Part shown: piece after piece, positions 1 through 53,025 of the stretch
How the letters are laid out: each line of letters starts with the position of its first letter
Position numbering within the stretch: position 1 is the stretch's first letter
Source of the DNA: an uncultured Candidatus Saccharibacteria bacterium
Lineage (GTDB): Bacteria > Patescibacteriota > Saccharimonadia > CAILAD01 > JADZBC01
Length of the DNA stretch: 53,025 bases
Direction: 5' to 3'
NCBI GenBank assembly: GCA_964413715.1
Contig: CAYPSN010000002.1
Span: 66,850 to 119,874 of the forward strand
The notes under the pieces: generated by a model
What the model saw: only the letters and a program-made list of their open reading frames with translations
Told to the model about the DNA's origin: nothing
The model's database searches: none
Position numbers and translations under genes: made by a program

Positions 1-156
1 GATTCACGTGCGATTGGGCCAGACCCTCCAAGTGGCAACGCGTAACGGCCCGTTGGTTCTCGAACCAAGCGACCGTTACGGCGAGTGTCTTCATGGCCGA
101 TGGGTGCTTACAGCGCACCGAGGAATGGTGTTGCGTGTGATGGGCATCGCCAACTA

Positions 157-203
157 GCCCACGAGAGAATCCTACGATTCATTCGTGGGCTTCTCTCATT
201 TTT
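157..203 (+). terminator. Intrinsic-terminator-like hairpin
   Basis: GCCCACGA (157-164) pairs with TCGTGGGC (183-190), with an inner GAATC/GATTC helix, followed by TTCTCTCATTTTT. Confidence 0.5.
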
Positions 204-204
204 A

Positions 205-245
205 TGTCAATAATACTTGACATTTTCCATTATTTATGATAGTAT
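205..245 (+). promoter_or_regulatory. Sigma70-type promoter embedded in a TGTCAA-N6-TTGACA inverted repeat
   Basis: TTGACA 217-222, 17-nt spacer, TAGTAT 240-245. Perfect inverted repeat TGTCAA (205-210) / TTGACA (217-222). AT-rich block abutting GC-rich DNA. Confidence 0.6.
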
Positions 246-307
246 TCTTCTGATCTTCGGAAAGCCCGAAGGTAGTAAGTTGAGAACAAGGAAAGGGGGT
301 GATACGG

Positions 308-517
308 ATGGCAGACTCGAAGAGCAAGGACCCGACCGTTTGGCTGGTCTCCTACTTCGTAGCGGCGATCATCACGATCGTGCTACTAGGAGCAGCGCTG
401 AACATGCTGATGGCTGCATTGCCGGTCACGGTGATGCTGATCATCATCGGCGTCCTGGCCTGGCTGTACATCCGCGAGCGTCGCAACTTCGCGGAGTACC
501 GGCGCAACCACCCGTAG
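308..517 (+). CDS. Small hydrophobic protein (69 aa), GC-rich cassette, no recognisable family
   Basis: ATG 308 preceded by AAGGAAAGGGGG. Two hydrophobic stretches (VWLVSYFVAAIITIVLLGAAL, LPVTVMLIIIGVLAWLYI). High GC3. Confidence 0.55.
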   Translation: MADSKSKDPTVWLVSYFVAAIITIVLLGAALNMLMAALPVTVMLIIIGVLAWLYIRERRNFAEYRRNHP

Positions 518-649
518 CGAACGCTACCCAACAGTCAGCCTCGGCTGACAGATTGGAGGCGCCTATGCGCTTTCGAGGGTTGTGCGAGTGATCGTGCAGC
601 CCTGCGGCTGGCCTGATTCGGCCAACCCACTGCCCTTTCCTTCTCAACC

Positions 650-700
650 CACGTCATCAAATGTGTATTTGATCTGAAGAGTTCAAAAGAACGAAACGTG
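650..700 (+). ncRNA. Type III hammerhead ribozyme (HH8)
   Basis: CACGU-C (cleavage predicted after C655), stem I AUCAAA-UGUGUA-UUUGAU, CUGAAGA, stem II GUUC-AAAA-GAAC, GAAA, CGUG. All invariant core positions present. Small hairpin UGGCC/GGCCA at 609-624. Confidence 0.8.
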
Positions 701-711
701 AAAAGAAGAAT

Positions 712-1281
712 CTAGAGAGACTCAATAAACTGCTTAAACTGCGTAAAGCCTGTATACGTGTACCCTTGCATGCCAGACTCTATCGCCCCATCTACATTGC
801 GCTGCCTGTCATCAACAAATAAGATTTCTTCGGCCGGTACAGATACCGACGAAAGTATCTGAGCATAAAAACCCGGCTGGGGCTTAATTACACCCATCTC
901 CGAAGACACAAACACATATTCGAATATGCCAGTAAAATGTTCTTTTTGCAGCAACTCACGCAGCAAATGTGCGCTGGCATTACTTGCAATATAGAGCTGG
1001 TACCGAGGGGCGAGTTGGTTTTTAATATAGCTAAACAACATAGGCTCAATTGGGCTCACGCCATGCTCTCTAGCCCGCAAGACCTCTGCGTCTACGTCAG
1101 CAATCTTGCTTACTTGCTCGTAATACTCATCATCGTTGGCGAGTTCGCCTATGTCTCGCTTACGAAATAACTCATGCAACTTAGCCTTCACGTCTGGCGA
1201 CAGATCGGACTCATTTACCCAATTATGACCATAGTCATCTAACAGCACCCCAAAGCAGTCGAAGGCAATGGCACGAATCAT
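712..1281 (-). CDS. HAD-superfamily hydrolase
   Basis: N-terminal IAFDCFGVL motif I and FVDDRQRNVDGA motif IV-like. 189 aa. 4-nt overlap with polA stop. Confidence 0.7.
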   Translation of the reverse strand: MIRAIAFDCFGVLLDDYGHNWVNESDLSPDVKAKLHELFRKRDIGELANDDEYYEQVSKIADVDAEVLRAREHGVSPIEPMLFSYIKNQLAPRYQLYIASNASAHLLRELLQKEHFTGIFEYVFVSSEMGVIKPQPGFYAQILSSVSVPAEEILFVDDRQRNVDGAIESGMQGYTYTGFTQFKQFIESL

Positions 1282-4037
1282 AATTCCTTAAGACTCCCCC
1301 AGCTTTTGCCGCTGGATATATTCACTTCAATTGGAACCTCAAAAGTATGCACCCCAAGCATATCTTTCCTGAGCACTTCTGCGACTTCGCGAACTTGATC
1401 CTCGCCACACTCCACGATAAGTTCGTCATGAATTTGCAAAAGCATTTGCGCGCCACTGGGCAGAGTTTGGTGGATTTTAATCATGGCTAGCTTCATCATA
1501 TCGGCCGCCGTACCCTGCAGGGGCATGTTAACGGCTGCGCGTTCGGCCGCCGAGCGCACTATGTAGTTGCTGGACTTTACGTCTGGGCATGGCCTGCGGC
1601 GTCCAAAGAGCGTCTCGGTATAGCCCTGCTCGTGCGCCTGTTTCTTAATCCGATCAATGTAATCAGCAACACCTTTGCGCAACTCAAAATAGCGATCAAT
1701 AAAGGCTCGGGCCTCGTGGAAGTCCATGCCAGTAGCCTGGCTCAGGCCGTGGGGGTTCATGCCATACAGCACACCAAAATTAATGGTTTTGGCACTCGAA
1801 CGCTGGTCTTTAGTAACTTCGCTGGGGTCAATGCTGTACATTTCTGCAGCAGTAAGCAAATGAATGTCTACACCACTCTTAAACGCCTCTATCATCGGTT
1901 TGTCTTGGGCCAGTTCGGCAGCCAGGCGTAGTTCTATCTGGCTATAATCGGCCGAAACCAGCACTTTGCCATCTGCAGCCACAAAAGCCTTGCGAATTTC
2001 TCGCCCTAATTCCGTACGTGCTGGGATATTTTGCAAGTTCGGGTTCGTAGAACTCAAACGCCCAGTCTGCGCAATCGTTTGATTATAGCTGGTGTGTACT
2101 CGGCCGGTCTTTTCGTTGACCAACAATGGCAAGGCATCTACGTAGGTACTTTTGAGCTTGGCTGACTCACGATACTCGAACAGCAAATCGATGATTGGGT
2201 GTGTACCCCGTAGCTTTTCAAGCTCTTTGGCGGCGGTTGAAACACCAGTTTTGATCTTCTTCAAGTCTGCCGATTGAATCTTGAGCTTGTCGAACAAAAT
2301 CACCTTTAGCTGCTGCGTAGAAGCAATGTTAAACTTCTCGCCCGCAAGATCCCAAATTTCTTCTTCTATCTTCGTGAGGCGCGCATTGATTTGCTTGGCA
2401 AAGGCGTGCAAGAACTTGGTGTCGAGCTCTACGCCGACATACTCCATATCGCCCAAAACAGAAATGAGTGGCCACTCCATAGTTTCGGCTACTTCTTCTA
2501 CTTTGCCGTAGTCGTGGAGCTGCCTACCCAGCAAGTTGTACAGGCGCCAGCTCATGTCGGCGTCCTCGGCAGCATAGGTTGTGGCGTCGGAGATTGCTAC
2601 TTCGGCAAACGTTTTTTGTCCTTTACCCTTTGGGCCAATCAATTCAGTAATTTCGACCATTTCTACGCCCAGCTCGCCATATGCCAAAGCGCCTAGAGTT
2701 TGTGCACGCCCCATTGGATTAAGCAAAAACGCTGCCACCATAGTGTCGAAGCTAATTGGGCAGAGTACAACGCCATGTTGCTTCATAACTTGGTAGTCAA
2801 ACTTTATGTTGTGGCCAACTTTACCAATAGCAGTGTCCTCCAAGACAGGCTTAAGCGCCGAAAGTGCGGTGTCGATACTAAGCTGCTTGCCGTCACTGTG
2901 CCCTACCGGCACATAGTAAGCCTCGCCTTCCTGCCAGCTAAAGCTCATGCCGACCAAATTGGCATTCAATACGTCCAAACTATCTGTTTCGGTGTCGAAG
3001 GCAAATAACTTTTGCTTTTTAAGGTTACTCGCTAGTTCTTCGAGTTTTTCGGCCGTATCTACACATACATACTTCGCATTCTTCAGATGATCACGACTTG
3101 GTGCAGGCGTCTTATCACCCTCGACCGGCTGATCAAACAGGCTGTTTTGATCACTTATTGTGTTCACTGTATTGTGGCCCGGCAATTTGCTGAGCAAACT
3201 ACGGAATTCCAAGCGGTGAAATAAATCATGAACGTGTTTTTTGTCATAGTCGTGAATGTGTGCGCGACGTAAATCAAAGTCCAACTCCACATCTCGACTA
3301 ATCCGCGATAAGTCCAAGCTTAACTCGGCTAAGTCTCTGTTTTCTTCGAGCTTTTTGCGCACCGCTGGCTTCAGTTCATCCAAATGATCATAAATACCTT
3401 CAAGCGTTTTGTATTTTGACACCAGCTCGGTTGCCGTCTTATCACCTACACCAGGAACTCCAGGAATATTGTCGCTCGTATCTCCTTTGAGCGCCTTATA
3501 GACCACAAATTCTTCGGGAGTTACGCCATATTTTTCCTCAACCGCCGCGCGATCATACAGCACCGTATCACTAAATCCACGTCGCATTGTGTAGACTTTT
3601 ACATTATCATCAACCAGCTGCAGTTCATCCATGTCGCCGGTTACAATCACCACATCGAGCTCTTTAGAGTATTTATGCGCCAAAGTGCCGATCACGTCGT
3701 CGGCCTCGTAGCCCTCACGCTCCATCAGCGGCATATTAAAGGCCTCCACCACCTCGCGCGTTAAGGGCATTTGGTCGATCAATTCCTTGTCAGTTTCCTT
3801 GCGGGTACCTTTGTACTGCTCGTACATGTCGTGGCGAAACGTCTTACCGGGCAAGTCCCAGGCAACTGCCACATAATCAGGCTTGAGATCGGTCAGCGCC
3901 TTGAGCATGATGGTTACAAACCCATACACAGCGTTGGTCGGTATGCCATCCTTCGTCGACAAGTACGGAATGGCGTGATAGCCACGGTGCAATAGTGCGT
4001 GACCGTCGAACAATACGAGTTTCTTGCGTTTTTCCAT
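1278..4037 (-). CDS. polA: DNA polymerase I
   Basis: 919 aa with 5'-nuclease N-terminus, 3'-5' exonuclease region, motif A DYSQIELR, motif B RSSAKTINFGVLYG, motif C QIHDEL. Confidence 0.97.
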   Translation of the reverse strand: MEKRKKLVLFDGHALLHRGYHAIPYLSTKDGIPTNAVYGFVTIMLKALTDLKPDYVAVAWDLPGKTFRHDMYEQYKGTRKETDKELIDQMPLTREVVEAFNMPLMEREGYEADDVIGTLAHKYSKELDVVIVTGDMDELQLVDDNVKVYTMRRGFSDTVLYDRAAVEEKYGVTPEEFVVYKALKGDTSDNIPGVPGVGDKTATELVSKYKTLEGIYDHLDELKPAVRKKLEENRDLAELSLDLSRISRDVELDFDLRRAHIHDYDKKHVHDLFHRLEFRSLLSKLPGHNTVNTISDQNSLFDQPVEGDKTPAPSRDHLKNAKYVCVDTAEKLEELASNLKKQKLFAFDTETDSLDVLNANLVGMSFSWQEGEAYYVPVGHSDGKQLSIDTALSALKPVLEDTAIGKVGHNIKFDYQVMKQHGVVLCPISFDTMVAAFLLNPMGRAQTLGALAYGELGVEMVEITELIGPKGKGQKTFAEVAISDATTYAAEDADMSWRLYNLLGRQLHDYGKVEEVAETMEWPLISVLGDMEYVGVELDTKFLHAFAKQINARLTKIEEEIWDLAGEKFNIASTQQLKVILFDKLKIQSADLKKIKTGVSTAAKELEKLRGTHPIIDLLFEYRESAKLKSTYVDALPLLVNEKTGRVHTSYNQTIAQTGRLSSTNPNLQNIPARTELGREIRKAFVAADGKVLVSADYSQIELRLAAELAQDKPMIEAFKSGVDIHLLTAAEMYSIDPSEVTKDQRSSAKTINFGVLYGMNPHGLSQATGMDFHEARAFIDRYFELRKGVADYIDRIKKQAHEQGYTETLFGRRRPCPDVKSSNYIVRSAAERAAVNMPLQGTAADMMKLAMIKIHQTLPSGAQMLLQIHDELIVECGEDQVREVAEVLRKDMLGVHTFEVPIEVNISSGKSWGSLKEL

Positions 4038-4082
4038 AGCTGTATTATAGCTTATGCGAGCGCCATATGCTTTAATGTTGGT

Positions 4083-4454
4083 ATGAGCCTACAAGAGCCA
4101 ACCTTCAGGGATCCACATAGGGACGAAGGAGCACTACAGAAAGCAGCCGAAAGAAGAGCTGCGATTGAGCGCCACCTCTACCCCGTGCCCGATTTAGATC
4201 CAGACTATGGACTCGATGACGCCGCAGAAGAAGCCAGCCTTCAAGACACGACACCTGAACCAGATACTGAAGTGCAAGTTGGACAGCCCTCAGCACACGA
4301 TCAAATAGCCCAGGCTCGTGCCGCGCTCGAAGGTGCGAGGTCAAGCACCAGTGAGGGCCCAGACACCAGCAGCTCCAGTTGGGTTCCAAACGAAGATGAT
4401 TTCGATGAAAGTGGTAATTTAAAACCCGAATGGTATAACAAAAGAGCCCAATAA
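4083..4454 (+). CDS. Acidic, low-complexity hypothetical protein
   Basis: ORF-track frame 3999-4454. Internal ATG 4083 chosen because upstream codons overlap the polA start region. D/E/S-rich sequence. Confidence 0.4.
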   Translation: MSLQEPTFRDPHRDEGALQKAAERRAAIERHLYPVPDLDPDYGLDDAAEEASLQDTTPEPDTEVQVGQPSAHDQIAQARAALEGARSSTSEGPDTSSSSWVPNEDDFDESGNLKPEWYNKRAQ

Positions 4455-4464
4455 GGGCTCTTTT
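4440..4464. terminator. Bidirectional intrinsic terminator between convergent genes
   Basis: AAAAGAGCCC-AATAA-GGGCTCTTTT, flanked by A-run and T-run. Overlaps stop of 4083-4454 and lies downstream of rpoD. Confidence 0.7.
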
Positions 4465-4484
4465 GTTATTGCACTCTGTATATT

Positions 4485-5606
4485 CTAACCTAGATAGTCG
4501 CGCAACTTTTTAGCGTCTTTGTGCTTGCGAAGTTTCGCCAAGGCTTTTGCCTCAATCTGGCGAATACGCTCACGAGTAACACCAAACTCTTGGCCTACTT
4601 CTTCGAGCGTGTGGCCACGACCGGTTTCAAGACCAAAGCGCATGCGCAGAATCTTCTGCTCACGCGGTGTTAAAAGCGCCAAGGTTTCGTCAATGTGTTC
4701 TTTGAGTAGCTCGTAGGTTGCCGCTTCTTCAGGACTAACGCTGTCTTCGTCCTGAATAAAGTCACCCAAGCTAGAATCTTCATCCTCACCCACCGTAGCA
4801 TCTAAGCTAGTGGTATCTTGGGAAATCTTGATAATATGATTCACCTTATCGACATCAATTTCGAGCTCCTTGGCCAACTCTTCCGGCAACGGTTCGCGAC
4901 CAAGCTCCATAGTAAGACGGCGCTGGGTACGCACCAACTTGTTGATGGTTTCCACCATGTGAACCGGAATACGAATTACTCTTGCCTGGTCAGCAATCGC
5001 GCGGGTAATGGCCTGTCGAATCCACCACGTTGCATAAGTACTAAACTTAAAGCCCTTGGTGTAGTCGAACTTCTCTACCGCCCTTAGCAAGCCAGTGTTG
5101 CCTTCTTGGATCAAATCTAATAGGTCTAGGCCTCGACCAATGTATTTTTTAGCAATACTAACCACCAAACGCATATTGGCTTCTGCCAACGCGTCCTTGG
5201 CTGCCTTGTCGCCTTTTTCGATCCTTTTTGCTAAGGTAACTTCTTCTTCGGCCGTAATAAGCGGGATCTTACCAATTTCGCGCAAATACAAACGCACCGA
5301 GTCATCGGCAATGTCTTTGAGCGTTGCGTCATTTACGGCGTTTTCGATGTCTTCTTCGGGCTCAGTTTCCCAAATCAGCTTATCTTTCTGGTCAGTCACA
5401 TCAATGCCCTGCTCCATCAGCTTGGAATACAGCTCATCGAGTGCTTCGATGTTTTCTTCTGCATCAGGCACCGCCTGCATAACTTCTTGCTGGGTAACAA
5501 AACCCTGTTCACGACCCTTTGTTAAGAGTCGCTCCACCTCTGGTGTCAGCTCTTGCTTATCGTCCGCTGGACCAGCAGCCGACACAGGCAAATCTTTTTT
5601 TGCCAT
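4485..5606 (-). CDS. rpoD: Primary RNA polymerase sigma factor (sigma70 family)
   Basis: Region 2 [17 protein letters not shown], region 4.2 [24 protein letters not shown]. 373 aa. Confidence 0.95.
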
Positions 5607-5612
5607 ATATAT

Positions 5613-7394
5613 TCAATCCTCGTTTAGTATCGCCTGATATTCTGCCAAAAGGCGCTTTACGCTCTTTTGGTCTTGAGCGGCTTCAGCCTCAGCTATTTGC
5701 TTTGCTAACCGTCGCTTATTCAATTCTCGATTTAGTTTTTGCAATCTATGCACTTGGGTGTAGGCTTCGAGCCCAATGTCGTGCTCCGTTAAGTCGGAGT
5801 ATTCTTCTTCACCCTTTAACGCAAGAATTTTAACATCATTTTCGTGCTCTGGCAAGAGTTTTGCAAGCATGGGCAAATCGGCCTTGGGCTTTTTGCTTAT
5901 TGTTTCAAAGTATGGCCGAAAACGTTCGCTTGTTTGCGAAATACTAAGGTCACTTAATGCCACTCGCGCGGCAGGAAATGCCAAAATTAGCTTTAAAAAT
6001 GCCTCTTCGGTGCGCTCTTGCTTAGTAAGTTGCGAGGGCTTTGACTGGACTTGCGTCATGATATGCTGCTCCGAATCCACGCTATCCGAATATCGATCAA
6101 CAGCATTTGTTGGAGTTGGCTGTGTGTTAAAGCGCTCGAATTCCTCACGCAGCACTACCAGGTTACTACCCAGGAGTGGCGCTGAAAACTCAAGCGCGCG
6201 AGCTTGCTCTGCATTCGAAAGATCCTTAATAGTTTCAAAAATAAAATTCTGCTTCTTTTTGAGGTCTGCGCCGCTCGAACCTTTAAAGGTTTTGCTGGCA
6301 AATGAAATTAAATAATCAACCGCCGACTGAGCCGAAGTAACAGCCTGATCCCACAGCGCTTTGTCTTTTTTAACCAATTCATCGGGGTCTTTGGCGCCAT
6401 CAAAGCTAATTACTCGCAGCTCGATTGACTTGTCCGCCTGGTGCGCCAGAGCCAAAACCCGTTGCGTAGCTTTAATGCCAGCCACGTCTTGGTCGAAGCA
6501 AATTTTAATGTTCTTGGTAAGTCTGGCTAGAATCTTAAGTTGCTCAGCAGTAAGTGCGGTACCACTACAGGCCACAACCTGCTGAAAACCAGCATCGTGT
6601 AGAGCAACAACGTCCATATTGCCTTCGACGATCACAACCTCGTCATGTGCACGAATGGACTCTTTTGCCTGAGTGAGACCATAGATCGCCGTACTTTTGT
6701 TATAGATGGGCGTCTGAGGCGTATTAATATACTTAGCCCCAGCTTCATCACCCGGCAAGACACGCCCGCTGAATCCAACGGGTCGACCCTGACTGTCGAA
6801 TATCGGAAAAACTACTCTCCCCCGAAACATATCATAGGCGCTTGTCTTACCCTGCTTACGAGCCGCTACACCCGCTTGCACCATTTGGTCGTAGCTAAAG
6901 CCCTTTTTGCTCAAAAGACCCGTCAGGGCATCCCAGCTCTGCGGAGCATAGCCAAGTTGATAGTCCTTAATAGCTTGAGCACTCAAACCACGCTCTTGCC
7001 GCAGATAATCAAGCGCGGGCTTATTGCGCGAAAGCGAAAGGTGGTAGTACTTAACGGCAAGCTCTACGATGTCATAGAGTTTCGTTTTGCTCGGGCCTTT
7101 GCTGGACTGACCTCGTGGTTTTAACTGCACACCAGCTCGCTTGGCTAGGATCTCTAATGCTTCAGGGAAGCTGATGCCTTCCATACGCATTACAAAGGTA
7201 AAGATATCTCCGCCTTCGTCGGTAGAAAAATCATGCCATATGCCCTTTTCGGGACTCACCATAAAGCTGGGAGTTTTTTCAGCATGAAAAGGCGAGAGAG
7301 CTTTGAGGTTACGGCCAGCTGGCTTGAGCTGGATATAGCTACCGATCACATCGGCAATATCAAGTTTTTGTTTAATTTCTTGAACCTCATCCAT
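5613..7394 (-). CDS. dnaG: DNA primase
   Basis: PFHAEKTPSF primase zinc-binding-domain signature (Cys ligands substituted), TOPRIM VVIVEGNMDVVAL. Start moved to MDEVQEIK (ATG 7394). Directly upstream of rpoD. Confidence 0.9.
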   Translation of the reverse strand: MDEVQEIKQKLDIADVIGSYIQLKPAGRNLKALSPFHAEKTPSFMVSPEKGIWHDFSTDEGGDIFTFVMRMEGISFPEALEILAKRAGVQLKPRGQSSKGPSKTKLYDIVELAVKYYHLSLSRNKPALDYLRQERGLSAQAIKDYQLGYAPQSWDALTGLLSKKGFSYDQMVQAGVAARKQGKTSAYDMFRGRVVFPIFDSQGRPVGFSGRVLPGDEAGAKYINTPQTPIYNKSTAIYGLTQAKESIRAHDEVVIVEGNMDVVALHDAGFQQVVACSGTALTAEQLKILARLTKNIKICFDQDVAGIKATQRVLALAHQADKSIELRVISFDGAKDPDELVKKDKALWDQAVTSAQSAVDYLISFASKTFKGSSGADLKKKQNFIFETIKDLSNAEQARALEFSAPLLGSNLVVLREEFERFNTQPTPTNAVDRYSDSVDSEQHIMTQVQSKPSQLTKQERTEEAFLKLILAFPAARVALSDLSISQTSERFRPYFETISKKPKADLPMLAKLLPEHENDVKILALKGEEEYSDLTEHDIGLEAYTQVHRLQKLNRELNKRRLAKQIAEAEAAQDQKSVKRLLAEYQAILNED

Positions 7395-7449
7395 GAGGCC
7401 ATTATACGCCACTCCTAAGAATAAGAACAAAGTATGAATAAGAGACTAA

Positions 7450-7485
7450 GGGCCGGAGTAGAGCTTCGTTGCTCCACCCCGGCCC
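7450..7485 (-). terminator. GC-rich hairpin downstream of the 7500-7841 ORF
   Basis: GGGCCGG...CCGGCCC outer stem with inner GAGC/GCTC. Only a partly U-rich trailer. Confidence 0.45.
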
Positions 7486-7499
7486 ATTGCTGACCATGC

Positions 7500-7841
7500 T
7501 CAGACAGTAGTTGCCTGAACTCGCGTACCTCTCAGCTGACTACACTCCACATGCACCTTGCGTCGAGCAGTTCGATTCCGATTCTTGCGAGCTCGCTTCC
7601 GGCGCACCTGCCGACCAGCAAGCGAAACCGAGTTCTGCACGTACTGCATCGGCAGCCCCGCAACGATCTGCTCGATCGACCTACTGGAACCTGCTTCAAC
7701 CAGAGAGTGCACATGCGGATACATGATCCACACCGCCGCCCTGATTACCGGTTGCTTGCGGCAACCAGTTTCTTCGTACACCCTCCTTCTGAGAGCTTGG
7801 TTGATTGCCCGGGTAACGCGAGACTTTTCGCTTTTGGTCAA
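7500..7841 (-). CDS. GC-rich hypothetical basic protein with an HUH-like (PHVHSLV) segment
   Basis: 113-aa ORF, apparent TTG start, R/K-rich C-terminus. IMYPHVHSLVEAGSSRSIEQIV resembles the HUH strand-helix of Y1 (IS200/RAYT) transposases, but no catalytic Tyr region is present. Confidence 0.4.
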   Translation of the reverse strand: MTKSEKSRVTRAINQALRRRVYEETGCRKQPVIRAAVWIMYPHVHSLVEAGSSRSIEQIVAGLPMQYVQNSVSLAGRQVRRKRARKNRNRTARRKVHVECSQLRGTRVQATTV

Positions 7842-7921
7842 GGGTCGCCTTTATTAGTCGGTCACTCCGCCGCTCGGAGTGAGTAGCAAAATTCTACTCC
7901 TAACACTAAATAATTACAAGG

Positions 7922-8476
7922 CTAGATGAGTTCGTAAACGCTTTCGAGGGTGTCGCAGCCACGCAAACCAGCGAAGTGATTCTTACCTTTGTCTATGATG
8001 TTTTGTGCACCTAGTGCTATGCCAAGCTGCTCGCTCCACTCGGGTGGCACCACTCTGTCGTCATCAGAATATACACAATAAATTCTCTCTACCAATCCCC
8101 GAATGTGGTCAAAATTAACTTCAGGTAAAGCACGCTTTCCTTGTGTAGCTCGTTCGTGCCCAGCAAAACCTGCCACCAGAATAAGTTTGCCGAATTTCTT
8201 GCTGGTGGGGAGTGAATCCAGATAACGTAAGAGCACGTACACTCCCAGGCTATGTCCCACTAGCACAGTATTTTCATCAAATTCACCGATTTCTACACTC
8301 AGCTTATCAAGCCAAGCTTCTATATGTGGTTTTTCAGGGTTCGGCATGACTGGCGCTACCACGTCAATCCCCTCTTTGCGTAATTTCTCACACAACCAAG
8401 CTATCCAGCCCTGCCGTGGATCATCCGCCCAGCCGTGCACAATAATAACGCGTTTTTTTGAATTGCCGGTTTCCAT
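7922..8476 (-). CDS. Alpha/beta serine hydrolase (RBBP9/YdeN-like)
   Basis: VIIVHGW, nucleophile elbow GHSLG, YSDDDRVVP. 184 aa. Confidence 0.7.
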   Translation of the reverse strand: METGNSKKRVIIVHGWADDPRQGWIAWLCEKLRKEGIDVVAPVMPNPEKPHIEAWLDKLSVEIGEFDENTVLVGHSLGVYVLLRYLDSLPTSKKFGKLILVAGFAGHERATQGKRALPEVNFDHIRGLVERIYCVYSDDDRVVPPEWSEQLGIALGAQNIIDKGKNHFAGLRGCDTLESVYELI

Positions 8477-8505
8477 CGAATAACTATTTTATTCGAAATG
8501 GCTAT

Positions 8506-10038
8506 TTATTTCCAGGACCAGGTGCTTTCTAAGGTGGAGACGGCGTTTTTAGTAAACTCGTCGTTCGATGACATATTAATTTCAAAACTCGTTATCGTGT
8601 CGCTATCAAGCTTGTATTTACTGTTTTTCAGTACGACCACTATCATTGTTTTATTCTGTGGCGCTTCTGTAGTACCGGCATTAAAGACTACCTCTTGTGC
8701 ATCAAAGCCACCGAGAGTAATTTTGCGCTCCGACACCGTGTTGGCAGCCGTAACTTTGTTTGCCTCCTTGGAAGCCGCTACTGCTTTATCTAGACTATCA
8801 ACTTTTGTTATCGATGGCAGCACAGCAATCGTACTTACACCTTGCGAACCAAATGTAGCATCAACTTTACACGCTGAATCATCGGTAGTTACGGTATTGT
8901 CGGTCGGGAGGGCAAATTCAAAACACTTCTTTACAACCGCTACGTAGCCGTCGGGCACAGTAATAGTGGCTTCGAGATTTGCCGAGTCAGACTGCTGTTG
9001 CTCACCCGAAAGCGAATCAGCTGGTACTTCCGTAACCGGTTTTCTACCAAGAATAAGAGCCAAAATAACGATGCCAAAAATCAAAACTGCTGCGCCAATT
9101 CCGACGGCCATTAACACGCCTTTGCCACCTTTGCCGCCAGAACTAGGCGTTGCGGCCATGAGAGCAGGATCGCTATAAGGATCAACTGCAGCTGCTTGAC
9201 CAGCATTTGGATCATCAAGCATGGATTGCAAAGTTGGATCAGTAGCAGCTTGCGGCACCTGGCCATCCATTCCTGGCGCCAACGGTGCACCCGTTACAGG
9301 ATCAATTGCTGTTTGCTCAACTGCGGGCGCAGGCATGGGTTCGGGCATAGCCGGTGCAGCTGGCATAGGTGCAGACTCAGGAGCGATTGGAGCCACAACT
9401 GGCTCGGGCTGAGCTACAGGGGCTTCCGTGGCCATAGGAACGGCCGGTACTGCAGAAGCGTCCATCTCGAGAGGATTAGGAGGCAATGGCTCTGGCGCAG
9501 CTGGGTATGACGTAGCTGGAGCTCCAACGCCAGTATCTTGGCTAGGATCATATGCCTGTGTTGCAGCCGGAGCCGGCATTGCATTTGCAGCGGCATCAGG
9601 CACTACGGGTGCAGCTGGCGCTACTGGTTGGCCTGGAGTAACTGGCACAGCTGGGTCTGGCATAGTTGGCGTTGGCGCTACTGCTTGGCCCGGCATAGCC
9701 TGACTATCGCCAGCCAAAGGTGCTGCGACTGGCGCAGCTTGCACGCTAGGATTCGTAAAGCCCGCCATTGGGTCAGGATTCTCGGCAGCCATATGCGCAT
9801 CAACCACTGCATCGGCTGGATTAGCGGCAGGCGCTGCTGCAGGAGATGCTGGGGCAGCAGGTGGAGTCAATTGGGCGTTTAAAGCGTCTTGGAGGGCTGA
9901 GCCCCCAGAAGCAGCAGGCGCTGTAGGCGCTGGCGTGGCCGCATACGTTGGCGGTATTTGGGCGTCTAGATTAGCTGGCTGGCTCGCACCGTCAGCTGGA
10001 GCATTATTCAATGGAGATTGTGGATCTTGTGGAGTCAT
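8506..10038 (-). CDS. Pro/Ala-rich membrane-anchored protein
   Basis: About 300 aa of P/A low complexity, one TM (GVLMAVGIGAAVLIFGIVILALILG), then a roughly 170-aa globular C-terminal region. Confidence 0.6.
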   Translation of the reverse strand: MTPQDPQSPLNNAPADGASQPANLDAQIPPTYAATPAPTAPAASGGSALQDALNAQLTPPAAPASPAAAPAANPADAVVDAHMAAENPDPMAGFTNPSVQAAPVAAPLAGDSQAMPGQAVAPTPTMPDPAVPVTPGQPVAPAAPVVPDAAANAMPAPAATQAYDPSQDTGVGAPATSYPAAPEPLPPNPLEMDASAVPAVPMATEAPVAQPEPVVAPIAPESAPMPAAPAMPEPMPAPAVEQTAIDPVTGAPLAPGMDGQVPQAATDPTLQSMLDDPNAGQAAAVDPYSDPALMAATPSSGGKGGKGVLMAVGIGAAVLIFGIVILALILGRKPVTEVPADSLSGEQQQSDSANLEATITVPDGYVAVVKKCFEFALPTDNTVTTDDSACKVDATFGSQGVSTIAVLPSITKVDSLDKAVAASKEANKVTAANTVSERKITLGGFDAQEVVFNAGTTEAPQNKTMIVVVLKNSKYKLDSDTITSFEINMSSNDEFTKNAVSTLESTWSWK

Positions 10039-10097
10039 AATACGTAATGTTTAACCCAAGTATAGCAACTTTCGACTTCGAGTACAAAAAACTTATG

Positions 10098-10985
10098 CTA
10101 GTGCTCGAGCAAATAACGATCGTAGCGCGACCACTCTCCGCCTAACAGGTACATTGCCAGTTCTGTAGCCAAATGAACCGTCTTGAGCTGCTCATCGCGA
10201 GCAGGATTTACTTCGACTACGTCAATCGCTACAGGTTTAAGTAGAGCCAGTTTCCTACATAAATAACTCACCTCGCGAAAGCTCAAACCGCCCTGGTTAA
10301 TAATCCCGGTACCTGGTGCCTCAGTCTCATCTATAGCATCAATGTCCAGGGCCACATGTACAGGCCGGCCACCAACCAACTTATTCACCTCTTCCAGGGC
10401 GTAGGATATTCCCCGCTCAATAATTGCATCCATGCTCACTACGCGAATACCTTTGTGCTGCAGATACTCAGCCTCGTGTGCGTCAATGTCTTTTGCCCCG
10501 ATAATTATGACTTCATCTGTTCCGTAGTGCGGTCCGCCAAATTCGTCATACAACGCATCGCCCAAGACAGTACTCAATGGCATGCCGTGCAGATTGCCAG
10601 TGAGCGTTTCGTCGGGGTTCGAGCAGTCAGGATGAGCGTCGATATACACCACACAAGCATCGGCAAAGCGCTGCTTGGTAGCAAACATACTACCAAAGCC
10701 CACGGCATGGTCGCCGCCCAGCGTCAAAGCCACATCACCTGACTGAGTGTGTTGAAGAATTTGCGCACGCAATTCCTTGTTAAATTCAACGACTGCATCA
10801 TAATTACGCAGCCTACCCTTACTGGTCGGCTCGTGACGCACCTCAACTGGCTCAAGCACTTCTGCCTCTAGCGAATTGTGCTGCAGGGCATGCAGTAAAC
10901 TTTCGTGCAAAATCGCTGCTGGGCCTTGCTCTACCCCATCGCTATAACTTCCTAGTGCCAATGGTGCTGGAAATATCTTTAACAT
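10098..10985 (-). CDS. Arginase/agmatinase/formiminoglutamase family hydrolase
   Basis: Metal-binding motifs GGDHAVGFG, DAHPD, ALDIDAID. Confidence 0.8.
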   Translation of the reverse strand: MLKIFPAPLALGSYSDGVEQGPAAILHESLLHALQHNSLEAEVLEPVEVRHEPTSKGRLRNYDAVVEFNKELRAQILQHTQSGDVALTLGGDHAVGFGSMFATKQRFADACVVYIDAHPDCSNPDETLTGNLHGMPLSTVLGDALYDEFGGPHYGTDEVIIIGAKDIDAHEAEYLQHKGIRVVSMDAIIERGISYALEEVNKLVGGRPVHVALDIDAIDETEAPGTGIINQGGLSFREVSYLCRKLALLKPVAIDVVEVNPARDEQLKTVHLATELAMYLLGGEWSRYDRYLLEH

Positions 10986-11021
10986 CGCTGCTCATTATAC
11001 GCCCGTAAGCCACCATAACCA

Positions 11022-12362
11022 ATGATGTATAATACAGACATGATTAAGCAAATAAAAAACACCCTTCGCCCTCTTGTACCCCGCGAAGCACTCAACAAAT
11101 ATCACTACCCCGAAGCTCGCCTAGCCCAGTTTAAACACAAAAATCCTTCTGAAAAGATGGTGATTATTGGCGTAGTCGGCTCCAAAGGCAAAACCACAAC
11201 TGCCAACATGATTTGGGCTGCCCTCAGCGCCGACGGCAGCAAGGTTGGTCAAATCGGCACGGCCAACATTCGCATCGGCGAGCGCGAAGAACTTAACCGC
11301 CACCACATGACCATGCCTGGCGCATTTATTCTGCAGGGCTACCTCAAGCGCATGCTCGCTGCACGCTGTAAGTACGTAGTTATGGAAGTGCCGAGCGAGG
11401 GCCAAACGCAATACCGCCACGTTGGCATCAACTTCGACGTACTCGTGTTTACCAACGTAACGCGCGAAATTATGGCAGCGCACCGCAACAGTATGGAGAT
11501 TCTCCACCAGCACAACAAGCGGGTGTTTGTACAGATGGCTCGATCCAAACACAAAATCTTAGGTGGCAAAAAAATTCCCAAAATCATTGTTTTTAATGCT
11601 GATGCTCACGATGCCCCTGCCTACTCTGGCTTTAAGGCTGATCAAAAAATCAGCTACAGTGTTAAATCCAATAGTGACTATAAGGCTGTTGACGTAACGT
11701 CCAACGCGAAAGGCATCGACTTTAAAGTCAACGGCCATCCTTATCACCTGGGTATTCTCGGTACCATTAATGTTAGTAATGCTGCTGGTGCTATCGCCAC
11801 CGCTTTTGCTCTTGGCAAAGACGGCAGCGCGATAGCTAAGGGCCTCTCGGGCTTGCAGGTTATTCCGGGCCGCATGGAAGTTATTAATGAAGGCCAGGAC
11901 TTTACCGTAATCGTTGACTACGCCCACGAACAAGTCAGTATGCAAGCACTCATGGACGGTGCAGCAGCAATGAAGCCGAAGGGAGCTAAAATCATCACCC
12001 TACTCGGTGCCGAAGGTGGCGGCCGAGACGTAGAAAAACGCCCCGAAATGGGCGCAATTGCAGCAAAAGGTTCGGACAGCATAATTATTTGTAACGTCGA
12101 CCCCTACAACGACAGGCCGATGCAAATTATCGAAGATATCGCCAAGGGAGCCGAAGAAGTTGGCGCCAAAATCGGCAAGAACATGTACTGTATCGAAGAC
12201 CGCCGCAAAGCCATTGCCAAGGCACTTAAGTTAGCCAAAAAGAACGACATTGTACTGATTACCGGCAAAGGCAGCGAGCAGTCCATGGTGATCGGTAGTA
12301 AAACAATCCCCTGGGACGACCGTGATGTTGTGCGCGAAGAGCTTAAAAAACTAAGTAAATAA
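11022..12362 (+). CDS. Mur ligase family protein (MurE-like)
   Basis: P-loop GVVGSKGKTTT, VDYAHE motif, C-terminal Mur-ligase-like region. 446 aa. Confidence 0.7.
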   Translation: MMYNTDMIKQIKNTLRPLVPREALNKYHYPEARLAQFKHKNPSEKMVIIGVVGSKGKTTTANMIWAALSADGSKVGQIGTANIRIGEREELNRHHMTMPGAFILQGYLKRMLAARCKYVVMEVPSEGQTQYRHVGINFDVLVFTNVTREIMAAHRNSMEILHQHNKRVFVQMARSKHKILGGKKIPKIIVFNADAHDAPAYSGFKADQKISYSVKSNSDYKAVDVTSNAKGIDFKVNGHPYHLGILGTINVSNAAGAIATAFALGKDGSAIAKGLSGLQVIPGRMEVINEGQDFTVIVDYAHEQVSMQALMDGAAAMKPKGAKIITLLGAEGGGRDVEKRPEMGAIAAKGSDSIIICNVDPYNDRPMQIIEDIAKGAEEVGAKIGKNMYCIEDRRKAIAKALKLAKKNDIVLITGKGSEQSMVIGSKTIPWDDRDVVREELKKLSK

Positions 12363-12367
12363 ATTCT

Positions 12368-12739
12368 ATGGCATTACCCACCCCTCCTAAAGAAGCAATC
12401 TTTTACGAGGATAATTACGTTTATGCGTGCTTGGCTTCACATCCCCTAGCAGACGGCCACTCGGTAGTCGTTTGGAAGGAGCATAAACAAGACCTAAGCG
12501 AACTTAACAAAACTGAATATACGCACCTTATGAATGTCGTTGACCAAGTACGCAACGCCCTTATAAGCACCCTCGCTGTTGAGAAGGTGTATTTGATGTA
12601 CCTAGATGAGGTAAAGCATGTCCACTGGCACCTGATCCCAGCGCACAATCACGACGGCTTCAACGTGCTACAACACAAACCAGCCGAGCTTAAAGACTTT
12701 AGTATGGTTAAAGATATTTACGAGGAACTTAAGAAGTAG
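12368..12739 (+). CDS. HIT (histidine triad) family protein
   Basis: HVHWHLIP histidine triad. 123 aa. Confidence 0.85.
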   Translation: MALPTPPKEAIFYEDNYVYACLASHPLADGHSVVVWKEHKQDLSELNKTEYTHLMNVVDQVRNALISTLAVEKVYLMYLDEVKHVHWHLIPAHNHDGFNVLQHKPAELKDFSMVKDIYEELKK

Positions 12740-12822
12740 TAAATCCATAAAGCGGCAAAGCCCCAAGTCCACTATTAAGTCTATCTACAAAAGGACCGAA
12801 TCATTACTCTCGTTTTACAAGC

Positions 12823-12850
12823 TTGACATTTATATTTTTTATGCTAATAT
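12823..12850 (+). promoter_or_regulatory. Sigma70-type promoter driving a GC-rich ORF
   Basis: TTGACA 12823-12828, 16-nt spacer, TAATAT 12845-12850. AAGGAG RBS before GTG 12893. Confidence 0.6.
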
Positions 12851-12892
12851 AAATATGTTTCTAAAACCTGATCGACAACCCAAGGAGTAGCC

Positions 12893-13429
12893 GTGCCTAC
12901 CCGCACCGTCACAGACAAGACCCTCGCCACGACCTTCATCAAGGAGGTCATCGACGAGCAAGCAGGCAACCTGACTCAGCTGCATATCTGGCCGAGTGAC
13001 GCCGATCGGCGCAAGAAGCGCTGCCGTCGTCACGTCGAGACCGAACTCGTGGCGTTCGCCCGTCTCGTCGCCGCCATGGCGATGAAGGCGCCGGCGCAAC
13101 GTCCCGACTTCAACAGCCGTACCTGGCAGAACGACTGGGCCAACGGCGCAGTCGATGCCATCAAGGCAGCTGGCTACGACCAGCTCGAGGACCAGACCGT
13201 CAAGACGATCATGCGTCGCTTCCCACGTCGCGTCACCGCCGAGGCGAGCTGGATCAAGATCAGCCTCCTCAAGATCGCTTCGTACACCGCGCAGGTGGCA
13301 AGGATGATCGAGCTTGGTCTTCCGCCGGAGATGCTACTCATGAGTCACGAACAGGCTCAGCTGCACATGATGGAGATGGCCTTGTCGATCCACAACAACG
13401 GTGGAAAAGTCGCGATCGTCGCGGCTTAG
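12893..13429 (+). CDS. GC-rich hypothetical protein (178 aa)
   Basis: GTG start 6 nt after AAGGAG. High GC3. No recognisable motif. Confidence 0.55.
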   Translation: MPTRTVTDKTLATTFIKEVIDEQAGNLTQLHIWPSDADRRKKRCRRHVETELVAFARLVAAMAMKAPAQRPDFNSRTWQNDWANGAVDAIKAAGYDQLEDQTVKTIMRRFPRRVTAEASWIKISLLKIASYTAQVARMIELGLPPEMLLMSHEQAQLHMMEMALSIHNNGGKVAIVAA

Positions 13430-13436
13430 CCCCTCG

Positions 13437-13488
13437 CCCCCGTCCGGGCATCAACGCATTACAAAAATGCGAAGAGCCCGGACGGGGG
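13437..13488 (+). terminator. Long GC hairpin terminator
   Basis: CCCCCGTCCGGGC (13437-13449) pairs with GCCCGGACGGGGG (13476-13488), inner GCATT/AATGC helix, then CTCTTCGTTT. Confidence 0.6.
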
Positions 13489-13507
13489 CTCTTCGTTTAA
13501 GTGAAGA

Positions 13508-14413
13508 CTAATTGCGCTTACTTAAAGCCAACTGTGAATCCTTAACCGCGACAGGACACATACCTTCGTGCTTGGCTTCGCAATCTTCGCAGCAGATGAA
13601 TAATTGGTGACAATCTGGCTTAGTGCAATCAATGTAGCGATCGCTTGGCTTACCGCAGTGTTCGCAAGTTGCGAGTACTTTATTCCCCGCCTCGGTATCT
13701 GGGGCCAACGTCAAACGATCATCAAACACAAAGTTCTTGCCTTCGAAGTATCCATTGGGGAACTTCTCGAGGTACTTTACAATTCCACCTTCTAGCTGAT
13801 ATACGTCCTCGACGCCCTGTTCCTTCAACAAGATGCTGGCTTTTTCGCAGCGAATGCCGCCAGTGCAGTATGTGACTGCCTTGGCGCCCTTTGGAATCTT
13901 CACGTTCTTTACCTTCTCGGGCAATTCGTAAAACTTATCCGTCTTTGGCTGAATTGCATCCTTGAACCTGCCTACTTTGTACTCATAATCATTACGCATA
14001 TCGACCAGGACCATGTTCTCGCCCTTCTCAAACATCTCGTGGAGTTCTTCTGGCTTCAGATACGCAGCGGTCTTGCTCATATCCACTTCCCTACCCAGGG
14101 TAACAATCTCATCACGCTTTTTAACAATCAGCTTATGGAATGGCATACGGGGAGCTGGGCTCCACTTAAACACAATGTCGTTAAACTGTGGATGGGCATT
14201 CATGTAGCGAATGTATTCCTTCAACTGAGCGCGCGTGCCAGCTACGGTGCCATTTATGCCTTCTTCAGCTATCAAGATTCTGCCCAATATACCAATTCCC
14301 TTGCACACAAGCTTGTGTTGCGCGGCTTCGAATTCTGGATTCGGCACCTGAACAAACTTGTAGTACAAAAGTACAAAGATTGGCTTAGGATTTGGCTGTT
14401 TTTGCTTCGTCAT
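13508..14413 (-). CDS. trhO: Rhodanese-domain tRNA uridine(34) hydroxylase (UPF0176/YceA family)
   Basis: Rhodanese active-site loop CTGGIRCEKA, C-terminal Cys cluster. Start moved to MTKQKQ (ATG 14413). Confidence 0.8.
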   Translation of the reverse strand: MTKQKQPNPKPIFVLLYYKFVQVPNPEFEAAQHKLVCKGIGILGRILIAEEGINGTVAGTRAQLKEYIRYMNAHPQFNDIVFKWSPAPRMPFHKLIVKKRDEIVTLGREVDMSKTAAYLKPEELHEMFEKGENMVLVDMRNDYEYKVGRFKDAIQPKTDKFYELPEKVKNVKIPKGAKAVTYCTGGIRCEKASILLKEQGVEDVYQLEGGIVKYLEKFPNGYFEGKNFVFDDRLTLAPDTEAGNKVLATCEHCGKPSDRYIDCTKPDCHQLFICCEDCEAKHEGMCPVAVKDSQLALSKRN

Positions 14414-14500
14414 ATCAGATGAAATTATAGCCGAATCAGGGTAATATTTCCAGTCGGGTGTATAATGATAGCGCAGACACCCCGACCGAAAGGACTGCGC

Positions 14501-14752
14501 ATGAAAGTTTGGATCGACCAAGATATGTGCACCGGAGATGGCCTGTGCACCGAGATCGCACCAGAGATCTTCGTGATGGGAGACGATGGCCTGGCCTACG
14601 TCAAGGACGCCACGGGCACCTACGACGGCCACGACGAAGCTCATCCGCCCGGGCAGAAGGGCCTCGTCAACGTTCCTGCTGGCCAGGAGGATCTGGCCAT
14701 CGAGTCGTCTGAGGAGTGCCCTGGAGAGTGCATCTTCCTCGAGCCAGCCTGA
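14501..14752 (+). CDS. Small single-cluster ferredoxin, GC-rich cassette
   Basis: CTGDGLC...CPGECI cysteine pattern. ATG 14501 after GAAAGGA. TATAAT at 14461-14466. 83 aa. Confidence 0.8.
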   Translation: MKVWIDQDMCTGDGLCTEIAPEIFVMGDDGLAYVKDATGTYDGHDEAHPPGQKGLVNVPAGQEDLAIESSEECPGECIFLEPA

Positions 14753-14772
14753 ACGATCCTCTACTCCACCTA

Positions 14773-14805
14773 AGACCGATGTTCCTGCTCAGGGAACATC
14801 GGTCT
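14773..14805 (+). terminator. Intrinsic terminator after ferredoxin
   Basis: AGACCGATGTTCC-TGCTCAG-GGAACATCGGTCT followed by TTCACATTT. Confidence 0.7.
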
Positions 14806-14824
14806 TTCACATTTATTCAATTCA

Positions 14825-15256
14825 TTATCTGGAGTTTAGCGCCGCTACTACAATAATCGACAGCCACAACGCCTGAGAGAGTGTTATAGAAAATATCGAC
14901 CATGCCTTGTAACTATTCGGGGTATCCCAAAACGATTGACCGCTTAACTGCATAGTACGTTTACGCAAAGCATCTAAATTCAAGCCATTAACTGCCAGCA
15001 GTATCACCAAAGTCATCTTAACCTTAGTAAGTGGTTTAGTGAGATCAGGGCCAAGCATGGCGCCGCTTATCAGCATACCGACAAGACCTGTCCAAATAAG
15101 TGGTTGGGCCCACTTGGTAATTGCCAACATGCGCTCTCTGCCAATTTCACCTAGCAGCCAAAAGGCACCGATTAAATCAACGATCAGTACTGTGCCGTAG
15201 GCCAGTACTAGCGAGGCCATGTGGGCCAAAAAGAAAATCGTGCTCGTGCCATCCAT
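14825..15256 (-). CDS. Integral membrane protein, unknown function
   Basis: 143 aa with about four hydrophobic helices. Confidence 0.6.
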   Translation of the reverse strand: MDGTSTIFFLAHMASLVLAYGTVLIVDLIGAFWLLGEIGRERMLAITKWAQPLIWTGLVGMLISGAMLGPDLTKPLTKVKMTLVILLAVNGLNLDALRKRTMQLSGQSFWDTPNSYKAWSIFSITLSQALWLSIIVVAALNSR

Positions 15257-15300
15257 GCCTATAGTATGCTCCTTGGCTTGCGCTTATGCCAAGTAGAATT

Positions 15301-16119
15301 CTACCGAAGTCGATAGGTATTTTTTGTACGCCCCACAAAGCCTTCTTGCTCTAAGCCTGCAACGATTCTTTGTAAACGCTTCTTATCCTTCTCAAGGTGC
15401 TCTAAGTTAGCAAACAGTTTTGCTTGACTAAGTGGAGTGGCTAGCAGCTGCCTAAGCACTTCCCCGCGGATTTGCCTATCCGAGCCAGCGAACTTTGATT
15501 GCTTGGCATAGTGTTTGCTACGACGGTTGGGATTTGGCAGCTGAGTAGATAAATAACTCCCATAATCCATAAGCGCCCAATACCACTGGCGCGGCTGTTC
15601 ATGCTGCAAGGCCTGCTCAATGAGTGGCATCAGCTGCGCGTCTGCGACGTCCAGCCTGTCGGCGAAACAATGATGCAGAAACACTCTACGAATGTTGGTT
15701 TCAATGAATACAGTGGGCACATTGTAGGCAAAGGCCGCTATCGAGCCTGCTGTATTGGGGCCGATGCCTGGTAGTTTTTGCAACTGATCGGGGTCTTTAG
15801 GCAATTCACCGCCAAAGTCCTGCACAACCATATGCGCTGCACGCTGCAACCACAAGGCTCGACGGTTATATCCCAAGCCCTGCCATAGCCTCAGCACCTC
15901 GGCTTGCGGTGCTTCAGCAAGGGCTGCGAAATCAGGTAAAGCCTGCATGAATTCGCGGTATTTTGACACCACCCTATTAACTTGGGTTTGCTGCAGCATA
16001 ACCTCGCTTATAAAGATAGAATACGGGCTTGTGTCACTTCGCCATGGTAAATGATGTCGGCCATGCTCATCGTAATATAGTTGAGTAGCTTGCTTGAGCT
16101 GCTGAAGTTCCGGCTGCAT
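15301..16119 (-). CDS. HhH-GPD base-excision DNA glycosylase (MutY/EndoIII-like)
   Basis: VMLQQTQV, helix-hairpin-helix LPGIGPNTAGSIAAFA. No 4Fe-4S Cys cluster visible. Start moved to MQPELQQ (16119). Confidence 0.7.
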   Translation of the reverse strand: MQPELQQLKQATQLYYDEHGRHHLPWRSDTSPYSIFISEVMLQQTQVNRVVSKYREFMQALPDFAALAEAPQAEVLRLWQGLGYNRRALWLQRAAHMVVQDFGGELPKDPDQLQKLPGIGPNTAGSIAAFAYNVPTVFIETNIRRVFLHHCFADRLDVADAQLMPLIEQALQHEQPRQWYWALMDYGSYLSTQLPNPNRRSKHYAKQSKFAGSDRQIRGEVLRQLLATPLSQAKLFANLEHLEKDKKRLQRIVAGLEQEGFVGRTKNTYRLR

Positions 16120-16127
16120 GGCAAACC

Positions 16128-16853
16128 TTACGAATTTGTCCGCACCCGGCGCTCTTGTTTGCGCAAAAAACCTAGCCACGTCCAAAACGCCAAGTGATTT
16201 TTTGCCGAAGCCATGAAGTGACCAAGATACCTATTACGAATAACCTTGTGATGAATATGATGCGCCGCAAGCGCTTTCACAAGAATCTCTGTATTGCTTG
16301 GTAGTATGGTCGTATCTGCTTTGGAGTAGTAAAGCAGCACGGGACGCTTGCCGAGTTTATTAAGGCCTTCGGTCGCCTCGACAATTTTTAGTTCATTATA
16401 CATTCGCGCCTCTGTGTAGCTCCTTGTTTCATACAGTTTCTTAAAACCTACTGCATAAGGCGCATGCCATATGAACTCACTAGTACTACCACGAACAGTA
16501 TTGAGTACAACACCAGAAACTTCTGGCACTTGCTTTGTGACAGTCAAGGCAAGCTCCGAGCCCAAGCTATTACCAAAAGCAGCAAAATAACTAACCCCCT
16601 GCGCTTGAAAGCCAACAACATCAGACTGAACGTCTCGAATCAATTCTTTGACTTGGTCTACCAGGCCGCCATTATTACCGATTAGTATGTTATTCTCGGC
16701 CAGGCTGTATGCTACCACTCTGTATCCTGCCATGTTCATAATAAAGAACACGGGGCGATACACCCAAAAAGGCGTCTTCCATCCGCAGAAGTAAAAAACA
16801 ACCCCTCGTCTGGGTTTTCCATGGCACTGCTTAGTAAACGGGGCTGGCTGCAT
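16128..16853 (-). CDS. Alpha/beta-hydrolase-like protein
   Basis: GNSLG nucleophile-elbow-like motif. 241 aa. Confidence 0.5.
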   Translation of the reverse strand: MQPAPFTKQCHGKPRRGVVFYFCGWKTPFWVYRPVFFIMNMAGYRVVAYSLAENNILIGNNGGLVDQVKELIRDVQSDVVGFQAQGVSYFAAFGNSLGSELALTVTKQVPEVSGVVLNTVRGSTSEFIWHAPYAVGFKKLYETRSYTEARMYNELKIVEATEGLNKLGKRPVLLYYSKADTTILPSNTEILVKALAAHHIHHKVIRNRYLGHFMASAKNHLAFWTWLGFLRKQERRVRTNS

Positions 16854-16886
16854 AGCCCTATCATAGCATGAGAGTCTTAGCGGGCT

Positions 16887-17876
16887 CTAACCTTGCAATT
16901 CTGACTTTGTCCGCCAGGCAGCAACAATCGCCCGCGCAGCGTCGTGATCTTTGCAGTCCATAAGCTCAGCACGTAGTTCGGAAGCGTTTGGAAAACCATT
17001 TACGTATATTTTGAAAAACTTCTTGAGAGGCTCAAACCGCTTTGTTCCCTGCCAGGTTTTTTCGTGCAGATCTAAATGAAAACGTAAAATATCCATCAGC
17101 TCCTCACGGCTATGCGCACTCTGACCCTGCTCGAAAACAAAGATATTATGAAACACACCGCGACCTATCATAATTCCATCTACTCCCCACTGCTTAGCCA
17201 GCTGCTCGCCCTGCTTACGACTAAGCACGTCGCCATTGCCAACAATCACAGTTTCTGGCACGAGCTTATCGCGCAACTTAGCTACCTTGCCAATTTCATC
17301 CCAGTGGGCGGGCACCTTACTCATTTCTTTGGCAGTTCGGCCATGAATAGTGAGGGCCTGCAATTTATGACCCAACAGAAATTCGGCCCACTCCTCGGTC
17401 ATTATCTTCGAGATGCCAATCCGAGTCTTCACGCTAACTGGTAGCTTACCGCCACTGCCTTCCTGCACGGCACGAATAATTTCACCAGCGCGTTCATACT
17501 GGCCAATCATACCGGCGCCATTGCCACCTGCCACCACGTTGCGCTCCGGACAGCCCATGTTAATGTCGATGCCGGCAAAACCTAGCTTTACAAGCTCACC
17601 AGCCATTTTGTAATAATTCTCTGGATTCTTACCCCATATCTGCGCGATGAGTGGCTGCTCTACCTGGCTGTCCCAGCGCAATTTACGCCCCACCGAAACT
17701 TGACCAGGTGAAAAATAGCCGTCTACATTCGTAAATTCGGTAAAGAACAAATCAGGCTTCGCAGCCTTAGCAACGACTTGGCGAAACACCGTATCGCTCA
17801 CATCATCCAGTGGTGCGAGTACAAAAAAAGGCCTCACCAGCTCTGCCCATATGTTGTGTGGACTTTTTTTGTTCAT
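16887..17876 (-). CDS. dus: tRNA-dihydrouridine synthase
   Basis: APLDDVSDTVFRQ, DINMGCP (catalytic Cys), TIM-barrel FMN-type pattern. 329 aa. Confidence 0.85.
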   Translation of the reverse strand: MNKKSPHNIWAELVRPFFVLAPLDDVSDTVFRQVVAKAAKPDLFFTEFTNVDGYFSPGQVSVGRKLRWDSQVEQPLIAQIWGKNPENYYKMAGELVKLGFAGIDINMGCPERNVVAGGNGAGMIGQYERAGEIIRAVQEGSGGKLPVSVKTRIGISKIMTEEWAEFLLGHKLQALTIHGRTAKEMSKVPAHWDEIGKVAKLRDKLVPETVIVGNGDVLSRKQGEQLAKQWGVDGIMIGRGVFHNIFVFEQGQSAHSREELMDILRFHLDLHEKTWQGTKRFEPLKKFFKIYVNGFPNASELRAELMDCKDHDAARAIVAAWRTKSELQG

Positions 17877-17919
17877 AGCGCTATATTTTAGCGTTTTTAG
17901 CCTATAATGTTAAGTACTT

Positions 17920-19398
17920 ATGAACGACATTCGACCGAAAAAAGTGCCTGCACCAGGAGCGAAAAAGCCAGACATCGAGACTCCGCCGCCAGCTTTTACC
18001 TATGATCCCCTAAGTGATAAAGATGATTTAAGCAACCTAGGCGATAGCTCAAACATTCCTGAAAACCCTGCTGCACCGGCAAAAAGCCGACGAACTCGCA
18101 GTGGCAACAAAAAGCCCTTTAAGCAGCAGCGTTGGTGGAAGTGGCTCCTAGGACTAACTGTCCTTGGCGGAATCTTGATGTTCGCCTTCCTGTCTTTCCA
18201 GGTTAACAAGATAACGACCAACCCATTCAGCTGGGGCAAGCTCAAAGGTGAAAAAGAAGGCCGAGTTAATATTCTCTTACTCGGCGTTGGCGATCCTGGC
18301 CACGCAGGAGAGGGCTTGGCCGACACCAACATGGTCGTTAGCTTAAACACCAAGACCAACCAAGTTGCCATGATCAGTATTCCTCGAGATCTAAGAGTAA
18401 AGGTACCCGGCTATGGTTACCAAAAAATTAACAATGCCCATGCCGAGGGCGACATTCCGTTGGCCATCAAGACGGTCGAGAATACTCTCGACATTCCGAT
18501 TCACTACTACGTGCGTGCCAACTTTACCGGCCTAGAACAAGCCGTTGATGCCGTTGGTGGAATTACCATTGACGTTAAAGAACCGCTCTACGACCCTGAA
18601 TATCCCTGTGACAAGAACCAGTACCGTAGCTGCGGTTTTAAACTCAAAGCCGGTACTACCCGAATGGACGGCGCCCTGGCGCTAAAATACGCCCGTTGTC
18701 GCAAAGGCACCTGTGGTGACGACTTTGGTCGTGCGTTGCGCCAGCAGGAAGTCTTACAGGCCGTGCGTACCAAGGCAATGAGCATGTCTACCCTTACCAA
18801 CCCAGCTAAGCTTAACGCTTTACTTGGCTCAGCCGCGAATAACATTAAAACTGACCTCAGCATAAACAACATCATGCGCTTAAGTGATTTTTCGAAGAAA
18901 TTTGGCGATAGTAGCTCAACGATCAACGTGGTGTTTAGCCTTAAACCAAATGGCTTCTTAGAAAGTTCGGGTACCAGCAGTGACTTAGTGCCGGCCGATG
19001 GCGACTTTAGCGCAATACAAAACTTTGTAGCCAACGTATTTGTGTTGGGACTAGTCTGGAAAGAAGAACCAACTGTGATAATCGAAAACGGCACCACTAC
19101 CCCCGGCCTGGCCAAGAAGCTCACTACAACGATCGAAAATGGCAAATACCAAGACCTAATCAACATTTTAGCTATGACCAACGCGCCAACAAAAGACTAT
19201 GCTACAAGTAAGATTATTGATTACACCGGTGGCAAAAAACCAGCTACGGCCAAGTACCTGCAGAGCTTAGTAGGTGTTGAGCCAACTGACCCGGCCAAAA
19301 CAGCCGCAGGAAAACCAGAGACTTCCGTAGCAGACTTTGTGATTATCCTCGGCGCCGACTACGTAGCCAAAACAAGCACCACGCAGCAAAAACAATAA
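17920..19398 (+). CDS. LytR-CpsA-Psr (LCP) family cell-envelope protein
   Basis: N-terminal TM, NILLLGVGD...DTNMVVSLN...ISIPRDL LCP core. Confidence 0.85.
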   Translation: MNDIRPKKVPAPGAKKPDIETPPPAFTYDPLSDKDDLSNLGDSSNIPENPAAPAKSRRTRSGNKKPFKQQRWWKWLLGLTVLGGILMFAFLSFQVNKITTNPFSWGKLKGEKEGRVNILLLGVGDPGHAGEGLADTNMVVSLNTKTNQVAMISIPRDLRVKVPGYGYQKINNAHAEGDIPLAIKTVENTLDIPIHYYVRANFTGLEQAVDAVGGITIDVKEPLYDPEYPCDKNQYRSCGFKLKAGTTRMDGALALKYARCRKGTCGDDFGRALRQQEVLQAVRTKAMSMSTLTNPAKLNALLGSAANNIKTDLSINNIMRLSDFSKKFGDSSSTINVVFSLKPNGFLESSGTSSDLVPADGDFSAIQNFVANVFVLGLVWKEEPTVIIENGTTTPGLAKKLTTTIENGKYQDLINILAMTNAPTKDYATSKIIDYTGGKKPATAKYLQSLVGVEPTDPAKTAAGKPETSVADFVIILGADYVAKTSTTQQKQ

Positions 19399-19471
19399 TT
19401 ATTTCGCGGCCAAATAAAAACGCAAGGCAGGCACGCGTGACTTATCTACCAGATAAGGCTATACTATACAT

Positions 19472-19654
19472 ATGAACACTACCGGCATGACAAAAGAAGA
19501 AATCACCAAGCGTCTTGCCGAAGTCGAAGCCCAGCTCGAAAAATACTTTAATAAGGCCGATGTAACCGACCCTGCAATCGTTAAAAGCATGAGTGCGCGG
19601 GCCTTTGACGCACTCATCTCCGAACGCGACCGACTCAAGCGCTCCTTAGCCTAG
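19472..19654 (+). CDS. Small helical hypothetical protein (60 aa)
   Basis: ORF followed by hairpin CACCCA...TGGGTG. Charged helical sequence. Confidence 0.45.
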   Translation: MNTTGMTKEEITKRLAEVEAQLEKYFNKADVTDPAIVKSMSARAFDALISERDRLKRSLA

Positions 19655-19763
19655 CAATAATCACACGTAGTCACCCATACGCTCATGCTTGTGGGTGGTC
19701 TTTGATTATTGTAGTATCACCTTGTTCCTAGACATTTAAGCCAACAATGCACGGAGGTGCAGT

Positions 19764-20459
19764 GTGAAACAAGCAGCAATCGTAGCTGGCAAAGTCTTTG
19801 CGGGCTTCGTCCTGATAGCAATGGTCGCCTTCGGCTTCCACGTCGTACACCACGGCGCCAACGCCAGATGGCATGGCTATAGCCAAGCGCGTCGTGACGA
19901 GCGGGAAACGTGGATCAAGAGCCTGCAGAAGAGCAAGCTGGAAATCCTGCGCCGAGCCGACAACGAGGTGCGAACCGCCAAAGCTGGCTGGGGTGGACCC
20001 GAAAGAGTCAACGTGATCAAGCGAGGCGCCATGAGCAACATCAACGGCGTGCTCTACACCACCACCGACCTGGAAGTGATCGATCAAGGCCTGACCATCC
20101 AACGCTTGGTGCCAACCGAGATCACCGACCGATCGCCCTTCAAGTTCTGGTGGTGCAATAACAACTACCCCAAATGCAACCCAGGCATCGGCTTCAGCAC
20201 CACGATCGACGACAGTCGCAAGCCCTGGGAACAAGAGGTCAACAGGATCCTCTTCCAGCGAGACAACGACATCAAGAAATTGCCAGCGGTTGAGGAGTTC
20301 GAACGGACGCACACTGTGGACCAGCGTCCTGCCTCGCTGTGGGGAGCCGCCTTTCACTACGGGTTCATCATCTGGTGGACGGCAATGATGCTGGCTATCA
20401 GCTTTATTGCGTACCCAAGGTGGCGCAAGGGCTTCGTCGAGAACATCCTCCTCTTGTAA
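19764..20459 (+). CDS. GC-rich membrane protein with N- and C-terminal TM segments
   Basis: GTG 19764 after GGAGG. TMs AGFVLIAMVAFGF and YGFIIWWTAMMLAISFIAY. Followed by hairpin ATCGCC...GGCGAT. Confidence 0.6.
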   Translation: MKQAAIVAGKVFAGFVLIAMVAFGFHVVHHGANARWHGYSQARRDERETWIKSLQKSKLEILRRADNEVRTAKAGWGGPERVNVIKRGAMSNINGVLYTTTDLEVIDQGLTIQRLVPTEITDRSPFKFWWCNNNYPKCNPGIGFSTTIDDSRKPWEQEVNRILFQRDNDIKKLPAVEEFERTHTVDQRPASLWGAAFHYGFIIWWTAMMLAISFIAYPRWRKGFVENILLL

Positions 20460-20582
20460 CAAAATTCGCCACTTCTGGCGCGAGACTAAAAAATCGCCCC
20501 GGAGGTGGCGATTCTCGTTGAGGGTGATATTTATTGTTGCTAATTAGCGATCAGTTATACAAAAACGTATTTAAGACCAAGA

Positions 20583-20969
20583 TTACTTAAAGGAAAACTT
20601 CGTAGCACACCACTCGCCGTCTAAATCGCAGGTGGTTTTACTCACAAGTCCACTTGATTCACCGACTTCTTTTACGGAGTCTTCGCTTAGATCACCCTTT
20701 GACTCAGACTTTTGCCACGACACCCATAAAGCACCGTCTTTGTTCAAGCAGTTTTTAAGATACTCAAACTGCTGCTCTAAGTCGGCACGTGTTTCGGCAA
20801 AGTAATTAATTAGGTCGAATTCAACTTCTTCGAGGAAGTTTTCGACCCGTACAGAGTCAGGCAGATCACCGAGCTTATCTTCAAATCCTTCTGGTGGGTT
20901 GATAATAGTAATGCAATACTCGGGCTTAATGCCCAGCTTCTCGACCAATGATTTCTGTGCGCTATTCAT
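20583..20969 (-). CDS. DUF3052-like hypothetical protein
   Basis: Start moved to MNSAQK (20969). The family call is from memory and weak. Confidence 0.45.
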   Translation of the reverse strand: MNSAQKSLVEKLGIKPEYCITIINPPEGFEDKLGDLPDSVRVENFLEEVEFDLINYFAETRADLEQQFEYLKNCLNKDGALWVSWQKSESKGDLSEDSVKEVGESSGLVSKTTCDLDGEWCATKFSFK

Positions 20970-21039
20970 AGCTCTTGCCTCTTCAACCTTACTATACAAC
21001 TTTTACTGCAAGAAAGCTATTTAGACGGCGTGAACGAAG

Positions 21040-21068
21040 AAGGACCCCGAGTTTACCTCGGGGTCCTT
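21040..21068 (-). terminator. Hairpin terminator downstream of 21078-21428
   Basis: AAGGACCCCGAG-TTTAC-CTCGGGGTCCTT. Confidence 0.6.
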
Positions 21069-21077
21069 TAGGGGCTG

Positions 21078-21428
21078 TTACGACGGTCGCTGCCGCCTTG
21101 GTGAACGCCACTGCCAGAAGTAGACCAGCCTGAGCACAGGCCATGCCAGCACAGGCGCCTTGTGCGAACGCGAGCGACGAAGCACTACCACGCAGTAGTC
21201 CACCACATCTACGTCTTCCAGGTGCAGACCACGACGCTCTTCTGGCGTTAACTCACGAAGATGCTCTACCAGGAACTTGTCCTTCTTGAGCCAGCCATTC
21301 GGCTGATAGTCTTCGATCACATCGCAGCCTGCCCTGACTACTTGGCCAACTGCAAACTCAGGGGCCTGACTGGCTTCGTGTAGGCCGTAATACCTTGTCC
21401 CCACGCAGAGGACATAGCGTTTTGCCAT
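21078..21428 (-). CDS. GC-rich hypothetical protein (116 aa)
   Basis: ATG preceded by GAGGAGG. High GC3. No motif recognised. Confidence 0.5.
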   Translation of the reverse strand: MAKRYVLCVGTRYYGLHEASQAPEFAVGQVVRAGCDVIEDYQPNGWLKKDKFLVEHLRELTPEERRGLHLEDVDVVDYCVVVLRRSRSHKAPVLAWPVLRLVYFWQWRSPRRQRPS

Positions 21429-21540
21429 GATTCCTCCTCACACTTGCGATGATTTGGGATGAGTTAGTTATAAGGCAATCGCTGCGATTAATCCAGCATA
21501 AGTACTTTTTCGTAGTGCGTTCGGTAGTTATAATGAATAC

Positions 21541-22731
21541 ATGGATAGCAATACTCCCCTAGCCGAACAAATGCGCCCCAAACGTCTTGCTGATGTCATG
21601 GGGCAAAACCACTTACTCGGCGAAAACCAGTTTTTGCGAAGCGTGATAGAGCTTGGCAGGCCAACCAGCATGATTCTATGGGGGCCACCAGGCAGTGGCA
21701 AAACCACGCTAGCCCGCATTATCGCCACTGCAAGCGGATATGAATTCGAAGAAATCAGCGCGGTCACATCTGGACTGGCGGATGTCAAAAAAGTTATTGC
21801 GCGCGCCCAAGAGGCCAAGCAGGAAGATAAAAACTCCCTACTCTTTGTAGACGAGATTCATCGCTTCAATAAAGCCCAGCAAGATGCTTTTCTGCCTCAT
21901 GTAGAAAACGGCACCATCGTAATGATCGGCGCTACGACAGAGAACCCTAGCTTCGAGGTGATTGGCCCGCTGCTCAGCCGGAGTCGAGTGGTTGTACTCG
22001 AACCACTCAGTAAAGAAGATGTAGTCGCGATACTCAAGCGGGCAGCAAAGCAGTTAAAAGGCGTAAAGGTTAGCCCCAAAGCCATAGAGCTGTTGGCTTA
22101 TTTTTCAGGAGGCGATGCGCGCATGGCACTGACTGGTCTTGAAGCGGCGGCTGCGATTGAACACAAAAACATCTCGCCCGAAACCATCAAGCAAGCTATG
22201 CAGCAGAAAACAGCTCGATATGATAAAGGCGGCGAGTATCATTTCAATCTCATATCTGCCTACATTAAATCCATGCGCGGTGGTGACGCCGACGCTGCGC
22301 TATACTACCTGGCTCGCATGCTGGCTGGCGGCGAGGACCCTAAATTCATAGCTCGACGAATCGTCGTGTTTGCTAGCGAAGACATTGGCCTAGCTAGCCC
22401 TGGCGCACTCACCCTGGCGGTTTCTACCTTTCAAGCGGTAGAAAGAATCGGTATGCCCGAGTGTCAAATTGTACTCTCTCAGGCAACCATCACAATGGCA
22501 CGAAGTAAAAAGTCGCGCAGTAGTTATGACGCGATCATGGCGGCGAACCAAGCCGTACAGCAGCATCCAGACGCCCAAGTCCCATTGCATTTACGCAATG
22601 CCCCCACCAAGCTCATGAAGAATCTGGGCTACGGCAAAGACGCAAAGTGGGAAGCTGGCTACAAGCATCCAGATGGCTTCATACCCAAAGAACTTAAAAA
22701 CCAAAAAATCTACCCTGGCGAACCAGAATAG
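21541..22731 (+). CDS. rarA: Replication-associated recombination protein A (AAA+ ATPase, MgsA/RarA)
   Basis: Walker A GPPGSGKTT, Walker B LFVDEIHRFNKAQQD, MgsA C-terminal region. Confidence 0.9.
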   Translation: MDSNTPLAEQMRPKRLADVMGQNHLLGENQFLRSVIELGRPTSMILWGPPGSGKTTLARIIATASGYEFEEISAVTSGLADVKKVIARAQEAKQEDKNSLLFVDEIHRFNKAQQDAFLPHVENGTIVMIGATTENPSFEVIGPLLSRSRVVVLEPLSKEDVVAILKRAAKQLKGVKVSPKAIELLAYFSGGDARMALTGLEAAAAIEHKNISPETIKQAMQQKTARYDKGGEYHFNLISAYIKSMRGGDADAALYYLARMLAGGEDPKFIARRIVVFASEDIGLASPGALTLAVSTFQAVERIGMPECQIVLSQATITMARSKKSRSSYDAIMAANQAVQQHPDAQVPLHLRNAPTKLMKNLGYGKDAKWEAGYKHPDGFIPKELKNQKIYPGEPE

Positions 22732-22749
22732 ATTATAAGTTTTGAGCTT

Positions 22750-22772
22750 GCGGGGAGGCACTTCCTCCCCGC
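22750..22772. terminator. Bidirectional hairpin between convergent rarA and the GC-rich pair
   Basis: GCGGGGAGG-CACTT-CCTCCCCGC. Confidence 0.55.
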
Positions 22773-22782
22773 CGCTCAAGCC

Positions 22783-22902
22783 CTACTCGTTCCGAGAGAG
22801 CCACGCTTCGTGCGCCTTGGCGTCGACCCATGCCAAACCGACCACACCAGCCACAGCCCCGGCGACTGCCGTGACCAGCACAGCCACCATCCAGCGCCTC
22901 AT
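22783..22902 (-). CDS. 39-aa single-TM peptide, translationally coupled
   Basis: Not in the ORF track (too short). Its ATG overlaps the upstream stop as ATGA at 22899-22902. Sequence MRRWMVAVLVTAVAGAVAGVVGLAW. Confidence 0.4.
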   Translation of the reverse strand: MRRWMVAVLVTAVAGAVAGVVGLAWVDAKAHEAWLSRNE

Positions 22903-23498
22903 GAACTGAAGTCGCCTGGGAGGCGACCCGTCCGCCGGTACTCCTCGGCCATCCGTCGCTCAGCTGCGGCCCCGACGGCGTCGAAGTACGCACCATCCGA
23001 GAGCGGATCCCGACAGCGCCTCCCCCGACTCGGACCAATCCCGAGCACATCGTCAGCCGAAGCAGGCAAGAGCCCGGAGAACTGCCAGTCCCGTGGGCGG
23101 AATCGGTTTGCAGCAGATGGCCCGCCCCTGCCATCGAACACTTTGTGTTCGACCTGGTCGACGGCATCCCAGAACACCCAGTTGACGCCGAACAAGGTCG
23201 TCAGGCCGAACATCGCAGCCAGCCTGGGATGCCGGCGCACCACGCCGAGCAACGGCGAGAAGATCATGAACACAGCGCCCAAGATCGAACCGATGCCAAC
23301 CCAGACGCGCCTGCTGGGCTTGTCACTGCTGTAGTGACGGCCATGCCCTTCCGCCTCGCGCCTGGCAGACGCATCGGAGAACATGGCGATGAGCCAGAAC
23401 ACGACAGCCCCGATCAGGCTGCCCGCTGCAACTCGCATGAATTTCCGCACATTTCCCCCTAAGGTCTCGTTGATTGCGGTAGGCATATTTTGCACCAA
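22899..23498 (-). CDS. GC-rich membrane protein, unknown function
   Basis: 199-aa ORF with hydrophobic helices (LIGAVVFWLIAMF, VGIGSILGAVFMIF). The true start may be the internal GTG/ATG near 23450, where GC content rises. Confidence 0.5.
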   Translation of the reverse strand: MVQNMPTAINETLGGNVRKFMRVAAGSLIGAVVFWLIAMFSDASARREAEGHGRHYSSDKPSRRVWVGIGSILGAVFMIFSPLLGVVRRHPRLAAMFGLTTLFGVNWVFWDAVDQVEHKVFDGRGGPSAANRFRPRDWQFSGLLPASADDVLGIGPSRGRRCRDPLSDGAYFDAVGAAAERRMAEEYRRTGRLPGDFSS

Positions 23499-23527
23499 TA
23501 CTGCTTGTTATTCAAGCATAAGGAGAC

Positions 23528-24109
23528 TTAGGCTTGCTTGGTTAGTCGCAAGATTTGCTTGTTTGACTTGAGTAATTTTAGTTGGTCTTTCATCCAATAC
23601 GAATATACTCCAGGATCATGCGGGTCGTTTTCTACCTCCTTAAGCAGCCACCGCCAGCTTACCCACTTAAAATCAGCCACTTCGTGGGGATTAGGAGTCG
23701 GATCTTCATCAAGCACACCAGCATATATCGGACAAAATTCGTGCTCTACGATGCCATCGTAGGGCGGAGTTTTATAAATGTACTCACTCACGACGTTAAC
23801 AAGGTTTTTCACTGGCGGCAAACCAAGTTCATAGGCTAAGCGGCGAGTAATGGCGTCCTCATATGACTCCCTAGGAGCTGGGTGACCACACACACTGTTA
23901 GTCCATACGTTTGGCCAAATTTTCTTGCTGGCAGCTCTTTGTGTAATCAGCAACTCGCTCCGAGAATTAAACACGTAGCACGAAAAAGCACGGTGGAGTT
24001 TTGTATAAGCATGGTGGCTAGCAATTTTTGGGCCTGTTTCGCCCGTTGCCCTGCCATGCTCGTCAACAAAAACAATTAATTCTTTATTTAGCTGCTCAAT
24101 ACTTACCAT
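23528..24109 (-). CDS. idi: Isopentenyl-diphosphate delta-isomerase, type 1 (Nudix)
   Basis: TNSVCGHP...E...EHEFCPIY motifs. Start moved to MVSIEQ (24109). Confidence 0.85.
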   Translation of the reverse strand: MVSIEQLNKELIVFVDEHGRATGETGPKIASHHAYTKLHRAFSCYVFNSRSELLITQRAASKKIWPNVWTNSVCGHPAPRESYEDAITRRLAYELGLPPVKNLVNVVSEYIYKTPPYDGIVEHEFCPIYAGVLDEDPTPNPHEVADFKWVSWRWLLKEVENDPHDPGVYSYWMKDQLKLLKSNKQILRLTKQA

Positions 24110-24116
24110 GCTCCTA

Positions 24117-24824
24117 TTATACCTCGCCACGCAGGTAGCGCTGTCGCAACGGCTCGTCAAAACGCTCTATCGCATAACGCAGCATGGTGCGCGGCATTAC
24201 CTCGTAGTGCTGCTTCAGAAACTCCTCTTCGATTTCCTGGCCGCAGTTTTTACCTACCTCGCGCAGCATCCAGCCAACAGCTTTATGAATTAAATCATGT
24301 TTGTCATGGAGCAAAATTGTAGCAATGTCGAACGTATCTTTGCTCTGACCTAAGCTAATGAATTTTGCCGTGGCAATGATAGCAATGCGCCTCTCCCACA
24401 AGCTGCCTGACCGAGCAAGTTTACGCAAAATGCTCCGATCTTTGTCGACCAAAAAGTCCCCCACAATATGATGCGCCGAACTATCCACTAAATCCCAGTT
24501 GTTAATTCTATTCGTATGCTTTAAGTAGAAATTGTATAACTCTTTTTGCTCAATCGGTGATGCTTTTTTAAACTGGAGAACCAATATGAACAATGCCGTT
24601 AAGCGAGCTTCATGCTTGGAGTTCAATAAAAGTTCACGAATATCCTCAAGTGGCAGGTCGGCAAACTGCTTTGCGATCTTCCTTTGCACAGGAACCGTTA
24701 TCCCTAAGAACTCATCCCCTTCGCCATATTCACCTGAACCTGTTTTAAAAAACCACTCCGAACCCTTAGCTCGTGCTGGGTCGGCCTGTGCAATGAGAGC
24801 TGCTAATACATTACTGGCCTTCAT
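24117..24824 (-). CDS. DNA alkylation repair protein (AlkD-like HEAT repeat)
   Basis: INNWDLVD motif and HEAT-like repeats. 235 aa. Confidence 0.75.
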   Translation of the reverse strand: MKASNVLAALIAQADPARAKGSEWFFKTGSGEYGEGDEFLGITVPVQRKIAKQFADLPLEDIRELLLNSKHEARLTALFILVLQFKKASPIEQKELYNFYLKHTNRINNWDLVDSSAHHIVGDFLVDKDRSILRKLARSGSLWERRIAIIATAKFISLGQSKDTFDIATILLHDKHDLIHKAVGWMLREVGKNCGQEIEEEFLKQHYEVMPRTMLRYAIERFDEPLRQRYLRGEV

Positions 24825-25833
24825 GAGGTATAAAACCTTTTACTATTTCCATCAGTTGATCAGGTGGTATGCTGCTTTCTGAAGATCGAGGGCTACCACC
24901 AATGGTGTCCCCGCCACCCCAACAATCATGAGGCGGACATTGCTCTAGCTGATTGAGGTGAGCAAAAAGGCCAGGTAGGTCAAAATCTATATATGGCGAC
25001 AGCCTTCCGATAGCATATCGATACCGACCATTCGGGAGCTCTCGAACACTTACGTAGGCCTGCATTCCATCTGAAAGCATACCAACCTTTGCATGCCGAC
25101 CTGTCTCACGAACGAGCGAAACTATACCGGTTATTGCTAACGTTTCATAGCGAGTATCAAGCTCTATGGTGCCGCCTTGCCCACATAGATGATCAATAAT
25201 GCGAGCTTCAACCGCATCAATAACGGCCATGAATTCTTCGGGGTTTTTGCGCGTTAAACCACCTTCTGCCCTAAAACGATGGTATGGCTCAAACACCCAA
25301 AAGAATTCTGGTAATACCTCGTACTCCTCGGGCCAAGGGTAGAATCCCCCCGTACTATCCATCACGCCTTCCATCTCTACTAATCGATTGAGTGCTGGAT
25401 TCTCAATCTTGCGCGCAAAAGCTGGGTGTCGGAGTATAAAAACAGTGGTACAAACGTCTTCATCACAATCGTTTGCTAGAACCTTTGCAGTGGGGTTATG
25501 ATCAACCAAAAGTTTTTCGAATAAACCAATGCGGAGCTCTCGCAATGCCTGTTCGCAGGTAGCGAGTGTTGAATTGCGATCAACGCGTTCATGGTGATTA
25601 AGGTTAACCACAACTTTATGTAAGTCACGCTCAATAGGACCTTCTACACGGCCATCGATTGCAATGGTACGAGCCTCAGTAGTCGCTAGAAAGTCCTCCC
25701 ATGACGACACGACACCAGGCTCAATTTCTACGACTACGCCCTCAGCTCGTGATCGCTCGATTTCATTACGGTCGGCCAACGGAATCGATGGTTTCGGATC
25801 ATAATTTAGAGATATTTCTGGTTTAGGAGGCAT
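24811..25833 (-). CDS. Hypothetical protein (340 aa)
   Basis: Long ORF with backbone-like GC. Overlaps neighbouring genes by a few nt (operon-like). Confidence 0.55.
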   Translation of the reverse strand: MPPKPEISLNYDPKPSIPLADRNEIERSRAEGVVVEIEPGVVSSWEDFLATTEARTIAIDGRVEGPIERDLHKVVVNLNHHERVDRNSTLATCEQALRELRIGLFEKLLVDHNPTAKVLANDCDEDVCTTVFILRHPAFARKIENPALNRLVEMEGVMDSTGGFYPWPEEYEVLPEFFWVFEPYHRFRAEGGLTRKNPEEFMAVIDAVEARIIDHLCGQGGTIELDTRYETLAITGIVSLVRETGRHAKVGMLSDGMQAYVSVRELPNGRYRYAIGRLSPYIDFDLPGLFAHLNQLEQCPPHDCWGGGDTIGGSPRSSESSIPPDQLMEIVKGFIPHEGQ

Positions 25834-26066
25834 TATTTTGCTCGATGGTCAGTTCTTCCCCAGGATATGTGTGCCCAGACACGTTCATGAAGATAATAGA
25901 TGATTGTGCTTATAACGGCGGTCCAGCCCGTCAGCTGCAATGCACTATCTAGGCTATGGGTAAGTAAATATGTAACAACAAAAAGTTCTATTGAGATTAC
26001 TAACCGATAAGTAAAAGTCTTAGCTAGAGATCGATAGCTGTGTTCGTGGTGTTTGGGTCGTTGCAT
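25833..26066 (-). CDS. DUF2061-like small membrane protein
   Basis: RSLAKTFTYRLV... pattern. Start moved to MQRPKH (26066). Confidence 0.5.
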   Translation of the reverse strand: MQRPKHHEHSYRSLAKTFTYRLVISIELFVVTYLLTHSLDSALQLTGWTAVISTIIYYLHERVWAHISWGRTDHRAK

Positions 26067-26117
26067 ACACCCATTATACGCTATGCCACGCACTTCAAAA
26101 GTAGTGATGGCTGTAGA

Positions 26118-26363
26118 TTAACGGCGTTTTTTGCCAGGGAAAAACTTGGCTACCAAGTCGCCGAGAGCTATCAGCGGTGAGGCTACGTCCTTAACCGCTC
26201 CACTCACTTCACTCAAATCATCGAGTACGCCAGAGATCTGACTTGGAACTTCTTTGATGTCTTTCATGAAGCGAATAAAAAGTGTAGTCGCCACAATTGC
26301 TAGGACCAGGAATATGGCCAAAGTGACCGAAAGAATAATTACTAAGATTTCGAAAGCATTCAT
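26118..26363 (-). CDS. Small membrane protein (81 aa)
   Basis: N-terminal TM ILVIILSVTLAIFLVLAIVATTLFI. Confidence 0.5.
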   Translation of the reverse strand: MNAFEILVIILSVTLAIFLVLAIVATTLFIRFMKDIKEVPSQISGVLDDLSEVSGAVKDVASPLIALGDLVAKFFPGKKRR

Positions 26364-26468
26364 GATAATATTCTACAACTATTGTGCTAATTTGTCAATC
26401 ATGCACTTCGTTAACGATAAAGACGCCCCCTTGCGGAGCGTCTTTCTCATCCGTACTAGCAACTTTGC

Positions 26469-26870
26469 CTAGTCGACAGCCTTAACCTCGTCACCATGAA
26501 CCGTGAGAGCATAAATAACTAACACATTTATGGTAATGACGATGATCGACCAAATTGGGTAAATATTTACCGAAGCCAAGTTGGCTGCAGCACCTACAAG
26601 TGCGAGCAGAACACCAACGACTCGAGCCCAAACAGAGCCTTTCATTACACCGAACCCAGCGAGTAATACGGTGAGTCCAAGCAGCAAGTAGGTCCATCCC
26701 CACGTGCTGAAGTTGAACACCAATAGGTTCGCTTCGGTGGTTACTAGCCATTTGCTATTTAATAATACGGTAAGACCAGCGATCATCTGGAATGTACCTA
26801 GCAAGGTCATCATAAAACCTGCAAAGAACACCCAGCCTACCCAGCCGGTTACGTTGTTCTTGCTTGCCAT
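26469..26870 (-). CDS. Four-helix membrane protein, unknown function
   Basis: 133 aa with multiple hydrophobic helices. Confidence 0.55.
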   Translation of the reverse strand: MASKNNVTGWVGWVFFAGFMMTLLGTFQMIAGLTVLLNSKWLVTTEANLLVFNFSTWGWTYLLLGLTVLLAGFGVMKGSVWARVVGVLLALVGAAANLASVNIYPIWSIIVITINVLVIYALTVHGDEVKAVD

Positions 26871-26937
26871 AATACCTACTCCTTAATTACTCTTTTATTG
26901 TCCTCCTGCACCCGAACAATTGTCAATATTGAGTCAT

Positions 26938-28095
26938 TTAACGAGTGGAGCGCTGGGGAGAGGCAATAATACTCGTAAAAGCTGCGAGCCCGATAGAAGC
27001 CAGCATAACCTGCACGGCCTTAAGTGGCGTCTGGTTTGGCATAAAAGCCAAATAGAACACGGCTACAGTGCCCACTACTCCATAAATGTAAGCTCGGTTT
27101 TTTATGAGAAAACTATGTGTGGACTTAAAGAACCGCTGAACCGATTTAAACCAATGAAGTTTTCTTATATTGCGTGGAACAACTCGAGCCACAAGGCCTT
27201 TGTGCCACAAGAACGCTATAAGCATCACAATTGCAGAAACAATAATTGCCAACCGAGCGAAGTCTAAAAACGGTGGCATCAACGAGCTCCATAACGAGTT
27301 AAAGATTGGGCGATTGTTCTGATTCTCGAGCATGTTCAAGAGCGCGGGGCGCATAAAATTCACTCCCACGATAGCCAAAACGTTCACAGCTACTACACCA
27401 CCACAGATGCCCAACAAAGCAGTGTAGCGCTTTCTTGCTAAGGCCAACGCGCTCAAGAATGAGGCCATGATTGCATAGGGCAAAAGCGCATAGAGCGCAT
27501 CACTCGCTCGTACGAAAGCGCGCATTTGGTTCAGTCCAGCCCGCAAGCTAGCGTTAAACGTTTCTACACGCTCCACCTGCGTGGCGGCGTTCAAAAGCCC
27601 GGCATTATCGCTTTTTTCGGCAGCACTCTGTAACCACTGCTGAGCTTGAGATAAGTTAATTTTATAGGGTAACACCCGCGCTTGTTCCCCCTTAGCCGGC
27701 GGCATGCGCAGCACCTCAACAAGCCTTTGGTGCGCCGAACGATTAGCGCTCGTCCATAACTGCGTAAAACGATCACTCATGATCAGCTGAGTAGCCAGTG
27801 CATCGGCCTTCTCCCGCAAGAATTTACTGATTGTAGGAGCTAAGAAGACCAACTTGGGCGGTAAGACTTCTCGAATGTCGCCCGTTACATCACTGCCCTC
27901 GAACATTCTATCGACAATCTGACTACTGATAGCCTCGGCGACAGCTTTGTCTTGTGGGAGCTTAGAAACGGTAGCTACCCAATTGTCGGTATTGAGCACT
28001 TGCTGCTCGGTCCAGCGAACAATGCCAAACGTGGCAAACATTAAGCAACCTGTAACGATTAAGAACCAGCTTGTGAAACTTTTGAGCTTTTGCAT
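26938..28095 (-). CDS. Membrane protein, unknown function (385 aa)
   Basis: N-terminal TM plus a C-terminal multi-TM region. Confidence 0.55.
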   Translation of the reverse strand: MQKLKSFTSWFLIVTGCLMFATFGIVRWTEQQVLNTDNWVATVSKLPQDKAVAEAISSQIVDRMFEGSDVTGDIREVLPPKLVFLAPTISKFLREKADALATQLIMSDRFTQLWTSANRSAHQRLVEVLRMPPAKGEQARVLPYKINLSQAQQWLQSAAEKSDNAGLLNAATQVERVETFNASLRAGLNQMRAFVRASDALYALLPYAIMASFLSALALARKRYTALLGICGGVVAVNVLAIVGVNFMRPALLNMLENQNNRPIFNSLWSSLMPPFLDFARLAIIVSAIVMLIAFLWHKGLVARVVPRNIRKLHWFKSVQRFFKSTHSFLIKNRAYIYGVVGTVAVFYLAFMPNQTPLKAVQVMLASIGLAAFTSIIASPQRSTR

Positions 28096-28108
28096 GCGCT
28101 ACCTCTTT

Positions 28109-29209
28109 CTAACCCCTATTATACTCCTTACTCGTCACGACTTGCTGAGTAAAGAGGTAAAGCCAACCAAAACAAATACCAAAGCAGCCAAGTTCGAATG
28201 AAGTTAAACTCAGGTAGCCAACACGGGCATAAAGTACGTACGCACCGACGAGGCTAGCCAAAATAGCATATGACAGCACCATAAATTGCCTGGAAGCACT
28301 TGGCAGCAGCCACTTGAGCAGACCGATCATTACACCAAAACTGATGGCCACCAGACCTGCCGAAAAAACATGCATGAAAGCCTTATACGAGTCGGGCGTG
28401 TATGGAAAAAGCCCTACACCAGCCAAGCCCAGTGCAGCTATAATCATAAAAACCTGCACCGTCCGCAGTCGGTTTTTAGAAGAATCATTACTACTAACAA
28501 ACACCTCCTTGGCGTCTGAGATTACCTGGCGAGCCAGTACCACTAAGGCGAAGCCAGACAAAATAAGCGTGAGGTTAAAGATATAATATGATGCAGTCGC
28601 TTTTTGCGTAGCTTGACCGAGCGTGCTAAAGTTCGCCTGCCACCAGTCGGGTTCCTGCGTGGTTAGCATACTTACAATCACTCCACCGACCAAGAAAAGA
28701 CCTATTACATTCACGGTTTGTTTGCTAGAAATTCGAGCAGTCAATCGACTCATGACATAAGACGCAATACCGACGCTTAACCCAATTAAAAATGATGCGG
28801 TGTATTGGTCCAAACTCAGACCAATAAACGAATTAGCAAATATTCGAGCCGACCATATGCTGATTGCCCCAGCGGCCAACATATACACTATCCCCAAGCT
28901 GAGAGCATCCACAGCCACCACCCAACGACGCCGGTACATGCTGGCATCGACTCGTCGTGGACTAAATTGCCTTATGTATTGCCACACGAACATTGCAAGC
29001 ACCACCAACATAATAAGTGGTGTTACATAGAGTGCGATTGATGGGCGACCAGTGATGGCCAAGGCGGCACCGCCATTAAAAAACTGATTAAGAACTAATA
29101 CAATTATAGCCACTACAGGAGTGGCTATAAGGAGTAAATTCAATGAATTGTTTTCGGTTTTTCGACTATCAGCCGTAGTACTAACTGCTTTTTTTGCTCC
29201 TGTAGTCAC
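28109..29209 (-). CDS. Polytopic membrane protein (366 aa)
   Basis: About 10 hydrophobic helices. Confidence 0.55.
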   Translation of the reverse strand: MTTGAKKAVSTTADSRKTENNSLNLLLIATPVVAIIVLVLNQFFNGGAALAITGRPSIALYVTPLIMLVVLAMFVWQYIRQFSPRRVDASMYRRRWVVAVDALSLGIVYMLAAGAISIWSARIFANSFIGLSLDQYTASFLIGLSVGIASYVMSRLTARISSKQTVNVIGLFLVGGVIVSMLTTQEPDWWQANFSTLGQATQKATASYYIFNLTLILSGFALVVLARQVISDAKEVFVSSNDSSKNRLRTVQVFMIIAALGLAGVGLFPYTPDSYKAFMHVFSAGLVAISFGVMIGLLKWLLPSASRQFMVLSYAILASLVGAYVLYARVGYLSLTSFELGCFGICFGWLYLFTQQVVTSKEYNRG

Positions 29210-29227
29210 GGCTTCGAATCCTTTGCC

Positions 29228-29770
29228 TTACGCCTTGGCGAGCTTTTTAGCATCAAGCGACAGCGCAATGACAACTGGGCCCATAATGAGCGCGTACAAA
29301 CCTACGAGCCAAACGAAAGTCACACCTGCAGCAGCTGGTTGGAACAATAGGAAAATTCCTACTACGACACCAAGCAAACCGCCGATTATTGCCAGAGTCT
29401 TAGCACTCGCAAGCGTGTCAGAAGTTAGTGCGATCACTACTTCGGCAACACCGCGAACGATAAAGCTAAAGCCAAGCAATAGTATAAGAGTTGCGAATGT
29501 CACTTGTGGATGACGCACCAAGTAAAGGCCCAAGCCCAATTCCACTAAGCTTATCAAAAGTGCTGTGACCCAGCCTTTTTTACCCATAGACACCAGGCTC
29601 GTAACTGCCCCAACAATACCACCAACCAACAAAAATACACTAAATAAGTATACAAACGTTACGAGCGTAAGCCCTGGCCAAAACACCGCTGCTAGCCCAA
29701 AGAGCAATAAGGCCACGCCGCGGAGCGTCAAAAGCCACCAATTTGATTCTAATTTTTCTATCCCGTTCAT
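29228..29770 (-). CDS. HdeD/DUF308-like membrane protein
   Basis: WWLLTLRGVALLLFGLAAVFWPG repeat pattern. Confidence 0.6.
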   Translation of the reverse strand: MNGIEKLESNWWLLTLRGVALLLFGLAAVFWPGLTLVTFVYLFSVFLLVGGIVGAVTSLVSMGKKGWVTALLISLVELGLGLYLVRHPQVTFATLILLLGFSFIVRGVAEVVIALTSDTLASAKTLAIIGGLLGVVVGIFLLFQPAAAGVTFVWLVGLYALIMGPVVIALSLDAKKLAKA

Positions 29771-29874
29771 AATCCCTACCTCACATTATTACTACCTGCA
29801 TTCTATGCCTGAGCGAAAACCAGTGTCAAGCAAACTAATTTACATAATGATAATTACGGGTCTATAATGCGAGT

Positions 29875-30204
29875 ATGAAAGATCGCAAAACCGCAAGCAT
29901 ACTATTTGGTGTAGTCATTATCGTGTTTGGATTCATCTTCCTCCTTACCGCCCTCAACACAATTAAGACTACCTACGACCCAACCCCGTGGTGGCCAGCT
30001 CTACTCATTTTCGCTGGCGCATTATCAGCCGGTAGCGGCAACATCGCCATCCCATTCGGTATGCTGTCGGCAGGTGCAATCCTGTTAGCTCGCAACCTAG
30101 GCCTCTTTGCCTCCAACTCACCACTAAGCGGAATCTTACTTGTTCTTGTAGCGCTTGGTGTTCTTGCCATTGCCGCCTCGCCCAAAAGCAAACCTAGCGA
30201 ATAA
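29875..30204 (+). CDS. Small membrane protein (109 aa)
   Basis: Three to four hydrophobic helices. Confidence 0.5.
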   Translation: MKDRKTASILFGVVIIVFGFIFLLTALNTIKTTYDPTPWWPALLIFAGALSAGSGNIAIPFGMLSAGAILLARNLGLFASNSPLSGILLVLVALGVLAIAASPKSKPSE

Positions 30205-30657
30205 TTACTTATCTTTTTTCTTCGACTGAGCGTCTAGCTGCTCTTTACGCAAACGCAGCTTCTTGAGCTGTCGAATACTTGGCACAGGCAAATCTCGAAT
30301 ACTCAAATCAGGCTGCTCTTTCTTAGAAAGTCCCAACTGCGCCATGCCAACTGCGGCACCGATCGTCAGCCAAGTTGCTGAGTAGGCAAAACTTTTATTA
30401 AAAGCCTTACCAAGTCGCTCTGCGGTAGCCAGCGAATAAACGAAGCCAACATACGGCACCAGAGCAAAGAAAAACCACTTGCGCGGCAGGCCAACCGAAC
30501 CCATCAGTGTCATAAAGTTATAACCAGGTACAAATGCTGGCCACCAAGCAACTTGGAGCTTTTTAAAGACTAATGCTAAGCAGAAACAATACCATAGGTA
30601 CAGCAGAAACAATATGAGTACAGCACCAATGCCGGCAGTAACTATGACTTCTTTCAT
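30205..30657 (-). CDS. DUF5684-like membrane protein
   Basis: Hydrophobic N-terminal half and K-rich tail. The family call is from memory. Confidence 0.45.
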   Translation of the reverse strand: MKEVIVTAGIGAVLILFLLYLWYCFCLALVFKKLQVAWWPAFVPGYNFMTLMGSVGLPRKWFFFALVPYVGFVYSLATAERLGKAFNKSFAYSATWLTIGAAVGMAQLGLSKKEQPDLSIRDLPVPSIRQLKKLRLRKEQLDAQSKKKDK

Positions 30658-30674
30658 GCTTCTATACTAACACC

Positions 30675-31451
30675 CTAGGGGCGTAGAGTGCCAAAGAAGA
30701 CTTGCCATGCCAGTGCCGACTTGGCGACTAGGCTCAAAATAATGTAAGCGCGCTCTCCATACATATAGTCTTTCCACTTGCCAATGCCTTTGTATTGCAA
30801 AAACATGTTGAGTGCAAAGCAGTTGAAGAAGATGAAGATTGAAACGTAAATCCAATATACGAAGGTTGGAATATCGCCATTGCCGTAGGTGCTCGTAGCC
30901 CAGAACGATACTCCGACAATCACCCAAGGAATAATGCCGGCGATACAGCCAATGACGTAACTGAGCCAATTGGTTTTTTCGGTTGTTTGGTTGTGCACTT
31001 CCATAACGAGGCCAAGTAGATTCATAACCGCGACTAATCCAAATATGCCGATAAGTAATGACAGATCGTAAATTCCTACTAAAAGCGCAATCGCCACCAT
31101 CATAGTACTAGCCGAAAGCGAATATTCGATCCAGCGGGCACGATTAATTCCCGACGATAGGCCTTTGTTGTAGCGCTTGTTGTAAACCGTAGCGATAATC
31201 AAGTGAGCCAATGACGACATCGCCAAAAACGCCACCACCAAGTAGGCCAGTGGAACGTTAAAGAGAGTCTTGGTAGCCGGAATCAAGCTCTGGGTTTTAA
31301 CCTCGAAGTTTAAAAAGCTCGTTGTTACTGGTAGCGTAAAGTCCTTGCTTAAAAGCAAGATAGCCAGCGCCTGTACGGCATGCAGCGCAGCCATTTTTAG
31401 GTTAAACGACCGAAGTCCTGATTTTGTAATCTTTTTTGTTGCCACACTCAC
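30675..31451 (-). CDS. Heliorhodopsin
   Basis: 7-TM protein with RWIEYSLSAS (counterion Glu region), CIAGIIPW, and C-terminal GERAYIILSLVAKSALAWQVF carrying the Schiff-base Lys. Closely matches the heliorhodopsin family pattern. Confidence 0.85.
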   Translation of the reverse strand: MSVATKKITKSGLRSFNLKMAALHAVQALAILLLSKDFTLPVTTSFLNFEVKTQSLIPATKTLFNVPLAYLVVAFLAMSSLAHLIIATVYNKRYNKGLSSGINRARWIEYSLSASTMMVAIALLVGIYDLSLLIGIFGLVAVMNLLGLVMEVHNQTTEKTNWLSYVIGCIAGIIPWVIVGVSFWATSTYGNGDIPTFVYWIYVSIFIFFNCFALNMFLQYKGIGKWKDYMYGERAYIILSLVAKSALAWQVFFGTLRP

Positions 31452-31495
31452 CTCCTTGTTTAGGCCGATTATAACATAAGCGATGTGTAATAGGA

Positions 31496-32617
31496 TTAGC
31501 GTACGCTGTTATACGGAAGGCGGCGCTGGGGTTTTGTTAGTACTAACTGCCAGAGTTGAATGTGGCGAGCTTTAAAAGAAGCAGCGCACGAGAGCAAATA
31601 AAACTCCCACATACGATAAAATCGCTCACCATACTTGTCAGACAACTTCGGCCAAGCTTTTTTGAAGTTCTTATACCAAGCGAGTAGTGTCTTCTCATAG
31701 TCAGGGCCAAAATTATGTACATCTTCAATCACAAAGCTCTTTTCGCTCGCTTTAGCTAATTGCTTGATCGAAGGCAGCACAGCACCAGGAAATATGTAGC
31801 GATTAATCCAAGGCTCATTGGTGCTCGAAGACTTATTGTTGCCAATGGTGTGGAGCAAGAATATACCCTCGTCTTGCATAACCTCATTCACCTTGTCCAT
31901 AAAAGATTGATAGTTTTTCGGTCCAATGTGTTCCGCCATTCCAACCGACACCACCCTGTCGAATTTCTGACGCGTCGTGAATTCTCTGTAGTCCTTTTCC
32001 TCAACTTTTACTGGCATGTTCTTGGCGTGCTCTCGAATATATTTCGCCTGCTCACGCGCCGGTGTTATGCCAACTACTTCTACTCCATAGTTTTGCGCCA
32101 TGTGCATCGCCAGCCCGCCCCAGCCACAACCAATATCCAGAACTCTCATGCCTCGCTTCAGCTGAAGCTTCTGGCAGATCAATTCAAACTTAGCAACTTG
32201 CGCTTCATCAAGAGTTTTTGCATCTTTCCAGTACCCGCAGCTATATGCCATGGATGGCCCAAGCATTGGAATGTACAAATCGTTGCCAATGTCATAGTGC
32301 GCCCGAGCATTCTTGTAAGCCCGTCGCGTCGACTGTCGATTACGTAAACGCGCCCCCAGGTAGTCACGCAGTAGTTTAGCACTTGGTCGAATCCTCATGT
32401 CAGCACCAGCAGTGATAAGTCGATAAATAGTATCTTCCAGATCTTGACTCGACCACCATCCATCCATGTAGGATTCACCTACCCCGAGCGTGCCGTAGCC
32501 CAAAACCCTGCCATAGAATGCATCATTGTGCACCGTAATATCCCACTTGTTTTTGCCACCAAACTTCACGCCCGATGATCGGGTAAGTTGTTTTAGCTGT
32601 TGCTCTGCTGCCTGCAT
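31496..32617 (-). CDS. cfa: Cyclopropane-fatty-acyl-phospholipid synthase
   Basis: SAM motif VLDIGCGWGGLA. CMAS family length and C-terminal pattern. Confidence 0.85.
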   Translation of the reverse strand: MQAAEQQLKQLTRSSGVKFGGKNKWDITVHNDAFYGRVLGYGTLGVGESYMDGWWSSQDLEDTIYRLITAGADMRIRPSAKLLRDYLGARLRNRQSTRRAYKNARAHYDIGNDLYIPMLGPSMAYSCGYWKDAKTLDEAQVAKFELICQKLQLKRGMRVLDIGCGWGGLAMHMAQNYGVEVVGITPAREQAKYIREHAKNMPVKVEEKDYREFTTRQKFDRVVSVGMAEHIGPKNYQSFMDKVNEVMQDEGIFLLHTIGNNKSSSTNEPWINRYIFPGAVLPSIKQLAKASEKSFVIEDVHNFGPDYEKTLLAWYKNFKKAWPKLSDKYGERFYRMWEFYLLSCAASFKARHIQLWQLVLTKPQRRLPYNSVR

Positions 32618-32688
32618 AGCTACCTTTCATTATTGGCCATAATAATACACCCATTCTTCACGAAGAAAAAGAGCAAATTGAAGCTGGC

Positions 32689-33048
32689 TCAGCAGCGGCT
32701 GTCACCCCAAGCACTTAGGTCTTTGATCACCTTATGTAGAGAACGGCCCTTTTCTGTCAGTGTGTACTCAGCTCTTGGCGGAACTTCAGCATAAACTTTT
32801 TTTGCAATTATTCCGTCTTGTTCTAATTGAACCAATCTTGCAGTCAAAGTTCGTGGACTTACGCCTAATTCACTCTGCAATTCTCCAAACCGTTTTGTTC
32901 CACTCATAAGCCCATATAAGATCATAAGAGTCCATTTGCTACCGATAATTTCTAAAGATTTAGCCAGACCACAGTTAGCATAATCAATATTCGTAGTAGT
33001 TATAGGGGAGGATTTTGCCTGCATACTCCACATTATAGAGTGTGGCAC
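32689..33048 (-). CDS. HxlR-family winged-helix transcriptional regulator
   Basis: IIGSKWTLMILYGL...KRFGELQ...SPRTLTARLVQLEQDGII. Start uncertain (M1, M6 or M9). Confidence 0.8.
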   Translation of the reverse strand: MPHSIMWSMQAKSSPITTTNIDYANCGLAKSLEIIGSKWTLMILYGLMSGTKRFGELQSELGVSPRTLTARLVQLEQDGIIAKKVYAEVPPRAEYTLTEKGRSLHKVIKDLSAWGDSRC

Positions 33049-33114
33049 CAGCTTTTACTATCAAAAGTATACTTATGCTTATCAACCAGCCTTTGTTTAG
33101 CGTATAATACAGAT

Positions 33115-34623
33115 ATGAAACAGCCAAAATTACTCCGTGAGTTTGATGAAGCCAAAGACAAGGCACTTGAGGCCGCTCAAAAACTGAATGTGTACGCAGT
33201 AATTAGGTTCAATAAAAACGAGCGTATAGCGCTTAATTGGCAAAACGACGGCATAGAATCAGTCAGGATTAGTGCAAAAAATGGCGTTGGACTTTACGCC
33301 TTTACACCAAGCGGCCATGTCGGTTTCGCATCATCTAACGAAACATCACCAAAGAATGTTTGCAACTTAGTCAGTAGTGCCGCGGCTATTGCAAAGGCTA
33401 ACCAAAAAGCTGGCGCAGAGTCAGCCAAAGAAATGTTTGACTTGCCAGTGCAAGACAATGTCGGTGAAGACACACTGCATTATAGCGTTATCGAAGTAGC
33501 AGAGATTGATCAAGTCAGTCTGGCGAAATACGCTCGTACACTAGCCGACTTTGCCAAGAGCTGCGATACAAACATCACATCGACTGTAAATGTCAGTTAC
33601 GAGCAGGTCCAGTGGCGTATAGCCCGTAGTGATGGCACCGATGTAGACTTTGCTCTCCCCTACGCACGTGTCGCTATGAATATGACTTTACGTAAGGGTG
33701 AAACGTCTACACAGGGCTTTGTGCGACTATTTAATCCTAGCTTGAAGAAGCTTACTCAAAACATTGTAGCTGCAAAAAACGTAATCTCGCGAGAAGTAAA
33801 GATGATGAATGAACAGCTTGGAACGAAAGACGTTGCACAGCCCGGCACGGAACAGCCCATTTTAATTGCAGGTGATTTGGCGGGTACGCTTGTACACGAA
33901 GCCCTAGGTCACCCGGCTGAATCAGACGCCGTCGCAGAAAACTCTAGTGTGCTTGGCGATGAAAACAGCCGTTTCACAAAAGGAGAACAGGTTGCTGCCA
34001 AAGGCGTAACAGTGGTTGACCACGAAGAAGGCCTGAACCACGGCTTTCATCCGTACGGGGTTTTTGGCAATAAACGAGAGCCTGTGACCATTATTGATGA
34101 TGGTATTTTGCAAGAATCATTAAGTGATGTGTTTACAGCTGCTAAATCAGGTGTCAGCAACAAAAACACCGAGCGCAGCGAGGACTACAGCATGGTAGCT
34201 ATCCCACGTATGTCTACAACCTTCATCAAATTAGCACCCGAACTTCTTATAGACAAAGAGCTAGATAGTACAGAGCCTATTGCTGTTCAGAAGCTTCTAA
34301 AACAGCATGGTATTTTTAAGAAATATCCAAAGGTGCATTACCTTATTGGCTTCCGCGGCGGCTCTGTATTGCCCAAAACTGGCACTTTCATGTTTGGTTC
34401 CGGCTACACCTATGAACTCACGGCAAACAGTGTTCAGGCCGTTAAGCCAGCATCATTTAGCGGTGACGTGCTAGGCGCATTGCAAGCAATAGAGTTCGGA
34501 GCGGGCCAACTCACTACTGATGACTTTGGCTTCTGCGGCAAATCCGGCCAGCGCGCATTCGTAAGTGACGGCGGCCATGAATTGATATTCTTTAAGCCAA
34601 CAAAACATGTGGGAGTAGCTTAG
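33115..34623 (+). CDS. tldD: TldD-family metalloprotease
   Basis: HEALGHPAESD zinc motif. Start moved to MKQPKLL (ATG 33115), which lies 6 nt after TATAAT 33103-33108. Confidence 0.85.
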   Translation: MKQPKLLREFDEAKDKALEAAQKLNVYAVIRFNKNERIALNWQNDGIESVRISAKNGVGLYAFTPSGHVGFASSNETSPKNVCNLVSSAAAIAKANQKAGAESAKEMFDLPVQDNVGEDTLHYSVIEVAEIDQVSLAKYARTLADFAKSCDTNITSTVNVSYEQVQWRIARSDGTDVDFALPYARVAMNMTLRKGETSTQGFVRLFNPSLKKLTQNIVAAKNVISREVKMMNEQLGTKDVAQPGTEQPILIAGDLAGTLVHEALGHPAESDAVAENSSVLGDENSRFTKGEQVAAKGVTVVDHEEGLNHGFHPYGVFGNKREPVTIIDDGILQESLSDVFTAAKSGVSNKNTERSEDYSMVAIPRMSTTFIKLAPELLIDKELDSTEPIAVQKLLKQHGIFKKYPKVHYLIGFRGGSVLPKTGTFMFGSGYTYELTANSVQAVKPASFSGDVLGALQAIEFGAGQLTTDDFGFCGKSGQRAFVSDGGHELIFFKPTKHVGVA

Positions 34624-35906
34624 TGAAGCCGATTATTGAAACACTCTGTGAGCGTCTGGTCAAAGATACTGAAGTCCTCAAATACCAACTTAGCCATACT
34701 ACCAGCCAAGAACTGAGCGGTGGATTCTTAAACAATAAGCTAGGTGGAATTTATCGCCCAATTCAAGCACACAATGCTGCAAGGTTGGCGTATCAAATTG
34801 AGTTTAGTGACGGACAAGTTAGCAAGGGCGGTCTCCCCGCTAGTACTGAAATCGAGCAAATACTGCGGGTTATTCAGCAAGGCAAGCACTCACCTAGTGA
34901 GCCAATCGAGATTGCGCCTAAACAAAAGGTTCCTGCCGTCGAGCTCGTTGATCCAGACCTAAAGGCTAAAATACTACATGATCCGGCCTACGTTAGCACT
35001 AGCGTAAAACAGCTGCAGCAAGACACAGAGTCGAGCGCAATCGAAGACATCGAAGGTGAGATAGAACTTCGCCTTGGCACTACGCGTATCATGAATTCTC
35101 ATGGCCTCGATGTGTCATCCGAAGGCACACGTTACCATGCCTCAGTTGGCCTCAATAGCAGGGTTGGTTATTCGCACAATACGCGGCTGATTAAACAAGC
35201 GACTGGCATACTAAACTATTGTAGTCACTTTGAGCAAATCGCACTCGCTCTCGACAGCAAACCAGCTCAACTCGATTCCGGCACGTATCCAGTATTGTTT
35301 TCCGCTGGAACTGGCTGGGGAATCTTGAGTCAATTTCTGCGCCATAACCTCGACGGCTTCCAACTTAATGCCCGACAGAGTCGCTACACCTTAGACGACT
35401 TTTCTTCCAAGAAGCAAATTGCACACCCAGATTTTAGCTTACACTACGACCAAACATCCCCGATGGACTACCAAAGCTTCAAGTTCGATGGTGAAGGCGT
35501 AACAGCTCAAAAATTCACCCTTATTCAAGATGGTAAACTCACCGCACCTGTCTGCGACCTGAAGTCGGCTCGTCAATTAGGTTTCAAACCAAAATCTTTA
35601 GGTAGCCTAAAGACTAAAGTTGTTCAAGCAAAAACTTATGATGATTTCGTACACAATAATGAAACATTCTTGTTGGTTTTTGGTGTTTTGGGCCTGCATT
35701 CGGTTAACTCAGTAAGTGGTGACTATTCTCTGCCATCAGATAACGTGTTGTTGGTCAGAAATGGCAAAATTGAAGGGCCAATCAATGCAGTTCTCACAGG
35801 CAACTTTTTTGATAATCTGATGGAAACATCAACCCACTTCGTGAATGCATCGCATCTATTTGATTCGCCAGCTCTAACACTTAAGACTCAAGTAACCATA
35901 AAATAA
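34623..35906 (+). CDS. pmbA: PmbA/TldE-family protease partner
   Basis: GTG start overlapping the tldD stop by 1 nt. TldD/PmbA family length and C-terminal pattern. Confidence 0.75.
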   Translation: MKPIIETLCERLVKDTEVLKYQLSHTTSQELSGGFLNNKLGGIYRPIQAHNAARLAYQIEFSDGQVSKGGLPASTEIEQILRVIQQGKHSPSEPIEIAPKQKVPAVELVDPDLKAKILHDPAYVSTSVKQLQQDTESSAIEDIEGEIELRLGTTRIMNSHGLDVSSEGTRYHASVGLNSRVGYSHNTRLIKQATGILNYCSHFEQIALALDSKPAQLDSGTYPVLFSAGTGWGILSQFLRHNLDGFQLNARQSRYTLDDFSSKKQIAHPDFSLHYDQTSPMDYQSFKFDGEGVTAQKFTLIQDGKLTAPVCDLKSARQLGFKPKSLGSLKTKVVQAKTYDDFVHNNETFLLVFGVLGLHSVNSVSGDYSLPSDNVLLVRNGKIEGPINAVLTGNFFDNLMETSTHFVNASHLFDSPALTLKTQVTIK

Positions 35907-35918
35907 TCACAATTGGAG

Positions 35919-35946
35919 AAGGCCCAGAGTCGTAACCCTGGGCCTT
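35919..35946 (+). terminator. Hairpin after pmbA
   Basis: AAGGCCCAG...CTGGGCCTT. Weak U tract. Confidence 0.45.
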
Positions 35947-36091
35947 AAACCCTCCTGCGATGCCGGTCTACAACCAACTCAGATAGCCGTCGCATCGGCT
36001 AGTACACTATCCCCCTGTACTGGGGTCACTGCCATTATGTTGCCTGGCTGCAGTGAGGTGATTCTTTCAAATCTGCCACGGGCCAAGGCCC

Positions 36092-36409
36092 TCAGAACCG
36101 CGTGCTGCACTCCTTGGGGAGCATCAGCACGTCGCCCTTGTTGAACTTCTCCTTGCCGTAGACGCCGCTACGCTGGATGATGAGTCGCCGCCAGGCCTGG
36201 AGCGTCTCGCGCGCCGGTTTGGTCGTCTTGGCGAACTCATCGAGCGTCAGGGGCGTCTGGAGCGTCACCTTGGCCTGGCAGGCGTAGCGGTCGTTCAGCG
36301 AGTTGCCGTTCATGGCGTGGCTGACGGCTCCGCAGCTTGTCAGGACGAAGACGAGGAGCATTGCCGCAGTAACCGCGCGGCGCCGATGAGGGTTGATGTT
36401 GGTGTTCAT
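36092..36409 (-). CDS. GC-rich putative lipoprotein (105 aa)
   Basis: Start moved to MNTNINPHRRR. Signal peptide with lipobox LTSC (AAMLLVFVLTSCGA). Confidence 0.55.
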   Translation of the reverse strand: MNTNINPHRRRAVTAAMLLVFVLTSCGAVSHAMNGNSLNDRYACQAKVTLQTPLTLDEFAKTTKPARETLQAWRRLIIQRSGVYGKEKFNKGDVLMLPKECSTRF

Positions 36410-36798
36410 CTTTGAATGCACATAGATACACTCAAAGACGAACACCACTCACATGCTTCACCCCACCGCAGCACTCATCTACATAAGTGCTCTGGTAGGG
36501 CCACCGAGGATTTCTCCTCGATGGTACTCACCCTCCCGCGATACCGACTAGCTTTTTTTCACTAGTCGACTTCTGTTGCCAGGCCGTCGCTACGACCCCG
36601 GAAACCCTGTTAGGGAGTCCCCACCAAGACCGGCAGATCCGGAGTGAGTCCGAAGAGGACTCGCACCTTCTCCACCGGCGGCGGGACTGGTCCGAAGACC
36701 GTTCCAATTTCCCGTGCGTCGTCACCCGCAAGAACAAGCCAGGGATAACCCCGACTCACCCTTGGGGAACGGCCGCCCGGTGTGCGGTAGCACATCAT
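36410..36798 (-). ncRNA. Structured GC-rich non-coding segment immediately 3' of ssrA (tmRNA-related fragment?)
   Basis: No credible ORF. Many helices. 15-nt exact copy (36570-36584) of a tmRNA segment (36996-37010), flanked by a compensated helix (CGAC/GTCG versus CCGC/GCGG). Confidence 0.4.
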
Positions 36799-36799
36799 C

Positions 36800-37163
36800 G
36801 TGGAGCTGGAGGGAATCGAACCCTCGTCCACCAGGTAGCAAACTTACTCGCTACGACCATTCCTGGTTTTGAACTTTGCAGCAGTTCGAGGGCCAGGTCA
36901 CTTGTACTGTGCTTGCGCGCAGCCAGCTGCCAAGTCTTTCCTTGAAGTCACTGTACTTTCACAGTGTCAGCGGTCTATCCCTGCTGTCTTCTCCGCTTCT
37001 GTTGCCAGGCTGCGGTGAATCGGCCCCGAATCTAAGCTTTTTACGGCCCTTTTCGTAACCTTCGCTATCAGGCGGCGGTTATGAGTTTGCCCTGTTTTAC
37101 GAGTCTGAGCAACTCGGGTCGCAAGTAAGCTAGCTAGTCCCGATGTCGAAACCAGTCAGCCCC
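36800..37163 (-). ncRNA. ssrA: tmRNA (SsrA)
   Basis: 5' GGGGCUGACUGGUUUCGAC, 3' GGACGAGGGUUCGAUUCCCUCCAGCUCCA. Acceptor stem has a G3-U pair. Candidate tag frame GGC AAA CUC AUA ACC GCC GCC UGA UAG. Terminal CCA not fully encoded (CGA). Confidence 0.9.
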
Positions 37164-37172
37164 TAGGGCGCG

Positions 37173-37406
37173 TTACAGATAGCCAGCCAAGGTACGCGCA
37201 TCCTCGGCATCGTGGTGGTCCGACTGAGCGGCGGCACAGGCGTGCCCGGTCTCATGCCCGATGTCGAAACCAGCCTCGAAGATGAGGTACATCGTTTCCA
37301 TCAGCGACAGTCCCTGAGCTCGGGCTTCGACCAACAAGGCCTGAACCGTGAGCTCTACCGCTTCCTCGAAAACTTCTTCCGACATTTCCTCGGGGGTGAT
37401 GGACAT
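37173..37406 (-). CDS. Small acidic hypothetical protein (77 aa)
   Basis: ATG 37406 preceded by GGGAGGAAGG. Stop lies 9 nt before the tmRNA 5' end. Confidence 0.5.
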   Translation of the reverse strand: MSITPEEMSEEVFEEAVELTVQALLVEARAQGLSLMETMYLIFEAGFDIGHETGHACAAAQSDHHDAEDARTLAGYL

Positions 37407-37515
37407 AAGCCTTCCTCCCACGCTATGGAGTTGCGATTCAACTCCCCGGCGGGAGGCATCCGCCTCTTACCTCCGGCTGAGGAGTTGAATGGTGTGCGGC
37501 TTGTAAAAGTGCTCT

Positions 37516-37569
37516 GATAGTTTCGTCGTTTCCGACTCATCAGCCCGGACATACATCCGAGGACTATCC
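37516..37569 (-). ncRNA. Type III hammerhead ribozyme (HH6)
   Basis: Minus strand: GGAUAGU-C, stem I CUCGGA-UGUAUG-UCCGGG, CUGAUGA, stem II GUCG-GAAA-CGAC, GAAA, CUAUC. Cleavage predicted after C at 37562. Confidence 0.8.
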
Positions 37570-38733
37570 ACTCACGAACTCACAATGGAGCTCGCGAGCG
37601 ACCCTGGGGAGCCTCTGCAGGTTTTTTAAACCGTGCAAAGTCTACAACCCAGGGAAGGATTGTCCGGCTTTCACTCGATGGAGTGACCCGGAGCGGCTTA
37701 CCTTCGGCCGCGGCGTGATTGCGTTCGCTTCGGAGGGCACATTGGTTTTCAGGCCGCTGTGTCCGGGGTGACGAAACGCACTTTCAGCTAGTGAAGTTAA
37801 CCCCAGATCATTTGTTGATTTCCTACCGCTCTCGCGGTCGCGCGCCCATGTTGGGCCCAACACGTCGAGGTTTATACTCCTCGCAGGCTGATCTCTTCTC
37901 CTCTTCTGCCGTTATCCTCTTCCCGGGCTTGTTCCGGTCTACGCGGGCCTCCCCTGGGAGGCCAAAGGGCGACTTTACTAGCATCGAATCTGGGAGCTGC
38001 ACACTCGCGTGGCGCTCACCATGAGATGGGGGCTGGTAAAGCTAGGTCAGCTCTTTACCATGTCGGACTTCATACCACGCGTGCAAGCGTAGCCGACTTT
38101 GACCACAGATGCTGGTTTTACCCAGCTTAGGGGGATCCCCCCTGAGCACTCTGCAGCACCCTTATCCTCAGTCGTCTTCTTGGCATCCACCCCGGCCAGG
38201 GCTTCAACCATGCTGCGGGGCTATCCGCAGCTCCCTCTTTTCAGATTGGGCTTGCCAGGCCCAAACCTTGAGGTATGGCCCGACGGCGACTGATTTCCTG
38301 CCCTTTGCCTGAAGCACGTTTGTACGTGATCCGGACTCCCATGAATGGCGGGCAGGTGGCCTTGACTCTTAGCTTGCGGCTTCGAGCTGTACCACCATTC
38401 TTTTCCGATACACCTGCCTTGGCGGGCAGAATATACCACTAACTTCGTCAGCCCCGCCAAGGACCGCGATACTTGCTAAATGCGTTGGATCCTACCAAGA
38501 GGCACACTGTCACAAGCATGGAGATTTAAATGATGCCTATGGCATCACTCTGCAAAACACCGGGAGTAGGTGCGTTGCATATCATCCCTCGCGGGACTGT
38601 CAGGCTCTCCACAGCCAGGGTGCTGGGTGTTCTGTCTTGCTGTGATGTAAATATTTACAGAACCCAGCGCCTTGACTGTTGAGAACCTTTGACGATTATT
38701 TTGTAACGTTCTATGCAGTTGTTATCTGCACTG
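37570..38733 (-). ncRNA. Large (about 1.16 kb) GC-rich ORF-less structured RNA candidate
   Basis: Lies between promoter 38740-38768 and HH6. Only short Arg/Pro/Gly-rich ORFs. Numerous long helices, for example CCUUGGCGGG/CCCGCCAAGG (38413-38461) and CUGGGUUCUGU/ACAGAACACCCAG (38618-38663). Confidence 0.45.
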
Positions 38734-38739
38734 TTGAGT

Positions 38740-38768
38740 ACTATACACATTAGTCTATTTTTTGTCAA
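38740..38768 (-). promoter_or_regulatory. Consensus sigma70 promoter for the ssrA-containing transcript
   Basis: Minus strand TTGACA (38768-38763), 17-nt spacer, TATAGT (38745-38740). Confidence 0.6.
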
Positions 38769-38774
38769 TACTTT

Positions 38775-38803
38775 TTGTCAGTTTTTTTACACTTTTTTAT
38801 AAT
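38775..38803 (+). promoter_or_regulatory. Divergent sigma70-like promoter
   Basis: TTGTCA 38775-38780, 17-nt spacer, TATAAT 38798-38803. Would give a roughly 100-nt AT-rich transcript ending at the 38894-38913 hairpin. Confidence 0.4.
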
Positions 38804-38884
38804 TTTATCTATTGCTAACCTGTTGGAGCATTCGAAAAAGATAAGACTTAATAGCATAAGCATGATAGGTTTTGCCAACTTTTT

Positions 38885-38913
38885 ATAACAAAAAAGACCC
38901 TTAGTCGGGTCTT
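38885..38913 (-). terminator. Intrinsic terminator (strong on the minus strand)
   Basis: AAGACCC-GACUAA-GGGUCUU followed by UUUUGUUAUAAAAAG on the minus strand. Confidence 0.7.
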
Positions 38914-39346
38914 GATTGTGATGATTGCTTTGTGGGTGGTCGGGGTGGTGCGGATCCATGCGGATCCGCACCACCCTCGACCTTATCAACGAACCCCTGC
39001 TGCTTCAACTACGCTTGGACAGCGCGCGCCTAGTTGCCTTGTGGCTTGCGGCGTTTGACAGCATGGAGAGTTGGCCCTGACTTGACCAGGGCATGGGCGA
39101 CCTTGTATTCAGTAGCCCCAACTGCGTTGGTTAACCAACGTGGAGTCGTGGCCTAGATGCCATCTCCCATGTATTTACCTCCTGGTTCGCCCTGGTAAGG
39201 GCTGGATGTGGTGCCCTTCGTTGAGTTCGGGGGAGCGAGCATTGCCCGCTCCCCCTCGCTCCAGCCGCCCCCAACAGGGGGATGTTAGAAGGATTACAGA
39301 CCCTCTCCCATGACTTCCCCCTTGGGTAGATCGGCAACGATAGGCA
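38914..39346 (-). ncRNA. About 430-nt GC-rich ORF-less transcript candidate bounded by a promoter and a terminator
   Basis: Promoter 39353-39381 and terminator 38885-38913. Contains a 14-bp perfect hairpin GGTGGTGCGGATCC/GGATCCGCACCACC (38946-38977). Only spurious-looking ORFs. Confidence 0.5.
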
Positions 39347-39352
39347 CTTAAT

Positions 39353-39393
39353 ATGATATCAGATTGTTTCAAATTTGTCAAATAATATTGACT
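39353..39393 (-). promoter_or_regulatory. Sigma70 promoter within a TGTCAA-N6-TTGAC inverted repeat
   Basis: Minus strand TTGACA (39381-39376), 17-nt spacer, TATCAT (39358-39353). Inverted repeat 39376-39393 directly after the TrmB-like gene stop. Confidence 0.6.
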
Positions 39394-40155
39394 TTATTTT
39401 TTATCCTTAGTCCACGCTAGTTCAAATAGCTGCCTGAGAGCTCCTACGATTTCCTTACTCTCAATAACGATGCCTGCTGAAGATTTACCTTCGCTTCCAT
39501 AAGAAATCAGGAGAGCCCTGTCCTCGTACAAGTTGATGTCTGCCTGAACAGGGCTATTGAGGCGCATTGTTTCCCTCAATAAGCCTTTATCTGACGGCAC
39601 TTCATCCTTAAATGAGTATATAAGTTTACTAGATAGTCTTTTCTTTAAACGATTTTTAGGGCTAGTTTTTTCTATGTCAGGCACAAGACGAGTCACTTCA
39701 TCGTAATTGCTCATAGCGTATATCGTAGAGCCCACTCGAGCTTTTCTCCGAGTGTCCGAGGTGGTACTATTGATGCCCTCAAGGCCTTTGTAAAAACGAA
39801 CCACGGGAGCCTCTCCAGCAGAACCATGCTCCTGCTGCTTCAAACTCGGCATCAGGTTCTTCAGCTCGCTCTTCTTCGTTTCAATACTCGACTTTTGGCT
39901 GTCCAAGTAACGTTCGAGTGCCTCGGGTGGTTCGGCTACGAAAACAGTTTTTTTACCTTCTGTAGACTGGCTTACTAATCCCATTTCGGCTAGTTCATCT
40001 AGTATTACGTAAGTGGTAGCACGGTTAACCTCGGACTGCTGTGCGATCTTTTGTGCACTAGCTGAACCTAGAAAAAGCGCGGCCACGTACACACGTGCCT
40101 GCTTGTCGGCCAGGCCTACAGATTGTAATTTAGCTGCGAGTTCAATAATTTGCAT
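39394..40155 (-). CDS. TrmB-family transcriptional regulator (paralog 1)
   Basis: N-terminal wHTH LGLADKQARVYVAALFLGSASAQKIAQQSEVNRATTYVILDELAEMGLV, a coiled-coil linker and a C-terminal domain. Start moved to MQIIEL (40155). Confidence 0.8.
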   Translation of the reverse strand: MQIIELAAKLQSVGLADKQARVYVAALFLGSASAQKIAQQSEVNRATTYVILDELAEMGLVSQSTEGKKTVFVAEPPEALERYLDSQKSSIETKKSELKNLMPSLKQQEHGSAGEAPVVRFYKGLEGINSTTSDTRRKARVGSTIYAMSNYDEVTRLVPDIEKTSPKNRLKKRLSSKLIYSFKDEVPSDKGLLRETMRLNSPVQADINLYEDRALLISYGSEGKSSAGIVIESKEIVGALRQLFELAWTKDKK

Positions 40156-40162
40156 GTGTTTA

Positions 40163-40191
40163 AATATACTACATTTGTCAAAATTTGTCAA
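40163..40191 (-). promoter_or_regulatory. Promoter of TrmB paralog 1 (apparently leaderless)
   Basis: TTGACA (40191-40186), 17-nt spacer, TATATT (40168-40163), then 7 nt to ATG 40155. Second TGTCAA copy at 40176-40181. Confidence 0.55.
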
Positions 40192-40266
40192 CAATATATC
40201 AATTTAACCTGTACAAATACGTAATAATGTTGTAGAATAAGTTGTCTCTACCGAAAGGGGACTTCC

Positions 40267-40545
40267 GTGGCAACCAGAACATGGTCAGATTTCTTGGCCA
40301 CCACCGGTGGCCTCTACGACATCAAGGTCGACACTTCTGGCACAGAGCCACAGGTCTGCACTGATGGATTCGATTACACCAAGCTCGAGAGGCGCACCCT
40401 CGACTCTCTAGACTGCGGCATTACTCGAATCTTCATCAACAACGCGATTCAGCACGGTAAACCCCCGTCTCCCCTAGCCGGAAGACATGGACGAACCTGC
40501 ACCTCGTGCCAGACCTACATGGCAGGCGCTCAAAACGCCAATTAA
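40267..40545 (+). CDS. GC-rich hypothetical protein (92 aa)
   Basis: GTG 40267 after AAAGGGGA. High GC3. Confidence 0.45.
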   Translation: MATRTWSDFLATTGGLYDIKVDTSGTEPQVCTDGFDYTKLERRTLDSLDCGITRIFINNAIQHGKPPSPLAGRHGRTCTSCQTYMAGAQNAN

Positions 40546-40546
40546 G

Positions 40547-40580
40547 CTAGGCCGCACCCCATCCACGGGGTGCGGCCTAG
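40547..40580 (+). terminator. GC hairpin terminator
   Basis: CTAGGCCGCACCCC-ATCCAC-GGGGTGCGGCCTAG. Confidence 0.6.
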
Positions 40581-40588
40581 AATACTTT

Positions 40589-41989
40589 ATGGACAATTTC
40601 GTTCGTGGTATTATTGGTTTGATAAGCACAAGAGTAATCATGCCGCCGAAAGAACATATTGCAAGACCGCAAGAAGATGAATCAAGGAGGGTTTTTCCGA
40701 GAATATCGCCCACCGAGGATCCTCTCGATAAGCTCACCGTAAAACAGCTATCCGACCTACCTGAATCAGTTCATGACCTGACTGAAAAAGACGATTACCG
40801 GGAGACCGATGTGCCATTATACGCCGCAATTAAGGCGGAACAAAGGCTTGAGGATAGAGCCCCGACTACTGCGGATGACGAATTGACGCTAGAAGAGTTA
40901 ACGAGAATTAATGACAATATTGATGCCTTTTTGCAGATTCATAATATCGACCTAGATGAAGCACGTCACGATCCAAAATTTGTTCACTCATTAGCGAACA
41001 TGGGTCTAGCTCAGATGGAGCGCGTAGTACTTATGGGCAAGATCCTCGACACGATGCCAAACTTGCTAACGGACGATGCAACTGTACAAAGCCACAGATT
41101 CGAGTCAGCAGATGACCACGTATTTCGACTTTGCATTAATCAATTGCGAGCTTTTCGACAGCTCCCCACCAGCGGAGTAAGCCTCGCAGAAAACGAAGCT
41201 TATGACCCAGCGTGGCGCCGTAAGATTGCACTCATGGCCGATAAAATCCTAAAGGAATTACTGCTTGCAGACAAACAAGAAGGCGAGGAGAAAACACCTG
41301 ACCCCGAAATAGAAGCTGCCGCTAGAAAGTTACTCGAGATTCCTCAGAGTAACGTTGAGGCTGCATTCATTCAGCTTTTAGCGCAAGGCAACATTGAACA
41401 TATCGACTGGAGGCTACTGCCAAAAGAAGTAACCGGCAAGCCTGGCAGGGATCGAAAAGAGCTTTTACCGGAAGAGGTCACAACTCGTGTTTTCAGCCCT
41501 GAAAGAGCTCAAAATTTTATGGATTTCTACGATGCTTTTGGCGGCAAGATCGTCACAACGGAGTTCGACTCAGAAAGCACCAAATACCCATATTACGGTG
41601 TGATATTCGAGGTAGAAGGCAGCAAACAAACGTCTGAAGGGACAAGGATTCCAACAACTTTTGAAGTCGCATATTTAGAAAGAACTGCGGAGAATATGCG
41701 ATTTAGGAGGTCGAAGAATCCAAACCCACAACCTGGCGAACCATTATATAAAGTCCTCTTAGAGCGCGGTAGCCTGGAGCCTACAACCGAGGGTCATGAC
41801 GGAACGTACATTCTTGTAGCGGAGAAGCCTGGTGAATGGAAAGGAACTTTTGCCAAAGACGTTAGTCGTGCAGAAGCAAAGATGCGGAGAGCCCGTATGG
41901 TTCCCCATCGAGGTGAAGATAGGGGTCAATGGATGGATCGAGTTCTAGCAGTAATACAAGAAGAGCTGGACAAAGCAGAGAACGAATAG
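40589..41989 (+). CDS. Acidic hypothetical protein (466 aa)
   Basis: ORF-track frame 40487-41989. Start placed at the first ATG after the terminator (40589). Weak RBS, so the start is uncertain. Confidence 0.55.
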   Translation: MDNFVRGIIGLISTRVIMPPKEHIARPQEDESRRVFPRISPTEDPLDKLTVKQLSDLPESVHDLTEKDDYRETDVPLYAAIKAEQRLEDRAPTTADDELTLEELTRINDNIDAFLQIHNIDLDEARHDPKFVHSLANMGLAQMERVVLMGKILDTMPNLLTDDATVQSHRFESADDHVFRLCINQLRAFRQLPTSGVSLAENEAYDPAWRRKIALMADKILKELLLADKQEGEEKTPDPEIEAAARKLLEIPQSNVEAAFIQLLAQGNIEHIDWRLLPKEVTGKPGRDRKELLPEEVTTRVFSPERAQNFMDFYDAFGGKIVTTEFDSESTKYPYYGVIFEVEGSKQTSEGTRIPTTFEVAYLERTAENMRFRRSKNPNPQPGEPLYKVLLERGSLEPTTEGHDGTYILVAEKPGEWKGTFAKDVSRAEAKMRRARMVPHRGEDRGQWMDRVLAVIQEELDKAENE

Positions 41990-42004
41990 TCAAATCACTT
42001 AAAC

Positions 42005-42032
42005 TAAAAAACTCGAGTAATCTCGAGTTTTT
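42005..42032. terminator. Bidirectional intrinsic terminator
   Basis: AAAAAACTCGAG-TAAT-CTCGAGTTTTTT. Confidence 0.8.
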
Positions 42033-42036
42033 TAGT

Positions 42037-42126
<90 letters not shown>

Positions 42127-42156
42127 CGAACTGGTATAGTTTAGCCGAAAACCAGG

Positions 42157-42936
42157 TTATTTTCTAGACTTGCCGCTACCAGCGTTCGCGCTTGCAACTC
42201 CTGTTTTTACCAATGTAAAAATCTGCTTCATTGCCTCGGCTATCTGTGGGCTCTCTATAATCGTACCGATAACTTCTTCGCCGTATGAAATCAGTGCGGT
42301 TTTGTTGCCATACACATATAGGTTCACAGGCGCCGTAAAGGCTTCGCGCGGCGCCCAGGCCATGTCTCGGAGCATTGCTTTGTCATGTTCACGACCGTAG
42401 CGGATATTATCTTCTTCAGCCGGTTCTATACCGTGCGCTTTTATACCCAGTTTGGCCCGCTGCTCCATGTGCTTGTACAAATCTTTGCCCAACACGTTAA
42501 AGTCAGCATCCGAGCGGATAAAGTAAATGTCTTTACCCGTCCTACGCTGGTCTTCGTACATCTTTATAATCCCTTCTTTACCCTGGAAGAAGCGCACGCC
42601 AGGCTGATGCTGATAGGTGTAGAAGTAATTCAGTAGCTGCGGCATGCTGTCTCGCACCAGTTTTTCGGTAGCAAGAATCTCCTTACGTTTTTCTTCGATA
42701 AGTCGCTCTAAATTTGTGGGGTTGGCGGGATGATAACTCAGCTTTTTGCCAGATTCATCCTTCTCAACAAGACCTAGTGCGCACAACTTGTCGAGAATCA
42801 TATAACAATTTGTACGTGTTTCACCAATCTTTTCAGCCAACTCTGGGGGTGTTAAATCACCAAACTTTATAAGCGTAATATATGCTTTTGCCTGGCTTTT
42901 GGTTAAGCCTATTTGTTGTAAGAGTTCTGCATTCAT
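42157..42936 (-). CDS. TrmB-family transcriptional regulator (paralog 2)
   Basis: IGLTKSQAKAYITLIKFGDLTPPELAEKIGETRTNCYMILDKLCALGLV wHTH. 259 aa. Confidence 0.8.
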   Translation of the reverse strand: MNAELLQQIGLTKSQAKAYITLIKFGDLTPPELAEKIGETRTNCYMILDKLCALGLVEKDESGKKLSYHPANPTNLERLIEEKRKEILATEKLVRDSMPQLLNYFYTYQHQPGVRFFQGKEGIIKMYEDQRRTGKDIYFIRSDADFNVLGKDLYKHMEQRAKLGIKAHGIEPAEEDNIRYGREHDKAMLRDMAWAPREAFTAPVNLYVYGNKTALISYGEEVIGTIIESPQIAEAMKQIFTLVKTGVASANAGSGKSRK

Positions 42937-42942
42937 GCTTCA

Positions 42943-42984
42943 ATTCTACTCTCTATATTCATTTTTGTCAAGCGTATTTTGACA
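42943..42984 (-). promoter_or_regulatory. Promoter of TrmB paralog 2 (leaderless) within a TGTCAA-N7-TTGACA palindrome
   Basis: TTGACA (42971-42966), 17-nt spacer, TAGAAT (42948-42943), then 6 nt to ATG 42936. Palindrome spans 42966-42984. Confidence 0.6.
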
Positions 42985-43033
42985 TAAATGTGTTAATTTT
43001 CTATCTGTAAGGTAAGTATTTGTTTATTTTATA

Positions 43034-43062
43034 TTGACTATTTAATGCTTTTATTATATACT
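43034..43062 (+). promoter_or_regulatory. Strong sigma70 promoter of the hammerhead-punctuated operon
   Basis: TTGACT 43034-43039, 17-nt spacer, TATACT 43057-43062. GC content jumps immediately downstream. Confidence 0.65.
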
Positions 43063-43119
43063 TCCCCAGGCTCAAGCAACCCCGCTAGAGCCAGCACCTC
43101 GACACGCCTAGGAGGCGAC

Positions 43120-43272
43120 ATGCACGACGATCAAGAGTGGTTCGACAACCGGGACCTCCTCCCCCGCGGAATCATCCTCGGAGTGAGGCCGAAGCCCACG
43201 AACACGCAAAGCAACACGCTGAGCGACGCACTCGAAGACCTGCTGGAGCGGCGCTTCCTGCGCCGACTCTGA
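43120..43272 (+). CDS. Small hypothetical protein (50 aa), first ORF of the operon
   Basis: ATG 43120 follows GGAGG by 5 nt. Sequence MHDDQEWFDNRDLLPRG... Confidence 0.45.
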   Translation: MHDDQEWFDNRDLLPRGIILGVRPKPTNTQSNTLSDALEDLLERRFLRRL

Positions 43273-43316
43273 CGAGGCAACAAGGTAAACGGGGCGGTAC
43301 CTACAAACCCGCCCCC

Positions 43317-43373
43317 CTGACTCGGAGAGTAACGCGCTCTCCCTGACGATGACCGCGCACGGTCGAAAGTCAG
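43317..43373 (+). ncRNA. Type III hammerhead ribozyme (HH1) preceded by a hairpin
   Basis: CUGACU-C (cleavage after 43323), stem I GGAGAG-UAACGCG-CUCUCC, CUGACGA, one extra U, stem II GACCG-CGCA-CGGUC, GAAA, GUCAG. Hairpin GGGGCGG/CCGCCCC at 43291-43315. Confidence 0.8.
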
Positions 43374-43397
43374 CCGCACCTTGAACCAAGGAGAACA

Positions 43398-44003
43398 ATG
43401 AGCACCCCAGCCCTACTGAAAGTCGTCCTGACGGGCGGTCCCTGCGCCGGAAAGACCACGGTCTTCCGCCGCATCGAGCAAGAGTACGGACACCTGGTAA
43501 CGCTGGTGCCCGAAGTAGCCACCATGCTGCTCTCGAGCGGCTACCCCATGCCCGGACGCGACCTCGACTGGTCGCCCGGCTGGCGAGACAGCTTCCAGCG
43601 AGCCATCGCCACGGTCCAGGAAGAGGTAGAGGCGGCCTACGAAATGCGAGCTAAGGAGCGAGGTCACCGCCTCCTCCTGACCGACCGAGGCCTGATGGAC
43701 GGAGCGGCCTACTACGACAGCCGAGCTGAGTTCCTGAGCGCAACCGGAATCGACCATGGCACTGCCCTGGCTCGATACCAGGCGGTCATCCACCTCGAAT
43801 CCGTCGCCATCGCTCAGCCGGAGCTCTACTCGAAGGGCAACAACCCCTTCCGCTTCGAGACACTTGAGGAGGCCATCCCTCTCGAGGCCAAAACCCGAAG
43901 CGCTTGGGCTGGCCACCCACAGCACACCATCCTGGAGGGCGCCGACCTCGACTACAAGGTTAGCGGTACGCTCAGGGTGCTCGCGGCCTACCTGCAGGCA
44001 TGA
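43398..44003 (+). CDS. P-loop NTPase/kinase-like protein (AAA_28/NadR-kinase-like)
   Basis: Walker A GGPCAGKTT. Roughly 200-aa single-domain P-loop protein. RBS AAGGAG. Confidence 0.65.
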   Translation: MSTPALLKVVLTGGPCAGKTTVFRRIEQEYGHLVTLVPEVATMLLSSGYPMPGRDLDWSPGWRDSFQRAIATVQEEVEAAYEMRAKERGHRLLLTDRGLMDGAAYYDSRAEFLSATGIDHGTALARYQAVIHLESVAIAQPELYSKGNNPFRFETLEEAIPLEAKTRSAWAGHPQHTILEGADLDYKVSGTLRVLAAYLQA

Positions 44004-44041
44004 GCAGTGCAAGGTTCCGGGAGGTCCTTTAAAAACCTCCC

Positions 44042-44094
44042 CTGACTCGCGGAGTGAGTGCTCCGCCTGACGAGCCGGAAACGGCGAAAGTCAG
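44042..44094 (+). ncRNA. Type III hammerhead ribozyme (HH2) preceded by a hairpin
   Basis: CUGACU-C (cleavage after 44048), stem I GCGGAG-UGAGUG-CUCCGC, CUGACGA, stem II GCCG-GAAA-CGGC, GAAA, GUCAG. Hairpin GGGAGGU/ACCUCCC at 44019-44041. Confidence 0.85.
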
Positions 44095-44117
44095 TCCGCA
44101 CCTTGAAGGAGGCTTAC

Positions 44118-44696
44118 ATGCCCACTGAACCGAACAACCCTATCGACGAGATCTTCATCTCGGTCGATATCGAGTGCGACGGGGACATCCCCGGCGACTA
44201 CTCGATGCTCAGCATCGGGGCCACTACCCTCGGCAACAGGTACGATCGCGACTTCTACGTCGAACTCCGGCCCATGACCGAACGGTACAACCCCGACAGC
44301 CTGGCAGTAGCCAGCCTGGACCGCACTCGTCTGCTCCGCGAGGGAGTGCCAGCTCAGGTAGCGATGGCTCGGTTTGCAGCCTGGATCGAGGAAGTCCGCG
44401 GACTCCATGGAGACGCCAAAGCGGTGTGTGTCACTCTCAGCGAGTGGGATAACGGCTGGCTCTACTGGTACTTCGTCCACTTCCTGGGCCAAAAGCCCCT
44501 CGGCTTCACCGGCATCGACATCAAGAGCTACTTCATGGGCAAGCATGACCTGAAGGAGTTCGCGGGCACACCCCGAACCGAGATGCTGAAGCACTACCCG
44601 AGTGAGATCGAGCACACGCACAACGCGCTCGACGACGCCCGGGAGCAAGCCGAGATCTTCTGGGCAATGTACCGAGCCCAGCCTCCACAGGCCTAA
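44118..44696 (+). CDS. DEDDh 3'-5' exonuclease (DnaQ-like fold)
   Basis: ExoI SVDIECDG, ExoIII HNALDDAREQA. ATG 44118 after GAAGGAGG. Confidence 0.75.
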   Translation: MPTEPNNPIDEIFISVDIECDGDIPGDYSMLSIGATTLGNRYDRDFYVELRPMTERYNPDSLAVASLDRTRLLREGVPAQVAMARFAAWIEEVRGLHGDAKAVCVTLSEWDNGWLYWYFVHFLGQKPLGFTGIDIKSYFMGKHDLKEFAGTPRTEMLKHYPSEIEHTHNALDDAREQAEIFWAMYRAQPPQA

Positions 44697-44738
44697 GAGA
44701 CACAGAGGTAACCGGGGTGGTACCTACAAACCCGCCCC

Positions 44739-44791
44739 CTGACTCGCGGAGTGAGTGCTCCGCCTGACGAGCCGGAAACGGCGAAAGTCAG
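44739..44791 (+). ncRNA. Type III hammerhead ribozyme (HH3) preceded by a hairpin
   Basis: Ribozyme sequence identical to HH2 (cleavage after 44745). Hairpin GGGGUGG/CCGCCCC at 44714-44738. Confidence 0.85.
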
Positions 44792-44816
44792 TCCGCACCT
44801 TGAACTAAGGAGACCG

Positions 44817-45119
44817 ATGAGAATCGTTCGTCAAGGATCTATCCCGCCCGACCGCAACATCCAGCGAGGAACTTGCAGGCACTGCGGCACAGTGGTGGAA
44901 GCCAACATAACCACTGAGTGCAACCGGCGTACAACGACCAGGGACATTTACACTGATTATGACCCGGATGGACGACCGCCCTACTACTACAGCAAGACTG
45001 TCACGACCGAATACTTTGAGACGGGTTGTCCAGTCTGCTCAAGGCCAATCTGTGTATCCTCGAGGGAAATCTCGAGTACCCATCGGCCGGATGCACCAAA
45101 AGAAAAGTGGAGCATGTAG
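44817..45119 (+). CDS. Small zinc-ribbon-like protein (100 aa)
   Basis: CRHC...CPVC cysteine pairs. ATG 44817 after AAGGAG. Confidence 0.5.
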   Translation: MRIVRQGSIPPDRNIQRGTCRHCGTVVEANITTECNRRTTTRDIYTDYDPDGRPPYYYSKTVTTEYFETGCPVCSRPICVSSREISSTHRPDAPKEKWSM

Positions 45120-45161
45120 GTAGGCGCACAAGGTTCCGGGAGGTCCTTTCAAAACCTCCCC

Positions 45162-45216
45162 CGACTCGGAGAGTAATGCGCTCTCCCTGACGATGACCGC
45201 GCACGGTCGAAAGTCG
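45162..45216 (+). ncRNA. Type III hammerhead ribozyme (HH4) preceded by a hairpin
   Basis: CGACU-C (cleavage after 45167), stem I GGAGAG-UAAUGCG-CUCUCC, CUGACGA, extra U, stem II GACCG-CGCA-CGGUC, GAAA, GUCG. Hairpin GGGAGGU/ACCUCCC at 45138-45160. Confidence 0.8.
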
Positions 45217-45247
45217 GTATACTGTATAATCTACGAAAAGGAGTTGC

Positions 45248-45883
45248 ATGACCGCACAAGTTATTACCATCGATGGAGGCGCTGGCGTAGGTGGCAGCAC
45301 CACGGCCGAAGCACTAAGTAAGGCACTCGGCTGCGAACACCTCAACGTCGGTGAAATCTACCGCGCCCTCACCTTCGAACTGGTTAGCCTCGGCTGGACG
45401 AAGAAGCAGATTATGAGCTCACCCATGCTGGCGGCCGAGCTGGCGGCCGGATTCAAGCTACAGATTGCTAACGGCAGCGTGGCTAGCGTGAATGGTCAAG
45501 ATTGCCAAGGCAAGCTACACGCAGCAGAAATCAGCAAGCTGGTTCCGACTGTTGCGGCCATTCCCGAGATGCGAGCTACCGCCAAGAAGGTAGAGAAGAA
45601 CTTCATTGCAACTCGGCCACTCAGCATCATCGAGGGTCGAGCGGGCGCCTGGAGTATCCCGCAAGCAGTGCTAAAAATCTGGCTGCATTGCGATCCAGAA
45701 ATCGCCGCCAAGCGGCGCGGCTGCACCGTAGCAGAGATCCTGGAGCGCAACCTAGCGGATGCTACACGCGAGCACTCGCCTATGATCAAGCACCCAGATG
45801 CAGTCGCCATCGACACGGGCAAGCTACTCCCGGCCGAGATTGTGCAGCGCATCACGCAGCTCTACCGCGAACTGGCAGAATGA
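45248..45883 (+). CDS. Cytidylate kinase-like P-loop kinase
   Basis: ITIDGGAGVGGST...LNVGEIYRAL resembles the Cmk N-terminus (IDGPxxxGKST...DTGxxYRA). P-loop Lys replaced (GVGGST). TATAAT at 45225-45230 upstream. Confidence 0.6.
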   Translation: MTAQVITIDGGAGVGGSTTAEALSKALGCEHLNVGEIYRALTFELVSLGWTKKQIMSSPMLAAELAAGFKLQIANGSVASVNGQDCQGKLHAAEISKLVPTVAAIPEMRATAKKVEKNFIATRPLSIIEGRAGAWSIPQAVLKIWLHCDPEIAAKRRGCTVAEILERNLADATREHSPMIKHPDAVAIDTGKLLPAEIVQRITQLYRELAE

Positions 45884-45927
45884 CGCGGACAGCTAGGTTC
45901 CTGGGGAGTCCTACCAAAACTCTCCCC

Positions 45928-45977
45928 CGATTCAGCAGATTATGTCTGCTCTGATGAGCCAAGCATGGCGAAAATCG
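45928..45977 (+). ncRNA. Type III hammerhead ribozyme (HH5) preceded by a hairpin
   Basis: CGAUU-C (cleavage after 45933), stem I AGCAGA-UUAUG-UCUGCU, CUGAUGA, stem II GCCA-AGCA-UGGC, GAAA, AUCG. Hairpin GGGGAGU/ACUCUCC at 45903-45925. Confidence 0.85.
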
Positions 45978-45995
45978 GTTATAGTTAGGAGAATA

Positions 45996-46520
45996 ATGAA
46001 CGAAGTTATCGAAATTGAACGCAAGTGGGTCCTCGATGGGCTACCTGAGGGGATCGTTCCGATAAAAAGCCATGAAATCGAACAGGCATACCTAGATGTT
46101 CGTGGTCTACGTTTGCGTAAAAAAGATGAGGGATACTTAATAACCTACAAGAGCAAGGGCGACTTAGCCCGCAGTGAGTGGGAGCAAGAGATTCCCGCTT
46201 GGACTTATGATGGGCTCAAAGCAGAAGCACGTGCGGTACTTCATAAAACTCGTCACGTCTACAATGGCGGCGAGGTGGCCCTAGAGCTCGATGAATACCA
46301 TGGCGAACTCGAAGGACTCTACACAATCGAAGCCGAATGGGCACTGGAAATCCCTAGCACACTCACCCTGAAAGCAAGACAAGAGCTGATTCAAGATGCC
46401 GAGAAGGCTGCCAAAAGCTACATTCTGCCCTATCAGTTCTCTAACGCTCACGAGGTCACAGGCCTTAAAGCTTATAGCAACCGCTCATTGGCAGTTCACG
46501 GCCTACCGAAGCCTAACTAA
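45996..46520 (+). CDS. CYTH-domain (triphosphate tunnel metalloenzyme) protein
   Basis: N-terminal EIERKW signature. ATG 45996 after AGGAGA. Backbone-like GC. Confidence 0.75.
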   Translation: MNEVIEIERKWVLDGLPEGIVPIKSHEIEQAYLDVRGLRLRKKDEGYLITYKSKGDLARSEWEQEIPAWTYDGLKAEARAVLHKTRHVYNGGEVALELDEYHGELEGLYTIEAEWALEIPSTLTLKARQELIQDAEKAAKSYILPYQFSNAHEVTGLKAYSNRSLAVHGLPKPN

Positions 46521-47569
46521 CCAAGTTCCTTCTTGAACTTCTCGACTAGTTCAACTGGAGCAGGGTCGATCTCGTTTAAAATGCCCATATATGCCGAAAC
46601 GTAGTCACCGAGCATAATTGTGCTAAGTAGCTGCTGAATGTGTGTGTTTCCTACTACTTCTACTTCGACAGGCTCGTAGCCGTGCTTAGCCAGCACTTGG
46701 CGCGTCACAACAAATCGTTTTTTTATACGTTCGCCATCGAGACTAGAATGAAGTTCCACCACCTGAGCATGCTTGTTTTCAGGAAACAGCCAACCTTGCA
46801 TTTCGTTATGATTCAGCTCAGGAAATACATTAGCGCTCGCCATTTGCTTGGCGTTTTCGTTAATATCAATCTTCCATTTATACGCCGCCGATGCCAACGT
46901 GGGGCCAGCATATATAATAGCGCCTTTGCCATGCAGTTGCTTAGCAATCTTTCGCGCCACAGAATCATCTGGTGCATCTAGATTCCACTGGGCCTTTTGT
47001 GTATCCAAATAGTCTGCTACATTTTGCAGCTCACGGCGCATGTCAACTTTGGAAGTTAAGCCAAGGTTTTCTAAAATGCATATTAACGCCTTAATGTCGG
47101 CGAAGACTCCTAGTCGAGGCTGAGAATAATGCTCGAGTTCAATATCTAAAAGCACTCTGTTTTTGGCCGACTTTTCGAGCAAGCCTCCACTCGACATAGT
47201 AATCACTTGTGAGTTATTGCGCTGTGCATCCTTTAGGCAACTTAGCGCCTCTTCTGTGTTACCTGAAGCGCTCGAAACTATTACAAGAGTTCGGTCATTC
47301 ACATAACCTGGCAAGCTATAGCCACGCACGACTTCAAGAGGAACAAGTAACTGCTCATTCAGCCAATTCTTCACAATCATGCCAGCCAAAGCTGAGCCGC
47401 CCATACCGGCAAAAATTATGTTGTGCACGCCTAATCCAAGCTCGGTACTGAGTTTGCCTCGCATGCTGTCAGCAAAGTTCAGTCGTAACTGTGCCGGTTG
47501 TGCGTCAATCGCATCGAAGATGTGGTGTTTGTCATATTTAGCTCGTTCGTCAGCCTTTACCATAACCAT
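46517..47569 (-). CDS. Bifunctional phosphoglucose/phosphomannose isomerase family (SIS domain)
   Basis: FAGMGGSALAG, VIVSSASGNTEE SIS motifs. Start moved to MVMVKADE (47569). Confidence 0.75.
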   Translation of the reverse strand: MVMVKADERAKYDKHHIFDAIDAQPAQLRLNFADSMRGKLSTELGLGVHNIIFAGMGGSALAGMIVKNWLNEQLLVPLEVVRGYSLPGYVNDRTLVIVSSASGNTEEALSCLKDAQRNNSQVITMSSGGLLEKSAKNRVLLDIELEHYSQPRLGVFADIKALICILENLGLTSKVDMRRELQNVADYLDTQKAQWNLDAPDDSVARKIAKQLHGKGAIIYAGPTLASAAYKWKIDINENAKQMASANVFPELNHNEMQGWLFPENKHAQVVELHSSLDGERIKKRFVVTRQVLAKHGYEPVEVEVVGNTHIQQLLSTIMLGDYVSAYMGILNEIDPAPVELVEKFKKELG

Positions 47570-47619
47570 ATTATACACGGTGTGTTTACTCCTGTCCGCC
47601 GTCAGATTATAATAAGTCA

Positions 47620-48480
47620 ATGAGCCCCGGCAGACCAGAAACTCAACCAAGAAACGAAACTCCTGACGCCAAGATGCAGGGCAGTGAGAAGATAGACCTT
47701 CTTCCTGGGCTAGAGGAACAAAGTCCAGAGGAGTTTGAATGGGCTGTGAGCGACTATTTTAAGGACGTGCAATCGGCAAGACAGCGTGCTATTGAAGAAA
47801 GACACCCAAACCCTTCTGCCGCTGCTAAAGAATTCGTATATAAAAAACATGTAGAGGGTGCTGAGTTCAAAGAACTAGGCAAGCTCTGTGAGATCCTTTT
47901 TCTTGCCCCCCTGGCAGCCGACATACAAGAACGCCTTGACCCTATCAATGATGAGTTAAGTAACCTAAATAACCGATATAGAGACAGAGAAAGTCGACCA
48001 CCAGAAGTTCAGCTCAGGATTGCAGAGCTTAAAAAGCTAAAGAAGCCATTATTAGATAGCATGATGCCCTTCAATCATTTACTTCGCGACTTTGTGATTG
48101 ATAACGGCGACCACATTTCTCACGAAAACCTTGAGAATTGGCTGAGTAAAGCAAATAACAATGTCCCCGGACCATTTAAGAAAATTTTATCTGGGTTCGC
48201 CGTGGAAGCAGCCTGTAACAGGTTTGTCATGCAAGGACTTGCGGGCGAAGATATCGCGTGTCGCAAAAGTACTATCGAAGAAGACAAGGCAGGTATTGAT
48301 ATGGTTATTATCTACCAAGGAAGAGAGATCAATGTAGATGTTAAGACTGGCGGCAATATTGCGGACGGACTAGGAAAAGTTAGCGAGCTAGACATCGAGA
48401 GAAATGAAGTAAGTGGTTTTGACATAAGCCCAAACGCGAGGATTGCTATAGCTAGACGTATACGTAATATGTTGACATAA
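47620..48480 (+). CDS. Hypothetical protein with a possible PD-(D/E)xK-like C-terminal motif
   Basis: 286-aa ORF (alternative start M19 at 47674). GIDMVIIYQGREINVDVK resembles D...(D/E)xK. Confidence 0.5.
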   Translation: MSPGRPETQPRNETPDAKMQGSEKIDLLPGLEEQSPEEFEWAVSDYFKDVQSARQRAIEERHPNPSAAAKEFVYKKHVEGAEFKELGKLCEILFLAPLAADIQERLDPINDELSNLNNRYRDRESRPPEVQLRIAELKKLKKPLLDSMMPFNHLLRDFVIDNGDHISHENLENWLSKANNNVPGPFKKILSGFAVEAACNRFVMQGLAGEDIACRKSTIEEDKAGIDMVIIYQGREINVDVKTGGNIADGLGKVSELDIERNEVSGFDISPNARIAIARRIRNMLT

Positions 48481-48500
48481 ATTAACAAAAGTGCTATTAT
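48472..48500 (+). promoter_or_regulatory. Sigma70 promoter overlapping the end of the upstream gene
   Basis: TTGACA 48472-48477, 17-nt spacer, TATTAT 48495-48500. Confidence 0.55.
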
Positions 48501-48527
48501 ATACTCTCATCAACCGAGGAGGTGAAG

Positions 48528-48689
48528 ATGAGCGACCGACGAGCTTGTGAGATGATCTCCGAGCACACCGTCAGTCATCCCCCGCACACAGCAGAAGCTC
48601 GCGCTGTCGTAATTGCACATATCGCTGCCTGCGATACCTGCAAGAACAAGTACGGAGCGGCAATCGCCGCATGGGACAACAACAACTGA
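48528..48689 (+). CDS. GC-rich 53-aa Cys/His-containing peptide
   Basis: Not in the ORF track (under 60 aa). ATG 48528 after GAGGAGG. Sequence MSDRRACEMISEHTVSHPPH...CDTCKNKY. Followed by 11-bp hairpin 48688-48721. Confidence 0.45.
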   Translation: MSDRRACEMISEHTVSHPPHTAEARAVVIAHIAACDTCKNKYGAAIAAWDNNN

Positions 48690-48737
48690 GGCTCCATGGA
48701 TCGCAAGGTTCATGGAGCCTCTGCTCGTTCATATAAG

Positions 48738-48764
48738 AAAAGGCCGAGTTAATCTCGGCCTTTT
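48738..48764. terminator. Bidirectional intrinsic terminator (also serves groEL)
   Basis: AAAAGGCCGAG-TTAAT-CTCGGCCTTTT. Confidence 0.8.
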
Positions 48765-48785
48765 CTTATCTAGAAGTAAGCGTGC

Positions 48786-50728
<1,943 letters not shown>

Positions 50729-50772
50729 TTCTACCTCCTTGTTAATTACACACAATTACTCTTTAGTAAGCA

Positions 50773-50799
50773 TTAGCACTCTAATGCTCTGAGTGCTAA
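50773..50799 (-). promoter_or_regulatory. CIRCE operator (HrcA binding site)
   Basis: Perfect TTAGCACTC-N9-GAGTGCTAA upstream of groES. Confidence 0.9.
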
Positions 50800-50854
50800 A
50801 CCTAGTGTACAAAAATCCCCCATTGAGCGTCAAGACCCAATTGATGGGCGTTTC

Positions 50855-50894
50855 TGTAATGAAAAGCCCGTCCCTAGATGTTAGGGACGGGCTT
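50855..50894 (-). terminator. Intrinsic terminator overlapping the stop of the SLOG-like gene
   Basis: AAGCCCGTCCCT-N7-AGGGACGGGCTT (50864-50894), followed on the minus strand by UUUUCAUUAC. Confidence 0.7.
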
Positions 50895-51356
50895 GTTGAG
50901 TACCGCCAACCAGTTGATGAGGATCTGCGACAGACGGCGCTCGGCCACTTTGCCAATGCCCGGGCTGCTGCTTTCACGACTACCTGCCACATTGAGTGTT
51001 AGGATGTCGTTCTCCACCAGCCAGCCTACCACCTCAACCGGGTCGCACTTGTGGAGCAGGTTCACTACGAGACACGGCTTGCCCTGTTCGTTGGCCACGT
51101 TACGAGTCAGCTTTGAGCCACCGCGCAGCGAACCACGAACAAGGATCAGCGTACCGTCGGACTCACACACATTCCTGCGTGTGCGCTGCCGGTAGCCCGA
51201 ACTCGGAGTCTCTTTGACAGAGTATTTGTCCGAAATCTGACCACGCTCGTTGTAGCGTCCCTTCGGCACCCAGCCGCCCGTTGGTATGCCCAGCTTGATG
51301 GCTGCATCCAGAGCCGCTTTGTCTACGCCGGTTTGAGCACCGCTAACGATCTTCAC
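50874..51356 (-). CDS. YpsA/'MoCo-carrier'-type SLOG-family protein
   Basis: IVSGAQTGVDKAALDAAIKLGIPTGGWVPKGR signature. GTG 51356 after AAGGGAGG. Overlaps the upstream ORF end by 14 nt. Confidence 0.65.
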   Translation of the reverse strand: MKIVSGAQTGVDKAALDAAIKLGIPTGGWVPKGRYNERGQISDKYSVKETPSSGYRQRTRRNVCESDGTLILVRGSLRGGSKLTRNVANEQGKPCLVVNLLHKCDPVEVVGWLVENDILTLNVAGSRESSSPGIGKVAERRLSQILINWLAVLNKPVPNI

Positions 51357-51939
51357 GGCGCCTCCCTTTGTAGAGCTGCATGTCGCCATCCTGGCCCAGC
51401 ACGTAGACTGGCAGCCCATCGTAGAACAACGAGGCCTTGGCCAACCCGACAATTACGTCGGGGTCGGGGTAGATTCTCGACCACCGAGTCGCCCTATTCT
51501 CAAGGACGAGTGGCCAGAACTCTCCCCAGTAGGCTTCCCCCTGATCCTCTTCCGCCAGCTCTTCCTCGAGCGGGTCTACGGACATGTCGTCCAAGCCTGA
51601 AAGTGCTTCGACATCGCAGTCGAACCCGGTGACACCACCTTCTTCGGCAATTCGCATCCTCAGATCGAAGAGCTCCGGGTCGTCGCCAACTACGACGGCG
51701 TAGACACGGCCTGCACCGCTCTGGATTCGTGAATCCAGGCGGCCGAACCACACACCGAACATGTCGAGCCACGACATGACACAGGCCTCGTGCGGCGCCA
51801 CCAGCTCGATGCCCTCCCCGCCGTGATCGACCGCGGGCAGAGTGACGACGGTTGGGCGCCGTTCCCGCAACTTCGCGCACAGAAACGCGAACTTCTTGAC
51901 TGGTACGTTGCCAATGACGACGATGATGTCGCGCATCAT
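51343..51939 (-). CDS. GC-rich hypothetical protein (about 198 aa)
   Basis: Start at tandem ATG ATG (51939 or 51936) after AAAGGAGGA. No motif recognised. Confidence 0.5.
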   Translation of the reverse strand: MMRDIIVVIGNVPVKKFAFLCAKLRERRPTVVTLPAVDHGGEGIELVAPHEACVMSWLDMFGVWFGRLDSRIQSGAGRVYAVVVGDDPELFDLRMRIAEEGGVTGFDCDVEALSGLDDMSVDPLEEELAEEDQGEAYWGEFWPLVLENRATRWSRIYPDPDVIVGLAKASLFYDGLPVYVLGQDGDMQLYKGRRREDR

Positions 51940-51987
51940 TCCTCCTTTGTAAAGAGCGTGAATTGGGCCTTCCAACTCAACGTGCAG

Positions 51988-52016
51988 ATTATACAAACTT
52001 TATGTATTTTTGTCAA
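51988..52016 (-). promoter_or_regulatory. Perfect-consensus sigma70 promoter for the GC-rich two-gene operon
   Basis: TTGACA (52016-52011), 17-nt spacer, TATAAT (51993-51988). Confidence 0.65.
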
Positions 52017-52052
52017 TAATATTTGTATAATTTGAAGATTTATGCTTTATTT

Positions 52053-52093
52053 TGTCAATATCTATTTTGACAAACGCTGGAATGTGCTACAAT
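52053..52093 (+). promoter_or_regulatory. Promoter of TrmB paralog 3 within a TGTCAA-N8-TTGACA palindrome
   Basis: Palindrome 52053-52072. TTGACA 52067-52072, extended -10 TGcTACAAT 52085-52093, then 6 nt to ATG 52100 (leaderless). Confidence 0.55.
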
Positions 52094-52099
52094 ATGGAT

Positions 52100-52837
52100 A
52101 TGGAAAATACCCTACACGAACTCGGCCTGTCAAAATCTCAGGCTCGCGCCTATATGATACTTATTGATAACGGAAGACTCGACCCTCTTTCGTTGGCCAA
52201 AAAAACTGGCGAGGCTAGAACGAACGCTTATATGATTATGGAGCGGCTAGCGGACTTGGGGCTTGCTGTGCGCGACGAAGTGAAGAAGAAGCGAATCTAT
52301 CGCCCATCAAGCCCGTTGGGACTCCAAAGATTGGCTGAAAGACAGAGAGCGAAAGCGCATGAGCAAGAAAGAAAAATTAAGCAAGCCATGCCAGATCTTC
52401 TCCGCTATTTTCATGAAAAGTACAGCCAACCTAGTGTTAGGTTTTTACAGGGCCATGATGGAATCAACCAAATTTACAAGGATCATTTGGCGCAAGATGG
52501 AGATATTTATGTATTTCGCACCCAAGAAGATTACAAGTACTACGGTGATGACCTAAATAGCTATTTGGAAGATAAGGCAAGAAAAGGAATAAAAACCGAA
52601 ATTATATCACCTCAATCCAAAATTGCGCTGCAAAACTTTAAAAACAACCCACTTGGACGAGAATTCACATGGGTACCAGAAGAAAGCTATACGGCTCCTG
52701 TCGAGATATCTATATATGGTAATAAAGCAGCCTTCACGTCATTTGGCGAGGAAGCAGTCGCTCTAATAGTGGAAAGTCCCCAAATCGCAAAAGCATTACG
52801 CGAGATTTTTCTTCTGGTTAAAACAAGGGGTATATAG
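52100..52837 (+). CDS. TrmB-family transcriptional regulator (paralog 3)
   Basis: LGLSKSQARAYMILIDNGRLDPLSLAKKTGEARTNAYMIMERLADLGLA wHTH. Start moved to MENTLHEL (52100). Confidence 0.8.
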   Translation: MENTLHELGLSKSQARAYMILIDNGRLDPLSLAKKTGEARTNAYMIMERLADLGLAVRDEVKKKRIYRPSSPLGLQRLAERQRAKAHEQERKIKQAMPDLLRYFHEKYSQPSVRFLQGHDGINQIYKDHLAQDGDIYVFRTQEDYKYYGDDLNSYLEDKARKGIKTEIISPQSKIALQNFKNNPLGREFTWVPEESYTAPVEISIYGNKAAFTSFGEEAVALIVESPQIAKALREIFLLVKTRGI

Positions 52838-52851
52838 CTAAATAGTGTGAT

Positions 52852-52904
52852 GCAACTTTCGTCCTTTTGGACTCATCAGAATAACCCGACAGTTATTGAG
52901 TTGC
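52852..52904 (-). ncRNA. Type III hammerhead ribozyme (HH7) preceded by a UUCG-capped hairpin
   Basis: Minus strand: GCAACU-C (C at 52898), stem I AAUAAC-UGUCGG-GUUAUU, CUGAUGA, stem II GUCC-AAAA-GGAC, GAAA, GUUGC. A 10-bp hairpin CACCCCGGGC-UUCG-GCCUGGGGUG at 52905-52928 lies immediately 5' on that strand. Confidence 0.8.
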
Positions 52905-53025
52905 CACCCCAGGCCGAAGCCCGGGGTGAGGAGTTTATGTGGCTTACTCCTGTGCCTGCGTAGCTGGGGTAGCTACTTGTTGTGTTGCGGCTTAGTTGCC
53001 GCTGCTGTCCACGATGACGGGGGTC

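Follow-up and report, generated by a model that had tools for sequence, protein, structure and literature searches.

At the right-hand end of the window, by which we mean the whole stretch of 53,025 nucleotides from an uncultured Candidatus Saccharibacteria bacterium that was analysed, the minus strand carries a module of about 150 nt in which a hairpin over the stop codon of a truncated gene (H0) and three further hairpins (H1 to H3) are followed by a hammerhead ribozyme, HH7, which is the 3' edge of the module and begins at the base right after the UUCG hairpin H3 (Table 1). Beyond the ribozyme, and convergent with it, lies a gene for a TrmB-like regulator, whose stop codon is 14 nt away. 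The window ends with its contig (C2) in an assembly of 934 kb that is 93.5% complete, so that absences of genes are to be read as provisional. An earlier note on this DNA had described a hammerhead directly behind a 10-bp UUCG hairpin, preceded by GC-rich sequence from the right edge and by a reading frame with its stop at 52994-52992; every coordinate of the hairpin and the ribozyme proved right, the frame is present, and 52929-53025 has a GC content of 0.567, the window as a whole having 0.496 and the TrmB-like gene 0.425. Where that note placed a single hairpin ahead of the ribozyme, however, there are four conserved ones, the first of them over the stop codon.

Table 1. Features of the module and its surroundings (positions in the window; sequences of minus-strand features are given as RNA, read 5' to 3')
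Feature	Position	Strand	Remarks
Upstream gene, 3' end	52992-53024	-	Last 10 codons ...TPVIVDSSGN* and stop TAA (52994-52992); truncated by contig end
H0, GCGGC-AACUAA-GCCGC	52987-53002	-	Spans stop codon; seven-genome alignment and RNAalifold; 91.4% of cells paired
H1, GUAGCU-ACCCC-AGCUAC	52960-52976	-	3 of 6 pairs changed on both sides
H2, AGGAG...CUCCU	52929-52951	-	Invariant in 7 of 7 genomes
H3	52928-52905	-	10 bp, cUUCGg tetraloop; adjoins ribozyme
Type III hammerhead ribozyme HH7	52904-52852	-	Sequence reading, paralog and ortholog alignments, leave-one-out model
HH7 stem III	GCAACU 52904-52899 with AGUUGC 52857-52852	-	6 bp
HH7 C17	C52898	-	Predicted cut between C52898 and A52897
HH7 stem I	52897-52880	-	6 pairs and one U-G
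HH7 core CUGAUGA	52879-52873	-	
HH7 stem II, GUCC-AAAA-GGAC	52872-52861	-	4 bp, AAAA loop
HH7 GAAA	52860-52857	-	
TrmB-like regulator gene, convergent	52052-52837	+	Pfam TrmB 1.2e-10
Hammerhead positions in the window	646, 37513, 43314, 44039, 44736, 45158, 45924, 52849		Covariance models

HH7 has the conserved catalytic core (C3 U4 G5 A6 N7 G8 A9 ... G12 A13 A14) with three helices around it, and its topology is that of type III, stems I and II being closed by loops and stem III being open. The pair G10.1-C11.1 corresponds to G52872-C52861 and A15.1-U16.1 to A52857-U52899, and the cleavage triplet C-U-C, with C17 at 52898, fits NUH (H being any base other than G). Site-specific self-cleavage that leaves a 2',3'-cyclic phosphate and a 5'-hydroxyl is predicted for this sequence, and the cut at 52898/52897 put forward in the earlier note agrees with the position of C17. 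The AAAA of loop II is kept in six of the seven orthologs and in many paralogs, while loop I, of 3-6 nt, is variable; both loops are short, and neither a Watson-Crick pseudoknot nor a tertiary contact between loops I and II is evident in HH7. Minimal hammerheads cleave slowly at physiological Mg2+. The sequence of this genome also admits an alternative stem that hides CUGAU and is computed to exceed the catalytic fold slightly in stability, by 0.4 kcal/mol (-14.0 vs -13.6 kcal/mol), and the pairing probability of its stem I is about 0.4. The loop of its stem I (52880-52897, minus strand), UGUCGG, permits a GUCGGG/UCUGAU hairpin that would sequester part of the core; this is found in this genome only, the loops of the orthologs in its relatives having other sequences.

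A leave-one-out covariance model (R3), built from four other hammerheads of the window with HH7 excluded, scores HH7 at 58.1 bits (E about 7e-15, a rough value) with 16 of 16 pairs in register, which ranks it below the training copies and above two variant copies. HH7 and four window paralogs align column by column, with 98.8% of the cells paired and 14 of the 16 pairs covarying, against 26-40% in slid controls, and a strict descriptor scan returned seven sites in the 934-kb genome compared with none in each of 20 dinucleotide-preserving shuffles. By these comparisons of sequences HH7 is confirmed as a genuine hammerhead and as more than a chance resemblance. Rfam alone is insufficient to call it, because RF00008 gives 23.7 bits in a permissive scan against a gathering score of 48.5 and aligns in the wrong register, without stem I; six other RF00008 matches in this genome are likewise below the threshold (35.2-43.9 bits), and the gathering scan reported only tmRNA and a tRNA. 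HH7 shares with the Hammerhead_3 family of RF00008 (the type III of viroids, satellites and plants) the open stem III, the closed stems I and II, an identical core and the pairs G10.1-C11.1 and A15.1-U16.1, but differs from it in the triplet CUC (GUC in the model), in its short loops and 4-bp stem II with AAAA, and in its sub-threshold, misregistered match.

The hairpins ahead of the ribozyme are equally visible to comparative analysis: RNAalifold recovers all four, together with the three-way junction, unaided from an alignment of seven genomes. Over the module as a whole 98.3% of the cells are paired and nine of 44 pairs have changed on both sides, as against 95.0 +/- 0.6% of cells paired in shuffles and 37-50% in slid controls, and the single-sequence fold of the module has z = -4.3. 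The consensus of H0 is GCGGC-AACUAR-GCCGC. H3, bounded outward by the pair C52928-G52905 and containing G52922-U52911 below a UUCG loop at 52918-52915, has compensatory changes in three of ten pairs and all cells paired (100%) across the seven genomes. In H2 none of the five pairs ever varies, so that covariation neither supports nor refutes its pairing. All of H2 and the single-stranded stretches CACAACAAGUAG and CGCAGGCACAGGAG are invariant or nearly so in the seven genomes, which are close kin, so that invariance among them is weak evidence. No Rfam family matches the hairpin segment in gathering or permissive scans. An intrinsic terminator would combine a GC-rich hairpin with a U-tract; H3 is followed by GGCAACUCAAUAAC, without a U-tract, and is therefore not an intrinsic terminator. 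No terminator-like site was called on the minus strand at 52850-53025, while the plus-strand complement of H1 was flagged as terminator-like.

Of the seven further genomes in the family, six match the 186 nt around the ribozyme, in alignments of 107-174 nt at 83-91% identity; the single miss is a genome that is 52% complete. All six relatives with a match keep the ribozyme, and the core is intact in all seven genomes, one ortholog reading CUGACGA by a change at the variable position 7. The stems vary: stem II is GCUC/GAGC in G002, a C-G pair of stem III has become U-A in G007, and stem III is one pair longer in G005 and in G006, the latter of the same genus as the genome studied here (G000). 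The G005 ortholog (L006 1452-1642, minus strand) has 29 nt inserted into the loop of stem II, themselves capable of forming a hairpin, with core and stems otherwise intact. Only one hammerhead core turned up in each relative's locus of 5-13 kb, always 3' of the upstream gene. Among five relatives that have a common upstream gene, the hairpins and the ribozyme are conserved about as well as the final 600 nt of coding sequence, and over the 150 nt past the ribozyme conservation drops to 48-59% in nine of ten pairs; from this drop it follows that the conserved unit ends, on its 3' side, with the ribozyme. That HH7 belongs to a unit entering from the right edge, as had been claimed, is borne out by the extent of conservation across relatives, which runs from the last codons through the hairpins to the 3' end of the ribozyme and stops there.

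What stands upstream of the module varies. In the homologous place the G006 ortholog ends in APVIVDSGN*, the end of a protein of 349 aa with a Pfam Band_7 match (4.9e-22), and the upstream gene here probably encodes, to judge by its last residues, an SPFH/Band-7 membrane protein. In G001, G002, G003, G005 and G007 the module adjoins instead a gene for a membrane protein of about 590-620 aa, for which Pfam gave no match. Further upstream the relatives keep a constant gene order, a phosphomutase-like gene followed by a gene of about 300 aa (names taken from ORF sequence only). The two kinds of locus become homologous again exactly at the last three codons of the upstream gene, which form one arm of H0. 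The upstream genes of the relatives have a GC content of 0.58-0.65 as against 0.53-0.55 for their loci, and a variable, GC-rich upstream gene fits an exchangeable unit.

The rest of the upstream gene is absent from the assembly, in which the last 325 nt of the window overlap with no other contig. Contigs from two runs of a different study span the module and the TrmB-like gene without differences and extend past the window end by 389 and 833 nt. Searches by tblastn with both candidate upstream proteins found neither in this assembly, the exact 39-nt pattern of the window end has no match in metagenome contigs, and the G006 SPFH protein, used to look for related loci, retrieved only G006 itself and distant Firmicutes homologs. 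In a run that is a possible source of the assembly, contigs break at 52856-52995, the depth is 32.7 over the module vs 9.6, and the assembly graph forks at both edges of the module, with unlike sequence leading off from loose ends at 52857, 52869 and 52995. Evidently the module is common to co-occurring strains in which its flanks differ, and shared modules of this kind explain a practical nuisance, namely that the contigs of such genomes break at them.

On the downstream side, groES-groEL follows on the same strand as the module in five of the six module-bearing relatives (G001, G002, G005, G006 and G007), the contig of the sixth, G003, ending 144 nt past the ribozyme. In these five the groES promoter (TTGACG, 17-18 nt, TACACT) and a CIRCE inverted repeat lie 20 to about 470 nt past the ribozyme, and the sequence between ribozyme and promoter is unconserved and variable in length. 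Within this otherwise unconserved spacer a hairpin, CUACUUUUGAAGAUACCAAAAGUAG and variants of it, is conserved 150-260 nt past the hammerhead in three loci (L003, L004 and L005). The homologous groES promoter of the present genome is at 50833-50804, and an insert of about 2 kb that occurs in this genome only contains the TrmB-like gene, a 217-aa ORF and a cpYpsA gene. On comparison of the loci, it is peculiar to this genome that the ribozyme meets a convergent gene; the latter is no part of the design, because groESL follows on the same strand in five relatives and the TrmB-like gene is found here only. Two further features of this stretch may be recorded. A perfect sigma-70 consensus (TTGACA, 17 nt, TATAAT) at 52016-51988 on the minus strand heads a unit made up of the GC-rich 217-aa ORF, which has no family, and the cpYpsA SLOG gene, and the TrmB-like gene is one of three paralogous TrmB-family genes of about 260 aa within 13 kb (39394-40194 and 42157-42936 on the minus strand, 52052-52837 on the plus strand).

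HH7 is one of eight hammerheads in the window, the number given in the earlier note; all eight have E <= 1.5e-6, and the next best match has E = 2. Five of them (43314, 44039, 44736, 45158 and 45924) sit in a GC-rich operon (GC about 0.6) at 43100-46520 on the plus strand, with six small ORFs: an unnamed ORF, an AAA_28 ATPase, an RNase_T-like exonuclease (a weak match), an ORF of no assigned kind, a cytidylate kinase and a CYTH protein. A hairpin, a hammerhead and a ribosome-binding site recur as one cassette at every junction of this operon. Two of its hammerheads (43314-43376 and 45158-45220, plus strand) read CUGACGA followed by an extra U and then a 5-bp stem II, GACCG-CGCA-CGGUC, and score 30-35 bits under the lineage model; an extra nucleotide at that place, before stem II, occurs in some viroid hammerheads. 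Near the other end of the window (515-711, plus strand), a GC-rich membrane ORF of 72 aa (299-517) has its stop codon in a hairpin and is followed by several hairpins and by a hammerhead at 648-702, 10 nt beyond which a convergent HAD hydrolase gene ends (712-1281, minus strand). The statement that the layout at HH7 mirrors that of an HH8 fits this hammerhead with its convergent gene end, although HH8 had been given without coordinates.

Across the order, a model of the module matches 30 of 60 genomes, with scores of at least 141 bits in the family of HH7 only; the remaining matches, of at most 62 bits, are paralogous sites of hairpin plus hammerhead, and at the 23 such loci examined neither groES, groEL nor either upstream protein was found. 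Ten of ten metagenome contigs in which stems I and II are the same as here have other stem III sequences and none of the queried neighbouring genes, and in most of them a hairpin can be seen by eye ahead of the ribozyme. In related loci a stop codon lies at most 125 nt upstream of the ribozyme in 29 of 34 hammerheads, counting those with an upstream same-strand ORF of at least 70 aa among mechanically called ORFs. For the frequency of hammerheads that abut convergent genes mechanical ORFs are unreliable, spurious reverse-strand ORFs being called in GC-rich DNA, and the two cases described above were checked by hand.

The inventory of enzymes that make or degrade RNA ends bears on how such a module could act. 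No Rho was found in this genome, nor above the NCBIfam cut-off in any of the 60 genomes of the order, in which 30 weak matches cover only model positions of about 120-410, the ATPase part. The assembly has no match to the RNB family (RNase R/II) or to RtcB, while PNPase (984 bits) and RNase J (529 bits) are present, PNPase being the only major 3'-5' exonuclease family detected. Between 34000 and 53025 there are 21 terminator-like sites as against 18.6 +/- 4.2 in shuffles. GC-rich hairpins with runs of 5-8 T stand upstream of the gene of about 600 aa in three relatives (L012 at about 9052-9100, L013 at about 2246-2295 and L011 at about 6225-6255), and from these terminator-shaped hairpins it follows that terminators and ribozyme ends coexist in the lineage.

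Taken together, the reading that we favour, and consider somewhat more probable than all others combined, is that the module forms the 3' end of the mRNA of a GC-rich membrane-protein gene, an end that would be made by the ribozyme and protected by the hairpins. RNA polymerase would read through the stop codon, H0 to H3 and the ribozyme; HH7 would then fold and cut after C52898, so that the upstream mRNA would end in ...H3-GGCAACUC with a 2',3'-cyclic phosphate, and the stable hairpins would shield this end from PNPase. A hairpin-rich tail with a cyclic phosphate should resist PNPase. The read-through RNA, with a 5'-hydroxyl and the body of the ribozyme at its 5' end, would be detached and may be a substrate of RNase J, and whatever lies downstream would be uncoupled from the upstream gene: here antisense RNA of the TrmB-like gene, in the relatives the CIRCE-controlled groESL unit. 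That the module is transcribed, that it is cleaved in vivo, that the new end is protected from PNPase and what becomes of the downstream fragment are all inferred. The earlier note had spoken of a hairpin-protected 3' end generated where a GC-rich unit meets a convergent gene; the first half of this survives as the most economical reading, whereas the second applies to this genome only, five of the six relatives having groESL in that place. The tail has more in it, with its four hairpins and the invariant single strands between them, than the protection of an end requires, which counts against the reading that we favour.

Of the alternatives, one that we regard as unlikely would make the module the edge of GC-rich gene cassettes that can be exchanged. 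It would then matter chiefly for how genes are swapped or acquired, and the cleavage of RNA would be secondary or would serve the element. One syntenic slot, between the phosphomutase-like and 300-aa genes on one side and groESL on the other, holds two unrelated genes, SPFH/Band_7 (in G006, and in G000 by its last 10 residues) or that of about 600 aa, and the exact resumption of homology at the last three codons and H0, the forks of the assembly graph at the module edges and the greater depth over the module, the high GC content of the associated genes and the ten metagenome contigs that agree in stems I and II but have another stem III and none of the queried neighbours would all suit such a boundary. 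Against it stand the lack of a reverse transcriptase match and of any direct-repeat or att-like signature, and the position of the two tyrosine recombinases that were found, neither of which is near the module; covariation, moreover, points to selection on RNA pairing and not on DNA sequence, and the retention of the module across a gene replacement can equally reflect selection for an RNA function. A cassette boundary is, besides, compatible with a ribozyme-made mRNA end.

The near-invariance of CACAACAAGUAG, CGCAGGCACAGGAG and H2, which goes beyond what a generic block to exonucleases asks for, and the unusually stable fold would find an explanation if the segment from the stop codon to C52898 were a functional 3'-UTR-derived RNA or a protein-binding platform, with the ribozyme setting its exact 3' end. 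We give this little credence, since there is no sign of a promoter or of a 5' processing site for such an RNA, Rfam has no family that matches the segment, and invariance among seven genomes as closely akin as these is weak evidence.

Equally improbable, in our estimate, is that HH7 serves as an insulator of groESL in the manner of RiboJ, cutting off read-through so that the promoter and its CIRCE heat-shock control would be neither bypassed nor burdened by a long leader. The position of the ribozyme, 20-470 nt upstream of the groES promoter and CIRCE on the same strand in five relatives, speaks for it, but the promoter lies downstream of the ribozyme, so that groESL mRNA made from it lacks the ribozyme, the sequence between the two is neither conserved nor constant in length, the module is intact in the present genome with 2 kb and a convergent gene between HH7 and groES, and none of the 23 paralogous loci in other families has groES nearby. 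That HH7 is an inactive relic or a chance motif with no present function, as its score below the Rfam gathering threshold and the competing fold in this genome might suggest, is highly improbable given core nucleotides intact in seven of seven genomes, compensatory changes in stems II and III and the flanking hairpins, and no descriptor match in any of the 20 shuffles.

Three further candidates were considered and set aside. Circular RNA by ligation was rejected on the lack of a detected RtcB and of a second hammerhead flanking the upstream gene in the relatives, retro-mobility on the lack of an RVT_1 match, and a phage origin on a blastn search of 50,697 phage records that gave no match. For a helix that might tie the 5' and 3' ends together, RNAduplex pairing of the 5' region with the module in five relatives was no better than with shuffled modules (e.g. 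-74.5 vs -70.5 +/- 5.9).

Several known systems resemble the module in part. Intrinsic terminator hairpins and 3' stabilisers of the REP type show that a stable 3' hairpin blocks 3'-5' exonucleases; unlike intrinsic terminators, HH7 has no U-tract, and its 3' end would come from self-cleavage and not from release by the polymerase. The synthetic RiboJ insulator couples a ribozyme with a hairpin to decouple neighbouring transcription units, its hairpin following the ribozyme and shaping a 5' end, whereas the hairpins of HH7 precede the ribozyme and would shape a 3' end. The glmS ribozyme is a metabolite-dependent switch in the 5'-UTR that destroys its own mRNA, and work attributed to Collins et al. 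in 2007 is said to have found that its cleavage yields a downstream RNA whose 5'-hydroxyl is a mark for RNase J1. HH7 would resemble it in one step, the passage of 5'-hydroxyl RNA to RNase J, the gene for which is present here, but it is unlike glmS in being constitutive, in standing at the 3' end and in that it would spare the upstream mRNA.

The nearest relatives of HH7 are other bacterial hammerheads. The survey by Perreault et al. (2011, PMC3088659) reports hundreds of them, many near prophage integrases and several flanking genes, and proposes the processing of long transcripts as a role. The clustered bacterial and prophage hammerheads are like ours in class, in their intergenic position right after genes and in the presence of several copies close together, as with the eight of this window and the five in one operon at 43314-45981, and the role proposed for both is alike, in that long transcripts would be cut to gene-length mRNAs. 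The same account places its examples mostly near integrases and prophages, with flanked genes that are not constant, whereas HH7 has conserved orthologs at a chromosomal slot by groESL in one family of Saccharibacteria, and, unlike the clusters described there, it is a single terminal copy fused to a four-hairpin tail and has no match among phage records.

A search for literature on hammerheads in Saccharibacteria, CPR or Patescibacteria, which did not extend to subscription journals and supplements, found nothing relevant. The kind of ribozyme is already known; what is new is that it occurs in this lineage, that its orthologs are conserved next to groESL and that it is fused to a tail of hairpins with covarying pairs. 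As a speculation that goes further, and that is in our view more likely to fail than to hold by a wide measure, hairpin-plus-hammerhead modules may serve Rho-less Saccharibacteria as a regular and heritable substitute for terminators on GC-rich accessory genes, with self-cleavage providing the hairpin-capped mRNA 3' end, with RNase J entering on the nascent 5'-OH RNA, pursuing the polymerase and dislodging it as a 'torpedo' of bacterial co-transcriptional cleavage, and with the edges of the modules acting as junctions of gene exchange between strains. The purpose of bacterial hammerheads has been open since hundreds of them were found in 2011. HH7 is conserved at a housekeeping locus, is joined to a covarying hairpin tail and stands where the conserved sequence of its gene ends, in a genome with no Rho or RNB family detected; with it, the idea that such ribozymes make mRNA 3' ends or insulate neighbouring genes becomes a concrete prediction, that of cyclic-phosphate 3' ends at C52898 and of 5'-OH ends at A52897.
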